From: Candidatus Dojkabacteria bacterium
GTDB lineage: Bacteria; Patescibacteriota; Dojkabacteria; J137
DNA length: 64,000 nt
Reading direction: 5' to 3'
Assembly (NCBI GenBank): GCA_025999215.1
Contig: AP024679.1
Coordinates: 433,082 to 497,081 of the forward strand
A program made the translations under genes and the position numbers. Under the pieces are notes generated by a model. That model ran no database searches and was not told the origin of the DNA. It saw only the letters and a program-made list of their open reading frames with translations. Positions 1 to 64,000 of the stretch are shown here, in pieces. The stretch's first letter is position 1. Each line of letters starts with the position of its first letter.

Positions 1-1035
1 GGCGTGACAGTTGTTTTGCCTTGGCTTAAGAATTTTATGCGTGATATTGGTGAATCACCATTATTTGCAGCTAAAACGCCATTTAAGCAACCTGGTTTTG
101 TGTATGAAGGCGGTGGTGATTGTAACGAAGATGGTGAATGTTTGGGGTTAAGAAGAAGTTGGTTAATTGTTGATAAAGAATATCAAAGAAGAATCAAGCA
201 AGTGAAGGTACAAGTATGTACTGATCAACCTGATAAACTTGCAAGACCAGTAGATATAGCGCTGGGTTTTGCAGAAGAAAAAGTTTTTACATATTATGTT
301 AGCCCAGTGCCTGAGTGGCAAAATTTTGTTGACTCGTATATGCGCCAGAAGCATTCTGAAAATCCAGCAGAAAATCCTTTGAATGGTGGACCTGAAGAAT
401 ACTGTGATGTAGATAGGTCTGGTGGTTCTGACGATCCAATTTTGAATATTACTGCACCGATTAATGGTGATACCGTTACAAATAGCATAACTATATCTGG
501 CGGTGTTTACTCTGATAATTCAGATATTGTGAGTGTAAAGGTATATTTTGCGAATCAATTACTTGGAACCATCGCTTCAGGTTTTGAAAATTTAAATCAA
601 ACTTATGATATTTCTTCACTAAATTTAGAAAATGGAACATATACTTTTGTTATTGATGCTATAGATGCTAACGGCAATTCTAGTCAATATTCGATTGATT
701 TAGTAAAAGGTTCAGTTACAACATCTAATCTGACTTTTGTTACAGAACCTCCTTCTAGTTTAACTTATGGTGTAACAGTAAATCCAGTAACTCATACAAT
801 TACGGTAAACTATGCTGGAACTAAAACAATTAGTAGTGTGGAACTATATCAAATCAAAAATGGTACTGATATTACTTTGCTAGGAACAATGACAAACGCT
901 GGCTCAGGCAATTACACATATAGTTGGGGTGCTAGTGTACCTAACCAAACTGCAACTTATGAATTTTACGCTATTGTATACGTCAATGGCGGATTCTTGA
1001 AATCTCCTAATAGTAATCAAGTTTCTGTTAACTAA
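1..1035 (+). CDS. C-terminal fragment (5' truncated by the window edge) of a secreted/cell-surface protein. It has Thr/Ser/Asn-rich beta-sandwich (Ig-like) repeats.
   Basis: The ORF is open from the window start. The composition is NGT/TVT-rich and repetitive, typical of bacterial Ig-like surface domains. No catalytic motif was recognised. Confidence 0.45.
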   Translation, partial: GVTVVLPWLKNFMRDIGESPLFAAKTPFKQPGFVYEGGGDCNEDGECLGLRRSWLIVDKEYQRRIKQVKVQVCTDQPDKLARPVDIALGFAEEKVFTYYVSPVPEWQNFVDSYMRQKHSENPAENPLNGGPEEYCDVDRSGGSDDPILNITAPINGDTVTNSITISGGVYSDNSDIVSVKVYFANQLLGTIASGFENLNQTYDISSLNLENGTYTFVIDAIDANGNSSQYSIDLVKGSVTTSNLTFVTEPPSSLTYGVTVNPVTHTITVNYAGTKTISSVELYQIKNGTDITLLGTMTNAGSGNYTYSWGASVPNQTATYEFYAIVYVNGGFLKSPNSNQVSVN

Positions 1036-1165
1036 AGAAATTCACAATAAAGTTAAAAGTTTTAACTTTTAGAAATGTAAATATTTTATCGAATCGCTTT
1101 TTGAAACGTTTATACTTTGGTGATCATTTAACTATTCTACTCTACTGTTTTTATAAAAAACTTCT

Positions 1166-1196
1166 CTAAATTTTAAAAAAAGGTTTAGAGTTTTTA
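1166..1196. terminator. Candidate bidirectional hairpin terminator between the convergent ORF ending at 1035 and rplT.
   Basis: The inverted repeat CTCTAAA(N13)TTTAGAG is flanked by T/A runs on both strands. Confidence 0.3.
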
Positions 1197-1229
1197 TAAA
1201 AAATAAAAAAACTTTTGGGTAATGGAAAA

Positions 1230-1574
1230 TTATTTGGTAACTTCTTTCACAATCTGATCAAAAGTCTCAGGTCTGGAAACTGCCAATTCAGAAAGAACTT
1301 TTCTATCAAGCGCAATATTTTTAGCTTTAAGATTTGCTACAAAATCTTTGTATGCAACACCACGCTGCGAAAGTGCACTTGAAATTGTTTTAATCCATTC
1401 TGATCGAAGTTGTGATTTCCTTCTTCTTCTGTGCGCAAAACTATACTGTCCAGCATGAAGCGTAGCCTCTATTGCTCTTCTGTAAAGTTTACTGTAGGTT
1501 AGTCTATAACCTTTCACTCTTTTTAAAACCTTTTTATGGCTTTTTCTTTTGGAGTGACCTCTTTTAATTCTCAT
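1230..1574 (-). CDS. rplT: 50S ribosomal protein L20.
   Basis: The translation MRIKRGHSKRKSHKK...YRLTYSKLYRRA...AHRRRRK shows the characteristic basic L20 N-terminus and length. It is the last gene of the infC-rpmI-rplT operon. Confidence 0.9.
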   Translation of the reverse strand: MRIKRGHSKRKSHKKVLKRVKGYRLTYSKLYRRAIEATLHAGQYSFAHRRRRKSQLRSEWIKTISSALSQRGVAYKDFVANLKAKNIALDRKVLSELAVSRPETFDQIVKEVTK

Positions 1575-1599
1575 AATCTCTAATTAATAGCTATTCCTT

Positions 1600-1833
1600 T
1601 TAATTTTTCTTTTTAATTCCTAATAATTCTTTCACTCTTTTTTGTTCTGGTTTTGATAATTCTAATTTATCCTTATCAACTCTTCTTTTTGAACTTCTTT
1701 TATTCTTTTTGTGGGCATTATTTTTTAATCTTTGAACTACCCTTGTTACTACTCCAGAACCAGTAACTTTAAATCTTTTGGCTGTAGATTTATGCACTTT
1801 CTTTTTAATTTTAGTTTTTTTAGCTTTACTCAT
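1600..1833 (-). CDS. rpmI: 50S ribosomal protein L35.
   Basis: A short, highly basic protein (MSKAKKTKIKKK...KRFKVTGSG) sits between infC and rplT. Confidence 0.85.
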   Translation of the reverse strand: MSKAKKTKIKKKVHKSTAKRFKVTGSGVVTRVVQRLKNNAHKKNKRSSKRRVDKDKLELSKPEQKRVKELLGIKKKN

Positions 1834-2390
1834 GATTTTTTCTTAACATTAATTACTAAATTATATCCTTCTTTTCGCACTTCCGATATTTCTTCAACCT
1901 TATCTTTCATCATTTCTCTAAGTCTTTCCATTGTAGCATACATTTGCTCTCTTGGCACTCTTCTAGTAGATTTAATTGTTAATTTAGCTGTATTACCTTT
2001 TGATACAAATTCAATAACCCTTTTTAGTTTGTTTTCCATGTCGTTATCTGCAATGTTAGGTTTGAACCACCACTCTTTATTTTTGACTTGGTGACCTTTA
2101 GCATTTTTAGCTTTTTTGGTTTGCTCGTACTTAAATTTTGACCAGTCTATGATTTTAGCTACAGGCGGATCAATATCTGGCGATACAAGAACCAAGTCTA
2201 AACCAACCTCTCTTGCTTTTGCTAAAGCTTCTGCTTTTGAAAGTACACCTAGATTTTCACCATTTTGATCTATTACTCTCATTTTCTCGGCACGAATATG
2301 ATTATTTCTATCGTACCATTTTATTTGAATAGATTTTTTCTTTGGCGATTTTCTAACTCTCCTGATCTTTTTACACTTAAAAATTAACAA
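1830..2390 (-). CDS. infC: Translation initiation factor IF-3.
   Basis: The motifs IRAEKMRVIDQNGENLGV...AREVGLDLVLVSP...VAKIIDWSKFKYE match the IF-3 N- and C-domains. The true start is probably downstream of the annotated ATG (infC commonly uses a non-AUG start). Confidence 0.85.
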   Translation of the reverse strand: MLIFKCKKIRRVRKSPKKKSIQIKWYDRNNHIRAEKMRVIDQNGENLGVLSKAEALAKAREVGLDLVLVSPDIDPPVAKIIDWSKFKYEQTKKAKNAKGHQVKNKEWWFKPNIADNDMENKLKRVIEFVSKGNTAKLTIKSTRRVPREQMYATMERLREMMKDKVEEISEVRKEGYNLVINVKKKS

Positions 2391-2429
2391 TGATATACTA
2401 ACATATTTTTAAAATATTGACAATGGATT

Positions 2430-3980
2430 TTACCCTATTTTTAGGTTTTCACTCAAAAAAGATGTTAAGTTTTCATAATCCATTAATCCAACCTCCCTAC
2501 CTTCAAACCTCACAGAAACTGAATTGTTTGTAACCTCTTTGTTACCAATCACAAGTATGACAGGAATTTTTCTTTCTTCAGCATTTCTGATTTTATTTTG
2601 TATACTTTTAGATCTTAAATCTACTTCCACATTATATCCTTGTTTTGCAATTTTTTTACTAAAATTGCTGGCGAATTCATTTTGTTTAGATTTTATTGGT
2701 ATACAAATAATATGAGTTTCTTTAATTGTAGTTGGTAAATTTCCATTGTTTTCTTCGAGTAAGTAAGCAATGATTCTTAGAGGTACCACTTCAATCTCAG
2801 TTACAAAAAGATTTTTATTTTCATTTTTCTCATCTACATAAGTAGGTGTATTTTGTGTGAAAGTTCTTAAGGATGCCAGTTGCCACTTTCTATCAAAAGA
2901 ATCTAGCACAAAAAATACAGTTTCCACGACACCATTAGTTTTGGTAAGCACTTGGTTGTGAGACACAACATTACTTTTCAAAACACTAGAAATGACTTTA
3001 ACTTTACCATCATCTAAATTATCACTTAAAATGTCGGCAGACACATCAATTAGAAGTTTTTTCCTGAATATATCAACAATTTCTTCTATTTGAATTCCCA
3101 ATTCACTCATTCCTTCCGTATCGGTGAACATCGAAATAATTGTTTGTACTAAAGTTTCAATTTTTTCTTTTTTAATTTCAAAAAAATTGGTTGAGTCGTA
3201 ATTAAAAATTAAAGGAAATTCTTTGTAACCATGATTTTTAGATTTGTAATTTTCGAATAGAATTTTTCTAAATTCGTAATTATTTTTTCCTTGAGGAAAG
3301 AGTGTTTGGTTTAAAATGTTATCTTTCAAGCTTCTCAAAAATAATTTTTTGAGACTCTTTATTGAATTTGCACCAAGAGGTGAAAAGTATATTGAGTTTT
3401 CGTATTCAAAAAATAAATTAGATGATAAGCCTATTGTTTTGTAGTTTTTGTTTTTGACAATTTCTAGCTTTTTTTTATAATCTTGTGCCTCATTAAGATT
3501 TCGAAATACCATTCCATAGACTCTTTGCAATTCTGGTCTGTTAGGATCATCTCTCCAAAAAGATTGCTCTACTTTGTTTACTACAATTATCCCAATTTCT
3601 TCAGTTGATGATACATGCGGTCCTCTGCACAAATCTGTAAATTCTTCTCCTAGTTTGTAAAAGCTTACTTCAGGCTCATCAATTTGTTTAACTAATTCTG
3701 CTTTGTAAATCTGGCCGTTTTGAAGTAAAAAATTCAAAGCGCTATCTTTATCGAGTGTTATTTGTGTAAATTTATGATTTTCTTTAATTATTTCGTTAGC
3801 AACTGCTTCAATATTTTTTAAATCTTCTTCTGTAATTTTTTTATCAATATCGATATCGTAATAAAATCCTTCACTGGTTACTGGTCCTATTCCAAATTTT
3901 ACTTCAGGAAAAACTCTTTTTATTGCTGCCGCCATAACGTGAGCCGCAGAGTGTTTGACTGTATCAGAAATTTTGGTCAT
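2430..3980 (-). CDS. Threonyl-tRNA synthetase homologue. It has an N2/editing-type domain, a divergent class-II core and an anticodon-binding domain. There is no TGS domain, and motif 2 and the Zn ligands appear to be missing.
   Basis: HSAAHVMAAAIKRVFPEVKFGIGPVTSEGFYYDID and LCRGPHV match the ThrRS N2 (tRNA_SAD) HxxxH/CxxxH motifs. The C-terminus IPVILVIGNKEV...VSVRFEGREVG matches the ThrRS anticodon-binding domain. The middle 230 aa align to the catalytic core but lack the KPMNCPGH/FGSCHRNE/H511 signatures. The gene occupies the conserved position upstream of infC. Confidence 0.6.
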   Translation of the reverse strand: MTKISDTVKHSAAHVMAAAIKRVFPEVKFGIGPVTSEGFYYDIDIDKKITEEDLKNIEAVANEIIKENHKFTQITLDKDSALNFLLQNGQIYKAELVKQIDEPEVSFYKLGEEFTDLCRGPHVSSTEEIGIIVVNKVEQSFWRDDPNRPELQRVYGMVFRNLNEAQDYKKKLEIVKNKNYKTIGLSSNLFFEYENSIYFSPLGANSIKSLKKLFLRSLKDNILNQTLFPQGKNNYEFRKILFENYKSKNHGYKEFPLIFNYDSTNFFEIKKEKIETLVQTIISMFTDTEGMSELGIQIEEIVDIFRKKLLIDVSADILSDNLDDGKVKVISSVLKSNVVSHNQVLTKTNGVVETVFFVLDSFDRKWQLASLRTFTQNTPTYVDEKNENKNLFVTEIEVVPLRIIAYLLEENNGNLPTTIKETHIICIPIKSKQNEFASNFSKKIAKQGYNVEVDLRSKSIQNKIRNAEERKIPVILVIGNKEVTNNSVSVRFEGREVGLMDYENLTSFLSENLKIG

Positions 3981-4022
3981 AACATTTTCTCTATCTTAGA
4001 GAAATATAAAATTTAATACACA

Positions 4023-4096
4023 TGAGCACTACAGGATTCGAACCTGTGACCTTTCCCACGTCAAGGGAACGCTCTAACCAGCTGAGCTAAGTGCTC
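4023..4096 (-). tRNA. tRNA-Val (anticodon GAC). No encoded CCA.
   Basis: It folds as a cloverleaf: acceptor GAGCACT/AGTGCTC, D arm GCTC/GAGC, anticodon stem TTCCC/GGGAA with loop TTGACGT, and T arm ACAGG-TTCGAAT-CCTGT. Confidence 0.85.
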
Positions 4097-4689
4097 TTTT
4101 GCACCTTCTTTTTTTCTATTACGCTGTCGATAATTCCATATTCTACTGCCTGTAGAGCTGTCATGTGATAGTCTCTGTCAATATCTTTTAATACTTTTTC
4201 TTTCTTCTGCCCAGTTGATTCCACTAACATATCTACCAATTTATCTTTGAGCCTTAAAATTTCTTTAGCTGTAATTTCAATGTCTGATGCTTGACCTTCA
4301 ACTCCTCCTAGTGGTTGATGAATTAAAATCAAACTGTTTGGCAAAGCAAACCTTTTGCCTTTTGTGCCTTGAGACAAAATCATAGCTCCCATTGAAGCAG
4401 CTTTACCTACCGCAATGGTAACAATATCAGGTTTTATATAATTCATTGTGTCAATTATTGAAAGACCGTCATATACAGAACCTCCAGGACTATTGATGTA
4501 CATGGTTATATCTTTTTTAGGATCTTCTTTTTCTAAAAAGAGAAGTTGAGCAATCACTGCATTTGCAACCCCCTCATCAATCGCCGTGCCCAAAAAAATT
4601 ATTCTATCTTTGAGTAGTCTAGAATAAAGATCATAAGCTCTTTCTCCATCTCTGGTTCTTTCAATTACGTTTGGTATTAAATATGCCAT
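4087..4689 (-). CDS. clpP: ATP-dependent Clp protease proteolytic subunit.
   Basis: The sequence [23 protein letters not shown]...[19 protein letters not shown]...GKAASMGA carries the ClpP Ser-His-Asp context. The 3' end overlaps the tRNA-Val 5' end by about 10 nt. Confidence 0.9.
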
Positions 4690-4767
4690 TTATTTTTTTT
4701 AATAACTACTTAATCATTATAGTAGTAATTATTTTAATTTTCAACAGAACCGATTAGCTTATCAGGT

Positions 4768-4808
4768 AAAAAACAAAAATCCCCGTTGGGATTTTTGTTT
4801 TTTACCTC
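4768..4808. terminator. Bidirectional intrinsic terminator: a perfect 19 bp palindrome with internal U-tracts.
   Basis: The sequence is GGTAAAAAACAAAAATCCC-CGTT-GGGATTTTTGTTTTTTACC. It lies at the 3' end of the murA-murB-mutL-DUF192 operon and upstream of clpP. Confidence 0.5.
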
Positions 4809-4926
4809 GTTTGTTGGAATATTATACACATTTTCAAATTTGTTTGTCAAAGGGGTTTATACAAAGTGTTTTAATTTCTTTATGTTAAAGCTTAAAAGCA
4901 CTTGAAATTTTGTATACAATTTTTAA

Positions 4927-5463
4927 TCACCATATAAATCTATCACCTATTTTAATTCCATTCTTTTCTGTCCAAAAAGCATTTACTTCAAGTGTGTATT
5001 TTGCCGGTTTTTCTGATGAGTAAATTTCTGTAGTTTGGTTTGGCATGGTGTTAGTGTGAATTTTAACAACTTTTTTATCTGCATCTAAAAATATAATATC
5101 TAGTGGAATATAAGTATTTTTCATCCAAAAGTTTAGAGTTTGTTCTTTTTCAAACACAAAAAGCATGCCAGCATCTTCAGGTAGATAATCTCTAAACATC
5201 AAACCTCGCTGCCTTTCTGTGTTATCATCAGCTATTTCTACAAAAATTTTTTTACCGTTCGGTGCGATTATTTCAATATTTTCTGAAGGTATTGCGTTTA
5301 ATTGAATGTCTTGATTTGCTTCGTTGTTATTTAAAAAGTTTTCACCTACACCTAACGCGATTAAAACAGCAAAAAAAACAGAAATTACTGTAGCAATAGC
5401 GCTAATTAAAAGTATAATCGGAGATTTGAGGTTTTGTAAAATTTTGTTTTTAATATTATTCAT
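4927..5463 (-). CDS. DUF192 (COG1430) family protein with an N-terminal membrane anchor.
   Basis: The GLMFR...GMLFVF...FWMKNTYIPLDIIFLD pattern is typical of DUF192. Confidence 0.65.
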   Translation of the reverse strand: MNNIKNKILQNLKSPIILLISAIATVISVFFAVLIALGVGENFLNNNEANQDIQLNAIPSENIEIIAPNGKKIFVEIADDNTERQRGLMFRDYLPEDAGMLFVFEKEQTLNFWMKNTYIPLDIIFLDADKKVVKIHTNTMPNQTTEIYSSEKPAKYTLEVNAFWTEKNGIKIGDRFIW

Positions 5464-7301
5464 TAAATTATTCGTTTAAAAAATTTATCTATATCTTCTT
5501 TCGTTAGTTTGTAGTAAGTTGGTCGTCCATGTGGGCAATTTTTGGGGTATTTAAGGCTAAACAAATCGTTAATGAGCTTATTCATTTCGTCTATAGATAA
5601 TTTTTGTCCAGCTCTAATTGATCCGTGGCATGCTGTTTTTGCCCAAACTACATACTGTTCTTGTGTTAATTTTACACTAGTTTCAAACTCGTAACTACTA
5701 AATTTTGAATCAAGATCATCTGATTCTTCGTTTATTATCTCATCAAAGAATTCGTTTAAATTTATATTTTCTAAGTCTTCAGGGATTTCCATAATTTGTA
5801 AGGATTTTTGTCCAAATCTTTCAAATTTAAATCCTATCTGAATTAAATCATTTTCAATCTTTTTAATATTATCTTTACCGCTAGTAGTTAACTCGACAAT
5901 TGCGGGAATTAATAGAGGTTTTGATTTAGGTTTTTGAATTTTTCGTAGCAATTTTTCAAAAATGATTTTTTCGTGAGCTGCATGCTGATCAACTATAATT
6001 AAGTTTGAATTTTGTTCAAACAGTATGTATGTTCCAAAAATTTGCATAGGGTTTTTGTTCCATGAAAAGGAAATCTCAACTTCATTTTTGCTACTATTAA
6101 TTCCTTCATCTGATAATAATTGCTGAGTAAATTCAAGTGCTTTTTTGACTTCATAATTTTTGTTTCTTTGGCTTCCGATATTAAATTTAATTTTATTACT
6201 CTGCTCTGTTTTTTGTAAGGGTAAGTAATGCCTTGGTGGATTAGTAGTTTTTAAATCTGGTTCATTTGAAAAGTTATTTTCTTCTCCTAAAAAATCTTTG
6301 AGTAATTCTTGCTTGGACTCTTTCTCAAGTGTTTTTTTGACGCTCAGAAAAACAGACTTGAAAATGGAACCTGGATCATCAAAACGAACTTCAAGCTTTC
6401 GTGGGTGCACATTAACATCAACTTGATTTGAATCAAGTGTTAAAAACAAAATATATTGTGGCTTTAAATCTTTATGCAAGAAACCTGAGTATGCTTTTTG
6501 GATTGCTGATGAAATAGTTTTGTTAGTTACAAATCTTTTGTTGATAAAAATATATTGAACTGGATTTGTTTTTTTTCCAAGTTTTGAATTACCCAAAAAA
6601 CCATTTAATTTGATTGAATTACTGTGAGCAGTTAAGTTATATGAGTTTTCTAAAAATTCTCTACCTAAAATATCTTTTATTCTGTTCTCAATTGAAGTTT
6701 TTTCTAGATTATAAAGTTGTTTATTATTGTGGTAAAGCTCAAAATGTATTTCAGGATTTGCAAGAGATGCATGAATGAAAACTTGGATAATGTGTCTAAG
6801 TTCAGTTTGATTAGATTTTAGAAATTTTTTTCTTGCAGGAACTGTAGCAAATAAATTAAAAACTTGAATTCTTGTGCCGTTATTGTAACCTTCTGGAGAA
6901 GCTTCTGAGATGGTTGTTGGGGTTACCACCACCGCTTTTGGGTTACTATCGGGTGTTTTAGATTGTAAAATAATCTTTTCAGCAACTGAACGAATGCTAG
7001 CCATTGCTTCACCTCTAAAACCAAATGAATTAATTTTAAGTAGGTCAGAAGATTTTTTAATTTTAGAAGTTGCGTGTTGTTCAAACACTAAATCAATATC
7101 ATCACTCTCTATTCCTATTCCATCATCAATAATTTCAATCAAATCTAGCCCATAGTTTTCAATATAAACTTTAATATGAGTTGCATTGGCATCAATGCTA
7201 TTTTCTAAAATTTCCTTAACTACGGACGCTGGTCTTTCAACAACTTCACCGGCAGCAATAAGGTTTATTACATGTGGAGGTAGTTTGTTAATTTTTCCCA
7301 T
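5463..7301 (-). CDS. mutL: DNA mismatch repair protein MutL.
   Basis: The N-terminal GHKL ATPase motifs IAAGEVVERPASVVKEILENSIDA and GTRIQVFNLF are present, with a C-terminal dimerisation domain. The length is 612 aa. Confidence 0.9.
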   Translation of the reverse strand: MGKINKLPPHVINLIAAGEVVERPASVVKEILENSIDANATHIKVYIENYGLDLIEIIDDGIGIESDDIDLVFEQHATSKIKKSSDLLKINSFGFRGEAMASIRSVAEKIILQSKTPDSNPKAVVVTPTTISEASPEGYNNGTRIQVFNLFATVPARKKFLKSNQTELRHIIQVFIHASLANPEIHFELYHNNKQLYNLEKTSIENRIKDILGREFLENSYNLTAHSNSIKLNGFLGNSKLGKKTNPVQYIFINKRFVTNKTISSAIQKAYSGFLHKDLKPQYILFLTLDSNQVDVNVHPRKLEVRFDDPGSIFKSVFLSVKKTLEKESKQELLKDFLGEENNFSNEPDLKTTNPPRHYLPLQKTEQSNKIKFNIGSQRNKNYEVKKALEFTQQLLSDEGINSSKNEVEISFSWNKNPMQIFGTYILFEQNSNLIIVDQHAAHEKIIFEKLLRKIQKPKSKPLLIPAIVELTTSGKDNIKKIENDLIQIGFKFERFGQKSLQIMEIPEDLENINLNEFFDEIINEESDDLDSKFSSYEFETSVKLTQEQYVVWAKTACHGSIRAGQKLSIDEMNKLINDLFSLKYPKNCPHGRPTYYKLTKEDIDKFFKRII

Positions 7302-7328
7302 AAAAATTTAAAACTTTTACAAATCTCT

Positions 7329-8417
7329 TTATTTAAATTCGCCAAGTAAAAATATTTCTAATTTAAGATTTAATCCTAACTTTTCTAATGCTCTTTTTTT
7401 TATCTCTTCTATCACTGCTAAGTATTCTTGCGCTGTAGCTTTACCTTTGTTTTCAATAAAATTATGGTGTTTTTCTGATATCCAAGCATCACCAATGTGG
7501 AACCCTTTCATATTTAAAACATGTTCTACCACATACCCAACACTTACCGTAGGCCAACCTCTTTTCTCTTTTTCTTTTACGCTTATATTTTGAAAAACAC
7601 AACCTATTGAATTACTTGGTTGATGCAACGCTTTTCTCTTGGTCCACTCTTGAGCTACGTAAATGGCTCTTTTTTTATCACCTTTTCTTAAATTAAAAGT
7701 AGCATCTAAAATTATTTCTTTTGTATCATGAAAAATTGAATAATCATATTTTGCCTTAAGTTCATTTTGTTTATATATCTTAATTTGATTTTTTGAATCC
7801 AGCACCTTTACTTCATCAATTATCTCATGAATAAAATGAGTACCACCATGAATGTTATTAAAAATTGCACCACCGATAGTTCCAGGAATTCTTCCATACC
7901 ATTGTAAACCAGTTAATCCTTGATATACTAAATGATTGATCGCAAATGGTAAATCTACACCACTTTCCATAACTACTTTTACTATAGGTCTGTCATTTTC
8001 ATCGTAATCTAAATCTTGAAATTCATACATTTTCCTTGCGCCCTCTTTTTCTGTTGCGCTATTCCATCTAATTTCAGATTTATATGATTTTTCCCATTGG
8101 TTTATTAAATTTTCATTGTTTTCACTTTTTTCAACTATTTCTTTTTGACCTATAGTAATTTTTTTAGCTTGATTTCGTATAACTAACCCTCTGATTCCTA
8201 AATCACCCACCAAAACATTTGAACCCCAACCAAGCATTGTGATTGGTACGTTTTCTTTTCGAGCGTGAATTATTGCATCTATTAATTCTTCATTAGTTCG
8301 TGGTTCGTAAAAAATATCCGCAGGTCCACCAATTCTTAAAGTTGTATGTTTACTCAATGGTTCATTAAGCTTTATAAATTTTGGGTTTAATTTTGAAATT
8401 AGTTTCTGATATTTCAT
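7329..8417 (-). CDS. murB: UDP-N-acetylenolpyruvoylglucosamine reductase.
   Basis: It carries the FAD-binding N-terminus TTLRIGGPADIFYEP...MLGWGSNVLV and sits directly downstream of murA. Confidence 0.85.
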   Translation of the reverse strand: MKYQKLISKLNPKFIKLNEPLSKHTTLRIGGPADIFYEPRTNEELIDAIIHARKENVPITMLGWGSNVLVGDLGIRGLVIRNQAKKITIGQKEIVEKSENNENLINQWEKSYKSEIRWNSATEKEGARKMYEFQDLDYDENDRPIVKVVMESGVDLPFAINHLVYQGLTGLQWYGRIPGTIGGAIFNNIHGGTHFIHEIIDEVKVLDSKNQIKIYKQNELKAKYDYSIFHDTKEIILDATFNLRKGDKKRAIYVAQEWTKRKALHQPSNSIGCVFQNISVKEKEKRGWPTVSVGYVVEHVLNMKGFHIGDAWISEKHHNFIENKGKATAQEYLAVIEEIKKRALEKLGLNLKLEIFLLGEFK

Positions 8418-8420
8418 AAT

Positions 8421-9707
8421 CTATTTAACTTTTTCTATTTGTGCTCCAAGTGTTAAATAAGTTTCAACTAATTCAGGATAACGTCTGCTCAATTGATCTG
8501 TTTCGTCAATTAAGGTTGAAACGCCACTTGCACCAAGTGCCGCTACAAATAAAGCTTTGGCTGAAGCGATAATATTCGGAGCTTTGATTACTGTACCTTC
8601 TAATTTGCTTGGCCCAAAAGTTATCACTCTGTGAGGATCTGCCATTACAACATTTGCTTTAAGTTTTGCTAGCTCTTCTATGAAGTAAAAGCCGTACTCG
8701 TAAAATGAATTATGAAATATTAAACTTCCCTCTGCAAAACATGCAGCGACTACTAGTGATTGTATAGCATCAGGAGGAAATTGTGGCCAATGTAGCGCCA
8801 TAATTTGAAATAAATCTCCTCTAACAGTTTTGTGAGCTTTTAATTTTTGATTTTTAGGAATTATAAGTTTATCTCCTTCGTAGTAAGAGTTAAGATTTAT
8901 TTTTTCAAAGGCAGATCTAATATTTGTCATGTGTTCTGGAATTGCGTTATTTATAGTGAGCTCGCTTCCAGTGACAGCAGCTATTGCCATATATTCTGCG
9001 ATATCTAAATGATCACTTATCACATTCCACTCTGTTCCCTTAAGTTTATCTACACCATTTATCACTAATTTGTTAGAGCCAATGCCTTTAATTTTAGCTC
9101 CCATGCTAACCAACATGTTACATAAATCTTGAGTGTGAGGTTCACAAGCAGCATTGTAAATTTCTGTAACTCCAGGCGTTAGTACAGCCAAATTAATTAA
9201 ATTTTCTGTTCCTGTAACACTTGGAAACCAAGACCAAACTTTTGCGCCTTTTAATTTTTTTGCCTCTAAAAAATAACCTTTTTCTCTTCTGTAAACAGCA
9301 CCAAGTTGCACCATATTATCAATAAAAGCATCCAGTGGCCTTGAACCTAATTTACACCCCCCCGGTATAGGCATTTCAGCTTTTCCAAATCGATGAAGAA
9401 GTGGCGCCATAAACATTACAGAAGCCTTTGCTTTTTGGGATAAATCCTCATCGATTTTATAAGTATTAATACCTTTAGCTACTATTTTCACAGATGTTCC
9501 ATTGTTAAAATACGTAACCTTACCGCCGAGAGTTTTTACAATTTTAAGCATTATTCTTACATCAGAACTTTTAGGAACATTGTGTATGATTACTGGTTCA
9601 TCAGTCAATAAACTAGCTGGAATTAATTTTAAAATTGAATTTTTATTTGGAACTGGAGTAACCTCACCATTTAGTTCTATGCCTCCTTGAATTTTATATA
9701 CAGCCAT
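8421..9707 (-). CDS. murA: UDP-N-acetylglucosamine 1-carboxyvinyltransferase.
   Basis: The sequence MAVYKIQGGIELNGEVTPVPNKNSILKLIPASLL is the EPSP-synthase fold N-terminus. The length is 428 aa. Confidence 0.9.
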   Translation of the reverse strand: MAVYKIQGGIELNGEVTPVPNKNSILKLIPASLLTDEPVIIHNVPKSSDVRIMLKIVKTLGGKVTYFNNGTSVKIVAKGINTYKIDEDLSQKAKASVMFMAPLLHRFGKAEMPIPGGCKLGSRPLDAFIDNMVQLGAVYRREKGYFLEAKKLKGAKVWSWFPSVTGTENLINLAVLTPGVTEIYNAACEPHTQDLCNMLVSMGAKIKGIGSNKLVINGVDKLKGTEWNVISDHLDIAEYMAIAAVTGSELTINNAIPEHMTNIRSAFEKINLNSYYEGDKLIIPKNQKLKAHKTVRGDLFQIMALHWPQFPPDAIQSLVVAACFAEGSLIFHNSFYEYGFYFIEELAKLKANVVMADPHRVITFGPSKLEGTVIKAPNIIASAKALFVAALGASGVSTLIDETDQLSRRYPELVETYLTLGAQIEKVK

Positions 9708-9912
9708 TGATTAAATTTAAAATATTTTAATAATTATACCTTAAAATTAAAAATTACTCTAAAATTTCGAAAGGGGTAGTTAGATAATAACGTTAAAGTA
9801 TTTAGTATTCTAAAATTAAGAAAACCATTTTGCAGTTTTGGCTTTCTATGAGGATAACCAGGCCAGCAGCAAGGTCTATTTGCGCTTGTTGATTTTTTTT
9901 CTAAAATCAATA
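9688..9912. repeat. Copy A of a roughly 225 bp direct repeat. It spans the murA promoter/leader plus the first codons of murA.
   Basis: It is near-identical to 12190-12414 (over 95% in the promoter-proximal 130 bp and about 75% distally). It contains a TATAAT about 30 nt upstream of the murA ATG. Confidence 0.75.
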
Positions 9913-10088
9913 AAAGATACAAAAATACACTCATCTTGTTTGGATGATTTTCACTTCCATGTAAGAGGTTTTATAAATATAGTTTAAATTATCTTTTTTC
10001 TGTATACTTTCCAGATTGTATTGTTCAGTAGATAGTATTTCAAACTTAAATTTCCATAATTGTCATTTTCTAACTTCTGTCAATAAGT

Positions 10089-12113
10089 TTAATCAGGAAC
10101 TTTTTGTAGTAAAAATTCTCTACAGTAAATCCTGGGTGGTTTAGACCAATCTATTTCACCATCAGGTTTGCGCTCATGTAAAATAAAACATCCATATCCA
10201 TATTGCCTTAACCCTATTCTACTGATCACGATCACATTATTTTTTAATTTTAATAGTTCTTTAACATATTTGTGATGCTTACGGGTTGCGTACATATTTT
10301 CATATATTCCATACTTTATACCAAAGTTACATGTGTACACACTAACATGTTTGCCATCCTCACATGCTTTGACATTTAGAATGGGTTCAACTGGTACATA
10401 CTTGAATCCTGCCCTTTTCCAATTATCTACTGCTTGATATACTCTTAACCAAGAAATAAATTCTTCATTTGATATGACTCTTCTATTACTTTTGTTGTCT
10501 AGCTCTTCAGTAATAATTGGGGGCTTTTTCTCTGCTTTTGATATTTCTTTTATTTCTGATTTTTCAAGGTTTTCTATTAGTTTTAATACATCTTTTTCGA
10601 TTGGTTTTCTATTTTTTTCTGGCAGATACTCAAAATTCCAAGCAAACCCAGGCGCAGCTTCTTTTGGTGCCATATCAATAAGTAGTCTAGCTACCTGTAA
10701 TTGATTCCCTTCATGTAAAGATGGGAGTCTAAAAGCGACCTCGTAAGCGGTTCCTTTTGGGTTTACACCCATAAGTAACTTAATGACTGCTAATTGATTT
10801 TTTTCTGACAAGTCCCGAAGTTGCCAAGCCACATTGCGAAGAAATTCGTCATTAATTGCTTTGGGAGCTTTTTCTATAAGTGAAGTAATAATTTCTATTT
10901 GAGTATCTTCTGGTAAACATGCTAAATGGCCAGCGAGGTTCTCAGCAGACTCTTGAGGTGCTTTTTCAACAAGTAGTTTAGCAATATCTCCCCTAATATC
11001 TTCAGATATATCATCAATTTTGTCAGATAACGGGCCTGCCGTTGGATTTATATATTCATCCTTATGTAACATGTACAAAATTTCATTTTTGATTTCTTGG
11101 GGTAATTCTTCAAATTCGCAAATTTCCCGAGCAAGTTCAGGTGCCGCTTCTTTTGGTGCTATATCGAGCAGTAAATTAAAGATATGTATCATTTGCTTTT
11201 CAGAAATAAACTCGCCGACATAAAAAAGTTTTTTAGCAAGTTCAGGTGCAGCTTCTTTTGGTGCTTTCTCTAGAATTAATTTTAATATTTCCATTTGAGC
11301 TTTTTCTGGTAAATATATGGCCTGATTTGCAAGCCCTGGTGCAGCTTCTTTAGGAGCTTTTTCTATAAGCTTTTTTGCGAAGTCTGCTCTAACTTCTTCT
11401 GGAAGGTCATTAATACCCCAGGCAAGTTTAGGTGCAGCTTCTTTTGGTGCTATATCGAGAAGCTTGTTTGCAAAGTCTACTCTTGTTTCTTTTGGAAGAT
11501 AAGAAACACTCCAGGCAATTTCAGGTACCGCTTTTTTGAGGGCTACATCAAACAGTAAATTAACAATTTGTTTTCTATTTTCGTATGGAAAAGATTCTAT
11601 GGAGCTAGCGATTACTGGAGCCGCTTCTTTGGGGGCATTCTCTAGGAACCAAGGTAATGCTTCTCTTTTAACCTCTGATGGGAGGTACTTAAAATTTTCA
11701 TATTCAGCTATTGCAGAAGTCACTTTTTTTAAATTTTTCTCCTTTATATGTTTTAAGAGCATTTTACAGATTTTTGTAAAAACTGCTGGTTCAAGAAGGC
11801 GATACAAATCTGAAATAAAGTTAGCAAGTTTAACCCCAGCTTCCTCTGGAGCGATATCTAAAATCTCTTGGGTTTTTTCGAAATAATCTCCTTGTTGACT
11901 ACATAGTGATAACATCGCATCAGTTATTTTAAAGTTTATTGGATCATTTTCGATAATGTTCTGGTATTGCCTTTCTAAATTTTCAACTATTTTTTGAAAC
12001 TCATCCTGGGACCATTTAGGTGCACCTGGCAAATGATACATTTCATAGTTTGCTATCATGTTGCGTGCCGTTTCACTTAAACTTGAATTAATTGAGGAAG
12101 TATTTTGTGACAT
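10089..12113 (-). CDS. Repeat protein of 674 aa. It has about ten roughly 30-aa 'L(L)DIAPKEAAPxLA...LPEE' HEAT-like repeats and a roughly 140-aa C-terminal domain of unknown function.
   Basis: The long ORF is intact. The nucleotide-level periodic repeat (gcagcttcttttggtgc recurring about every 90-100 bp) translates to APKEAAP. The C-terminal region ...YGCFILHERKPDGEIDWSKPP... has no recognised motif. Confidence 0.65.
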   Translation of the reverse strand: MSQNTSSINSSLSETARNMIANYEMYHLPGAPKWSQDEFQKIVENLERQYQNIIENDPINFKITDAMLSLCSQQGDYFEKTQEILDIAPEEAGVKLANFISDLYRLLEPAVFTKICKMLLKHIKEKNLKKVTSAIAEYENFKYLPSEVKREALPWFLENAPKEAAPVIASSIESFPYENRKQIVNLLFDVALKKAVPEIAWSVSYLPKETRVDFANKLLDIAPKEAAPKLAWGINDLPEEVRADFAKKLIEKAPKEAAPGLANQAIYLPEKAQMEILKLILEKAPKEAAPELAKKLFYVGEFISEKQMIHIFNLLLDIAPKEAAPELAREICEFEELPQEIKNEILYMLHKDEYINPTAGPLSDKIDDISEDIRGDIAKLLVEKAPQESAENLAGHLACLPEDTQIEIITSLIEKAPKAINDEFLRNVAWQLRDLSEKNQLAVIKLLMGVNPKGTAYEVAFRLPSLHEGNQLQVARLLIDMAPKEAAPGFAWNFEYLPEKNRKPIEKDVLKLIENLEKSEIKEISKAEKKPPIITEELDNKSNRRVISNEEFISWLRVYQAVDNWKRAGFKYVPVEPILNVKACEDGKHVSVYTCNFGIKYGIYENMYATRKHHKYVKELLKLKNNVIVISRIGLRQYGYGCFILHERKPDGEIDWSKPPRIYCREFLLQKVPD

Positions 12114-12148
12114 ATTTTGATAAAGATAAAATAAAAATTTTGGTTATT

Positions 12149-12205
12149 CTACAACATACTCAATGCATCTAACTCTACGCCTCCTTTAATTTTGTATACA
12201 GCAAT
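12149..12205 (-). pseudogene. Remnant of the murA 5' end (about 18 codons, no start codon).
   Basis: It translates to IAVYKIKGGVELDALSML*, matching the murA N-terminus MAVYKIQGGIELNGEV. It lies at the inner edge of repeat copy B, directly upstream of the 674-aa gene. Confidence 0.6.
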
Positions 12206-12414
12206 TGATTAAATTTAAAATATTTTAATAATTATACCTTAAAATTTAAAATTACTCTAAAATTTTGAAAGGGGTAGTTAGATAATAACGTTAAAGTATT
12301 TAGTATTCTAAAATTAAGAAAACCTTTTTTTCATTTTGGATTTCTGTGAGAACAACTAGGCCAGCAATAAGATGTTTTTGCACCTGTAGATATTTCTTTT
12401 TCTAAAAGGTTTAA
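12190..12414. repeat. Copy B of the roughly 225 bp promoter/leader direct repeat.
   Basis: See copy A. Here it now drives the 674-aa repeat-protein gene. Confidence 0.75.
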
Positions 12415-12708
12415 ACGTTTATTTCTAGTAGTTCCTTTTTAGCAGCGCTTAACCAACATATCCATTCATTGCGAGCTAATTGTGTGAGTTTACCCCAGAC
12501 ATCATTTTAAATAGTATTTTTTGAGCATATTATCAAGATCAAGCGGCACTGCATGAAAATAGTTTTGTATACTTTTATAATTTTTATTCATTATTTTTTA
12601 ATTAGGGAAGTTCTAATAATTTAAGAAGCGGTTTTTATTTTTTGGAAAAATACAATTACCTGAAAAGATATCTAAAAAAAGCAAATAAAAAAAACTAATT
12701 TTTAATCT

Positions 12709-12784
12709 TGGTGCCGAGGGGCGGACTCGAACCGCCGACACCACGATTTTCAGTCGTGTGCTCTACCAACTGAGCTACCTCAGC
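12709..12784 (-). tRNA. tRNA-Phe (anticodon GAA). CCA is encoded.
   Basis: Acceptor GCTGAGG/CCTCGGC, anticodon stem CACGA/TCGTG with loop CTGAAAA, and T arm GGCGG-TTCGAGT-CCGCC. Confidence 0.85.
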
Positions 12785-12908
12785 ACTACGCTTGATTATA
12801 CACCGTTTTTTTCAACTTTGCGAATTTTTTTTTGTTTGTATTAAAAATTGTTTAGAATTATAGTAATTTTTTTTAAAGTGTTGTACAATTAATTAGTTTA
12901 CATTTTAA

Positions 12909-13739
12909 TTGAAATTTATGGAAGAATCAAAAACTACTTCAAACCAAGATATGAAGACTGAAAAAGTTAAATCAAATGGAAAAAGTAAGGTCTGGTTGAT
13001 TGCAGGTTTGTTATTTGTGATTTTTTTATGTTGTTGTTTGTGTGTGGGAGTTTTGGGTTATATGTTGTTTCAATCTGAAGATTTTAAAGAGGGATATTGT
13101 GAATCACTAGAAGAGGATGATGCATTGGATAATGATTTGTTAGGTTTGTGTGATGATTGGGAACCATCTTACGAAAAAGAAGATACCAAGGTTAGTTCAA
13201 ATGACAGCGATAAAAAAGCTGACGTTGTAGACAACAATACAGACACTAAAAAAGATGAATCTAACGACAAGAAGCAAAATAATGATAGTGCTTATGTTAT
13301 TTATGATGGTTATTACTTTTCATTCGAATATCCAAGATATTGGAAACAAAGCACATCTTCTACAGATTGGTCAACAGTTGAGTTTACATCTGAAGAAGGA
13401 GTTGTAATTAGTTTAAAATCAATTTATGATAATGAGTATTCAAAGAATTTGTCAGGTTGTAGTGAATATGAAGAGTCAATTTTTAGTGGTTTGACTAGTG
13501 TGTATGATAATGTTGAGTCTGAATCTGTTTTATTTACAACTACGGAGAATGGATATGCCGCTTGTTATTTAAAAGGTTATCTTGTTGATGGACCTATTAC
13601 TACAGTTTTAGAGCAATATTTAGTATTTGATCCTTTGATTGATACTTTTGCTTTAGAATTTGGAATTAAATACGATTCTAGAGATTCTGGCATGGGTAGT
13701 TACTTGCAACATGCTGTTGATACATTAACGTTTGAATAA
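12909..13739 (+). CDS. Hypothetical N-terminally membrane-anchored, Cys-rich, acidic protein.
   Basis: It has a single TM segment (LIAGLLFVIFLCCCLCVGVLGYMLF) followed by a D/E/S-rich extracytoplasmic region. The start is probably the ATG at about 12918. Confidence 0.5.
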   Translation: MKFMEESKTTSNQDMKTEKVKSNGKSKVWLIAGLLFVIFLCCCLCVGVLGYMLFQSEDFKEGYCESLEEDDALDNDLLGLCDDWEPSYEKEDTKVSSNDSDKKADVVDNNTDTKKDESNDKKQNNDSAYVIYDGYYFSFEYPRYWKQSTSSTDWSTVEFTSEEGVVISLKSIYDNEYSKNLSGCSEYEESIFSGLTSVYDNVESESVLFTTTENGYAACYLKGYLVDGPITTVLEQYLVFDPLIDTFALEFGIKYDSRDSGMGSYLQHAVDTLTFE

Positions 13740-13818
13740 ATTTTAAAAAGCAAGAAATATAACTGAACCTAACATATTGATTTAATTTAAAAGTGTTGTT
13801 ACAATTTGTTGTTTGCTT

Positions 13819-13895
13819 GGGCGCCTAGCTCAACTGGCTAGAGCATCCCGTTTACACCGGGAAGGTTATAGGTTCGAGTCCTATGGCGCCCACCA
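13819..13895 (+). tRNA. tRNA-Val (anticodon TAC). CCA is encoded.
   Basis: Acceptor GGGCGCC/GGCGCCC, anticodon stem TCCCG/CGGGA with loop TTTACAC, and T arm ATAGG-TTCGAGT-CCTAT. Confidence 0.85.
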
Positions 13896-14019
13896 AAAAA
13901 TCTGTGTTTGTCGTTTTCGTTTTTTTTATTCAAAATATTCCCATACTTTGCTTGTGATTTTATTGTTTGGAATCTCTTTTAAATCTTTTCCTAAATTTTA
14001 TAAAAAGCTATAATAAACC

Positions 14020-14690
14020 GTGAGTAATGAAAAAATTAAACAAAAGGCAAAAAAGGTTAATGCGTTGTTAAAAAAAGAATACCCTATAGTTAAAACTCCT
14101 TTGCACCACAAAAATGCCTGGGAACTTTTAATTGCAGTTATATTGTCAGCTCAAACTTTAGATGAAACGGTAAACAAAGTTACTCCAAGGCTTTTTAAGT
14201 TATACAATTCATGTTATGAATTAGCTGGGGCTAATTTGGCTGAAGTAGAAGAAGTTATAAAAGGCGTAAATTATTATAAAACCAAAGCCAAAAATATTAT
14301 CAAGACATCTCAAAAGCTAGTAGAAAATTTTGATGGTAAAGTACCAAATAAAATTGAAGAATTAACAACTCTTCCTGGTGTTGGTAGAAAAACTGCCAAT
14401 GTTATAATAAACGAGTGGTTTTGTAGGCATGATCAGAAAGTTTTACCTCAGGGATTTGTTGTTGATACTCATGTAGCTAGGGTTTCAAAGCGTTTAGGTT
14501 TTACTAAGCATTCTGATCCTACTTAAAATTGAGCAAGATTTAATGAATTTGTTTGATCAGATCTGATTGGCCTGAGTTGAGTTTGAGATTGATTTTTCAC
14601 GGGAGATATAGGTGTACCGCTCGTCAACATTTATGTTGTGAGCATGATAGATTGGAGTAAACTTTGTCAATGTTTATGTTAACATTATGG
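14020..14690 (+). pseudogene. nth: Endonuclease III (Nth) with three or more frameshifts in the C-terminal [4Fe-4S] region.
   Basis: Frame 1 gives the HhH-GPD core through LPGVGRKTANVIIN...VDTHVARVS. The downstream KIEQDLMNLFDQI, DWPELSLRLIFHGRYRCTARQHLCCEHD and KLCQCLC pieces continue the Nth C-terminus in three other frames. Confidence 0.6.
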
Positions 14691-15963
14691 AATTTAATTT
14701 AGTTTCTGAGTATAAACCTGCTGGTGATCAACCACGAGCGATTGATACGCTTTCTAATGGTTTGCTTGCTGGGAATCAAGCACCAAACGCTTGGTTGGTG
14801 CGACCGGAACTGGTAAAACTTTTACAATGGCAAATATCATACAAAATCTTGGGAAACCTGCTTTAATTCTTTCTCACAACAAAACTTTAGCTGCTCAATT
14901 GTTTGCTGAATTTAAAAAATTTTTTCCTTACAATGCTGTTGAGTATTTTGTGAGTTACTACGATTATTATCAGCCTGAGGCTTATGTTCCCTCAAGAGAT
15001 TTGTATATTGAGAAAGATGCCGATATAAACGACACAATTGAGCGGTACAGGTCTTCAGCTAGCCAGTCGCTTTTGACAAGAAAGGATGTGATTGTAATTT
15101 CAACCGTTAGTTGTATCTATGGGCTAGGGAATCCTGCAGATTATTTAGAATTAAGTTTTGAATTTAATGTTGGGGAAAGTTATAAACGCGATAATATTTT
15201 AGCGCGACTAACAGATATGCAGTATGAAAGAAACCAACTTGATTTCATGCCTGGGAGTTTTAGAGCCATTGGTGAGATTATTGATATTTATTTAACAAAT
15301 GCAAATGATGAAGCTGTAAGGTTAGAGTTTTTTGGTGATGAATTGGAATCTATAAAGATAATTAATCCTCTAACAGGCGAGTTTGTAAAAAATTTAAATT
15401 CAGTTATTATTTTTCCTGCCAAACACTATGTAAGTCCACATCATAAACTAATGGAAACGATTGAAACAATAAGAGAAGATATGAAAAAAGAAGTTCAGCA
15501 ATTTTTGGATAAAGGAAAGGTGGTGGAAGCAACGAGACTTAAGCAAAGGGTTGAATATGATTTGGAAATGATTGCTGAAACAGGTTTTGTAAAAGGCATT
15601 GAAAATTATTCTAGATACATTGACAGAAGACCACCCGGAAGTGCGCCATCATGTTTAATTGATTATTTTCCTCATGATTACATTATGTTTATTGATGAAT
15701 CACATATAACTGTTCCGCAAATTGGAGGAATGTACAATGGCGATCGCGCACGGAAACAGAGCTTGGTAGATTATGGTTTTAGGATGAAAGCAGCGCTAGA
15801 TAATCGACCTTTGAAATTTGAAGAATTTGAACAAAAATTAAACCAAGTTATTTACACCACGGCAACGCCAAGGGATTATGAAATTCAGAAAAGCATGAAT
15901 GCAACAGAAGAAATTAGGGAAAAAAGCCCTCAAATATTCAGTGGAAAAATGTTAGAATATTAG
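14687..15963 (+). CDS. uvrB: Excinuclease ABC subunit B, N-terminal roughly 415-residue portion only. There is a -1 frameshift near 14775-14795 and a premature end at 15963.
   Basis: MEFNLVSEYKPAGDQPRAIDTLSNGLLAGN (frame 2) continues as LVGATGTGKTFTMANII...YFVSYYDYYQPEAYVP...FIDESHITVPQIGGMYNGDRARKQSLVDYGFRMKAALDNRPLKFEEF...YTTATPRDYEIQKS (frame 1), which is canonical UvrB. After EIQKS the frame diverges and stops. Confidence 0.85.
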
Positions 15964-15999
15964 AATGAAAATCAAGATTAGAAATATTTCACAAAAGGA

Positions 16000-16808
16000 A
16001 TGGTGATGGGTCTTGCTGAGGTTATCCCTGGAGTGAGTGGGTCAACCATGGCTTTGGTGATGGGTATTTATGATGATTTCATCAATCTACTCTACTCTTT
16101 TTCAAAGTTGGCGCAAAATTGTGTTGAGTTTTTGTTTCGAAAGAAAAGATTTTTTTGATCTTAAACAAGAGTTGACTGAACTATCTAGAATGGGGTTTTG
16201 CTATACCTTTGTTTTTCGGCATGATTGTGTCAATTTTATCTTTTGCCAATATTTTAAACTATTTCATTGATAAATCACCGGGTTACGTGCTTGCTTTTTT
16301 CTTTGGATTGGTGGTCGCATCGGTGTCAATTCCACTTCAGAGAGTTGGTAAGACCCAACATTTTGAAAGTTCTTTTGTTCTTGCTTCTCTCTTGCTTTTT
16401 TCTATTTTTTGCTTGGAGTTGATCCTATTGAGTTAAACGGTAAGCCAAATTTAGTTTATGTATTTTGTTGGGGGTATGCTTGCCATTTGCGCAATGAGTT
16501 TGCCTGGAATTAGCGGTTCTTTTATTTTGCTATTGTTGGGTTTGTATGAATACATTATTTCTATAATTAAAGATTTGTCTCATTTTAAGTTTAACTTCAG
16601 TGATTTTACTAGGTTGGTTGTTCTTTCTTTTGGTGTGGTGGCTGGATTTGTATTGTTTGTGAGAATACTAAAATGGTTGCTTTCAAAATACGAGGGCGAA
16701 TTGATGGCTTTTCTTGCAGGCTTGATGTTGGCATCGCTAAGAATTTTGTGGCCATTTATCGATAATTCACAGGAAGTTTCGAGAGTTTGGATGCTTATCC
16801 CAAGGTGA
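16000..16808 (+). pseudogene. DUF368 (COG2035) membrane protein gene with three or more frameshifts.
   Basis: The pieces VIPGVSGSTMALVMGIY..., FFGMIVSILSFANILNYFIDKSPGYVLAFFFGLVVAS and LPGISGSFILLLLGLYEYI are successive parts of one DUF368 protein, spread across three frames. Confidence 0.6.
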
Positions 16809-16914
16809 TGTTAGAGTTAAGTAACACTGAACACCTTGTACACGGTTGCAATTATTGTAGCAAGTGCTGTAGCCGTCTTAGTAATCAAAAAGATTTCTGA
16901 TAAAATTTAAGAGG

Positions 16915-18834
16915 TCACACCAAGGAAGCTTTGAGTCGCCTCAGGTTTGAGCCTATGTTTTCTTGTTTTAAAATTTTGAACTTTTTATTATTCTCTCCCA
17001 AAACTCCTGTTGTTTCAACATGCGGTCCTCCGCAAAACTCTTTTGAGAAACGCCTCATCTAAACTATTACCTATAAAATAAATGGTTACTTTGTCGGGAT
17101 ATTTTTGTCCAAACTCCATTTCTGCACCAATTTTTTGTGCTTCGCCTGAGAGGCATTTCTACTCTCTTCACTGGTAAATTTTCTGTGATCTTTTGATTGA
17201 CAATATCTTCAATTTTTTTGATTTCCTCTTCTGTAATTTTTTTTGAATAGTTAAAATCTATTCTTAATCTTTCAGAAGTTATGTTGCTACCTCTCTGGTG
17301 AATATTTTCGTCTAACACAAGCTGTAATGCTCTCAAAAGCAAGTGGTGAGCTGTGTGAAGCTTGGTTGTTTCGTGCGAGTGATCTGCCAAGCCTCCAGTA
17401 AATTTTTTTTGAGCGCCGGCACGAGATTGTTCTTTATGTTGTTCTAGCAACGTTTTAAAACCAACTATGTCTACTATAAATCCTATTTCTTTTGATAATT
17501 CTTGTGTCATTTCTACTGGAAATCCATAAGTTTCATAAAGATGGAAAGCTTCTTCACCTTTTAAGAAATTTCTATGAGGATTTTCGGATTTTTTGATATC
17601 AGTAACGATTTTGTAAAATTGCTTAATACCATTGTCTAGAGTTTTTCTAAATTTTATTTCTTCTTTATCTATTTCATCAATTATAAACATCTCCTTTTCT
17701 TTAAGATGAGGATAAGCATCTTTCATTTTTTCAATTACTAGGCTTGCCAAATCCTTGGTGAAATTTTTTTCTATTCCAAGAATTTTTGCATGTCTTATCA
17801 TCCTTCTGATTAAGCGCCTCAAAATATACCCTTGATCTTTGTTAGATGGCGCAATTCCATCGGCAAGAATAAAAGTTGATGCTCTTGCATGATCAGCTAT
17901 AATCCTGAATGCTTTCGTATATTTACTTCTGTTCTTCGTTGTGATCGTATTTGTGGCCTGATATATTTTCTATTGCGTTGATGTAGTCAATAAATAAATC
18001 AGTTTCGTAAACTGAGCGCTTGTTTTGAACTGTAGCGACAATTCTGTCTAGCCCTCCTCCATAATCAATGTTTTTTTGCTCCATAGGCTTCCATTTTCCA
18101 TCCTCAAATCTGTATTCCATAAAGACACTGTTTCCAATTTCTAAGTATCTTCCTGAATCATCATTAATGTGCAGTTTTTCTCCAGTATCATTTAATACTG
18201 TTTGCATATCATAAAAAATTTCTGAGCACGGTCCACCCAATTCTCCATTAACCTCGGGCCCTCTCTGCCACCAATTGTCTTTTTTACCATAAGGAAATAT
18301 TCTAAATTGCCAATTTTGACTTGATTCACCCTGTTGAGGAACATTTGTAATATCTTCACTAAATTTCGCTTCTATTCCATATTTTTTAAATGCCTTTATC
18401 CATGCGTCAATGGCTTCATCATCGCGAGGTATATTATCATCTCCTCCCCAGACGCTAGCAAAAATTCTTTGGGGATCAAGTCCGAACTTTTCTACATAAA
18501 GCTCCATTTTCCAAAGTATTTGTTCAGTTTTTGAAAAAGCGCCCAAAGACCAGTTACCGATCATTTCAAAAAAAGTTAAGTGATTGTAGTCGCCAACATC
18601 TTCAATATCATTTGTTCTTAGACATCTTTGTACATTACACAATCTTTTTCCCAAAGGATGAGGCTGTCCAGCTAGATATGGCACAAGTGGAAACATGCCT
18701 GAATTTACAAAAAGTAAAGTTGGATCATTATTTGGGACAAGGGATACATTCGGGATAATTTTTGCATTTCTTGGAGAACTTGTCCAAAATTTCAAAAATT
18801 CATTTCTTATTTCATCGGATGTTTTCATGAACAA
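16915..18834 (-). pseudogene. alaS: Alanyl-tRNA synthetase (catalytic, tRNA-recognition and editing regions) with three or more frameshifts. It ends without a C-Ala domain.
   Basis: The N-terminal core is LVPNNDPTLLFVNSGM...QRCLRTNDIEDVG...HLTFFEMIGNWS. Frame breaks occur at about 17920 (…EEQK* then KAFRIIADHARAS…), about 17148 (MPL then EAQKIGAEMEFGQKYPDKV) and about 17070 (…then FSKEFCGGPHVETTGVL…RRLKASLV*). Confidence 0.75.
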
Positions 18835-18867
18835 ATTATATCAAAATTACAAGGTAATTTAAATTTA

Positions 18868-21426
18868 TTATTTTTGTTGCAACATCAAATTGATTGTTTT
18901 CTTTTGAACAATGATAGCTAGTAATCCTATCAAAGTTAGGATTTGAATATAGATATAGTAATAAATGCTTATAGGAGTTATGTTGTAATAACTACTTACT
19001 GGAAAAAAAGTACCTAAAAGAATAGCCAAAATGGTTATAACCCATGAAGTTTTTAGTAGTTTAGGTTGGAGTTTAGATAAAACTAACCTTAAAAACAAGA
19101 AAAGTACAAAACTTCCAATGTATGTTGTTAGGGCTGTTAAAATAAATCTATCGCTACCGATGGGATGTTTGATGATTGGTAAGAATGTAAACAATGCTGA
19201 ACCTACCACCCCAACTCCATACATCAGAATTAAAACTGGTAATTTAGTTAATTTTCTACTTTCCCAAAATGTTATTGCAACAAACAATAAACTAAAAGCC
19301 ATATAGCACATTGTAAGTGCGGTGTTAAAATCAGTATTTTCCACCTCATTTGGCAGATCGTTCAGTTTTAAAATAACATAAAAAAAAGAAATCAATGTAC
19401 CTAAAACAATGCTTGATGGCACTGATGACAAAAAAACATCGTGCATAAATTTTCCAGAATTTACAACTGCTTCTCTAGTAAAACTTACAATGTAACTTGG
19501 GACTGAAGATGCAAAAAAACCAAAAAGAAGAGTTGAGGTTGGGAAAATAGGTAGTGGTTCTCTGTAAACAAAACTTACAAACATCACTAGCACCATGGTG
19601 ATAATGGATTTAGCTAGAAATATTTTGCTTGCAAATCTCAAATTGAATATTATGTTATTTCCTTCAAAGAAAATCTCAGGAATTTTTCTATAATCATTTT
19701 TGAGTAAAACAATATCTGCTATCTCTCGGGTTATTTTAGATCCACTCTCCATAGCTATACCAACATCCGCTTTTTTCATTCCCAACACATCATTTACACC
19801 GTCACCAACCATTGCAACTTTGAGTCCTTTTTCTTTAAGCTGTTTTATGATCGATAATTTATCTTCTGGTCTTGCTCGCGCAAATACTTGTTTTTCTAGA
19901 GCTAATTCTTCAACTGATAATCTCGTTTGACTTAAATCAACTACTTTATCTGTTGAGATGCCTATTTTTTCAACTATAGATTGAACAGAGCTTAAACTAT
20001 CTCCAGAGATTACTTTTAACTCAATATTTTGTTTTTGTATTTTTTTAATGATTTCTCTGATGCCTGGGTTTAAACTTTCTTCAAATGCAAAAATCATTAC
20101 CTGATCCGTGGATTTAAATTCATTTAGTTTTGCGTGTTCATTAAACTGAAAATACAACCCTAATAAAATTCTCAATCCTTTTGATTCATAATTTGCTAAA
20201 ACTTTTTTTACCTCTTCTCTTGTTTTGGGTGAGATCCATTTTTCTAAAACATTTGGAGCGCCAAAAATTATTCTTTTATATCGTTCACCAATTTCAGCTT
20301 GGATTAAGCTAAATTTGTTTTTTGATGTGAATGGTATTTGTTCAAAATTGTGATAATCTTCACTCTCATATGAAGAAAAAATTTGTTCTAGAATTTCTTG
20401 CGTCTTATTTTTTCCAAAAATTTCGTGCGATACTGAAATGTAAAATTTACCTATTTCTTCTTCACCTACATTGAAAAAATTTTTATCAAACAGTTTCATT
20501 TCATTCGTGGTAATTGTACCTGTTTTATCCATACATAAAACATTAATCTTGGCCAACTCATCAATTGCTCCTTTTTTTTGAATTAAAATTCCTTTTCGTG
20601 ATAATTTAGTTACAGAAAGTGAGTATGTTAAAGTAAACAGAAAAATTAATGATTGAGGAATAATTAAAGCAAGAATTGATGTTACAGCTAAAACTTTTTG
20701 TTGATTGGAGAAATCTCCCGAGTTTGAAAGGATAAAATTTGTTACAGCTGAAACAAACCCCATGAGGGCTAAAAGAAGTGCTATAAAATTTCCTATTTTT
20801 TCAAGCTCACTTCTTGTTTGTTTAAAGCTTGTAGCTTCTGTCCCAAGTCTGTTAAGATAATTTTGTTTTCCAACATTTTGAACTTGATAGATTATTTCTC
20901 CGGTTACCACAAAACTTCCAGACAAAACTTCATCTCCAACTTTTTTTATAATGTAATCAGATTCTCCAGTTAACATTGACTCATCAATTTGAAGTAGTTT
21001 TTCATAAACTACTACTCCATCAGCAATAATTCCTTCACCTTCTCTAGCAAGAATTAGGTCATCTATCACAATTTCGCTTGCTGGTATTTCTTTAATTTTA
21101 CCATCCCTGATAACTTTTGCTGTCCTCTGAAATTCTTTTTTTAGTTCTTCAAGTCTTTTTTTGACTCTGATTTGATCCCAAACTCCGAAAGCAGAATTAA
21201 TTATCACAAAACTAGCAAAAACTAAAACTTCCTTCCAAAGCGAAAAAATAGCAAGAGCAGTAATTACGCTGATTAAGATTAGGTTGATAAAATTAAAGTA
21301 GTTTCTTCTAATTATAGTTAATGTAGAAGGAGAATAAGAATCTATAATTTCGTTAGATAGTCCAAGTTTTTTTTGCTTACTAACATCATTTTCACTTAAA
21401 CCTTTGAGATTATACCTATTGATCAT
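18868..21426 (-). CDS. P-type cation-transporting ATPase.
   Basis: It has the DKTGTIT phosphorylation motif, GDGVNDVLGMKKADVGIAM, and 8-10 TM helices. The length is 852 aa. Confidence 0.85.
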   Translation of the reverse strand: MINRYNLKGLSENDVSKQKKLGLSNEIIDSYSPSTLTIIRRNYFNFINLILISVITALAIFSLWKEVLVFASFVIINSAFGVWDQIRVKKRLEELKKEFQRTAKVIRDGKIKEIPASEIVIDDLILAREGEGIIADGVVVYEKLLQIDESMLTGESDYIIKKVGDEVLSGSFVVTGEIIYQVQNVGKQNYLNRLGTEATSFKQTRSELEKIGNFIALLLALMGFVSAVTNFILSNSGDFSNQQKVLAVTSILALIIPQSLIFLFTLTYSLSVTKLSRKGILIQKKGAIDELAKINVLCMDKTGTITTNEMKLFDKNFFNVGEEEIGKFYISVSHEIFGKNKTQEILEQIFSSYESEDYHNFEQIPFTSKNKFSLIQAEIGERYKRIIFGAPNVLEKWISPKTREEVKKVLANYESKGLRILLGLYFQFNEHAKLNEFKSTDQVMIFAFEESLNPGIREIIKKIQKQNIELKVISGDSLSSVQSIVEKIGISTDKVVDLSQTRLSVEELALEKQVFARARPEDKLSIIKQLKEKGLKVAMVGDGVNDVLGMKKADVGIAMESGSKITREIADIVLLKNDYRKIPEIFFEGNNIIFNLRFASKIFLAKSIITMVLVMFVSFVYREPLPIFPTSTLLFGFFASSVPSYIVSFTREAVVNSGKFMHDVFLSSVPSSIVLGTLISFFYVILKLNDLPNEVENTDFNTALTMCYMAFSLLFVAITFWESRKLTKLPVLILMYGVGVVGSALFTFLPIIKHPIGSDRFILTALTTYIGSFVLFLFLRLVLSKLQPKLLKTSWVITILAILLGTFFPVSSYYNITPISIYYYIYIQILTLIGLLAIIVQKKTINLMLQQK

Positions 21427-21461
21427 AAAAAAATAATTACCTTTTAATCATATCAAATATA

Positions 21462-22037
21462 TCAAGATTTCCAAATTTCTTCTTCAAAATTAGTTTTAAA
21501 ATTTACGTATCTTGCAAATACAAACAACCAGTCCGAAAGTCTATTTAAATACGCTCTAATTTCAGGAATATTTTTTTTGAATGTTGGAGTTAATAATTTT
21601 TCATCAAGTAAGTCAAGTTCGAGAGTGTATGAAACGAATCTTCTTTCAGCTTTCCTACATATTGCTCTACATACGTGAAGTCTTGATCCGAGTTTGTTGC
21701 CTCCTGGCAGAATAAAATTTTTAAGAGTTGGAAGATTAGAATCCATTTCATCAATTGATTTTTCAATTTTTTTTGTAAGTTCATTCAAATTTATTTCTAG
21801 CTCTGCCCCAACAACTATAGCACCAATTGAAAATATACTACTTTGAACACACATCAATAATTCATCAAATTTTAAAAATTCTTTGAAATTTTCTTTCAAA
21901 ATTTCTCTTACAACTCCTAAGAAAGCATTAAATTCGTCAAGAGTTCCAATCAATTCTATAGTGTCACTTGCTTTGGATATTCTCCCCTTCACAACCGATG
22001 TTTTGCCATCATCTCCTGTTTTGGTGTATATTTTCAT
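21462..22037 (-). CDS. ATP:cob(I)alamin adenosyltransferase, PduO-type.
   Basis: The N-terminus MKIYTKTGDDGKTSVVKGRISKASDTIELIGTLDEFNAFLG matches the PduO N-terminal signature. Confidence 0.75.
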   Translation of the reverse strand: MKIYTKTGDDGKTSVVKGRISKASDTIELIGTLDEFNAFLGVVREILKENFKEFLKFDELLMCVQSSIFSIGAIVVGAELEINLNELTKKIEKSIDEMDSNLPTLKNFILPGGNKLGSRLHVCRAICRKAERRFVSYTLELDLLDEKLLTPTFKKNIPEIRAYLNRLSDWLFVFARYVNFKTNFEEEIWKS

Positions 22038-22096
22038 AAATTTTAAGTAAAAATATAGACAACTTAAATAATTTTTATTAGTATGTTGTTAGGTTA

Positions 22097-24664
22097 ATGA
22101 TACTACAAAAAATTTTTTTTACAATGAAATATTTAAAGTTAACAAAAAAAATATTCACTACAGTTTTGGTTTTTGGCATTTTTGGATTGGTTTTGCCTTC
22201 TATTTGGAGTGTAAATGCTATAGTAGATGTGCCTTTAGAGACTTACTCGAATACGCAGACAGAGGTAATTAAACCTACACCATCAATGAATGGTTTGTTT
22301 TGTTTTGTTCCTGCTGAAGTTAATCAAGCACTCTATGGATGTCCTATAGTTACAAGTTGTGGTTTCTTTAGTGATTTAATGTCTGTTGGTGAGACTGTTC
22401 TTTCTGGTACTACCTTTTTTAACACAGCATGTGATGCAACTAATGGAGATTCACAATTTAATCCTAATTCAGGAATTGGTTTAAATCACGTGGCATTAAA
22501 TGGTATTGATACTTTGTTAAACTTAAGACCTGTAAGTGGTGTAGATTATATTAACCAGAATGTTTATGCATTATCAAAGTTGGGTAACGTGAGCGCACAA
22601 GATGGTGGTAGGGTGCTTCCATATTATCCTGGACTTGGTTATCAGTTACAGGCACCAATGCAAGCTTTTTGGGGCTGGTCCGTTAATATAGTTTATGGTT
22701 TTTTGATAGTTTTGATAATTGTTGTAGCACTTGCAATAAGTTTCAGGCAAAGATTAGGCGGTAGCGCTGTTGTTACTTTACAAAATTCTATCCCAAATAT
22801 TGCTCTTGCTATGATTTTAGTACCACTCAGTTTTGCAATTACTGGTTTGTTTATTGATGCTATAACTGTCGGTTCGAATGTTGTTCATGGTTTTCTATTG
22901 GGACCTGGATCACCAGGTAGGGTTGTTATAGAAGGCGATGAAAACGATCGGCCCTTTAGTAGGGATCTATATCCAGATGATCCTGATTTACAGTTGTTAC
23001 AAGGAAGTATTGGAAACCCATTGGAATTATCTATTGAGGGTGGTACGGTTGGAGATGCTGCTTTTGATATTATTATTGGAGATAAAGGCACCACGAGGGA
23101 TGCAATTGATAAAGGTTTGTTAATTTTTTCTCCACTTTTTCCATTTGCAGCTATAACTATACTACTACAAGGTATATCTCAAATTCCAGTTGTTGGTGAA
23201 AGAACTACTTCTAGTATTTCTGAGTTGTTTGGTTTTGGCAGTGAGATTCCGCAGTTTGCAGCTTCGTGGTGGATAGGCCAATTTTTCACTTTATTTATGA
23301 ATATAATATTCTTTTTCACAGGTTTACGAATTTTATGGTTATTATTAAAAAAGTTTTTTGTTTTGATGATATCGCCTGTATTTTCTCCTTTTGTGTTTGC
23401 AACTATAGCAATTCCTGGAGTAGGTATGAAAAATGTTTATTCTTTTTTGAAATCACTAGGTGCTGTTTCAATATTTTATATTGTTGCTTATTCTATGATT
23501 TTGTTGGCAAATATTATTGGTAATATAAAATTTGTACAAAGCATAGAGCAACAATTTCAAGTTTCAGGTTATGTACCTCCATTACTAGGATTTAGTGGCA
23601 AATTTATTGAATTATCGGAAAAAATAATTAGTAGTGAAGGTACTGAAACTGGAGTCAATGCTTTAGTTTACTTGGTTATGTCTAGTGTTGCGGTTGTCAT
23701 CTATTTATCTATTCCAAAAACTCTAAGAGATATTGATAGAAGATTGGGAACAGATAGATCTATGTTAATGCCTATTTTGCAAGATACTATTCAGAGCGCA
23801 AGAGATTCTCTTGGAATTGGTAGAGAGTTAGGGTTATATGGTGCCAACTTAGCTGCGAGCGCCTACAATAGGTTTGCAGGTGTGGAAGCAGGGCAACCTG
23901 GAAGTGCGCAATACAGGTTTAGAAGATTTTTTTCTAACTCTTTGAATAGGTTAGATTCTCAATCAAATGATCCAAATAGGAGTTTTTTGGGTAGAGTTGC
24001 ATCTAGGTATGATAGGTTTGTAACAGGTCAAGTTGCTAGAGCTTTAGGTGTAACACCGCAAGGTTTTGATGAGCAAGGAAGGAGGTTGCCTGCTTCATTT
24101 AAGGTTCAATTTGTTCCAACTAAGTATGTAAATGAGTTTGGAATTATAACTTTTCCAAACTCATTCATTCAAGAAATATGTCAAGCAGCTACAGATGTTG
24201 GATCTAATAAATGGTCAATTGAGGGTTTTGTGATAATGAAGATAACTGCTGAAAATGCTGAGTTACCTTTTACATTTGATACAAATTCTGTTAGTATTCA
24301 AGAAGCAGTTAAAGCACCTGATGGTGCAACAGACATACCATCAGGTAAAACGGATACTCAAAGGTTGTATAAAGAGAAAGTAGATATATTTGGTGTGAGT
24401 AAAGCAACTAAAGGGGCTTTGTCCATTCAGCTGTCACCTAGATCTGCTCCTATGCCAACTGATGGTAAATCTGCAGGTATATTGTTTGATTTGGTTATAA
24501 ACGATGTAAGGAAATTGTTTGGATGGGATGGTCAAAAAATTGTAAAAGGGGACGCTATTATTTCAACTGTTTCCTCTGTCGTTATGTCGGACAAGATTTT
24601 CTTTGTTTTTAGGGATGGTGCTGCAGGACCAGTAAGGTTGCAATTGGGCGCAACACCTGATTAA
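22097..24664 (+). CDS. Large polytopic membrane protein of 855 aa. It has a signal peptide, an extracytoplasmic domain and 8 or more TM helices, and tentatively resembles TrbL/VirB6-like channel proteins.
   Basis: The call rests on topology only. Hydrophobic helices are clustered between residues about 190-270 and 340-520, with a long hydrophilic C-terminal domain. No sequence-search support. Confidence 0.4.
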   Translation: MILQKIFFTMKYLKLTKKIFTTVLVFGIFGLVLPSIWSVNAIVDVPLETYSNTQTEVIKPTPSMNGLFCFVPAEVNQALYGCPIVTSCGFFSDLMSVGETVLSGTTFFNTACDATNGDSQFNPNSGIGLNHVALNGIDTLLNLRPVSGVDYINQNVYALSKLGNVSAQDGGRVLPYYPGLGYQLQAPMQAFWGWSVNIVYGFLIVLIIVVALAISFRQRLGGSAVVTLQNSIPNIALAMILVPLSFAITGLFIDAITVGSNVVHGFLLGPGSPGRVVIEGDENDRPFSRDLYPDDPDLQLLQGSIGNPLELSIEGGTVGDAAFDIIIGDKGTTRDAIDKGLLIFSPLFPFAAITILLQGISQIPVVGERTTSSISELFGFGSEIPQFAASWWIGQFFTLFMNIIFFFTGLRILWLLLKKFFVLMISPVFSPFVFATIAIPGVGMKNVYSFLKSLGAVSIFYIVAYSMILLANIIGNIKFVQSIEQQFQVSGYVPPLLGFSGKFIELSEKIISSEGTETGVNALVYLVMSSVAVVIYLSIPKTLRDIDRRLGTDRSMLMPILQDTIQSARDSLGIGRELGLYGANLAASAYNRFAGVEAGQPGSAQYRFRRFFSNSLNRLDSQSNDPNRSFLGRVASRYDRFVTGQVARALGVTPQGFDEQGRRLPASFKVQFVPTKYVNEFGIITFPNSFIQEICQAATDVGSNKWSIEGFVIMKITAENAELPFTFDTNSVSIQEAVKAPDGATDIPSGKTDTQRLYKEKVDIFGVSKATKGALSIQLSPRSAPMPTDGKSAGILFDLVINDVRKLFGWDGQKIVKGDAIISTVSSVVMSDKIFFVFRDGAAGPVRLQLGATPD

Positions 24665-24674
24665 GGAAGTTTAC

Positions 24675-25691
24675 TTATTTAGCTCCAGCTCCTCTTAACC
24701 TATTAATCAATCCCACGACACTAGTTGGGTTCCTTTTGTCTCCAAAAAGAGCTTCAAAAAAGGTCCCTCCTAACGCACTTGTAAATTTACCGACATTGCT
24801 ATGAACTGGATTAAAAAGTGGCCTGGGCTTACTACCTTGTTCGAGTATATCCTTTATTGTTCTTGTATCTCCAAAAAAACTTGCAAAAAGACGAATTGGA
24901 AAAAGTTTTCTATTTTTTGTATACAAATAATTAACAGGTTTGTTTTTTCCTAGAGTTTGATACATATTACCTTCTATGTATGTTTGTGACTCCAAGCGAC
25001 TGCATGTTTTAAAAATTTTTTCAAAATACCTTATTTTTCTGTTTGGAATAGGGCGATTAAATTTTTTTGTAACAAGAAAACTATGAAAATCAGGATCTTT
25101 TGATTTTATTTTTTCAAGGAGCTCTATACGTCCTTGTATACTTTGTAGTTGCCTTTCTATAGGTAAAATTTGATTTAAGAGTGATTTTGGTAAACCATAT
25201 TCTTTTCGGAGCTCTTGTAAGACCCTTCTTCTTGCTTGCTGTTTAGACATAGCATTATTTGTTCCTAGTGTTTCAATTACTCTTTTTTCAAAAAAATTTT
25301 TTAAAGATTCTAAATCATTAGCTCTTTGTGCCTGATCGGTAGGGGTGGTAGTCGTTTGCTGTCCATTTGTAACATTTGGATTGTTTGTTTCAGTTGATGA
25401 TGAGAGTTCTTGTAATTTTTGATTAAGTCTTCCTATAAATTTATTTATAACATTTTCAACATCACTTGATTGAAGGGATTGTAATTCAGTAACTTCTATT
25501 CCAAGGGTTTGCCCGATCGGTTCAATAATCTCTTTAATGGTTGTAGTCAGCTTTTCGATATTTAGGTTAGCATTTGACTGTAGTTCTAATAGAAGTGCTT
25601 CCAATTCACTTAAAGCTTTATTCAAACTGTTTAAATTTTCATTTGTATTTTCTATTGGCTCGTTCGGTTGGGGTGGAATTGCTGATACCAT
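24675..25691 (-). CDS. Hypothetical coiled-coil protein (338 aa).
   Basis: The N-terminal half is heptad-rich with Q/N/T-rich linkers. No recognised motif. Confidence 0.45.
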   Translation of the reverse strand: MVSAIPPQPNEPIENTNENLNSLNKALSELEALLLELQSNANLNIEKLTTTIKEIIEPIGQTLGIEVTELQSLQSSDVENVINKFIGRLNQKLQELSSSTETNNPNVTNGQQTTTTPTDQAQRANDLESLKNFFEKRVIETLGTNNAMSKQQARRRVLQELRKEYGLPKSLLNQILPIERQLQSIQGRIELLEKIKSKDPDFHSFLVTKKFNRPIPNRKIRYFEKIFKTCSRLESQTYIEGNMYQTLGKNKPVNYLYTKNRKLFPIRLFASFFGDTRTIKDILEQGSKPRPLFNPVHSNVGKFTSALGGTFFEALFGDKRNPTSVVGLINRLRGAGAK

Positions 25692-25884
25692 TTTAATTTA
25701 CTAACATAAGAATTAATAAAACATGCCTGTAATTGTACTAATTTTATCAATTTTTAGTAATAATTAAAAATTTTTTATCAATTATATTTTTGTATTGTAA
25801 AATTTACCTTATAAGACTAAGTATTGAATAGTAAATTATTATTGATATAATTGTTTAATAATTAATCAATATATTTCAAAAGAT

Positions 25885-26424
25885 GTGAACAAATTAACTG
25901 AAATTTCTAATAGGTTTCGAGATAAAAAACTTAATGAGGTAACTAAAAAGTTAGCTAGAAAAGGTTTAGCTTCTGTTACTGGAGGGTCGTCTGAGCTTAT
26001 TCTAAAACTTAGAAATTTTGCAAAAAAACACAAAACTTTATCAATTACCATAGGATTATTTGCTTTTTTATTACCTTTATTACCCTTGTGTTTGCTTTTA
26101 TTTTTACCCCTTTTGTATGGTAATTTGCTTGATTTAGGGTATAGATTTGTAAAAGATAAATTACAAAGTATAATAAAAGATACTTTTTTAGACAGTATTT
26201 TTGGTGCTACATCAGATTTACCAACCTTTGCAGAAAATATTGAAAATGGCCGTTATTCCTGTATTGGTGATACTTATTTATTAGATACTCTTACGGGTGA
26301 AATTGTGAGTTTGTATGATATGTCACAGGAGCTTCAGGTAAATTTGACTTGTTTGCAACCTTTAGAGGTATATTTGGATCTGAAGTCGCAACAAAATATT
26401 AAAAATAGGTTTTTAGACAAATAA
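25885..26424 (+). CDS. Hypothetical membrane protein (179 aa).
   Basis: It has a central Leu/Pro-rich TM hairpin (LSITIGLFAFLLPLLPLCLLLFLPLLYG). Confidence 0.4.
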   Translation: MNKLTEISNRFRDKKLNEVTKKLARKGLASVTGGSSELILKLRNFAKKHKTLSITIGLFAFLLPLLPLCLLLFLPLLYGNLLDLGYRFVKDKLQSIIKDTFLDSIFGATSDLPTFAENIENGRYSCIGDTYLLDTLTGEIVSLYDMSQELQVNLTCLQPLEVYLDLKSQQNIKNRFLDK

Positions 26425-26593
26425 TTTTAAGTAGTTTTTTTTGACAAATTTATTTAGTAGAAAAACTAAGTGGAAATATTAATGGATGCTTACAAAATAT
26501 CATAAAGATTCTTGAGATCAATGATAGTTATAAAAATAACAGATGTGGTATAAACTTTAATTTTAAAAATTAAGTTAAACTAAATTTTGAGGT

Positions 26594-28318
26594 TTAAGTA
26601 TTTTTATTTTCAAAACTTTGAGGCTCATTGTAGGTCGGGGGCGTATAATAATTTGTAGTTATTGTAGTATCTGTAGCTGGTATTTGATATTGTTCCGTAA
26701 TTATTTCACTTTCAGTAGTTTTAATTTCTTCTTCTAATTCATCGGTGTCTCTTCTCCAAAGTGCGTACAGAAACCAAGGCACAAAAAGCAATACCAAAGA
26801 ACTAAAACAAATTAATAAAACTATAAATATTGAGTTTGGATTAATTTCTCGATTAAATAAAATTAAGCTTTCGTGTTTGTTTTGAGATTCTTCTCTCTCA
26901 AGAGGAGTTGGATCAACGCGAAACTGCCAATCAAAACTATTTGCTGCACCGCTTGTGTCACCTATTTCAACTTTTACATTGTGTAGACCTTCTTTTGCTA
27001 AATCTGTTGTAATGATACATCTAAACTCACTTTCGATCACTTCACAATTTTCCGAAATATCTTTTCCATCAAAATAAACTCTGAGGCTTTTCTCATCGAT
27101 GGATGAGTTTTGTGACGGTACTAATTTACCTTCAATTGTTTTTACCTCGGTAACAGTTGAATCTATTTCTGGTTTTACATTTAAAATCAAAGGAATGCTT
27201 GTTATTGTTTCATTTTGGTTTACCACAAACTTAGGAGAAACCTTACTTATTGCTATGCCATTATCAAACTGTACTTTAATTCGTAAGTAGTAAACTCCTT
27301 CACTCAAACTACTTACATCCCAACTAAATTTCCTTTCATTATTTTCAAGCTCAGCAATTTGAAAAAAGGTTTCTAAATTTGAACTATACTCAAGTATTTG
27401 TGATTTAGTTTGAGAATCTGGGCTTATTTCCCATACTATCTCTAGTAAATTATTTTCAATAATTTGGTCAGATTTTGGAGACAAAAATTCTAGAGAAATC
27501 TCAGCTTCTTTCATAGATTCACCATTATCTTGCTCTTCGTTTGGTTGATTGCTGTTAGAATTGTTTTGGCTTTGGTTAGATCCTAAAGATTCACTCACTT
27601 GAGTGTCTAAATTTTTTACGGTCAGTTTAAATTGTTGTTCAACTTCTCCACTTAATCCGTCATCAATTGAAATTATAACAGTGTAAGTGAGTTCACCTTG
27701 AGAAATTGTTGGCGTTTGAATTTTTAAGTTTGAACCGTTTAGTGTAACAAAGCTAGGAGCTTGCTTTATTCGAAAACTAATAGTATCACCATCAGCATCA
27801 AAACCTTCTAGTTTAAAAGTAAATTGCTCATTTTCATTCAAAATTAAATCATTCGGAAATTTTGTGAATGTTGGTAGTTCGTTTTGATTAGTGATTGTAA
27901 CAATTCTGGAGTTACAAACACTGTAGTAATTTTCGTTTTGGAGTTGTAAGCAAATTCTTAAACAATAATCTCCATCATTTAAATTGTTTGTGAGTGTTGA
28001 ATTTGTATTCCATGTTACAGTGTAGGGATCAGTTTGGCTAGATTGTCCAGTTGATGCGCTAGTTATACTTCCAAAATTTTGTGTGCAATTTTGTGAATCT
28101 AGAATTTCAGCCACAAAGGGGATGTTTTCGTTGTCATCATCATACATTATCCAAGAAACGTTTACTTCTCCTTTTAATTTTTTGTTGGGTGCAGGTTCAA
28201 TAACTTTAAAAACATCATTCACATCAGCTAGGGTGTTTGCTGTCGTATTTGTTTTAAAAAGTAAAAAAACTAGGCCAAGCGCTATAAAGCCAGTTAAAAA
28301 AATTTTGTTAAAATTCAT
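26594..28318 (-). CDS. Surface protein with a signal peptide, Ig-like/He_PIG-type beta repeats and a C-terminal TM anchor.
   Basis: The N-terminus MNFNKIFLTGFIALGLVFLLF is a signal peptide. Repeats are rich in T/S/N with conserved Cys pairs. The C-terminal IFIVLLICFSSLVLLFVPWFLYALWRRD is a TM segment with a positive stop-transfer. Confidence 0.55.
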   Translation of the reverse strand: MNFNKIFLTGFIALGLVFLLFKTNTTANTLADVNDVFKVIEPAPNKKLKGEVNVSWIMYDDDNENIPFVAEILDSQNCTQNFGSITSASTGQSSQTDPYTVTWNTNSTLTNNLNDGDYCLRICLQLQNENYYSVCNSRIVTITNQNELPTFTKFPNDLILNENEQFTFKLEGFDADGDTISFRIKQAPSFVTLNGSNLKIQTPTISQGELTYTVIISIDDGLSGEVEQQFKLTVKNLDTQVSESLGSNQSQNNSNSNQPNEEQDNGESMKEAEISLEFLSPKSDQIIENNLLEIVWEISPDSQTKSQILEYSSNLETFFQIAELENNERKFSWDVSSLSEGVYYLRIKVQFDNGIAISKVSPKFVVNQNETITSIPLILNVKPEIDSTVTEVKTIEGKLVPSQNSSIDEKSLRVYFDGKDISENCEVIESEFRCIITTDLAKEGLHNVKVEIGDTSGAANSFDWQFRVDPTPLEREESQNKHESLILFNREINPNSIFIVLLICFSSLVLLFVPWFLYALWRRDTDELEEEIKTTESEIITEQYQIPATDTTITTNYYTPPTYNEPQSFENKNT

Positions 28319-28354
28319 GCCTGATTATAGCAGTTTTTACTACAAATTTGCAGA

Positions 28355-29797
28355 TCAATCTAATTCTCCTGCACTATCTATCAAAATTTGAACATCGTTT
28401 TCGGCAGAAGATATTGCGCTCGAACTTGCATTCTTATCAATTAATTCTTTGAAAATTTCCTTAACTTGCAAACCCTTTACTTGACGCCAAGTTTTCGCAT
28501 GCGGCAAAGATTCATTGTAAATTTTTAAGTAACTATCACTTTCAAGTTCATTTGACATATCAAGCCTTGGGTAAAGAATTCCAAAGTCATACCCGTAGAA
28601 ATTTTTGATGTTATCACTAAGTTTTTTTAACTGCTGAGGCTCACTCATCCAGCTTAAGAAATCCCAAGCAACAGTTGAGTACGGTCTTGAGTTTGATACT
28701 ACTACCCCCCAGTAGTCCGTCCAATTAATTACAGGTTCATCTTGTCCTTGCAGTTGAGGAACTTGAGATATGCCAATATCCAAGCCTAAATCGTACTGTT
28801 TATTGTAAAAAAGTATGTCTCGCAATCTCCAACTTGGAGCATAAATCATTGCAGTTTTGCCTTCTAAGAAAGTTTTAGCATCGTTATCAAGGTTTGGACT
28901 CCAAGTTTGAAATTCATTTGTAGTAAAACTTTTATAAAAAATTATAGCATCAAGCGCATCTGGATCAGTTGAAAAAGTTGCATTACCATTTACATCTGTA
29001 AATTCTACCCCATTTTGTGCAAACAAAGTAAAAAGTAGTTGTGTTGGAAAGCTTACATTTTGAGAAGTTCCAGCAGCGAAACCAGCTTGAGTGATGATGT
29101 CACCATTTTTTTTGGTTAGATTTACTGCCACATTTCTAAATTCAGCCCATCCTGTTGGTGGAGCACTAATAGCGCTTTGTTGTAAAAGATCTTTGTTATA
29201 AATGATTGCAAAAGTGTCCATCCAAAGAGGAACCCCAATCACTTGACCGTTTGGTGCAAAATCGCTTACCACTGCTGGATAAAATTTACTTTGAAAAGTC
29301 TGCAAATTTTCTGTCGTGCTAATTCTTACATATGGCACATAATCAGCGGCCCAAGAGTTGTGAACCATAAACATATCTGGAATCTCAACGCTATTTCCAG
29401 ATGATATAACCCTATTCAATTCGCTATTGTATTGTTGCTCAGCGTTCTCAAATTTCCCACCGGGCCACTTATTGACATATTCAATTGTTACATTAGGCTT
29501 GATTGATTTATAATCGTCAAGCAGCGGGTTAACTACTTCTTCATCCACAAATACACCCCACCATTGTAGTACAACTGGGTCTGCATTAGCTGAATCAGGG
29601 GTTGAATTGTTTGATGAATTATTTGATCCAAGTAGTAAAAATATTAGTAAGATAAAGAGTATTATACCAATTACCACCAAAATTAATACCGCGAAGTTTT
29701 TGTTAGATGGAGGTTTAGAGCTTTTTTGCGTTGTTTCTTCGTAACTAAATGAAGGGTTAGCATACCCATAGGTTTGTGTTGTATAAGCATCTGCCAT
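28355..29797 (-). CDS. Extracellular solute-binding protein (ABC transporter family 1, sugar-type), membrane-anchored. No adjacent permease or ATPase genes.
   Basis: It has an N-terminal TM anchor, the LQWWGVF motif and an overall MalE-like length and composition. Confidence 0.6.
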   Translation of the reverse strand: MADAYTTQTYGYANPSFSYEETTQKSSKPPSNKNFAVLILVVIGIILFILLIFLLLGSNNSSNNSTPDSANADPVVLQWWGVFVDEEVVNPLLDDYKSIKPNVTIEYVNKWPGGKFENAEQQYNSELNRVISSGNSVEIPDMFMVHNSWAADYVPYVRISTTENLQTFQSKFYPAVVSDFAPNGQVIGVPLWMDTFAIIYNKDLLQQSAISAPPTGWAEFRNVAVNLTKKNGDIITQAGFAAGTSQNVSFPTQLLFTLFAQNGVEFTDVNGNATFSTDPDALDAIIFYKSFTTNEFQTWSPNLDNDAKTFLEGKTAMIYAPSWRLRDILFYNKQYDLGLDIGISQVPQLQGQDEPVINWTDYWGVVVSNSRPYSTVAWDFLSWMSEPQQLKKLSDNIKNFYGYDFGILYPRLDMSNELESDSYLKIYNESLPHAKTWRQVKGLQVKEIFKELIDKNASSSAISSAENDVQILIDSAGELD

Positions 29798-29886
29798 ATA
29801 GATATACTATCACTATTTTTATAAAGTTTCTAATTTTTTGATTTTTTCTTTTTTGTCTAAAATTTAGTTTTAGTTTAAAATGAGTT

Positions 29887-31074
29887 ATGGCTAATTCGTT
29901 ATATAAAACAACAGCAAATGCTAGAAAAATTTTGTTTGCTTTTTTAGTATTTTCTTTGCTAATTGTTGTTAATGATTTTTACCAAAGTTTGTCAAAAACT
30001 CAAACAGATTTTGGTTTGAATTCTCAAAGAAGGTTTTATATGTCTACTAAGTTTTTTGATTTTTTAGATGATATTCCACCAGTTCCTGATATTCCAGGTA
30101 TTCCTCGTGATACAAATGATTCTCTAACTTATTCTGTTGAAGGAGTTTTTTCCGAATTTCCTGATATTTCTTATGTTTATACAATTGAAGAGCCAGCTGA
30201 AAAACTTCTCACATTTCAAAATGCACAAAATATTGCAAGTGAGCTTGGATTTAACTCAGAAAATTTTTCTGAAAGTGGCCAGTCTCAGGTTGTGTGGTCT
30301 AAAGATAATGGCGCTACAACTTTAACATTCGATAGGGTTTTACAGACATGGAATATGAAAACCGATTTGACAAACAATCCTCGATTTAATCCTGTTCAAA
30401 AAATTGTACAAAATCGTTTGAATAATTTATCTCTCACTTTGCTTAGTCGTATTAGGTTAAATGGAGGGAAGGGTTTTAATAATGGTTTATCTGAAAATAT
30501 TTTTTTAAAAAGGGAGGCAAATGGTGATTTGGTTGAAGTTACAGATTCAAATCAAGCACAGCTTATATTGTCAAATGCTTATAGAATACTACCTTTGGCT
30601 GATCTGAAACCACAGAGCGAACAGCCGGAACTATTACCTGGTGAAGTAAGACCTCGACCAGTTTCGGCAAAGGTTTATACTTCTGATCCTTTTCGTGGTT
30701 CTGCAAATTTTTTAACCAAGGGAAGTGAACCTGAAGATGACATTTACGAATTTTCTTTCATTAATTGGGAGTATGGTGTTGATGTAGGAGCTTATCCAAT
30801 TATCACTCCACAAGAAGCGTGGAATAATGTTCAGCAAGGTCAGGGAAGTTTGGTGTTTATAAGGCAACAAGGAGATAGTAGAATTGGTGGAAGAGATCCT
30901 TTAAATGTGAGAAGGTATGTTTTAGAAGCAGACAAAACAGAAATAGCTTTTTATGAACCTAGTGAGTGGAATGGTTTTGTTACTCCAGTTTATATATTTA
31001 GAGGAAGAGCTGAACTAGAGAACGGAAGGCAAGCAAGTTTTATATTTTATATTGATGCTCTTAAAAGATTATGA
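29887..31074 (+). CDS. Hypothetical N-anchored secreted protein (395 aa). It is the first gene of a four-gene plus-strand cluster with overlapping start/stop codons.
   Basis: It has an N-terminal TM segment (ILFAFLVFSLLIVVNDF). Its stop overlaps the next start (ATGA). Confidence 0.5.
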   Translation: MANSLYKTTANARKILFAFLVFSLLIVVNDFYQSLSKTQTDFGLNSQRRFYMSTKFFDFLDDIPPVPDIPGIPRDTNDSLTYSVEGVFSEFPDISYVYTIEEPAEKLLTFQNAQNIASELGFNSENFSESGQSQVVWSKDNGATTLTFDRVLQTWNMKTDLTNNPRFNPVQKIVQNRLNNLSLTLLSRIRLNGGKGFNNGLSENIFLKREANGDLVEVTDSNQAQLILSNAYRILPLADLKPQSEQPELLPGEVRPRPVSAKVYTSDPFRGSANFLTKGSEPEDDIYEFSFINWEYGVDVGAYPIITPQEAWNNVQQGQGSLVFIRQQGDSRIGGRDPLNVRRYVLEADKTEIAFYEPSEWNGFVTPVYIFRGRAELENGRQASFIFYIDALKRL

Positions 31075-32270
31075 AAAAATTACTAATAAGTCTAACAGTT
31101 TTAATGATTTTTTTTCAATTTATAAATTTTAATTCATACGCGTCGGGTTCATCAGACGCTGCTTGTAGTGATCCTGAGGTTAGAATAGGTAGAATAGCAT
31201 TTTTAACTGCTCTTGCAACTGAAATAATTAATAACCCGGGTATTGTGACTTATCTTAAGGAAGCAGTAGATAACCAATATGATGGTAATAGCTCTAATGA
31301 TTATTTTACTGGGCATTCACTAGATTATCAAGGAACTTTTTGTGAGGATAATGGTAAAGTATACTTGTTATGTACAGCAATGGATGGAAAGGTTTGTGTA
31401 AATAGATATTGGCATTTGTCAAGAGAAGAAGCTGATAACTTAGCAAAATCTGAAAATGATAGTACTTACGATGATGAAAAAGGACCTAGATTTGCAAATA
31501 CTTTAATTCCTGAAGAACAATATGATAATGAACTTTATCGTTGTGGTCAATTTTTAGAAAGTGACTTAAACTATGAACAACAAGATTTAGTTTATAGTGA
31601 ATATAATTTGTTTTATGTTCTGCGCAATCTTTATTTAGATTTTTTTTCTTCAATAAGCGTCACTGATGATGATCGTGATCAAGTTGATAGAAGTATTGCA
31701 GATATTTATGACACTTATAACCCTAAAGATATTGATGATCAGTATTTTTTTTCAACGGCACCGTATTCGGATTGGTTTGATATAAATTGGAATAGGCTTT
31801 ACAGTTGTGTTAATAGTGGGGTAACACAAGGGGACTTTTTCTATATTGATCGTGAAAAAGCAGATTCGGAATATAGACTTATTAATGACAACAATAACAA
31901 TAATAATAATAGTAACATAATTAGCAGTAAATGTAATGGAATAGATTGTTGTGCAGAAAATGATCAGCAATGTAGAAGTTGTGTAGGAGCTGGAGGAGTA
32001 TGGACGGCTGTTGGGTGTATAGATCCAAGTCCGGTTGGCGTGTTAACAAGGCTTGTGCAGTTAGGATTGGGAATAATGGGAGGAGTTGCGCTGATTCAAA
32101 TAATATATGCGGGCATAATGTACCAATCAGGAAATGAAGAGAAAATAAGGAAAGCAAGAGAGCAATTATTGGCAACGCTAACAGGGCTAGCGGTATTGGT
32201 GTTTAGCGTATTGATAGTACAAATATTAGGAGTTAATTTACTTGATACAGTACCAGCTGGTTTATTGTAA
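31071..32270 (+). CDS. Secreted Cys-rich protein, paralogue A. It has a variable N-terminal domain plus a conserved C-terminal module (Cys cluster and two TM helices).
   Basis: It has a signal peptide (…NFNSYA|SG). The C-terminal 115 aa, CNGIDCC…GVWTAVGCIDPSPVGVLTRLVQLGLGIMGGVALIQIIYAGIMYQSGNEEKIRKAREQLLATLTGLAVLVFSVLIVQILGVNLL, are about 95% identical to paralogue B. Confidence 0.6.
   Translation: MKKLLISLTVLMIFFQFINFNSYASGSSDAACSDPEVRIGRIAFLTALATEIINNPGIVTYLKEAVDNQYDGNSSNDYFTGHSLDYQGTFCEDNGKVYLLCTAMDGKVCVNRYWHLSREEADNLAKSENDSTYDDEKGPRFANTLIPEEQYDNELYRCGQFLESDLNYEQQDLVYSEYNLFYVLRNLYLDFFSSISVTDDDRDQVDRSIADIYDTYNPKDIDDQYFFSTAPYSDWFDINWNRLYSCVNSGVTQGDFFYIDREKADSEYRLINDNNNNNNNSNIISSKCNGIDCCAENDQQCRSCVGAGGVWTAVGCIDPSPVGVLTRLVQLGLGIMGGVALIQIIYAGIMYQSGNEEKIRKAREQLLATLTGLAVLVFSVLIVQILGVNLLDTVPAGLL
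31985..32270. repeat. Near-identical roughly 290 bp direct repeat (copy 1) encoding the shared C-terminal module.
   Basis: A run of over 110 bp is identical to 33215-33330, and the repeat is about 95% identical overall to 33195-33497. Confidence 0.8.
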
Positions 32271-32282
32271 TGTTATAGTATT

Positions 32283-33497
32283 ATGTTTGTGATACAGAAA
32301 ATATTAGGTAAAATTTTTCATAATTCAATAAATACATTCATATTCGTTTTTGTAGTAACTTTCATCTTTGTGTCGGTTTTTGGTAGTAATATCTCAGCAC
32401 AAATTTCCAATACGTGTACAATTGTGAATTATATAAACGAAAATGATATTGATTTGTTTAAAGACTTTTCTGTGTGTGATGTTGTTGTTACCAATGAAGA
32501 AAATCAGCTGATAGATGTTACACTGCCCGAATGCACTACAATAAAAGATTTACAAAACAATCAGTTTTTTTATTGTCCATATAGGGGAGGTGATGCGATA
32601 AGTTTGACTGAAACAGCAAGCTCTCAAGAAATTAGAAATGACTTAGAATCCTGTAAGGAAAAATGGAGAACAGGTCTTTTAAGTTTTGACGGTTTACCAA
32701 CAATTACAAATTTTTTACAAACGGATTCAGATATAGAAGAGTTGGTAACTTTTTTTCAGACAAATTCGGTAATTGAAATAGCAAATATTTGCTCAGTTAA
32801 TTCTGAAACAATAGTTGAAGCTGAAGATTGTCCAAGAATAGAAGGTAGTTTTTTCATGAATGATTTAGTTAGCCAAAACACTGTAGAATTATCTCTTACA
32901 GATATTTGCTTAAAAAAAACAGGCGTAACTCAAATTGATATACTCTACTCTTATGATTTGTCTTTTAATGATTTTGAGAAAACTGAAAATCCTCAAGGTA
33001 TTCTTTTAGCACGTTTTACTTTAGATCCAAGTGGTAGCGGAAAAGTGTTAAATTTACCGCTTACATCTGAAATAAATATCAACAATAGCAATCATTTAAT
33101 TGTATGGGTCAAGGAGGATAAGAGTCTAAATCTAAAATACTCCAAACCGAACTCTAATAATTGTCAAGGAATAGACTGTTGTGCTCCAGGAGATTTTGAA
33201 TGTAGATGTTTACAAAGTGGAGGAGTATGGACGGCTGTTGGGTGTATAGATCCAAGTCCGGTTGGCGTGTTAACAAGGCTTGTGCAGTTAGGATTGGGAA
33301 TAATGGGAGGAGTTGCGCTGATTCAAATAATATATGCAGGTATAATGTACCAATCAGGAAATGAAGAGAAAATAAGAAAAGCAAGAGAGCAGTTGTTAGC
33401 AACACTAACAGGACTTGCGGTATTGGTATTTAGTGTATTGATAGTGCAGATACTGGGAGTTAATTTACTAGATACGATTCCAGCTGGTTTATTGTAA
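32283..33497 (+). CDS. Secreted Cys-rich protein, paralogue B, with the same conserved C-terminal two-TM module.
   Basis: See paralogue A. The N-terminal 290 aa are unrelated in sequence. Confidence 0.6.
   Translation: MFVIQKILGKIFHNSINTFIFVFVVTFIFVSVFGSNISAQISNTCTIVNYINENDIDLFKDFSVCDVVVTNEENQLIDVTLPECTTIKDLQNNQFFYCPYRGGDAISLTETASSQEIRNDLESCKEKWRTGLLSFDGLPTITNFLQTDSDIEELVTFFQTNSVIEIANICSVNSETIVEAEDCPRIEGSFFMNDLVSQNTVELSLTDICLKKTGVTQIDILYSYDLSFNDFEKTENPQGILLARFTLDPSGSGKVLNLPLTSEININNSNHLIVWVKEDKSLNLKYSKPNSNNCQGIDCCAPGDFECRCLQSGGVWTAVGCIDPSPVGVLTRLVQLGLGIMGGVALIQIIYAGIMYQSGNEEKIRKAREQLLATLTGLAVLVFSVLIVQILGVNLLDTIPAGLL
33195..33497. repeat. Near-identical roughly 290 bp direct repeat (copy 2).
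   Basis: See copy 1. Confidence 0.8.
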
Positions 33498-33498
33498 T

Positions 33499-35232
33499 AT
33501 GAAATTTATAAAATTTGCACAACTTCTACAATCGCTAGAAAAAACTAAAAGCAGGAATGATATGACTAGTCTTCTGGCTGAATTTTTAGATGGTATAACG
33601 GAACAAGAGTTTGTTGTGGTTTACCTTATTCAAGGAAGATTGAAACCTAAGTTTGTAGATTTAGAATTTAATTTATCTCAAAAATTGATTCTCAAAGCTC
33701 TAGAAAATTTAGGTGATTCTAATATGCTTTTTAAAGATTTGGGAGATTGTGGTTTGGTGGCCGAAAAGCTTTGTAGTGATGCAAGTGATGATTTAGAAAT
33801 TGTTGAGGTTTATGAAAAACTTATTGAAATTGCAAACTTGAAGGGAGCGGGATCTCAAGATTCTAAAATTGAAATGTATCTTGAATTGATTAAGAATGTA
33901 AAACCTCTGAGTGCAAAATACATTACAAGAGTAATTGTGGGTAATTTGAGATTGGGTTTGAGTGATAAAACTATTTTAGATTCAATTTCTTGGCTTAAAA
34001 AAGGTGATAAGTCATTAAGATCAATTTTAGATAGAGCTTACGGCATAAGGTCAGATATTGGAGAAATTACTAAAATTACCTTATTCAATAAAGATTTTGA
34101 AAATATTCTAAACTCAATTTCACTAAAGCCTCTAACACCTGTAGCTTCAAAACTCGTTGAAAGAGCAAAAGATACAAAAGAAGTTTGGGAGCGTATGCCA
34201 AATTGTTTTGTGCAGCCCAAATTAGACGGATTAAGAGGACAAATTCACTATGATGGGAATGAAAATGTTGAAATATTTAGTAGAAATATGGAAAGGTTAA
34301 CTTTGCAATTTCCTGAAATTGTTGAGGAAATAAAACAAAATTTTAATAATTCCTTTATCTTGGATTCTGAAATAATAGGTTGGGATGAAGAAAATAAAAC
34401 TTTTTTACCCTTTCAAGAAACAATTAAACGAAAAAGGAAATATGATATTCAAAACCACCTCAAATCGATTCCTATAAAGGCAATGTGTTTTGATGTTTTG
34501 TATTTTGATGGAACTGATCTTACCCAAAAGCCACTAAATGAAAGGATAAATATTTTGTTCAAAAATTTTGGAAGTAAGAGTAGGTTTTTGGAAATTTTAG
34601 AAACAAAGCAGATAGCATCACTTGATGAACTAACCACGTATTTTGAAGAAAAAGTGTATAGTGGTTTGGAGGGAATTATCACAAAACAATTTGATTCATT
34701 TTATGAACCAGGGACAAGAAATTTTAGCTGGATAAAACTCAAAGCAAACACTGTGTCAAGTTTAGTAGACACGATTGATGTTGTGGTTTTAGGTTATTAC
34801 TACGGAAAGGGAGCTCGAGCAAAGTTTGGTGTAGGGACCTTGTTGGCAGGAGTTTATGACCCTGATAAAAATGAATATTATTCTTTAGGGAAAGTTGGTA
34901 GTGGTTTTACTGACGAAGATTTGAAAAAAATAAAATTTGATTTATGTCAAATTCAGATTTCGGAAAAACCAGATAATTTTATAGTTGATAAAAATATATA
35001 TCCGGACGTTTGGGTTGAACCTAAAATTATAATGGAAATTGTTGCTGATGAAATTACAAGGAGTAATGTACATACAGCAGGCAAAGGTTTTCGGACAAAA
35101 GTAAAAAACGATGATTTTCAAAAAGGTCTATCAATCCGATTTCCAAGGATGAAAATTTGGAATCGCCAAGATAAAGACATTCCTACAACTGTGACTGAAC
35201 TTGTCCGAATGTACGAATTAAGAAAAGGTTAG
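33499..35232 (+). CDS. ATP-dependent DNA ligase.
   Basis: It has the adenylation motif I QPKLDGLRGQIH (KxDG), an N-terminal DNA-binding domain and OB-fold spacing. The length is 577 aa. Confidence 0.8.
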   Translation: MKFIKFAQLLQSLEKTKSRNDMTSLLAEFLDGITEQEFVVVYLIQGRLKPKFVDLEFNLSQKLILKALENLGDSNMLFKDLGDCGLVAEKLCSDASDDLEIVEVYEKLIEIANLKGAGSQDSKIEMYLELIKNVKPLSAKYITRVIVGNLRLGLSDKTILDSISWLKKGDKSLRSILDRAYGIRSDIGEITKITLFNKDFENILNSISLKPLTPVASKLVERAKDTKEVWERMPNCFVQPKLDGLRGQIHYDGNENVEIFSRNMERLTLQFPEIVEEIKQNFNNSFILDSEIIGWDEENKTFLPFQETIKRKRKYDIQNHLKSIPIKAMCFDVLYFDGTDLTQKPLNERINILFKNFGSKSRFLEILETKQIASLDELTTYFEEKVYSGLEGIITKQFDSFYEPGTRNFSWIKLKANTVSSLVDTIDVVVLGYYYGKGARAKFGVGTLLAGVYDPDKNEYYSLGKVGSGFTDEDLKKIKFDLCQIQISEKPDNFIVDKNIYPDVWVEPKIIMEIVADEITRSNVHTAGKGFRTKVKNDDFQKGLSIRFPRMKIWNRQDKDIPTTVTELVRMYELRKG

Positions 35233-36062
35233 TTATAGAATACAAAACTTTGATGAGGTCTCCCTGGTTTAAATTCTTCTGGAACGGTTTGTTTGGTTAA
35301 TTTATCTGCGCCTGGTCTCAAATATGGATCAAGCACAAAATCTTGCAGGTTGGTACTAAAAAAGATAAAGCCATTTGTTCGAAGCAGGTTTTTTTGTATG
35401 GTTCTAATCAATTCTTTGTGATCTCTCTGAACTTGAAAAGTTTTTGATTTGTTTCTTGAAAAACTAGGAGGATCAATTATTATGATATCGTATTGTGTTT
35501 CACTTTTTATAGCTAATTCTAAGAACGAATATACATCCATGCTCCAAAATTCATTTGGAGCGAGAGTATTTAAGTTATTTAATACAAAATTTCTCTTACT
35601 CCACTCTATATAATTTGATGAGAGATCTACACTTGTTACGGATTTTGCGCCTTTGTCTGCACAGTACACACTAAATGATCCAGTGTAAGAAAAAAGATTA
35701 AGCACATCTTTTTTGTTGCAATGTTCAGACACTAGTTCCCGAGATATTCTATGATCAAGAAATAAGCCCACATCTAAATAATCTTCAAAGTTTATTTCAA
35801 ATTTAAGATCATTTTCTATGCAGTAATATGGTTTTGGAGCTGGCTGACCAGCAATTAGCTCAGTTTTGTTGAGTTTGGTATCAAATCTCCTTTTAAGATA
35901 AATTCCTTTGAGAGAATATGTATCAAGCAATTCTTGTGCAAAGTTTAGATAATTTAATTCAACATAAGCTTGAAGCACTCCGTATTCATCGTATTTATCT
36001 AGAGCCCACAAAATCTTGTTACTTTCATCTAAGTTTTGTGTTAATCTTTTACAGTTAGTCAT
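35229..36062 (-). CDS. Class I SAM-dependent methyltransferase, RlmI/RlmK-like putative rRNA methyltransferase.
   Basis: It has a SAM-binding fold (VLNLFSYTGSFSV), a DPPSF motif IV and a PUA-less short form. Confidence 0.6.
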   Translation of the reverse strand: MTNCKRLTQNLDESNKILWALDKYDEYGVLQAYVELNYLNFAQELLDTYSLKGIYLKRRFDTKLNKTELIAGQPAPKPYYCIENDLKFEINFEDYLDVGLFLDHRISRELVSEHCNKKDVLNLFSYTGSFSVYCADKGAKSVTSVDLSSNYIEWSKRNFVLNNLNTLAPNEFWSMDVYSFLELAIKSETQYDIIIIDPPSFSRNKSKTFQVQRDHKELIRTIQKNLLRTNGFIFFSTNLQDFVLDPYLRPGADKLTKQTVPEEFKPGRPHQSFVFYN

Positions 36063-36134
36063 TTTTACAAAATAATTTTTTTATTTTATCATTAAGTAGG
36101 TTAAGTTTAAATTTTAAAGTTTATTGTTTGAATT

Positions 36135-36869
36135 ATGGAATTGCTAAAAGTTAGGTCTCAAATTCGCTCTATTGTTTTAGCTATTTTGGGAATAATTGCG
36201 TTTTTACTTTTTTTAAGAATTTCTTTTGAATTGGTCGAAGCAAATAGACAAAACGGAGTAGTTAGAGCGCTTTTTACGGTAACAGATTATTTAATTAATC
36301 CTTTCGAAGGATCAGTTATTTTAGATGATGATAGCGATTTAAAACCTTTTAATTTTGATGCACTATTTGCTTTAGTAACTTATGTTGTGCTTGGTTTTGT
36401 ATTTATTGATTTTGTGACTGGGTTCTTGCATGAGCGTTTAAAAGATGTTGTTAAAAATATTGTTGATGCATTATTTAAGTTAGTGGAATTTTTGTTAATT
36501 TTAAGGATTATTTTTATCTTTTTTGAAATTGGTATACCACGAAGCGCTGCAAGCGGTATTGTAAAATTTATTTATAATATTACAGATTGGAGTGATGTAG
36601 TTGATATTAAATTTGTTATTGAAAATTTAGCTTGGAGTAGCATCATAACTCTTGGGATTGTTGCTGTGTTTGATATTTTGAGTGAGCAATTAATTGATGC
36701 TTTGTTTGATTATGGCAATAAGGGCGATACTGTGATTACCAAAAAAGTAGTGAAAACAAAGACAATACCACAGCCTACCCAGCAAAACATAACCATAAAT
36801 GTTCCAGTGCCACCACCGCAGTACACTTCAGGTAATCCTTTTGGTGGTAATGCTAATAAGCCAAAGTAA
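36135..36869 (+). CDS. Hypothetical membrane protein, possibly YggT-like, with a Pro-rich C-terminus.
   Basis: It has two similar TM-containing halves. The YggT resemblance is weak. Confidence 0.35.
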   Translation: MELLKVRSQIRSIVLAILGIIAFLLFLRISFELVEANRQNGVVRALFTVTDYLINPFEGSVILDDDSDLKPFNFDALFALVTYVVLGFVFIDFVTGFLHERLKDVVKNIVDALFKLVEFLLILRIIFIFFEIGIPRSAASGIVKFIYNITDWSDVVDIKFVIENLAWSSIITLGIVAVFDILSEQLIDALFDYGNKGDTVITKKVVKTKTIPQPTQQNITINVPVPPPQYTSGNPFGGNANKPK

Positions 36870-36871
36870 TT

Positions 36872-38425
36872 TTAAAATAAATTTTTGCTTCTTAATTGGG
36901 TATGATATTTTTTAGCAAATCTGTGTGCTTCGTCTCTTATTCTTTGAATTAGGTATAAACTTTCAGAATTTTTAGGTAGAATTATTCTTTGGAATGTAGA
37001 ATCAATTTTTTTGGGATCTTGGTTGAATTGTTTTTTAATTTTAAATATTTCTTCATTTTTCTTAGCTAAACCAATTATTGGTATTTCATTATCAAGTTTA
37101 AAAATTTTTAAAACTTCATAAACTGCAGAAATTTGACCTTTTCCTCCATCAATTATTATTAAATCAGGTTTTTGAGCAAAGCTTTCATCAAATTTCCACT
37201 TTTTCATTTTGCTTGCAATTTCAGGGTTTATTTGGCTTAGTTCCACATCACTTTCAATTAATCTTTTAAATCTTCGCGCTAATACTTCTTGCAGCATTAA
37301 AAAATCATCAGGATTTTGTTTAGAACGAATCCTAAATTTTCTATAAAATTGTGGAGCTGCCTCTCCATCAATTTGCACTACCATTGAGCCCGTAGCGTTA
37401 GTTCCTTGCAGATTGCTAATATCGTAGCATTCAATTCTAAAATTAGGGTGTTTTTTTAATTTGTTAGCTGGAAAGTTGAGTTTTGAGATTAAATCATCAA
37501 TTGCATTTTTTCTAAGATTTTGTAGATGGTCTTCAACCATTATATCGTCAAAAGTCTCTTCAACGACTGTATTTTTTGTTGCATAATCAATGTCGTTTAT
37601 CATGTTTCTTATTTCTGCTGCTTTTTCAAATTCTAAATTGCGAGCGTATGTTTTCATTTGTTTTTCTAAATCATTCAAAATTTTATCTTTTTCTCCTTTG
37701 AAAAACCTTAAAATATGTTTGTATCTTTGAGTATATTCTTCTTTGGTTTCTAATCCAGCGCAAGCACCTTTACATAATCCAATGTGGTAATAAAAACAAG
37801 GTTTTTTCATATTTGTGATCACCTTTTTTGATTTGTCATCTAGTTGATAAGCAATTTTTCTGTGAGAGCAAAAAGGGAAAATTTTTCTTAGTTTTCTTAA
37901 AACTCTTTTTACTGGATAAGCATTGGGATATGGACCAAAGTAGATAGCGCCATCGGTTTCTTTTTTGCGAGTAATCGTAATTTTTGGAAAATCTTGATAT
38001 GTAGAGTTTGCGGTTGGAATTGGTTGATTCTTTTTTCGTATTTTTTCAAACCTCACAAATATGTAGTTTTTATCATCTTTCATCAGCGTGTTATATTTTG
38101 GCCTGTATTTTTTAATTAGGTTTGTTTCAAGAATAAGTGCCTCAATTTCAGTATCTACTGTGTAATAATTGATTTTTACAGCCTCATTTAACATCTGTTT
38201 AATTTTGTCTGAAAGTTTGTCATAGTTATTAAAATAACTTTGAATTCTATTTTTAAGGATTTTAGCTTTGCCTACATACAAAACTGTATCTTTTTGATCT
38301 AAATACAAATAAACTCCTGGTAGCTTGGGAGCATTTTTGACTATTTCTTGAAAATCTTTTGATTTGGTATTCAATATATCCATAATTAAATGATAGCATG
38401 GCGCAATTTTTGAACCAAAAGGCAA
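36872..38425 (-). CDS. uvrC: Excinuclease ABC subunit C. It has GIY-YIG and UvrBC-interaction regions plus an endonuclease domain, and appears to lack the C-terminal (HhH)2.
   Basis: The GIY-YIG region is PKLPGVYLYLDQKDTVLYVGKAKILKNRIQSYF. The C-terminus carries ...IIDGGKGQISAV...IPIIGLAKK. Confidence 0.85.
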   Translation of the reverse strand: MPFGSKIAPCYHLIMDILNTKSKDFQEIVKNAPKLPGVYLYLDQKDTVLYVGKAKILKNRIQSYFNNYDKLSDKIKQMLNEAVKINYYTVDTEIEALILETNLIKKYRPKYNTLMKDDKNYIFVRFEKIRKKNQPIPTANSTYQDFPKITITRKKETDGAIYFGPYPNAYPVKRVLRKLRKIFPFCSHRKIAYQLDDKSKKVITNMKKPCFYYHIGLCKGACAGLETKEEYTQRYKHILRFFKGEKDKILNDLEKQMKTYARNLEFEKAAEIRNMINDIDYATKNTVVEETFDDIMVEDHLQNLRKNAIDDLISKLNFPANKLKKHPNFRIECYDISNLQGTNATGSMVVQIDGEAAPQFYRKFRIRSKQNPDDFLMLQEVLARRFKRLIESDVELSQINPEIASKMKKWKFDESFAQKPDLIIIDGGKGQISAVYEVLKIFKLDNEIPIIGLAKKNEEIFKIKKQFNQDPKKIDSTFQRIILPKNSESLYLIQRIRDEAHRFAKKYHTQLRSKNLF

Positions 38426-38490
38426 ATTTAATCAATCTGTAAATAATTTTATTTTTGTGCTAGACTTGTGAATAGTAATTTTAAACTTAC

Positions 38491-39660
38491 ATGTACTCGG
38501 CGATAGATTTTAATTTTTTACTAAGAGACTTACTAAATGCAGCTATGCTATCGTTAGTTTTTAGTTTTTTGATAGCTTTTCCGATCATTCACTTGCTGTA
38601 TAAGTTTAATATCACTCGGAGAATGGATTATGATTTTACCACTTTGATTGAAAAAAGGAACCTCAAAGTAGGTGTGCCAATAATGGGCGGACTCATAGTC
38701 GTAATAAGCGTTGTTGTTTTAAATTTATTTTTCAATCCAGCTAGAGATAATTCTGAAAAAGCTTATGAAAGTTTGCTTTTGATTTTAGGGATATTTGTAT
38801 TATCAGCATTGCTAGGTGGTTTTGATGACGTTTTAAATATTTATGGAAAAGAAAGAAAGCAAAGGGCTTTGAGCTTGACTTTAAGGCTCATTAAAGTTCA
38901 TAAAAGTAAATTAACCAGGATAAAATTATTAATTACTCTACCCTGGGAAGTTTACAAAAGGTTTTTTTACATACTTGGATCTAACCCCGGTAGAGGTATT
39001 CATGCCCATGAAAAAATTATAGTGCAATCCATTGTAGGTATTGCCTTGGGATCAGGTATATACTTTTATTCATCTCGTCCAAATCCTGGAGAATTTTGGA
39101 TACCTTTTTTTGATTTTAACTTAGATATTGGCTTCTTGATTATTCCTTTTGCTTGGTTAACTGTTTTGTTAATGACTAATGCTGTTAATTTAGCAGACGG
39201 GATGGATGGTTTGGCAGCTGGAGAGTTATTTCCTTCTTTTTTTGGCTTTTTAGTGCTAGCTATCGCAAAGCAGGATTTTAGAATTGCATTTTTGATTGCT
39301 ACAGTTTTGGGAGCCTTACTTACTTATCTTTATTTCAATGCTCCACCAGCACGTTTTCAAATGGGAGATGTGGGTTCATTATCGCTTGGAACGTTATTGG
39401 CAACCGTTGCGTTTATCTTAGCTGAACCGATGATGCTGTTGATAATTTCATTTCCGTTTGCTTTGACATTACTATCTTCACTGATTCAGGGTGTTGGAAG
39501 AAGGATCATCGGGAGAAGGATTTTTAGGATGGCACCTATACACTATCATTTGCAATTAACTAGAAAATGGAGTGAAGAAAAAGTTGTGTTTAGGTTAATT
39601 TTGTTCTCTATGGCTTGCTCTTTATTTGGATTGTGGGTATATTTTAATCAAGCATTATGA
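38491..39660 (+). CDS. mraY: Phospho-N-acetylmuramoyl-pentapeptide transferase.
   Basis: The NAVNLADGMDGLAAG motif and the C-terminal APIHYHLQL...W motif (MraY HHH-box equivalent) are present, with 10 TM helices. Confidence 0.75.
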   Translation: MYSAIDFNFLLRDLLNAAMLSLVFSFLIAFPIIHLLYKFNITRRMDYDFTTLIEKRNLKVGVPIMGGLIVVISVVVLNLFFNPARDNSEKAYESLLLILGIFVLSALLGGFDDVLNIYGKERKQRALSLTLRLIKVHKSKLTRIKLLITLPWEVYKRFFYILGSNPGRGIHAHEKIIVQSIVGIALGSGIYFYSSRPNPGEFWIPFFDFNLDIGFLIIPFAWLTVLLMTNAVNLADGMDGLAAGELFPSFFGFLVLAIAKQDFRIAFLIATVLGALLTYLYFNAPPARFQMGDVGSLSLGTLLATVAFILAEPMMLLIISFPFALTLLSSLIQGVGRRIIGRRIFRMAPIHYHLQLTRKWSEEKVVFRLILFSMACSLFGLWVYFNQAL

Positions 39661-40874
39661 AAAAAATAAAAATAGAAATTAGTCTACAATCGTTTTTTTT
39701 ACTTTTTCTTGCAATATTTGCTTTGTATATAGCTTACTTGCTTAGAGAAATTTTGTTACTTCTTTTTTTGGCTTTTATTATTAATTCAGGTTTGAGACCG
39801 TTGGTAGATAAACTAGAGCAAAAAAATATACCTAGAGTTTTAAGTATCGCAATAATTTATTTTTTTGCAATCAGCGTAATTATTCTTTTGATTTCAATCA
39901 TTGTTTCTGCATTAATAAATCAAGCTAATGATCTTTTTAGTTCTCTTCCTGTTTTTGTTGAAGATACGCTTGTTGAATTAAGGGAGGATGTGCCTGCAAT
40001 TAGAGAATATTTGGATAATAATGATATAAATTTAATTGTAAATGATTTACAAAATACCATTAAAGAATTAAATGGTTTAGAAGATATAAATACCAATAAT
40101 GTGATATCTATTCTTGCATACTTTGTTGAGTTGTTGGCAAGAGAAGGTTTGTCTGTTTTTCAAACTGTTTCTGGAGTATTGTTTTCAATTTTTATAGTCA
40201 TTGTAACTTCAATTTACATGTTGAGTAAAAAAGAAGATGTTTATGAGGGAATTGTTAAATTGCTTCCGTCGCAAACCTCTAAAAAAGTGACGAGTATTTT
40301 AAAAAAGATTGAAACTGGGCTAGGAGAATGGTTAATAGCAATTATCACTGTAATTTTGATAATAGGTTTTCTTGCTTACTTAATAATATCAATACCGAGC
40401 CTTTTCTTGAGTATTGATGATTATGAAGTAGCTAGGTTTGCTGTAATTATCGGGCTTGTGTCGGGTTTAATGGAGTTGATACCGCAGATAGGTGCTTTAA
40501 TTGCTTTTATATTTGCTGTTGGTTTGACCATTATTACAGGTGGTTCGCTTCCAATTGTTATTTATGTTGCAATTATGTTTTTATTGCTTCAACAAGCTGA
40601 AGGGTTGATAATCAGCCCAATTGTAATGAAAAAAGTTGTTGATATTGATCCAGTTTTGAGCATTTTTACGGTTTTGGCAGGTTTTAAACTCGGAGGAGCA
40701 TTTTTAGCGGCGCTAAGTATTCCTTTAATTGTTACATTTCAGATTATAGTAGCAGAGTTATCCAATGAATGGAAAGAACATCAAAAGAGAAAAATGCATC
40801 AAAGAGAGGAAGCAGAACAAAAAATTACTAATGAACTGAAAAATGTTTGGAAAAATATTTTTTCTTCTCAATAA
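39657..40874 (+). CDS. AI-2E family transporter (PerM/UPF0118-like permease).
   Basis: The 8-TM topology, length and conserved G/P-rich helix pattern fit this family. Confidence 0.65.
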   Translation: MKKIKIEISLQSFFLLFLAIFALYIAYLLREILLLLFLAFIINSGLRPLVDKLEQKNIPRVLSIAIIYFFAISVIILLISIIVSALINQANDLFSSLPVFVEDTLVELREDVPAIREYLDNNDINLIVNDLQNTIKELNGLEDINTNNVISILAYFVELLAREGLSVFQTVSGVLFSIFIVIVTSIYMLSKKEDVYEGIVKLLPSQTSKKVTSILKKIETGLGEWLIAIITVILIIGFLAYLIISIPSLFLSIDDYEVARFAVIIGLVSGLMELIPQIGALIAFIFAVGLTIITGGSLPIVIYVAIMFLLLQQAEGLIISPIVMKKVVDIDPVLSIFTVLAGFKLGGAFLAALSIPLIVTFQIIVAELSNEWKEHQKRKMHQREEAEQKITNELKNVWKNIFSSQ

Positions 40875-41075
40875 TTTTTAATAATTTGTTTCACAGTCAT
40901 TTTTCTGATTTTACCTTGTGAAAATTAACTAATTAGAATTTATATTTTTGTCTTTTTTATTTTCACACAAACTTTCCCACGTTATGCCTGTGAAATTTTA
41001 TACTTAACTTTGTTAAGTTAATTTTATATTAGCTAGTATGGGTTTTTTTGACTATTTTCACGGGTAAGTTTTATT

Positions 41076-41103
41076 TATGGGGCAATGAAAAATCATTGCC
41101 CCA
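41076..41103. terminator. Candidate bidirectional terminator between the convergent permease gene and nrdJ.
   Basis: It is a perfect 12 bp inverted repeat, ATGGGGCAATGA-aaaa-TCATTGCCCCAT. Confidence 0.45.
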
Positions 41104-41129
41104 TAAACTAATTTCTTTTACTTAAGTCA

Positions 41130-44100
41130 TCAAGAACACCCGGTTGTGCTACCACAATCTTCACAAACTGAACAGCTACCGTTTTTTCTAACATTTACAC
41201 TTCCACAGGTTCCACAAATCTCTCCGGTGTATCCTTTACTTTTTGCTTCCTTTAACAAAGTATCTTCATCAAGAGTTCCATCAAAGCTTATTTGTTGTTC
41301 TAGCTTCATTTGTACAGGATCAGTAACGATTGGTTTAAAACTTTGCATATTGTCTTCATCATTTTCGTTATCAAAATTTAAAACTTCAGTATGTCCCTTT
41401 CCATTGATATGTGGAATTCTGATTCTAAAGTTACTTCCTTCTCTATAAGACTTTTCTACTAGCTCTTCGTTGTGATAGTATTTTGCAGTCTCTTTATCCA
41501 AAAACTTTAATGCTAACCATCTTGCTATATAGTCTATTAGTGATTTAGCAATAGGAATTTCTTTATTGCTGGTCATTCCACTTGGTTCAAATTTAGAGTT
41601 TGTAAACTTTTCAACCAAAACTTCTAGAGGAACTCCGTACTGCAAATTTAGTGAAAGTGATGTTGCAAAAGCATCCATTATACCTGATAAGGTGCTTCCA
41701 GCTTTGGAGATTACCAAGAATATTTCTCCTGGTGTACCATCTTCAAAAAGCCCTACAGTGATATAACCTTCAATTGCGCCTACAGTAAATTTATGAGTGA
41801 TGCTGTGTCTTTCATCAGGTAATCTTTTTCGCTTAACTGTGCTCTGCTCTTTCATTACAATGGTTTGTACAGCTTTAGAATCAACGTCTTCTGATACTAC
41901 TTCTTCATCGTTAAAGTTAAATAATTCTGCATAAGAACTTTTATCAGAGCTCGAATTTAGAGGTTGGCTTAATTTTGAACCATCTCTATACAAAGCATTC
42001 GCTTTGAGCATGAGCCTCCAACCTTCCCAGTATGCTTGCTCAACATCTTCAAGTGTTGCATCTTCTGGTAGATTAACGGTCTTACTGATAGCTCCAGATA
42101 TGAATGGTTGCGCTGCAGCCATTTGTTTCAAATGTCCAAGTGTTGCAATATATCTTTCACCTTTTGTTCCACATTTATTTGCGCAATCAAATACCTTTAG
42201 ATGCTCTGGTTTGATGTGAGGAGCTCCTTCGATTGTCATTGTTCCGCACGCGTACTCGCTTGCAGCTGATATCTCTTCATCGCTAAAACCGATGGCTTTG
42301 AGAATATCAAGATTGCTATTATTTAGTTCTTCATCACTTAAGCCTAAAACATCTTTACAGAATTCTTCACCGAGAATCCATTTGTTGAATGCATGCCTTA
42401 TTTCAAAAGCATTTTTGAGCCCTCCTTCTACAGCCATAATCTCTTTATCTGTAAAACCTTTTGACTTTAGAACTTCATGATTTATAAAAGGAGCGTTTTG
42501 AAGTGTAGCATGACCTATTATATATTTGATTATCTCATCAATTTGCTTTTTGCTGTAACCTAATTTTTGTAATGCAGGTTCTACTGATTGATTTACAATC
42601 TTGAAATATCCTCCACCTACTAATTTTTTAAATTTAACCAAAGCGAAATCTGGTTCAATTCCTGTAGTATCGCAATCCATAACCAATCCAATTGTTCCTG
42701 TAGGTGCAATTACAGAAACTTGAGCATTTCTGTATCCGTACTTTTCACCTAAATCAAGAGCAAAATCCCATGCTTTGCGAGCTTCCTCCAAAAGATATTT
42801 GGGAGCAAATTTTGGGTTAATTCCCATTGGTTTTATGGTTAATCCTTCATACTCATTTTCATTAGCGTTGTATGCTGCTCTACGATGATTTCTAATTACT
42901 CTCATCATGTGTTCTTTGTTCGCTTCAAATCTTTCAAAACTTCCTCGTACTTTTGCTAACTCTGCAGAAGTTGCGTATGATTCTCCGGTGAGTATTGCCG
43001 TAAGTGATCCGGTAATTGCAAAACCTTCTTCACTATCGTAAGGAATACCTTGTCTCATTAAAAGTGATCCAATGTTAGCATATCCGAGTCCGAGAGTTCT
43101 GTATTTGTAAGTTAGCTCCGCTATTTCTTTTCCGGGTAAATGTGACATTAAAACTGAAATTTCAAGGACAATTGTCCAAAGTCTTATTGCATGTTTGTAT
43201 GTTTCAACATCAAATTTTCCAGTTTTGTCATCATAAAATTTTACAAGATTAAGTGATGCAAGATTACAAGCAGTATTATCCAAAAACATATATTCTGAAC
43301 ACGGATTGCTCGCATTTATCTTTCCATCAGCGGGGCAGGTATGCCATTCATTGATTGTTGTGTCAAACTGTACCCCAGGATCTGCAGATTGCCATGCAGC
43401 TCTAATAATTTGTTCCCACAGATCTCTTGCTTTAACGGTTTTGTAAACTCCCCCATCTGTCCTATTTCTTAATTTCCACTCTTTGTCTTGTTGAACCGCT
43501 TCAAGGAATTCATTAGTTATTCTTACTGAATTATTAGAATTTTGACCACTTACAGTTGAGTAAGCTTCAGATCTAAAATCTGTATCGTATTTTTCAAGAG
43601 TAAACTCCTCGCTTGAGACTCCATTTTCAACTAGCATCAAAGCTTGTTTTATGAAGTTTAGTGGAACAAAATTATCGTGTGCTTCTTTAATTAATTTTTT
43701 TAATTCTTTATTAGTTTCGGGATTAATTCCTTTTTGTTCAGCTGATTGCATTATTTTCTTAAGATGAAGATAATTTACATGCGATCCACTTACTAGAGCA
43801 GCTACCTTTTGTTCTTCTACTACTTTCCAATTTATAAACTCTTCTATCTCTGGGTGATCCATGTCAACACAAACCATTTTAGCGGCTCTTCGAGTAGTAC
43901 CGCCACTTTTGATTGCTCCTGCTGCTGAGTCAAAAACCTTCAAAAAGCTCATTAGTCCTGATGAAGTTCCTCCACCACTTAACAATTCACCCTTTCCTCT
44001 AATTGGTGAAAAATTAGTTCCTGTACCAGATCCGTATTTAAATAATCTTGCTTCTTTTAACACAAGATCAAAAATTCCACCTTCATTTACTAAATCATCT

Positions 44101-44744
44101 TCAACTGATTGAATGAAACAAGCGTGAAGTTGAGAACGGGTATAAGCATCTTCTGATAATTTAGTTTCACCAGTTAGTTCATCCACATAGTAGTGACCCT
44201 GTGGAGCGCCTGTGAGACCGTATGCATAATTTAATCCTGTATTAAACCATTGAGGACTGTTGGGCGCACCAATTTGCATAGTTATCATGTATGCGAGTTC
44301 ATCTTGAAAAGCATCTGCATCTTCTTTGCTATTGAAGTATCCATACTCTTCTCCCCAGTGTCTCCAAGCACCGGCTAGCCTTGTAGCTACTTGTTTGATT
44401 GAATTTTCGCCACCCAAAATTACATTACCTTCTTTATCTTTTCTAAGTTCACCTTTAGAGTTTCTTTGAGGAACTCCCTTTTTTCTGCAATATTTTTGAG
44501 CAAGAATGTCTGTAGCCATTTGGCTCCATGAAACAGGAACCTCAACATTTTTCATTTCAAAAACTACTGATCCATCTGGATTCACAATTTTTGAAGATCT
44601 GAATTCAAACTCAATACCATCATACCAATTTTCTTTACCTTTAGTAAAAACTCTTTTAATCTTCAAACCTTTTGATCCGATGTTATCCTTTATTCTTTTT
44701 GAAACATCGGTTGGGCTGATGTTTTTTTGTGGTGAACTGTCCAT
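41130..44744 (-). CDS. nrdJ: Class II (adenosylcobalamin-dependent) ribonucleotide reductase, 1204 aa, with a C-terminal Zn-ribbon.
   Basis: The N-terminus VFTKGKENWYDGIEFEFRSSKIVNPDGSVVFEMKNVEVPVSWSQMATDILAQKYC is typical of class II RNR. The active-site region is NPCSEYMFLDNTACNLASLNL. The C-terminal Cys cluster is CGTCGS...CSVCEDCG. Confidence 0.9.
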   Translation of the reverse strand: MDSSPQKNISPTDVSKRIKDNIGSKGLKIKRVFTKGKENWYDGIEFEFRSSKIVNPDGSVVFEMKNVEVPVSWSQMATDILAQKYCRKKGVPQRNSKGELRKDKEGNVILGGENSIKQVATRLAGAWRHWGEEYGYFNSKEDADAFQDELAYMITMQIGAPNSPQWFNTGLNYAYGLTGAPQGHYYVDELTGETKLSEDAYTRSQLHACFIQSVEDDLVNEGGIFDLVLKEARLFKYGSGTGTNFSPIRGKGELLSGGGTSSGLMSFLKVFDSAAGAIKSGGTTRRAAKMVCVDMDHPEIEEFINWKVVEEQKVAALVSGSHVNYLHLKKIMQSAEQKGINPETNKELKKLIKEAHDNFVPLNFIKQALMLVENGVSSEEFTLEKYDTDFRSEAYSTVSGQNSNNSVRITNEFLEAVQQDKEWKLRNRTDGGVYKTVKARDLWEQIIRAAWQSADPGVQFDTTINEWHTCPADGKINASNPCSEYMFLDNTACNLASLNLVKFYDDKTGKFDVETYKHAIRLWTIVLEISVLMSHLPGKEIAELTYKYRTLGLGYANIGSLLMRQGIPYDSEEGFAITGSLTAILTGESYATSAELAKVRGSFERFEANKEHMMRVIRNHRRAAYNANENEYEGLTIKPMGINPKFAPKYLLEEARKAWDFALDLGEKYGYRNAQVSVIAPTGTIGLVMDCDTTGIEPDFALVKFKKLVGGGYFKIVNQSVEPALQKLGYSKKQIDEIIKYIIGHATLQNAPFINHEVLKSKGFTDKEIMAVEGGLKNAFEIRHAFNKWILGEEFCKDVLGLSDEELNNSNLDILKAIGFSDEEISAASEYACGTMTIEGAPHIKPEHLKVFDCANKCGTKGERYIATLGHLKQMAAAQPFISGAISKTVNLPEDATLEDVEQAYWEGWRLMLKANALYRDGSKLSQPLNSSSDKSSYAELFNFNDEEVVSEDVDSKAVQTIVMKEQSTVKRKRLPDERHSITHKFTVGAIEGYITVGLFEDGTPGEIFLVISKAGSTLSGIMDAFATSLSLNLQYGVPLEVLVEKFTNSKFEPSGMTSNKEIPIAKSLIDYIARWLALKFLDKETAKYYHNEELVEKSYREGSNFRIRIPHINGKGHTEVLNFDNENDEDNMQSFKPIVTDPVQMKLEQQISFDGTLDEDTLLKEAKSKGYTGEICGTCGSVNVRKNGSCSVCEDCGSTTGCS

Positions 44745-44777
44745 TCTAAAAAAAATAAAAAATAAATTAAATTTTAA

Positions 44778-45231
44778 TTATTCAGATAGTCTTTTTAATT
44801 CGTTTTCGACATCCTCCAATGTTTGAAATTCTTTGTAAACTGCTGCAAAAAGTAATGCACCAAGTTTATCAATCTTATTTAAATGTTTAAGTACCAAATT
44901 TCCAATTTCTTGAGAGCTTACAGATGTTTGATTTTTTTTATTCATTAGTGTTATTTCTATTTCATCAATCATTTGTTCAATTTTTTCATCAGGAATTCCT
45001 CTCTTGGCGGTAGCCTTTAGAATTCCGCGCTTTAGTTTTTCTCTGTCAAATTCTTCAATGTTGCCATTACGTTTTAAAACATTAAGTATAACTTTTTCTA
45101 TTCGCTCGTATGTTGTGAACCTTTTGCCACAATTTTCGCATTCTCTTCTTCTTCGTACGACATTTGTGCTTAAATTATCGCGTTTATCTATTACTCTAGT
45201 GTTAGTTTTTTTACAATAAGGACATACCATA
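44778..45231 (-). CDS. nrdR: Transcriptional repressor NrdR. The true start is most likely the internal Met (MVCPYC) rather than the upstream ATG at 45266.
   Basis: It has the Zn-ribbon MVCPYCKK...CENCGKRFTTYE followed by an ATP-cone domain. Confidence 0.9.
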
Positions 45232-45287
45232 CTCAACAAATTGTGTTTATGCCATACTTTACACACAACCTATTGTGGTGTCAAGCT
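45230..45287 (-). promoter_or_regulatory. nrdR-nrdJ promoter (TTGACA-17-TAAAGT) with two NrdR-box-like 16-mers. Box B lies in the spacer and box A overlaps the start codon, about 33 bp centre-to-centre.
   Basis: On the sense strand, box B is ACACAACCTATTGTGG and box A is ACACAATTTGTTGAGT. Each matches 13/16 positions of the acaCwAtATaTwGtgt consensus. Confidence 0.5.
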
Positions 45288-45407
45288 ATTTTAAAAAATT
45301 TCTGAAGTTATTATTTTATCTCAAAAATCTCATATTTTAATTTACTATAGGATAAGTTTAAACAAATTTTTTATAAAAAATTTTTTACATGTTAATATTA
45401 TCTAACT

Positions 45408-46841
45408 ATGAAAAATTGGATACACATTACTGGGGTTTGTGGTAAAGCAACATCATTAGTTGCCTACATGTTCAAAGATCTTGGTTGGTTTGTAACTGGC
45501 TCAGATATTCAATATTTTCCACCAGCAAGCGATTTTTTGGTTAAGAATAAAATTCCGCATGCAGAGGGTTACACTTTTAAACACTTAACCAAAAATTTTT
45601 GGCTAAAGCTAGGATATATTCCTCCTAAAGATAATCCTGATATTTGCATGGTTATTAGTACAGTATCTAGAAACAATCCAGAGCTAAAGTATGCCATGGC
45701 AAGAAATATAAAAGTTATGCCCATGTCTCAAATTCTTGGAGAGTATTTAGTAAAAAAAGAGTCAATTGTGGTTGTAGGTAGCTCTGGAAAAACAACTACA
45801 ACAGCTATGTGCGCCTTTGCTCTTTCAAAGTTGGGCTACAATCCGAGCTTTATGATTGGTGCTGATGTTTTAGATTTTGAATATTCAATAAGTAACACTG
45901 ACTCAATATGGAGTGTGGTTGAGGGTGATGAGTATCACAACATAGATCCTATAATTGAAGGAAAACCTAAATTTATGGAGTATAAGCCAAAGTATATAAT
46001 TTTAACTAATTTAAACTGGGAACATCAGGATGTTTTTAAAACCTTTGAGAATTATTTGGATGCTTTTGCTGATTTGATTAGACTTTTACCGGAAGATGGT
46101 TTGCTAGTTTATAACCAAGACGATGCTAATATTTCAAAACTTTTAACAACAATAAGCGATGAAATAAGACCTAGAATGATATCTTTTGGGGAAGGTGTGA
46201 AAAGTAATTATTTTTATAAATATTCAATAGATAATTCCAAAACTAAATTTGTTTTGCATAAAAATAAACAAGAAATTTGTAGGGGTGAGACTACATTGTT
46301 GGGTAGCTATAATATTGCGAATATTACCGCCGTTTTTGCTCTGCTTGATTCTTTGGGGCTTAATTTAACTAACTTTTCAGAAATAATTTCAAAGTTTAGA
46401 GGTGTGCGAAAAAGACTTGAAATTTTATTTCAAAGTGAAAATTTAGTTGTGATTGATGATTTTGGAGTTGCGCCATCAAGGGCTAAGAGAACTCTTGAAA
46501 CTATAAAAAAATATTATCCAGATAAAAAAATTGTGGTGGTTTTTGATCCAAACGCTGGTAGCAGAATAAAAGATAAAAGTGTTTTTAAAGAAGTTTATGA
46601 AAATTCGTTTCAACATGCAGATTTTTTGTACATACCGGAATTGTCAAATTTTGATGAAAATTTACTGTCAAGAGATAAAATGATTGAATATTTAAAAGAG
46701 ATGAATTTTAAAGTTTTTGAAACACTTGAATGGCTAGAAGAAATTAAAAGTATAGTAAAAAAAGAACAATGTGTTGTGGTTTTTTTGAGTAGTTATCGTT
46801 TAACTAAAATATCGCACGATTTTGCCAAAAAGTTTTTATAA
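45408..46841 (+). CDS. Mur ligase family protein (Mpl/MurC-like).
   Basis: The N-terminus IHITGVCGKATSLVAYMFKDLGWFVTGSDIQYFPPAS parallels the Mpl/MurC Rossmann N-domain. The P-loop VVGSSGKTTTTAM is present. Confidence 0.65.
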   Translation: MKNWIHITGVCGKATSLVAYMFKDLGWFVTGSDIQYFPPASDFLVKNKIPHAEGYTFKHLTKNFWLKLGYIPPKDNPDICMVISTVSRNNPELKYAMARNIKVMPMSQILGEYLVKKESIVVVGSSGKTTTTAMCAFALSKLGYNPSFMIGADVLDFEYSISNTDSIWSVVEGDEYHNIDPIIEGKPKFMEYKPKYIILTNLNWEHQDVFKTFENYLDAFADLIRLLPEDGLLVYNQDDANISKLLTTISDEIRPRMISFGEGVKSNYFYKYSIDNSKTKFVLHKNKQEICRGETTLLGSYNIANITAVFALLDSLGLNLTNFSEIISKFRGVRKRLEILFQSENLVVIDDFGVAPSRAKRTLETIKKYYPDKKIVVVFDPNAGSRIKDKSVFKEVYENSFQHADFLYIPELSNFDENLLSRDKMIEYLKEMNFKVFETLEWLEEIKSIVKKEQCVVVFLSSYRLTKISHDFAKKFL

Positions 46842-46893
46842 TTTGTTTAAACAATTCTGATGTGTTAGAATGATATAGTAATATAATCAAGTT

Positions 46894-47832
46894 ATGTGGG
46901 AGCTATTTTTAGTACTTTTTTGGGCATTTATATTTGTTTCACCGGTACTTATTTTTTTGTTGTTACTTAGCTTTTTTACTGTTGAACAGCAGACTGTTGC
47001 TATTGTAGAACGTTTTGGAAAATTTTCTAGATTATCTGGGCCTGGACTTCATTTTAAAATCCCGTTGATTGAAAGGATAGCTGGTAGATTGTCTCTTAGA
47101 GTACAACAATTAGATGTGGTTGCTGAGACTAAAACAAAAGACAATGTATTTGTTCATATTACAGTTTCTGTTCAATACTTTGTTATTCCAGAAAAAGTAT
47201 ATGAGGCTTTTTATAAACTAGATGATCCAAAAGAACAGATTAATTCTTACGTTTTTGATGTGATTAGGTCTAGGGTTCCTAGAATTAGTATTGACAAATT
47301 ATTTGAGGAGAAAGAAGAAATAGCACAAGCTATAAAAGTTGAGTTAAATGACACTATGCAGGCTTTTGGTTTTGAGATATTAAATTCATTAGTTACAGAC
47401 ATAAATCCAGATGCGAAAGTGAAAGAAGCAATGAACGAAATAATTGCAGCGGAAAGACTAAAAGTAGCAGCAAAAGAAAAAGCAGAGGCAGCAAAGATTA
47501 TGAAAGTTAAAGAAGCTGAGGCTGACGCTGAATCCAAAGCTTTGCAAGGTAAAGGTATTGCTGATCAAAGGACTGCAATAGTCAACGGTCTCAAAGAATC
47601 TGTGGAAGATTTTCAAAGCGGAATTCCCGGAACATCAGCACAAGATGTTATGAACCTTGTATTGATGACTCAATATTTTGATACCCTACAATCATTAGGG
47701 CAAACTTCAAATACAATTCTAATACCCCATTCACCAGGCGGAATGAGTGATTTGATGGAGCAAATGCGTAATGCTTTGATACAATCAGACATGGTTTCAG
47801 AAGCCAATAAAAAAAAGATCGATGCTGATTAA
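46894..47832 (+). CDS. SPFH/band-7 (stomatin/prohibitin-like) membrane protein.
   Basis: An N-terminal TM segment is followed by QQTVAIVERFGKFSRLSGPGLHFKIPLIERI and a C-terminal coiled-coil EAEKAK region. Confidence 0.8.
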   Translation: MWELFLVLFWAFIFVSPVLIFLLLLSFFTVEQQTVAIVERFGKFSRLSGPGLHFKIPLIERIAGRLSLRVQQLDVVAETKTKDNVFVHITVSVQYFVIPEKVYEAFYKLDDPKEQINSYVFDVIRSRVPRISIDKLFEEKEEIAQAIKVELNDTMQAFGFEILNSLVTDINPDAKVKEAMNEIIAAERLKVAAKEKAEAAKIMKVKEAEADAESKALQGKGIADQRTAIVNGLKESVEDFQSGIPGTSAQDVMNLVLMTQYFDTLQSLGQTSNTILIPHSPGGMSDLMEQMRNALIQSDMVSEANKKKIDAD

Positions 47833-47849
47833 TTTTTTAAATTAACAAA

Positions 47850-48791
47850 TTGTCTAAAGTAAAGTCTGCTAAAGAGATTCTTCTTGATTATGATATTTTG
47901 AAGGGTGATGGAAATCGCCACCCTAAGCATGAGTTTCAGGCTTATGCTTATAGGCTTGCACATGATCTTAATGATTTGGTTAATCTAAAAATTTATATGA
48001 GATTAGCTAAAAACGTTGAAAGAACCCTGCTTGAGCAAGCATATGCATATGCAATCGATTCAAAGACAGAAGAAAAAGCTAAAATTTTTTTGTGGAAAGT
48101 CAAAGATTTGAGAAAAAAGTTGTCGCAGCTAAAAATCACTAGTTCTTTCGATTATGAAATAATAATTAAGCAAATGACAAAACTTCGTAATGATTTGGCA
48201 GAAGATATTGTTAAGAAAAATAATAAAACTTTTTTAGCTCAAGATATTAATCATTTTAGAATTTTGTTATCTGAATTTTTTGATAACAATACCAAAAAGA
48301 ATAATGTTTTGTTTGTAGGTCTTGATTGTATTGAGTTAGTAAGTCTTTTTAATCATCAAAATTTCCGTATTTTTGGTATAGAATACGCAAGAAATTTAAC
48401 AAATCTGTTTAAAAAACATTTTAAAATAAAAAATTTCGCCAAACAAAAATTTATAACTAAAGATTTTTTAAAAAATTCTTATAAAAATGAACAGTTTGAT
48501 TTGGTAGTTTTAAATTCTTATTGGAATTTTGTACCAACTGGAGTTGAAAAAATTTTTTTTAATGAATTAGCTAGAATCTCTAAAAGTAAAATTTTGATGA
48601 GTGTTAAATTTGCTAAGGAAACTACACAGACTTGGGATAAGTTTGTTGCTAAGGATACTGAATATTTATATTTTCAAAAAACAAACAGTTTTGATGATTT
48701 TAATTCACTACTTCATGTTTTAAATTTACAGGTAATTAAAAATGAACAATGTAATTCTAAATATTTATATTTAATCGAGAAGAAATTATGA
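47850..48791 (+). CDS. Hypothetical protein, with a possible methyltransferase-like C-terminal half.
   Basis: VLFVGLDCIELV...FDLVVLNSYW loosely resembles SAM-MTase motifs I and II. Confidence 0.35.
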   Translation: MSKVKSAKEILLDYDILKGDGNRHPKHEFQAYAYRLAHDLNDLVNLKIYMRLAKNVERTLLEQAYAYAIDSKTEEKAKIFLWKVKDLRKKLSQLKITSSFDYEIIIKQMTKLRNDLAEDIVKKNNKTFLAQDINHFRILLSEFFDNNTKKNNVLFVGLDCIELVSLFNHQNFRIFGIEYARNLTNLFKKHFKIKNFAKQKFITKDFLKNSYKNEQFDLVVLNSYWNFVPTGVEKIFFNELARISKSKILMSVKFAKETTQTWDKFVAKDTEYLYFQKTNSFDDFNSLLHVLNLQVIKNEQCNSKYLYLIEKKL

Positions 48792-49450
48792 ATGTAAAGA
48801 TAAATGATTCATGGAAGAATCTATTGCAAGAAGAGTTTGAAAAACAATATTTTAAAGATTTGGCATCATTTGTAAGAGAAGAATATTCAAAATTTAGAGT
48901 TTATCCTCCTGGTAGTAGCATATTCAATGCTTTTGAATTGTGCCCTTTCGATAAAGTTAAAGTTGTAATCTTGGGGCAAGATCCATACCATGGGCCTAAT
49001 CAGGCACATGGCCTTGCTTTTTCTGTAACTGATGGTGTTAAGATTCCGCCTTCACTTCAAAATATTTTTAAGGAAATTAATCAAGAATTTGGAACCCCCA
49101 TTCCAAAAAGTGGTAATTTAGAGAGATGGGCAAAGCAAGGCGTTTTTTTGCTGAACTCAATTTTAACTGTACGAGCTGGTCAACCTGGCTCTCACAAAGG
49201 AAAAGGTTGGGAAATTTTTACTGATAAAGTTATTGAGATTTTGTCAGAAAATAAAAATAATTTAGTTTTTTTACTTTGGGGTAATTTTGCTCAAAACAAA
49301 GCAAGTTTGATTGATTCCAATAGACATTTAATTCTTAAATCACCACATCCATCCCCATACTCAGCAAATAGGGGTTTTTTTGGAAATAAACATTTTATAA
49401 AAACAAATAATTATTTAATTGAAAATAATCTAGAGCCTATCGTTTGGTAA
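48788..49450 (+). CDS. ung: Uracil-DNA glycosylase (family 1).
   Basis: The GQDPYHGPNQAHGLAFSV and HPSPYSA motifs are present. Confidence 0.9.
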   Translation: MNVKINDSWKNLLQEEFEKQYFKDLASFVREEYSKFRVYPPGSSIFNAFELCPFDKVKVVILGQDPYHGPNQAHGLAFSVTDGVKIPPSLQNIFKEINQEFGTPIPKSGNLERWAKQGVFLLNSILTVRAGQPGSHKGKGWEIFTDKVIEILSENKNNLVFLLWGNFAQNKASLIDSNRHLILKSPHPSPYSANRGFFGNKHFIKTNNYLIENNLEPIVW

Positions 49451-49454
49451 GTAA

Positions 49455-49680
49455 GATTGAGGAGAAGAGTTTGGGTTATCCCAAACTCTTCTCCTCATTA
49501 CCTACCTTCAACTTATTCGCCCCCTGTATTCGTTGATATCAAGGTCGACTCTTATGTATTCGAGTATCGAACTAACAGCACCTTTTGATAATTTAATCAA
49601 AGGCTTGGTATTCCCAAATTAAGCTGCGAGGGAGCCTCAATAAACTAATTTTAACACAATGCGTATCAATTTGTCAATAC
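49455..49680 (-). ncRNA. Candidate small non-coding RNA (roughly 185 nt), transcribed from a TTGACA-N17-TTAAAAT promoter on the minus strand and ending at the 17 bp hairpin. Identity unknown.
   Basis: The region is an ORF-free block of elevated GC. The promoter-like hexamers (RC of 49648-49676) have ideal spacing, and the strong terminal hairpin follows. Confidence 0.3.
49460..49497. terminator. Perfect 17 bp stem hairpin (GAGGAGAAGAGTTTGGG-TTAT-CCCAAACTCTTCTCCTC) immediately after ung.
   Basis: The inverted repeat is visible directly. It is GC-rich relative to its surroundings. Confidence 0.5.
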
Positions 49681-49735
49681 TTCTTAGCATCACAACGGTA
49701 TATATTTAAGGCTTACATTTTGATAAAATAAAAAA

Positions 49736-50341
49736 ATGAATTTTATTAAAAACTTTTCTGGAATAATTGCTTGTTTTGTTGTTGTGATATCAAGCCTAGT
49801 TTGTACCACTTTGGCTCCAGATGTAATTGAAGAGAAGGATTATGTATTGAGTTATTTCGGTAAAGAATCTCAAACTCAATTTATTTTCAACTTTAGCTTA
49901 ATTTTGGCTGGACTATTTTTAATGATATTTTTAAATTATTTGCGAGTAAAACTAGAGATATCGTATAGCAAAGTTGTTTTATTTTCACCAGCGATTTTTT
50001 TTATGTTAGTTGGAGTTTTCTCATTGGATGTTAATAGTTTTTTACACACACTTTGCTTTATCGCTTTTATTTTCAGCTGGTTTGTAAATGTTATTTTGAT
50101 TTCTAAATTTGTAAGAAAAAAAATATATGCAAGTTTTTTGAGTGGAACGAGCTTTAGTGCATATATTATTCTTTCTACTTTGTTTCTGGCTGATGTAAGA
50201 TTTTGGATATGGGCAGAATTTGTTTTAGGTTCATTTGTTTTATTTCAAATTTTAATACTTACGGATTATGTAATATTTTTGAAAGAAAAAAGATTTTCTT
50301 TTAAAAAAGTCCTGAAATATGAAAAAAAATTATTTGGTTGA
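49736..50341 (+). CDS. Hypothetical polytopic membrane protein (201 aa).
   Basis: It has 5-6 predicted TM helices. Confidence 0.5.
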   Translation: MNFIKNFSGIIACFVVVISSLVCTTLAPDVIEEKDYVLSYFGKESQTQFIFNFSLILAGLFLMIFLNYLRVKLEISYSKVVLFSPAIFFMLVGVFSLDVNSFLHTLCFIAFIFSWFVNVILISKFVRKKIYASFLSGTSFSAYIILSTLFLADVRFWIWAEFVLGSFVLFQILILTDYVIFLKEKRFSFKKVLKYEKKLFG

Positions 50342-51322
50342 CTCTATTCTTGTCCATGTTTTTATGAAATCCTTTTTTAAAACTCTTCTTTCCCAATAAA
50401 TCATTAGCCACAACCACAACCTTATTGGATAAAGACTTAAAGACCAAAGTAACTCTTTGAAATTTCTTGCGTACTTAATCGGAAACCAAAAATATTCAAG
50501 CTCTTTTTTGAACGATCTAGCTTTAGTTTCTGGTTTAACTACACCAAACTCCCAAAGTTGAACATAACCTCCTGTTGATCTTTTCTTTTGCGCCATGTAA
50601 TCTTTTAAATTGTTTGCGTATTTGACATAAACAATAGCGTTTGGAGAATATCTAATTTTGCCTCCATTGTTATGAACCACATATGAAATGTAAGCATCGT
50701 CAACTAAAGTGTTTTCAGGAAAAATTCCAATTCCAAAATCCACTTTGTGTTTGGGAAGAATATCTAAAAAGTCTTTTCTGATAGCCCATAAATATCCACT
50801 GACTGGAAAAAAATTAATTTTAGATACTATTTTTGTACTTTTTCCTTGAGGGTTAGGTGTTAGTTCTATGGTTCTTTTGTGGTGGGCAGCATCTGCTAGT
50901 AGATGTCCCAAGTAACTCATTCTTTTGTTTTTAGGTTCCATTGATTTTGGTCTTCCGCTAACGAGTGTGGCATTTTCTGTGATTAGAGTCGTAATTAAAT
51001 TTTTAACAGCATCTTTTTCCAAAAAAACATCTCCATCAGTAAAAACTAAAATATCTCCAGAAGCTTTTTCAATACATAAATTTAGCGCAGTTGGCTTTCC
51101 TTTACCGAACTTTCTTCCAGGATCTTGTATGTATGTGAAATTTTTTATGTTAAGCCTTTTAACAACTTCATATGCGCTATCTTTAGTTTCTTTATCAGGT
51201 GCTGCAACAATCAATTCAAAATCTCCAGTATATCCAGAATAGTTCGGGTCGGCGAGAGTCTCAATTGTCTTTTTAATTGTGTCGGCCTCTTTGTAGGCAG
51301 TTATTATCAATGATACTTTCAT
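50330..51322 (-). CDS. Family 2 glycosyltransferase.
   Basis: The N-terminus MKVSLIITAYKEADTIKKTIETL and the DGD (DxD) motif fit a GT-A fold. Confidence 0.7.
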   Translation of the reverse strand: MKVSLIITAYKEADTIKKTIETLADPNYSGYTGDFELIVAAPDKETKDSAYEVVKRLNIKNFTYIQDPGRKFGKGKPTALNLCIEKASGDILVFTDGDVFLEKDAVKNLITTLITENATLVSGRPKSMEPKNKRMSYLGHLLADAAHHKRTIELTPNPQGKSTKIVSKINFFPVSGYLWAIRKDFLDILPKHKVDFGIGIFPENTLVDDAYISYVVHNNGGKIRYSPNAIVYVKYANNLKDYMAQKKRSTGGYVQLWEFGVVKPETKARSFKKELEYFWFPIKYARNFKELLWSLSLYPIRLWLWLMIYWERRVLKKDFIKTWTRIESTK

Positions 51323-51416
51323 GTTTATAGTTTTGAGTTCGTTAATTTTAACATTTTACTTTTAAATTTTCTAATTGCTGATTTAAAAATATTTCTTTGG
51401 TGTGAGATAATCATTC

Positions 51417-52268
51417 ATGTCGGAATTTTTGATAACACACATTGGCTGGAGCAAAAAAGGTCAAAAATATTTGCCAGTTCTAGAGTGGTTTAGATTAGAC
51501 AACCATGAATTTCAAAAGGTTGAGCTGGATAAGTTTAAAAATTTTGATTTTACAAAGCAATCTTCCAAAAAATTTTGTATTGGATACTATGATGAGTTAG
51601 AGGGAAAGAAACCTTGCCCAAGGTTAAAACTTATTGATGAAAAGTATGAAAGGTGTTTTGAGTGTGAAGAAAAAAATCAATTAAAAAGTATTCTTTTTTT
51701 TGGTAAAACTCCAACAACTCAAGGTTTAAAAAATTATTTTAATTCAGAGCATTTAGTATACTTGGCATATTTTGAGCCTAATATTTTAAAAGTAGGTACT
51801 GTTAATATCAAAAGATCAGAGTTAAGACTCTTAGAGCAAGATGCGCAGGCGTATGTTTTTATTGCTCGAACCCCGAATGCTGAAAGCGCTTGGAAACTTG
51901 AAAAATACTTATCAAAAAGATTTGGTTTAACTACAGCTGTTCAATCAAAAACTAAGTTTTCAACCATTACTCTGAAGCCTAACCTTGACAAAATAAAAAC
52001 ACTCTTAAATCAAAAAACAAATGAGATTGAAAAGAACATAGATGAAAATTATTTTGAATTTTTGCTTACATCAAAGAATATAAATTCATTTTTTCAAAAT
52101 GATATAATCTTTTACCCTGAGACTCTTCCGAAGAAGATGACGAAAGCTTCAAAAATAAAAGGAGTTTTTAAGGGGTTACGTGGAAATTACTTAATTTTAG
52201 AATCTGAGCAAAACTATTTTGCTTATTCAAAAAAAGATTTAGTTGGTTATAGAATAAGTTATGTTTAA
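51417..52268 (+). CDS. Hypothetical protein with a CxxC...CxxC Zn-ribbon.
   Basis: The Cys pairs are CPRLKLIDEKYERCFEC. No recognised catalytic motif. Confidence 0.4.
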   Translation: MSEFLITHIGWSKKGQKYLPVLEWFRLDNHEFQKVELDKFKNFDFTKQSSKKFCIGYYDELEGKKPCPRLKLIDEKYERCFECEEKNQLKSILFFGKTPTTQGLKNYFNSEHLVYLAYFEPNILKVGTVNIKRSELRLLEQDAQAYVFIARTPNAESAWKLEKYLSKRFGLTTAVQSKTKFSTITLKPNLDKIKTLLNQKTNEIEKNIDENYFEFLLTSKNINSFFQNDIIFYPETLPKKMTKASKIKGVFKGLRGNYLILESEQNYFAYSKKDLVGYRISYV

Positions 52269-52947
52269 TGGAAATACAGTCTTAAAAAATAAAAGACAAA
52301 TTTATGGAAATGTTTGGGAGTATCAATTGGAACTTGATCAAACTCTTGAGTTTGTGCCCGGGCAATTTGTAAGTATAGAGGTTGATAAAATGATCAGGCG
52401 GTCTTATTCGATTTTATCAGTTGAAGAAAATTTATTAACCCTTGTGATAGATTTGTCTCCTGGAGGTCCAGGCTCTAAGTTTTTTGCGCAGATAAAACCT
52501 GGGCAAAATGTCAAAATTATGGGGCCTCTAGGCAGGTTTACTTTATCAAATGTCAATATTGAAAAAGTTTTTATTGCAACAGGCACGGGGATTGTGCCGT
52601 TTGTTCCAATGATTAAATATTTACTTAAAAATCAATTTCCACATAAAATTTCACTTTTTTTTGGAACTAAATTTTTAGAAGAAAATAAAAATTACCACTA
52701 CTTAAATTTTGAAGAAGCAAATTATGAAAATTTTGAAGTTTATCGATGTATTACAAGAGATAAATTTATAGAGGATGATCATACTTTTTTAGGCAGAGTT
52801 ACTGAAGTTTTACCAAGACTAATTACAAACTGGGAAAATAAAGAATTTTATATTTGCGGAGTAAATGTGATGATTGATGATGTAGTTGATATTTTAAATA
52901 AAAATAACGTTTCTCCTTCTCGAATATTTTTTGAAAAGTACGGCTAA
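52261..52947 (+). CDS. FAD/NAD(P)-binding oxidoreductase (ferredoxin-NADP reductase-like).
   Basis: It has RRSYSILS (the RxYS FAD motif) and GTGIVPF (the NAD(P) GxGxxP motif). Confidence 0.55.
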   Translation: MFNGNTVLKNKRQIYGNVWEYQLELDQTLEFVPGQFVSIEVDKMIRRSYSILSVEENLLTLVIDLSPGGPGSKFFAQIKPGQNVKIMGPLGRFTLSNVNIEKVFIATGTGIVPFVPMIKYLLKNQFPHKISLFFGTKFLEENKNYHYLNFEEANYENFEVYRCITRDKFIEDDHTFLGRVTEVLPRLITNWENKEFYICGVNVMIDDVVDILNKNNVSPSRIFFEKYG

Positions 52948-53537
52948 TCTAGCAAAAAATCTATATCTAATTTTTGGAGCTCTTGCGCCATTCGTTCAAG
53001 TAATCTTTCCATTTTGTGTTCATCATTTAGTTTAATTTTGCCAACGCCGATTTGTGAAGCTGCAAGAATTGTGTTAGCTATCAAAATACTATACAGAGAT
53101 TCAAGAATGCTTGCAAAAATATCTATATTTTCATCTCTAATAATTTCAGATTCTAGTTCTGGGCTTAATTCTGCCATTTTTGTAATACCACTTTTGTTCG
53201 CCAAAGCATTTTGAAGAAGTTTTTCTATGGTTGGTTTAATTTCAAATTCATTATTATCTTGACTTATATCTGGATACTTCTCAACTTTTGATATATCAGC
53301 TGCGCTTTTGGCTATCTCAAGCAAGTTATCCATTAAAATCATTTTATCTTTAATTTTTTTGAGTACATCGTCAATTAAATCTAACCTTTTGGCAACATCC
53401 ACAATGATTTCATATAGATCTACTTCTTCTATTGTAAGTTGTCTGCTCATGTCTTCTGCAGGGTGAAATGTTATTGTAGGTTTAAAGTTAATAATATTTA
53501 ATGCTATGTATGGGTAAATATTTTGTGGCTCTTTCAT
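52944..53537 (-). CDS. Hypothetical protein (197 aa).
   Basis: The ORF is intact and its stop overlaps the upstream gene. No motif was recognised. Confidence 0.4.
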   Translation of the reverse strand: MKEPQNIYPYIALNIINFKPTITFHPAEDMSRQLTIEEVDLYEIIVDVAKRLDLIDDVLKKIKDKMILMDNLLEIAKSAADISKVEKYPDISQDNNEFEIKPTIEKLLQNALANKSGITKMAELSPELESEIIRDENIDIFASILESLYSILIANTILAASQIGVGKIKLNDEHKMERLLERMAQELQKLDIDFLLD

Positions 53538-53597
53538 AACCTATTATACCATCTTTTGCGAAAAATTTTTAATATGCTGTTATAATTACTTGTTGCT

Positions 53598-54737
53598 ATG
53601 AAAAAAACTATTAAAACCAATCACGGAGAAATAAAAACACCGGCTTTTATGCCTGATGCAACCTATGGTTCAATTAAGACAGTTTCATTTAATGATGTTA
53701 AGAAGGCAGGAATTAAAGAAATTGTTACAACAACGCTACATATTGAACAAAAAGTAGGTAGTATATACATTAAAAAATTTGGAGGCATTCATAAATTTTT
53801 TAAATGGGATAGACCAATTTTAACTGATAGCGGCGGATGGCAAGTATTTTCCTTAATTAACTCTCCAAAATCAAACGGGAAAAACAAATTAACAAATGCT
53901 GGTTGCACTTTTGTGGATCCGAGTACTGGAAAAACTTCCCTACTCACTCCAGAAAACTCAATTCAAATTCAACTTAATTTAGGTTCTGACATTTTGACAG
54001 TACTAGATATTCCGATTGATCCAACTATATCCCTTGAAGAGCGAAAGAAAGCGACAACCTTAAATTCGCTATGGGCACAAAGGGCAAAAAAATACTTTGA
54101 TCAAAATAAATTGCCTGGTCAGCTTTTGGGCGCAGTTATACAAGGTGGGGATGATTTCGAGCTACGTAAGCAAAGCGCTAAAGATTTAGCTGAGTTAGAT
54201 TTTGATTTATATAATTTTGGTGGAATTCCTTTGTATTCTGAAGTTTCATGGAAATATGATTATCCCCAAGGACTTTACAGAGAGATGTTACATTTTGTTA
54301 AAAGCCTTATTCCAGACGATAAAATATCATACGCAATGGGAGTTGGAATGCCTGATGATATTGCTTATTGTGTGGATATTGGCTGGGATTTGTTTGATAC
54401 TGTTTTACCAACCAGAAATGCAAGGCATGGTTTTCTTTTTGTATCCGAAGGTCAAGGTGATGCAACTCGTAGTTACAAAAGTCCTTTTGATGATTCAAAG
54501 CTTTCTAAAAAAAGTTTTAGTTATGATATTTTGCATCTGCGGAATAAAAGGTATGAGTTTGATGAAAACCCCGTTGATGTTAATTGTACATGTGAGTGTT
54601 GTAAAAGTGTTTCGAGAGCTTATTTGAGGTATTTGATTAGAATTAAAGAACCCGCTGGTTTTAGACTTGCAACTATTCACAATTTAACGTTTTATGCTAA
54701 TTGGGTTAATAAGCTTATGATTTCGATTTCAAATTAA
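53598..54737 (+). CDS. tgt: Queuine tRNA-ribosyltransferase.
   Basis: It has LTDSGGWQVFSL, a DxD catalytic region and the Zn site CTCECCKSVSRAYLRYL. Confidence 0.9.
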   Translation: MKKTIKTNHGEIKTPAFMPDATYGSIKTVSFNDVKKAGIKEIVTTTLHIEQKVGSIYIKKFGGIHKFFKWDRPILTDSGGWQVFSLINSPKSNGKNKLTNAGCTFVDPSTGKTSLLTPENSIQIQLNLGSDILTVLDIPIDPTISLEERKKATTLNSLWAQRAKKYFDQNKLPGQLLGAVIQGGDDFELRKQSAKDLAELDFDLYNFGGIPLYSEVSWKYDYPQGLYREMLHFVKSLIPDDKISYAMGVGMPDDIAYCVDIGWDLFDTVLPTRNARHGFLFVSEGQGDATRSYKSPFDDSKLSKKSFSYDILHLRNKRYEFDENPVDVNCTCECCKSVSRAYLRYLIRIKEPAGFRLATIHNLTFYANWVNKLMISISN

Positions 54738-54768
54738 ATTTCATTATCGTTGATTTTTTTAAAATGCT

Positions 54769-55488
54769 TTATAACTCGTTTTCAAAAATTATATCTCCAA
54801 CTGCACATAAAAATTCAATAATTATATCTATAAAAATGCATAAAATTAATAACTCAATATTTATGTCCTCATTATTCAAACCATTTATATCTAGCAATGA
54901 GTATAACTTTTCAGGTATTTTTGTTATAGAATTTAAAATATCTGAAACTTCAGATAGATTACCAATGAATTCATTGTAATAAGCCATAATTCTACCATTT
55001 TCATTTAGAGTATTGTTGTGGTTTTTACTTATAGTATTTTGGCTGGTTTCACTTATTTTCTTATAGTTTATAATTTGACTAAATGTATTAACAAGTTCTA
55101 TAGCATCATCAATACCTATTGCGTTTATAAGGTCTCTTAGGTTTTGAATAAAATTTTCTTTAGTAAGAAACGCATAATTATTCTGTAAAGCACTTAATTT
55201 CAAATTGTATCTAATTACTGGCTCTATATTGGTTATATCATCTATATTGTGATTTTTGTATCGTACTAACAACTCGATAAGTATACGATTAATTTGAAAC
55301 ATTGCATCAAATGCTTCAGTATTTTGCTGTATATTATTTCTAATTATATCAATATTTTTTTTTACATAATTAATTTGGTCAGAAGGGTTGCCCTTAGATA
55401 CGAAAAAACTATTATATATATCTTCAGCGATTTCACTTTGAAATTTAAGCAAATTAGGATTGGGATTTTCAATATTGAGTTGACTCAT
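54769..55488 (-). CDS. Hypothetical Asn/Ile-rich ORFan protein (239 aa).
   Basis: The ORF is intact. No motif was recognised. Confidence 0.4.
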   Translation of the reverse strand: MSQLNIENPNPNLLKFQSEIAEDIYNSFFVSKGNPSDQINYVKKNIDIIRNNIQQNTEAFDAMFQINRILIELLVRYKNHNIDDITNIEPVIRYNLKLSALQNNYAFLTKENFIQNLRDLINAIGIDDAIELVNTFSQIINYKKISETSQNTISKNHNNTLNENGRIMAYYNEFIGNLSEVSDILNSITKIPEKLYSLLDINGLNNEDINIELLILCIFIDIIIEFLCAVGDIIFENEL

Positions 55489-55647
55489 AAATATCTATTA
55501 AACAAAATAAATAATTTCAAGAAAAAGTGATGACATTTTATCACATCTGAATAAATTTTTCAAGAAACATTACAAGAGCAACATGAGAGCTTTTTAACAC
55601 TCGATATCTAAAAAATGAAAATTATGAAATGCCCCAAATTCAAAAAA

Positions 55648-56301
55648 TTAATTTTCCGGCTGAGCAGATAATTCACATAACGTTTCAACTAACGTATCTG
55701 TAAAGGTTTTATTATTTGCTAATTCTGCTAGTTTTGGTAATTTAGAGAGTTGTTGTTCTAAAAAAGTTTTATCTAAATTATATACATTTTGAAGCTCAGT
55801 AATGCCAGTTAAAACTTTTAAAATAGTTTCTGATACAACATTTTTTGAAGATGAACCAGTAGTGCTAGTTAAAACTTCTAAAATAAATTTTGATAAATCA
55901 TCTGAAGATGAACCAGAGTTAATATTATCTTTCTATTTTATAATTTTATGATGCAATATAGATAATCTTAGGATTATTGGTTGCATTATGTTAGCTAAAG
56001 CTTGTTGAGGATTTTCCTGAAGTATTAGTGAATTTAAAGTATTTGTCTCTGAAGGTTTTGTCTCTAAAGACATAATATGAATAATATAACTTAAAAGTAT
56101 GTCTAAAAATGCATTAAATACTTCATCACCAACATTTAGTTTTAGTTTTTTTTCTTCTAACTTTTTTCTTAATGCTTCTTTTAAATTCTCTCTGTTCTCT
56201 GAACTTAATTTTGTTTGAAAAACATTTAGAATTTTCGTTAACTGAGCTATTGTTAGTGATTCTCCTGTTGTGTCCTGTTTGATTGTTTCTGCCATAAACA
56301 T
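55648..56301 (-). CDS. Hypothetical protein interrupted by an in-frame TAG at about 55930. The upstream 122 aa and a downstream roughly 93-aa continuation lie in the same frame. The C-terminal part contains a tandem roughly 19-aa repeat.
   Basis: The translation reads ...HHKIIK-TAG-KDNINSGSSSDDLSKFILEVLTSTTGSSSKNVVSETILKVLTGITELQ... in one frame. The DNA carries a tandem imperfect roughly 57 bp repeat at 55810-55925. Confidence 0.4.
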
Positions 56302-56396
56302 AACTTTTTTTTTAAAAAAAAACGTTAAATTGTATCATACAAGCTTACTTTTTACAAGATATTCCAAAAAAAATTTCTTTTTTGGTACAATGAAGC

Positions 56397-57959
56397 GTGG
56401 CGAATTTTTTCAAAAGACCAAAACCTTTAGTTTTAATCTCAATGGATGGTGTTGGTGTGGCTGAACCAGGCCCTGGCAATGCTGTAACTTTAGCCAAAAC
56501 TTCAAACCTTGATAGGCTATGGTATGAATATCCTCATACTTACCTTGAAGCTGCTTCATTGAGTGTTGGGTTACCTGTTGGTACAGATGGAAATAGTGAA
56601 GTTGGACACATGACAATGGGCGCTGGTAAAGTGATTTTTCAAGATTTACCAAGAATTGATAATTCTATCCAAACTGGAGCATTTCAACATAACCCAGTTT
56701 TGAAAGAGGCATTTAGATATGCCAAAGATCACAAATCTAATATTCATGTGATGGGGTTGGTTGGAAAAGGAAAAGTTCATTCATCGTTTGAACATCTCAA
56801 AGCAATCATTGACATGGCAAGTGCAGAGGATGCAGATTCTAATAGGTTTTTTATCCATGCTTTTACTGATGGTAGAGATTCTGGCGTTAATGACGGATTA
56901 GATTTGCTTGATAATTTAGAGATATATTGTAAGCAGAGAAGAATTGGAAGAATAGCATCCATCATAGGAAGAGCTTACGCAATGGATCGTGACGAACGAT
57001 GGGATAGAACACAAAAGGCTTATAACTTAATTACTGAAGGAATTGGTGAAAAGGTTAAAGATTGGAGAAAAAGATTAAAAGAATTTTACAAAAAAGGTGT
57101 GAGTGATGAATACATAGAGCCGTTAGTAATCCTTGACCGGCATGATTCATATTCCAAAGTTGGTGAAAATGATGTTGTGATTTTTTTTAACTTTCGACCT
57201 GATCGAGCAATACAACTTACTAAGGCATTTGAAGATAAAAATTTTAGAGGTTTTGATAGATCTTTAATACCAGGGTTATTTTTTGTTGGGTTGACTAGTT
57301 ATGAAGATAATTTGCCAAGCAAAGTTGCTTTTCCACCTGAAGATATTACAATGCCACTAGGAAAGGTACTCTCACTGAATGGTTTAACTCAGCTTAGAAT
57401 TGCGGAGTCAGAAAAATTTCCTCATGTTACTTATTTCTTCAATGGTGGTAACGAGGAAGTATTGCCTGGTGAAACTTATGTTGAAATACCTTCCCCGAAA
57501 GATGTAGCCACTTACGACTTGAAACCTGAAATGAGCATGGAATGGGTTACAACAGAATTAATTAAAAGATTAGAGACTGGCAAGTTTGATTTTGCTTTAA
57601 TTAATTTTGCAGGACCAGATATGGTTGGACACACAGGAGTGATTGATGCTACGATAAAATCAATGGAAATTTGTGATCAGCAAATTGGAAGAATTGTTAA
57701 GTATGTACTAAATCATGACGGCGCTGTGGTAATTACAGCGGATCACGGTAATGCCGAAGAAATGATAAATACTATCACAGGAGAGCCAGACACAAAACAT
57801 TCTACAAACCCTGTTCCTTTCTTGGCGGTTAAAAAAGGACTTAAGCCTGTAGAATTGCCAGTGGGAGGTTTGGCTGATGTGGCACCAACAATTTTGGCGA
57901 TGTTAGGTTTGGAAATACCAGCAGAGATGACAGGCAGAAATTTACTTGAAGGAATATGA
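56397..57959 (+). CDS. gpmI: 2,3-bisphosphoglycerate-independent phosphoglycerate mutase.
   Basis: The N-terminus LVLISMDGVGVAEPGPGNAV...SEVGHMTMGAGKV shows the metal-binding iPGM signatures. The length is 520 aa. Confidence 0.9.
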   Translation: MANFFKRPKPLVLISMDGVGVAEPGPGNAVTLAKTSNLDRLWYEYPHTYLEAASLSVGLPVGTDGNSEVGHMTMGAGKVIFQDLPRIDNSIQTGAFQHNPVLKEAFRYAKDHKSNIHVMGLVGKGKVHSSFEHLKAIIDMASAEDADSNRFFIHAFTDGRDSGVNDGLDLLDNLEIYCKQRRIGRIASIIGRAYAMDRDERWDRTQKAYNLITEGIGEKVKDWRKRLKEFYKKGVSDEYIEPLVILDRHDSYSKVGENDVVIFFNFRPDRAIQLTKAFEDKNFRGFDRSLIPGLFFVGLTSYEDNLPSKVAFPPEDITMPLGKVLSLNGLTQLRIAESEKFPHVTYFFNGGNEEVLPGETYVEIPSPKDVATYDLKPEMSMEWVTTELIKRLETGKFDFALINFAGPDMVGHTGVIDATIKSMEICDQQIGRIVKYVLNHDGAVVITADHGNAEEMINTITGEPDTKHSTNPVPFLAVKKGLKPVELPVGGLADVAPTILAMLGLEIPAEMTGRNLLEGI

Positions 57960-58993
57960 ATGAGAAAACAAAAATAAAAAATGAAATTTTAAATAAAATT
58001 GAAAATGCTTCAAATATTGCAATTTGCGCTCACAGAAATCCAGATTTTGATTGCATATCATCAGCTTTGATTTTTTATTTTTTTATTAAAGAAAATTATA
58101 AAAAGTCAGCTACAATTTTTGTAGAAGATGATGTTGATGGTTTAGAATTTTACAGTACTCTGCCAGGTTTTGATAAGGTAAATTTTGTAGATGATTTGGC
58201 AAAAAGCATTAGTGCTTATGATCTTTTAATCTTTGTTGATAGCAACGTTTACAAACAATTTACAAGTGATCCATTAGCATTAGAAAATATTTTAAAATCA
58301 AAAGAAAATATACTAGTTGATCATCACGATGGGGAAGGTGATCGCTTTAACACAAAATTTGCTTTTCCCGAAAGCCCTTCATGTGCTGGGGTTTTTACTG
58401 ATTTTTTGTTTGATGAAAATAGTGCTAATTTTGAAATGGCTTTTTGGAGTGTTGTGGGAATAATGTCCGATACTTCAAAACTTTCATATGTTGATAGTAC
58501 TCAAATTTTTGAAGTTGAGAAATTAACAAGACTTGTTAAGCAATTTCTAATTGATCTTAGGTTGGTAAATAGAATTTTAGACTACAGAACTCGTTTTGAT
58601 GTGTTGCAAGAGCAAGAGTTATTTAAAAATTTAAGTGTCAGATTCTCCGAAAAATTAAATTGTAATTTTATTTGTTCGTTTTTGAGTGAAGATTTTTACA
58701 AAATTGATGCTGGTAAAAAAGGTTTAGCTGAAAGTACTTTTATAAATTTTTATTTATACAATATTGCAAATTGCGAATGGGGTTTTGTGGTGAAGATGAA
58801 AGATAGCAAAAATTTTAAAATTTCTTTTAGATCTAGCGGTAGAGGTCCTAATGTAAGACTTTGGACAGAACTGTTTGGAGGTGGTGGACATAATCAAGCT
58901 GCTGGTGCATCAATTAAATTTGATAAAAATACCAAGCCTTTGGAGGTTATTGATTATGTTATCCAAAAAATTGAAAATTCTAGTATAAAATAG
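57956..58993 (+). CDS. DHH-family phosphoesterase (NrnA-like).
   Basis: It has ICAHRNPDFDCISSAL (DHH motifs I-II), VDHHDGEG and a C-terminal DHHA1-like GGGH. Confidence 0.7.
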   Translation: MNEKTKIKNEILNKIENASNIAICAHRNPDFDCISSALIFYFFIKENYKKSATIFVEDDVDGLEFYSTLPGFDKVNFVDDLAKSISAYDLLIFVDSNVYKQFTSDPLALENILKSKENILVDHHDGEGDRFNTKFAFPESPSCAGVFTDFLFDENSANFEMAFWSVVGIMSDTSKLSYVDSTQIFEVEKLTRLVKQFLIDLRLVNRILDYRTRFDVLQEQELFKNLSVRFSEKLNCNFICSFLSEDFYKIDAGKKGLAESTFINFYLYNIANCEWGFVVKMKDSKNFKISFRSSGRGPNVRLWTELFGGGGHNQAAGASIKFDKNTKPLEVIDYVIQKIENSSIK

Positions 58994-59037
58994 TAATAAA
59001 TTGTTATTTTTACAATAATATCTTTTAGTTATTTAAA

Positions 59038-60468
59038 ATGAAAAAATCTTTAATAATTTTGCTGACAATTTTTTTTGTGTGTTGCTGTTTACTAATTTTA
59101 GGATTTATTGTTATTTTTACATTAAGCTCTGAAAGATTTAATCTAAAAGGAAAATATCAAGCAGAAACTCCTCATGAAGGAATAGAAATGTTTTTGGCAG
59201 ATACTCTAATTACTTTTGTTGATAATTTAGATTTTAGTAGTGAGCAAAATCTTGCACGTTCTTTATCAGACAGCAATGCTTTAGGTAATTCCGTAGTAGA
59301 AGTTTTTGAAAAAACAAAATTTTTGCAATATCCAGAATTTTCTAAAGAAAATAATTCAATTGAAGCTGTTTTAAATTTTTCAGTAATAAATTCTGATGTA
59401 AATGCTAAATTTGATTCTAATTGGATTGTTGAATACGGAGATGAAAAGTTTAATAGAGATAGTTTAAAAGGAAAATTATCAAAAACTGAAGTTGAAAAGA
59501 TAATTAGAAGTTTTCCGAAACTTCAGGTGACTGGAAATTTAGAAAGTACTGAACTGGATGGAGAAATTGATTTTGACGCAAGATTTATGGAAGGAAAACT
59601 TTATGTTAGTTTCGGAGATCAAGCTTTAGAAGTCTTGGAAGTTCCAAGTGATATATTTTCAAATAATTTTGTTAAACTTAATTTAAATGAAACTATTGTA
59701 AACTCTACCCTTCAAAATCAAGAAGATTTTTTGACAGAAGAACAAATTGATTTTTTTACTGATGATGAAGATATAACAAAGTTATATCAAAATGAAGCTA
59801 AAATAAAGAAAAATTTAAGAAAAATTTTGAGAAATGGAAAAATTTTTAGTGATGTTGAAGAAATTGATTCTAAGTTATTTCCTTTGGCAGTTAATTGCTA
59901 CAACGGTCAAGTGGATACAACAGAAATGAGACAAAGTTTTGAAAAGTATGGATTAGAGTTAGTAACTCTTCTTACTCCTGATTTAGAAGATCCTATTGAA
60001 GCTTTTAACCAAACTTTGGACTCTTTAATTGATGCAGAGAAGTTTTTTGATGAAAATGAAACTTTTATAAATTACTGTGTTGATAAGAATAAAAACTTTT
60101 CTGGTTTGGAAGTTACCATTGAAGCAAGTAATTTTGAATTTAAATTAAATTATTTCTTAAAAGATTTAAATTCTAGTAAAAAAATTACTAAACCGCAAGA
60201 TTATTTTGATATTACAGATTTGGTTTTATCTTCTGATGGCACAGTTAACTTAGGTACTCTATTTAGTGGCAATTTATACAACTTAGAGAATAATCATGAC
60301 GAACTTACACCTAAGAAAAGTGATGAATTTATTTATAACTCAAACATTGATTGGGATAAGTATTTAAAAGACGTTGATGAAATAATCAAAGAGTTTGAAA
60401 ACGGAAATATTGACTATGAAGAGTATTTGAAAAGATTTGATGAGCTAAATTTGAAGTATGGTGTTTGA
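59038..60468 (+). CDS. Hypothetical N-anchored extracytoplasmic protein (476 aa).
   Basis: It has a signal-anchor LIILLTIFFVCCCLLILGFIVIF. No motif was recognised. Confidence 0.45.
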   Translation: MKKSLIILLTIFFVCCCLLILGFIVIFTLSSERFNLKGKYQAETPHEGIEMFLADTLITFVDNLDFSSEQNLARSLSDSNALGNSVVEVFEKTKFLQYPEFSKENNSIEAVLNFSVINSDVNAKFDSNWIVEYGDEKFNRDSLKGKLSKTEVEKIIRSFPKLQVTGNLESTELDGEIDFDARFMEGKLYVSFGDQALEVLEVPSDIFSNNFVKLNLNETIVNSTLQNQEDFLTEEQIDFFTDDEDITKLYQNEAKIKKNLRKILRNGKIFSDVEEIDSKLFPLAVNCYNGQVDTTEMRQSFEKYGLELVTLLTPDLEDPIEAFNQTLDSLIDAEKFFDENETFINYCVDKNKNFSGLEVTIEASNFEFKLNYFLKDLNSSKKITKPQDYFDITDLVLSSDGTVNLGTLFSGNLYNLENNHDELTPKKSDEFIYNSNIDWDKYLKDVDEIIKEFENGNIDYEEYLKRFDELNLKYGV

Positions 60469-60693
60469 TGTGATTTTGAGATATGGTTCATAATATAATA
60501 GTTTTACGACTTAAATTTATTTTGATATTGATAACTTAAGTAAAATCTTTTATAGATCCACAAGTTTTTTGGTTTATAGGTGTAATAAAAATTTTAAGTA
60601 TAAGTTAAATTTAAAGTGGTTTTAAAAAGTTGGGAAGTATGTTATAATGTAATCGGTTTGAATTAGCTCAAGCAACGCTAAAGGAGAATAGCC

Positions 60694-61314
60694 ATGAGCG
60701 AGCACGTTAAGAAAACATATCTTCTTGTGATTTTTGTATTGCCAATGATTATACTTATACTACTACTTATTATTGGTGGGGAAGACACCCATGATCACAA
60801 AGTAGAGGTGTTTGATCAAATCTATATCCCCTCCATGGTTTTGGAAGTAGATATAGCTTTCTATTGTACTGTTGAAGGTCCTCCTCCAGAGAAAATGGAG
60901 AAGGATTGGATAGGTACTGTTCAATTCTTGAATGTTAAAGTTAACAAAGTAAGTAAAGAATTGAACATAGAAGAAACGAATATTTTGGATATTTGGTACA
61001 GTGTTGATGTAAACATTGTATCATTTGAACGCATTCAGTTCCCTGATCTAGATCAGGGATCAGAACTCTTCCGCTGTATGCCGGAGGGTTTTGAGTATGA
61101 TCAGGTTGTACAAGATTTCATGGCGTATCGGGTCATGCGAGATCTTTTGAGATCAGATAATGTTGATCTTGAAAGAATAAGAGATGTGAGCCATAGTGTC
61201 ATAATTTGGTATATAAAGACCGAACTGAAAAGGCTCGGTCGAATCATAGGGTTGGTGTATAGAGGACAGGTGTTAAATTACAATAAACCAACACCTACTC
61301 TATGGTTAAATTAG
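60694..61314 (+). CDS. Hypothetical N-anchored protein (206 aa) of atypical composition (higher GC, strong AAAGGAG SD).
   Basis: The ORF is intact. It is preceded by an extended -10 promoter (TGTTATAAT) and followed by a 13 bp perfect inverted repeat (61321-61365). Confidence 0.5.
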   Translation: MSEHVKKTYLLVIFVLPMIILILLLIIGGEDTHDHKVEVFDQIYIPSMVLEVDIAFYCTVEGPPPEKMEKDWIGTVQFLNVKVNKVSKELNIEETNILDIWYSVDVNIVSFERIQFPDLDQGSELFRCMPEGFEYDQVVQDFMAYRVMRDLLRSDNVDLERIRDVSHSVIIWYIKTELKRLGRIIGLVYRGQVLNYNKPTPTLWLN

Positions 61315-61547
61315 TATACATGATGAATCCTATGTTTATTTTATCATAGGATTCATCACAAAGTTTTCCTTGCAGAAAAATAGTTTTGTTGATTAAATTA
61401 AGATTTTTGCTTAATTTTTTTTAAACAAAAAATTATCAATGGTCAAAAACAAGATGTGATATTTACAATGTTTGTGCACAAACAATTATCATTGATGATT
61501 TTATGGTATAATTAAAAGGATTGCGAAAGTACAGACAAGGAGCAATT

Positions 61548-61772
61548 ATGGAGCTGCTGATTGGTTCTTTACAAATTTTGGGAGCATTTCCGATTGCATT
61601 CCTGAACATGGTGAACTCAATTTTTATTATCGTCCTTGCAACAATTTTAATATCAGTGGGTTTTATTACAAACACACTGATTTTAATCGATGTAGGTAGT
61701 TTGCTGTTTGCTACAGCAATAGCAATTTACTTACTATTTTGGTTACTATATGTAGTAACCAAAGCAAAATAA
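61548..61772 (+). CDS. Small membrane protein (roughly 75 aa, 2-3 TM).
   Basis: MELLIGSLQILGAFPIAF...LLFWLLYVVTKAK is preceded by an AAGGAG SD. A strong terminator follows. Confidence 0.45.
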   Translation: MELLIGSLQILGAFPIAFLNMVNSIFIIVLATILISVGFITNTLILIDVGSLLFATAIAIYLLFWLLYVVTKAK

Positions 61773-61782
61773 AAATCATAAG

Positions 61783-61810
61783 CCCCTTCGGGGGCTTTTT
61801 TTCTTTTTTT
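61783..61810 (+). terminator. Rho-independent terminator.
   Basis: AAGCCCCTTCGGGGGCTTTTTTTC forms a GC stem with a TTCG loop and a T-tract. Confidence 0.8.
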
Positions 61811-61933
61811 AATCTTTCATTTATAAAATTTTTTAAATTAAATTTAAAGCTAATTTTTTAATTTTTATTAATTTGTTTTAACTTAAAATGTTTTTATTAA
61901 TTTCCTAATGATTTTATTGTATAATGAATTTAT

Positions 61934-62007
61934 GGTGTGGTAGCCAAGTGGTTTAAGGCGAGGGTCTGCAAAACCCTTATGCGCGGGTTCGAATCCCGCT
62001 CACACCT
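61934..62007 (+). tRNA. tRNA-Cys (anticodon GCA), U73 discriminator. No encoded CCA.
   Basis: Acceptor GGTGTGG/TCACACC, anticodon stem AGGGT/ACCCT with loop CTGCAAA, and T arm GCGGG-TTCGAAT-CCCGC. Confidence 0.8.
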
Positions 62008-62008
62008 T

Positions 62009-62665
62009 TTAATTTTTCTGATCCCAAAGAAAACCTGTGTTGGTGATATACAAATTGTAGGTTTGTGGAGTGTTTAATACAAATTGACCGGGAACTGATA
62101 GCTGGGTTGTATCAATGAAAAAATTGTAAATTTTAGATTTAAAGGAATCTTTTGATAAATTTTCACTCAAATCTTTCCATGTTGCATCAATTCCACCGTT
62201 TAGATCGTAGTTTGAGAATTGCATTTGAATTTCATTTTTGTTAATTTCTTTTTCATTATCAATGTTGTACCTTCCGAATATTTTGGCAACTTTATAAATC
62301 GTTTTAAAATCAAGCAAAATTAAATTGTCTTTAAATTTTATAATTGGACCACCAATGTGAATGCTATCGCCGTACACTTTAAACTCTTGTTCACTTGCCT
62401 CCTCTACCCTAGTTTCATCTTTAAAAAAAATTCTTGCTAGAGCTGATTGATTTTTGATAGGTTTATATTTTACTATTGCAAATTCTCCATTTTCATCTTG
62501 TCTCAATTCTGAGATACTAACTTCAGCAACTAAAGTTTTATCAGTGAAAACCTGATAAGTACGAAGCCAAATGCCTACAAAGCTTGTTGCAGAAATTAAC
62601 AAACAAGCAAACAAAAAAAGACTTAGCAAAATTAAAGATAGAATTATTTTATTTAAAGTTTTCAT
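62009..62665 (-). CDS. Hypothetical N-anchored secreted protein (218 aa).
   Basis: It has a signal-anchor ILSLILLSLFLFACLLISA. No motif was recognised. Confidence 0.45.
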   Translation of the reverse strand: MKTLNKIILSLILLSLFLFACLLISATSFVGIWLRTYQVFTDKTLVAEVSISELRQDENGEFAIVKYKPIKNQSALARIFFKDETRVEEASEQEFKVYGDSIHIGGPIIKFKDNLILLDFKTIYKVAKIFGRYNIDNEKEINKNEIQMQFSNYDLNGGIDATWKDLSENLSKDSFKSKIYNFFIDTTQLSVPGQFVLNTPQTYNLYITNTGFLWDQKN

Positions 62666-62704
62666 TGTTTAATTATAACTATCAAATGGCACAATTACAA
62701 ATTT

Positions 62705-63232
62705 ATGATAAAATTTTATATGCAAAAATTATCAAAAAAAGAAATTAAAAAAATTTTTAAACATGAGCAAAGAAGCAAATTAATTCATGTGGTTGCAGAA
62801 AATATTCAATATGCCAAAAATGTAGCGAGTATATTTAGAATATGCGATGCTGGAGGAGTTTCAAGACTATATTTAACAGGAATATCGCATACGCCACCAT
62901 TTGGTAAAGAATTGCGGAAAGTATCTCGAAATAAAGAAAAAAGTGTTGAGTGGCATTATTTTGAAAGCTCTGTGAAATTACTTTCTAGTCTCAAAAGTCA
63001 AGGTTTTAAAATAATTGCTATTGAACTTTGTAGAGAGTCTTTTCCTATTCAAGAATTAAGAGACAAAATCAAACCTTTTGATAAAATTTGTCTGGTTGTA
63101 GGTAATGAAGTTTATGGAGTTACTAGTCGTACTTTGGACGTTTGCGACATGGCAACAGTCATTCCAATGTATGGCAAAGGCGCAAGCCTCAATGTAACTA
63201 GTAGCTTAGCAATAGCGCTTTTCAACTCCTAA
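62705..63232 (+). CDS. SpoU/TrmH-family RNA 2'-O-methyltransferase (TrmL-like).
   Basis: The SPOUT motifs LVVGNEVYGV and VIPMYGKGASLNVTSSLAIALF are present. Confidence 0.7.
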   Translation: MIKFYMQKLSKKEIKKIFKHEQRSKLIHVVAENIQYAKNVASIFRICDAGGVSRLYLTGISHTPPFGKELRKVSRNKEKSVEWHYFESSVKLLSSLKSQGFKIIAIELCRESFPIQELRDKIKPFDKICLVVGNEVYGVTSRTLDVCDMATVIPMYGKGASLNVTSSLAIALFNS

Positions 63233-63239
63233 AATTACT

Positions 63240-63683
63240 TTAAAATGGCAAATCATCAGGATCTATAGAATCATCTACAGAATCATCATTATTCGATGTT
63301 GCCTTGGTATCAGAGCTAGATTCTGCTTTGTTTTCATCAGATCCACCTTCGTATCTTGCCACCAAAATCACATCGTCAGCATTTACCTCTGTTTTGTATT
63401 GCTTTTGACCTTCACTGTTTTCCCAGCTTCTAGTTTGTAGTCTTCCTTCAATGTAAACTCTGGTGCCTTTTTTTATTCTTTGCGCAAGAGCTTCTGCATT
63501 TCTCCAAACCACAATGTTGTGGTAAGTAACTTCGTTTTCCCATTCATCATTTTTTTTGTAACTTCTGTTGGTTGCTATTCCAAAGTTTAAAACAGCGCTT
63601 CCGCTAGGTGTAAATCTCAAATCAGGCTCATTGGTTACATTCCCCATTAAAATTACTTTGTTGACGTCTCCGAACATGCTCAT
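63240..63683 (-). CDS. ssb: Single-stranded DNA-binding protein.
   Basis: It has an OB-fold (NKVILMGNVTNEPDLRFTPSGSAVLNFGIATNR...WHNIVVW) and an acidic tail ending DDLPF. Confidence 0.9.
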   Translation of the reverse strand: MSMFGDVNKVILMGNVTNEPDLRFTPSGSAVLNFGIATNRSYKKNDEWENEVTYHNIVVWRNAEALAQRIKKGTRVYIEGRLQTRSWENSEGQKQYKTEVNADDVILVARYEGGSDENKAESSSDTKATSNNDDSVDDSIDPDDLPF

Positions 63684-63779
63684 TTTTTAAAATTAATAAA
63701 TATTTACTTATTATAGTTTTTTTTGATTAAAATGTAAAACTTAAAAATTCTAAAAAAATTTAAATGTTATAATCAAAAT

Positions 63780-64000
63780 ATGAGTTTAATTCTTCCAAAA
63801 AATTACAAAGGTGTTGTCAAACAAGTGATTAGACCAACTGGGCTTTTGGATCCATTGGTTGAGGTCAGGCCAACCATGCCTGAAACTTTTGACAAACTTA
63901 AATTATCTTTACGAGAAAATGGATATGAAGACATGCCCACCTACAAAAAAACAACATGGTTAAAACCACAAATTCCTGATTTAATCGAAGAAATTGAAAA
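63780..64000 (+). CDS. uvrB: Excinuclease ABC subunit B, C-terminal portion (3' truncated by the window). It has its own ATG and an extended -10 promoter.
   Basis: [32 protein letters not shown] matches UvrB ...[23 protein letters not shown], exactly where the 14.7-16.0 kb copy breaks off. TGTTATAAT lies 9 nt upstream of the ATG. Confidence 0.8.
   Translation, partial: [73 protein letters not shown]

Follow-up and report, generated by a model that had tools for sequence, protein, structure and literature searches.

The stretch of about 1.2 kb that lies between the p476 gene and the tRNA-Cys gene of the Candidatus Dojkabacteria MAG KatS3mg085 (862-kb genome, hot spring) carries two membrane-protein genes, ORF1 and ORF2, and is best explained, with a probability of roughly 60%, as a small genomic islet in which two self-contained moron-like units occupy a variable slot. 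Each unit would be made up of a membrane-protein ORF with a promoter and a Shine-Dalgarno leader ahead of it and a hairpin past its 3' end. The window analysed is a stretch of 64 kb of this genome and all the window statistics cover these 64 kb only; the rest of the 862-kb genome may hold further Shine-Dalgarno-led or GC3-rich resident genes. The features of the locus are the following:

59038–60468, + strand: p476, a 476-aa N-anchored protein, left boundary of the slot; fast-evolving; resident and not cargo.
60621–60648, + strand: predicted ORF1 promoter (TTTAAA, 16-nt spacer, TATAAT, TG extension), 10/12 match to the consensus.
60681–60686, + strand: AAGGAG Shine-Dalgarno site of ORF1, 7 nt before the ATG.
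60694–61314, + strand: ORF1 (KatS3mg085_473), 206 aa, predicted single-pass N-in anchor and acidic C-terminal domain; no homologues in the searches described below.
61040–61059, no strand: 20-bp perfect palindrome TCCCTGATCTAGATCAGGGA inside ORF1; apart from pure A/T ones, the window has no other palindrome of at least 18 bp.
61321–61358, + strand: hairpin 7 nt past the ORF1 stop, with a 14-bp perfect stem (arms 61321–61334 and 61345–61358), a 10-nt loop, and a weak U tract.
61469–61484, no strand: perfect palindrome TGTTTGTGCACAAACA of 16 bp, directly adjoining the −35 position of the predicted ORF2 promoter.
61495–61515, + strand: predicted ORF2 promoter region, with the extended −10 TGGTATAAT at 61504–61512; 19/21 identical to the tRNA-Cys promoter region.
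61537–61542, + strand: AAGGAG Shine-Dalgarno site of ORF2, 5 nt before the ATG.
61548–61772, + strand: ORF2 (KatS3mg085_474), 74 aa, almost wholly hydrophobic, 2–3 predicted membrane spans, C-terminus TKAK; no homologues in the searches described below.
61780–61810, + strand: predicted intrinsic terminator, AAGCCCC-TTCG-GGGGCTT followed by T7CT7, with the stem-loop at 61780–61797.
61908–61928, + strand: tRNA-Cys promoter region, second copy of the 21-nt repeat, with TATAAT at 61920–61925, 8 nt before the tRNA.
61934–62007, + strand: resident tRNA-Cys(GCA) gene, which bounds the slot on the right.
62009–62665, − strand: p218, a conserved Dojkabacteria membrane protein with 33 homologues, convergent with tRNA-Cys; resident context.

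The content of the slot differs between related lineages. The closest relative, L012, whose iPGM is 82% identical at the amino-acid level, has in common with the window the gene order iPGM, DHH, p476-like, slot, tRNA-Cys, p218, SpoU, SSB; the conserved flank genes are 55–82% identical in the two genomes and p476 just 23% to its positional homologue. The tRNA-Cys is almost identical in L012 and is inverted in orientation with respect to most relatives, in most of which p218 is linked to it. The slot of L012 contains unrelated DNA of 43–50% GC, different in length and organisation and arranged in two units with a near-identical terminator on each, while that of L014 holds a 492-aa repeat protein and that of L003 is without cargo. 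Alignment of the window slot with those of L012 and L014 is confined to the T-rich terminator tail, and ORF1 and ORF2 are absent from 30 related loci. These three relatives have the flanks and not the content, and the cargo expected by the preliminary description to be non-conserved is in fact missing from the syntenic site; its recency is not judgeable because the nearest relative is distant (82% amino-acid identity of iPGM). The neighbours of the slot are iPGM, DHH phosphoesterase, SpoU, SSB, and the tRNA, with no phage genes among them. The locus is rich in N-anchored proteins; p476 itself, whose synonymous sites are the most AT-rich among the window ORFs, has no family match, and a look-up on other contigs gave no record. 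An assembly chimera was ruled out because over 60439–64000 the sequence is 100% identical in a Logan assembly made independently. Apart from the tRNA, an Rfam scan gave no match at the gathering threshold and no credible one at E ≤ 1.

The islet genes differ from the residents in synonymous codon choice and in translation start. As regards composition, the anomaly is located at synonymous sites. Visibly higher GC had been attributed to the whole cassette; this is true of ORF1 (36.9%) and not of ORF2 (32.9%) or of the spacer between them (about 28% in 300-nt windows), the window being at 31.8%, and the 300-bp GC maximum of the cassette (0.403, z 2.05) is equalled by 15 other window regions, so that raw GC is in range. 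The different codon choices noticed in the preliminary description are instead confirmed: when codon use is conditioned on amino-acid content, ORF1 ranks 1/54 (z −4.97) and ORF2 4/54 (z −2.4). In particular, GC3 of ORF1 is 0.353 versus 0.228 ± 0.040, and its amino-acid-conditioned synonymous GC3 is 0.313 versus 0.206 expected (z +3.7). As a test of foreign origin, composition thus speaks on both sides, with codon use out of the range of the window and raw GC within it.

Translation signals separate the two genes from their neighbours. In the 64-kb window just two true ORF starts have a Shine-Dalgarno hexamer at the proper distance, namely those of ORF1 and ORF2, whose AAGGAG sites had been correctly described ahead of each gene; all the other window ORFs (52/52) are devoid of even a 4-nt Shine-Dalgarno core before the start, rplT and ssb likewise have no such site, and at least 11 host genes look leaderless, with the −10 box ending 5–6 nt before the start codon. 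The predicted leaders of ORF1 and ORF2 are 35–45 nt long, that of ORF1 being about 45 nt; transcription is predicted to start at about 60655, 61519, and 61932. In a host without Shine-Dalgarno sites and often leaderless, foreign genes stand out more sharply by their initiation signals than by GC. A literature search on how CPR bacteria use Shine-Dalgarno sites or leaderless mRNAs yielded nothing of direct relevance.

Both genes are real and specific to the present lineage. The open frame of ORF1, 210 codons, was reached in 0/1000 shuffles and is beyond chance, and the gene has a coding-type periodicity (GC1 0.50, GC2 0.26, GC3 0.35). The frame of ORF2 was matched in 33/1000 shuffles, which is weaker evidence than that for ORF1, so that the reality of ORF2 rests on its signals; the NCBI annotation starts it at a TTG at 61521 and gives 83 aa. 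This shuffle score, together with the lack of homologues, the AlphaFold2 models without a confident fold, and the Logan gene caller, which left ORF2 uncalled, could suggest that the open frames, ORF2 especially, are non-functional or newly arisen and are not genuine protein genes. Such an explanation is very unlikely given the frame and the periodicity of ORF1 and the combination, present at both ORFs and nowhere else in the window, of promoter and 3' hairpin with an ATG preceded by AAGGAG at the optimal spacing.

The two proteins correspond to those anticipated from the first reading of the DNA, that is, a 206-aa N-anchored protein and a protein of roughly 75 aa with 2–3 membrane spans. ORF1 has one hydrophobic stretch (residues 4–33), in which the membrane anchor is predicted at about residues 8–28, and a C-terminal domain of 177 aa with a pI of 4.75 and 2 Cys; ORF2 has a GRAVY of 1.78. 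A phmmer search with ORF1 against 1.84 billion representatives gave a self-match only, and in a word-seeded search of 5.8-billion clusters ORF1 and ORF2 each matched only itself. ORF1 had no match by tblastn in phage and plasmid collections, no relatives in back-translated scans of IMG/VR and JGI metagenomes, and nothing significant in Pfam, PHROGs, PADLOC, NCBIfam, and PDB sequences; the best match of the family and PDB searches, a SecD fragment (E 0.03), was dismissed as noise. ORF2 had no family match in Pfam, PHROGs, PADLOC, and NCBIfam, and phmmer and blastp against all the ORFs of the 30 related loci and of the window revealed no paralogues or relatives. AlphaFold2 gave a pLDDT of 44 for full ORF1 and of 36 for its C-terminal domain alone, with confidence for the transmembrane helix only, and the models were too poor for a fold search. 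The palindrome already noticed inside ORF1 is present and is 20 bp long instead of 16 bp; TCCCTGATCTAGATCAGGGA has no near-copy elsewhere in the window, and its exact match in IMG/VR (n=1) is a coincidence because it is located in an unrelated terminator hairpin stem.

At the level of sequence, an extended −10 promoter and an AAGGAG precede each ORF and a hairpin follows it. The extended −10 promoter reported ahead of ORF1 is found as TGTTATAAT at 60640–60648, with TTTAAA as the −35-like element; TGNTATAAT has 14 copies in the window versus 5.5 expected, and the promoters of both ORFs are of the host's own extended −10 type. The idea of a single cassette under its own promoter holds for the promoter and not for the single unit, since a second extended −10 promoter, TGGTATAAT, is placed ahead of ORF2 and the stretch consists of two transcription units. 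A match of 19/21 such as that between the ORF2 and the tRNA-Cys promoter regions is expected 0.09 times, and a local copy of the latter promoter would drive ORF2. The adjacent palindrome TGTTTGTGCACAAACA, which has no second good copy in the window, is possibly a regulator binding site.

The hairpin downstream of ORF1 (−20.6 kcal/mol, z −4.75, 0/200 shuffles) is probably the 3' end or a stabiliser of the ORF1 transcript and corresponds to the perfect inverted repeat previously seen between the genes, whose arms are of 14 bp and not of 13 bp. The predicted terminator downstream of ORF2 would end this gene and insulate the tRNA-Cys promoter. It had been indicated as the strongest GC-stem terminator, about 120 bp before tRNA-Cys, and it is indeed the best pure-GC stem, third in the window in a crude free-energy scan, with a T-run that stops about 123 nt before the tRNA. 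Since the L012 terminator in the corresponding place has the T7-C-T6 tail as well, that of the window may be resident instead of imported.

As for the origin of the islet, the donor would be a Shine-Dalgarno user, such as another bacterium, a phage, or a plasmid, and entry would have occurred without a site-specific recombinase encoded alongside, by illegitimate recombination or by homologous exchange via the conserved flanks. The case for transfer is built on composition and signals only, because there is neither a donor nor a homologue, and the small GC shift and the host-type promoters are a counterpoint to it. These promoters would also suit old, fast-evolving resident envelope genes that, like p476, were not transferred; the adjoining p476 keeps 23% identity where iPGM keeps 82%, and the abundance of N-anchored proteins at the locus points in the same direction. 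This alternative is nevertheless unlikely: long residence should align codon use and translation signals with those of the host, while ORF1 and ORF2 are the most atypical ORFs and the sole Shine-Dalgarno-led ones in the window, and the slot of L012 differs beyond sequence, in length, GC (43–50%), and organisation.

The position of the cassette beside tRNA-Cys, its atypical codon use, and a 15/16 direct repeat on both sides of it (TAAGTTAAATTTAAAG / TAAATTAAATTTAAAG) could also indicate the leftover cargo of an element integrated at tRNA-Cys, whose tyrosine or serine integrase has since been lost. The odds of such an origin are slight, and the tRNA-targeted island is largely refuted. Elements that target a tRNA gene insert into its 3' end, while the cassette, with its last position at 61810, lies 5' of a tRNA-Cys encoded on the + strand. 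The bracketing repeat is A/T-rich and not significant, and was rejected as an att site, matches as good being obtained in 17/500 ungapped shuffles, in 75/1000 gapped shuffles, and in 14/153 pairs of intergenic regions. The partial tRNA-Cys duplicate that had been suspected is not found anywhere in the window, where, outside the tRNA itself, the tRNA-Cys body is matched over 12 nt at best, and matches of 13–15 nt derive from the A/T-rich 3' flank of the tRNA and are far from the cassette. No integrase or other mobility gene is present in the neighbourhood: Pfam scans of the ORFs at 47.8–63.2 kb found no integrase, nor is there one in the Pfam hits of the downstream genes or of the syntenic L012 genes, so that the absence noted in the preliminary description is borne out with about 16 kb upstream and the downstream genes scanned. 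Its proposal of horizontal cargo at a tRNA locus therefore stands as regards foreign, non-conserved cargo, in favour of which are codon use, the lack of homologues, and the L012 slot, and falls as regards the tRNA-targeted island.

Within the preferred reading of an islet of two moron-like units, the site upstream of the inverted tRNA-Cys might be a recurrent capture site in the clade, at which foreign complete units are installed or replaced without an adjacent recombinase; this generalisation is improbable. The two AAGGAG-led orphan genes described here, the two units of 43–50% GC in L012, and the 492-aa repeat protein in a third relative would fit it. The captured genes would use a different initiation route because the host mRNAs are without Shine-Dalgarno sites and often leaderless and, if the capture site were true, this route could make their expression conditional.

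The products of the islet can be tentatively considered envelope accessory proteins. ORF1, at about 24 kDa, would be bitopic, with the acidic domain outside the membrane, and ORF2, at about 8 kDa, an integral membrane protein. Moron-type membrane proteins usually have strain-specific roles at the surface, in phage exclusion, or in interaction with the host, and by analogy a function of this kind would be the likeliest. The preliminary description had suggested a two-protein module, either a toxin/immunity pair or a holin-type lysis pair, and in fact one of the two adjacent genes codes for a membrane-anchored protein and the other for a small protein with 2–3 membrane spans whose size is in the holin range. 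This suggestion did not survive and is now highly improbable: each gene has a transcription unit to itself, the 233 bp between the two contain a strong hairpin as well as the ORF2 promoter, no family match was found in Pfam, PHROGs, PADLOC, and NCBIfam, and no endolysin or phage genes are nearby. As regards lysis cassettes, the C-terminus of ORF2 has just four hydrophilic residues, TKAK, and no charged tail, the neighbours have no lysin domain, and PHROGs and Pfam gave no holin match; as regards toxin-antitoxin and toxin-immunity systems, the interrupted spacer is accompanied by the lack of any match in Pfam, PADLOC, and NCBIfam.

CPR bacteria have very small genomes, and their gene gain and expression are poorly understood. 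The locus illustrates cleanly how cargo specific to one lineage can lie between conserved flanks, and ORF1 and ORF2 may serve envelope functions that vary from strain to strain, for instance in host attachment or in the exclusion of phages, in a probable symbiont. The result is modest and largely descriptive, dealing with proteins that have no homologues and are known from their sequence alone.

The islet can be compared with different known systems. It resembles tRNA-linked integrative islands in its location beside a tRNA gene and in its atypical composition, and differs from them in lying on the 5' side of the tRNA, in having no att duplication and no integrase, and in measuring 1.2 kb only. 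An integron gene cassette does not describe it, both ORFs having promoters and no integrase being present; by reading of the sequence, the hairpin at 61321–61358 is without RYYYAAC/GTTRRRY cores. Genomic islets, which to our knowledge are little documented in reduced CPR genomes, share with it a size of about 1.2 kb, the absence from the syntenic site in relatives, the atypical codon use, and the lack of integrase or transposase; unlike them, the contents here are without any homologue, and for this reason no donor can be named. Phage morons are autonomous extra transcription units in prophages, described for lambdoid phages. The likeness to them consists, at the sequence level, in a promoter and a factor-independent terminator or hairpin for each unit, and also in the composition unlike the surroundings, the insertion between conserved genes, and the small membrane proteins encoded; in contrast to morons, the islet is outside any prophage, is flanked by housekeeping genes and a tRNA, and has no phage genes nearby and no significant PHROG match. 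The prophage superinfection-exclusion membrane proteins, for example those of the lactococcal Sie2009 type, are N-anchored, and ORF1 is similar to them, by analogy only, in its size, its N-terminal anchor, the C-terminal domain predicted outside the membrane, and the presence of its own promoter.

The slot between tRNA-Cys and p476, a 476-aa N-anchored protein, holds a cassette that is best read as a small islet of foreign origin made of two self-contained, moron-like expression units. The anomaly noticed here in the preliminary description is real and was correctly spotted; the promoter attributed to the cassette is present, but there are two transcription units, each with a promoter, and not one. 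The first gene, ORF1, codes for an N-anchored protein identical to KatS3mg085_473, from the 862-kb contig of a Candidatus Dojkabacteria MAG, and the second, ORF2, for a hydrophobic protein corresponding to KatS3mg085_474.

60621-60648, plus strand: ORF1 promoter, TTTAAA, 16-nt spacer and TATAAT with a TG extension
60681-60686, plus strand: ORF1 Shine-Dalgarno AAGGAG, within a leader of about 45 nt
60694-61314, plus strand: ORF1, 206-aa gene
61321-61358, plus strand: ORF1 3' hairpin, perfect 14-bp stem, 7 nt past the stop, with a weak U tract
61469-61484: perfect 16-bp palindrome adjoining the -35 position of the ORF2 promoter
61504-61512, plus strand: ORF2 extended -10, TGGTATAAT
61537-61542, plus strand: ORF2 Shine-Dalgarno AAGGAG
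61548-61772, plus strand: ORF2, 74-aa gene
61780-61810, plus strand: ORF2 terminator, AAGCCCC-TTCG-GGGGCTT followed by T7CT7
61934-62007, plus strand: tRNA-Cys(GCA); its -10 box ends 8 nt short of the mature 5' end

The most informative result on the cassette comes from the translation signals, which show its foreignness far better than GC content does. The AAGGAG already described before each gene was confirmed. When the whole 64 kb was scanned on the two strands for Shine-Dalgarno hexamers with a start codon 3-10 nt further on, only those of ORF1 and ORF2 fell at a true ORF start. None of the 52 other ORFs of the window shows, in the 21 nt upstream of its start, so much as a GGAG, GAGG or AGGA core, and rplT and ssb likewise lack a Shine-Dalgarno site. 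Eleven resident genes have a -10-like hexamer whose end lies precisely 5-6 nt upstream of the start codon, against a background of about 1 per position; this sharp peak is the signature expected of leaderless mRNAs and implies that such messages would be widespread in this Dojkabacteria genome. Resident genes that exemplify this are those at 14020, 26594, 46894, 51417, 52944(-), 56397 and 62665(-). With their leaders (about 45 nt for ORF1, 35 nt for ORF2) and consensus AAGGAG, the two genes are therefore built unlike every other gene of the window, which supports, on 64 kb of genome, a probable foreign origin in a donor whose genes carry Shine-Dalgarno sites.

The compositional anomaly is found at synonymous sites and not in raw GC, so that of the atypical composition described earlier the codon use stands while the GC content, checked in sliding windows, is within range. 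The window has a GC of 31.8%, and the highest 300-bp value inside ORF1 (0.403, z 2.05) is reached in 15 other regions. ORF1 has a GC3 of 0.353 (0.228 +/- 0.040 for 53 ORFs); when codon use is conditioned on the amino-acid sequence it is the most atypical of 54 ORFs (z -4.97), with a synonymous GC3 of 0.313 against 0.206 expected (z +3.7), and ORF2 ranks fourth of the 54 (z -2.4). DHH and p476, directly upstream, lie at the opposite, AT-rich extreme of codon use, and a sharp local contrast results. The highest GC3 of the window (0.376) belongs to a 116-aa ORF at 16458-16808 (+), which follows a 494-nt apparently non-coding stretch; its similarity to the VCA0040-like undecaprenyl-phosphate translocase family is confined to the family's C-terminal part (positions 140-236 of 246), and the gene may have been truncated or frameshifted.

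A 210-codon open frame such as that of ORF1 was reached in none of 1000 dinucleotide shuffles, and its periodicity is of coding type (GC1 0.50, GC2 0.26, GC3 0.35). Its product contains just one hydrophobic segment, at residues 4-33; Lys-Lys stands before it, hence a predicted N-in topology. The other 177 residues form an acidic part (pI 4.75) with two cysteines. AlphaFold2 without alignment reached a pLDDT of 44 on the whole protein and of 36 when given the C-terminal domain by itself. The ORF2 frame is weaker evidence, being reached in 33 of 1000 shuffles; nevertheless, the gene starts with an ATG behind a promoter and a well-spaced Shine-Dalgarno and is followed by a terminator, and its product is hydrophobic along the whole length (GRAVY 1.78), ending in TKAK. 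The homologue check detected no relative of either protein: a search of 5.8 billion clusters returned only the queries themselves, phmmer with ORF1 against 1.84 billion representatives only the self-match, and none was found among all ORFs of 30 related loci. Neither protein matched Pfam, PHROGs, PADLOC or NCBIfam; for ORF1, nothing came either from PDB sequences, from tblastn against phage and plasmid collections, or from scanning IMG/VR and the JGI metagenomes by back-translation.

The perfect inverted repeat between the genes measures 14 bp instead of the 13 reported (-20.6 kcal/mol, z -4.75), and the palindrome inside ORF1 20 bp instead of 16; setting aside those of A/T alone, the window has three long palindromes, of which two fall within the 1.2-kb cassette. 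The ORF2 terminator, formerly called the strongest GC-stem terminator, is indeed the best all-GC stem and among the top three in a crude free-energy scan of the window. The strongest terminator-like site is a perfect hairpin at 4764-4807 (20-bp stem, T-runs on both sides), a predicted bidirectional terminator.

As to how the cassette arrived, acquisition as cargo at a tRNA locus had been proposed; the foreign islet and the slot differing in relatives stand, but the cassette lies 5' of tRNA-Cys, which rules against a tRNA-targeted island, the partial tRNA-Cys duplicate sought as an att site is absent from the window, and no integrase occurs in the neighbourhood, as had been stated. The repeat bracketing the cassette (TAAGTTAAATTTAAAG / TAAATTAAATTTAAAG) was rejected as an att site, being equalled in 17 of 500 ungapped and 75 of 1000 gapped shuffles, and 14 of 153 pairings of intergenic regions elsewhere give a match of equal or better quality. 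An assembly artefact at the junctions is ruled against by an independent Logan assembly (run DRR290133), 100% identical over 60439-64000. The regions of the ORF2 promoter (61495-61515) and the tRNA-Cys promoter (61908-61928) are identical at 19 of 21 positions, far above chance (0.09 expected), and probably represent a local duplication. Elsewhere in the window, a 233-nt direct repeat (9668-9900 / 12166-12398, 88% identical) flanks a 674-aa gene (10089-12113, minus strand) with no Pfam match, in which a unit of 93 nt (31 aa) is repeated in tandem about five times; tRNA-Phe lies just past this region.

Related loci were fetched via the 33 homologues of the conserved neighbour p218, a Dojkabacteria membrane protein. 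The closest, L012 (JGI, a 169-kb contig), has the same order and orientations as the window, iPGM-DHH-p476-like-[slot]-tRNA-Cys-p218(-)-SpoU-SSB, with amino-acid identities of 82% (iPGM), 77% (TGT and SSB), 72% (SpoU), 67% (p218), 55% (DHH) and just 23% (p476). Its slot (8728-9820, minus strand), identical in two JGI samples, contains 1.1 kb of unrelated DNA, a GC island (43-50%; remainder of the locus mostly 25-39%) with its own promoter TTGACA-17-TAGAGT and a pair of GC-rich terminators that are nearly identical (GGCGCCCCGAAGGGGCGC / AGCGCCCCTGAAGGGCGC), with T7C after each. The ORFs called in it, of 132 and 117 aa with TTG starts, are questionable, folding is better than in shuffles (z -3.1 and -4.3) and Rfam gave no match; the content may be either foreign genes or structured RNAs of an unknown kind. 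Against the window, only the T-rich terminator tail, the tRNA promoter and the tRNA gene align; since L012 holds a similar terminator with the same T7-C-T6 tail in the same place, the one adjoining tRNA-Cys may be resident.

In L014 (p218 61%) the slot has a 492-aa N-anchored repeat protein and the tRNA is in the opposite orientation; L003 reads iPGM-p558-p221-tRNA-Cys-SpoU, with no cargo. In 11 relatives (L003, L014, L017, L022-L024, L026-L028, L030, L033) the p218 homologue is followed immediately by tRNA-Cys, both on one strand; an inversion of the tRNA in place, which brings its 3' end next to the p218 stop codon and goes with an acquired promoter of its own, is seen in L012 and the window alone. 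These differences in content and orientation indicate a slot variable between lineages in a region that has undergone repeated rearrangement; the distance to the nearest relative puts the acquisition date beyond estimate. The islet would have been placed in a slot of lineage-dependent content, possibly by illegitimate recombination or by exchange via the conserved flanks.

The N-anchored protein upstream of the slot (window 59038-60468, L012 9821-10954, L014 6705-8234, L003 3798-5474) evolves very fast, with 21-23% identity where iPGM has 57-82%, and varies from 377 to 558 aa; a C-terminal motif is kept, (I/L)xYEEY(L/V)...L...YG(V/L) in the window and L003 and LTLDEYL...SEYGYDY in L014. UvrB appears to be encoded by two separate genes, some 48 kb from each other: the N-terminal part (14791-15963, plus strand; ResIII/DEAD and UvrB interaction domain) and a 295-aa C-terminal part (Helicase_C, UvrB, UVR) that adjoins ssb (63780-64000, plus strand) and runs past the window end; the latter gene is separate also in L012 and L014.

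Both products are predicted membrane proteins. The toxin/immunity or lysis module suggested earlier found no positive support. An accessory envelope role, for example in surface, exclusion or host interaction, is put forward tentatively, at clearly less than even odds, because of the predicted topology of both proteins, the envelope-like locus (an N-terminal anchor is shared by p476, p218 and the repeat protein of L014) and the analogy with membrane proteins encoded by morons. The cassette is of an ordinary kind, a lineage-specific islet of genes without relatives in a CPR genome; its likeness to phage morons lies in the self-contained units, and moron-encoded membrane proteins are the basis of the functional analogy.
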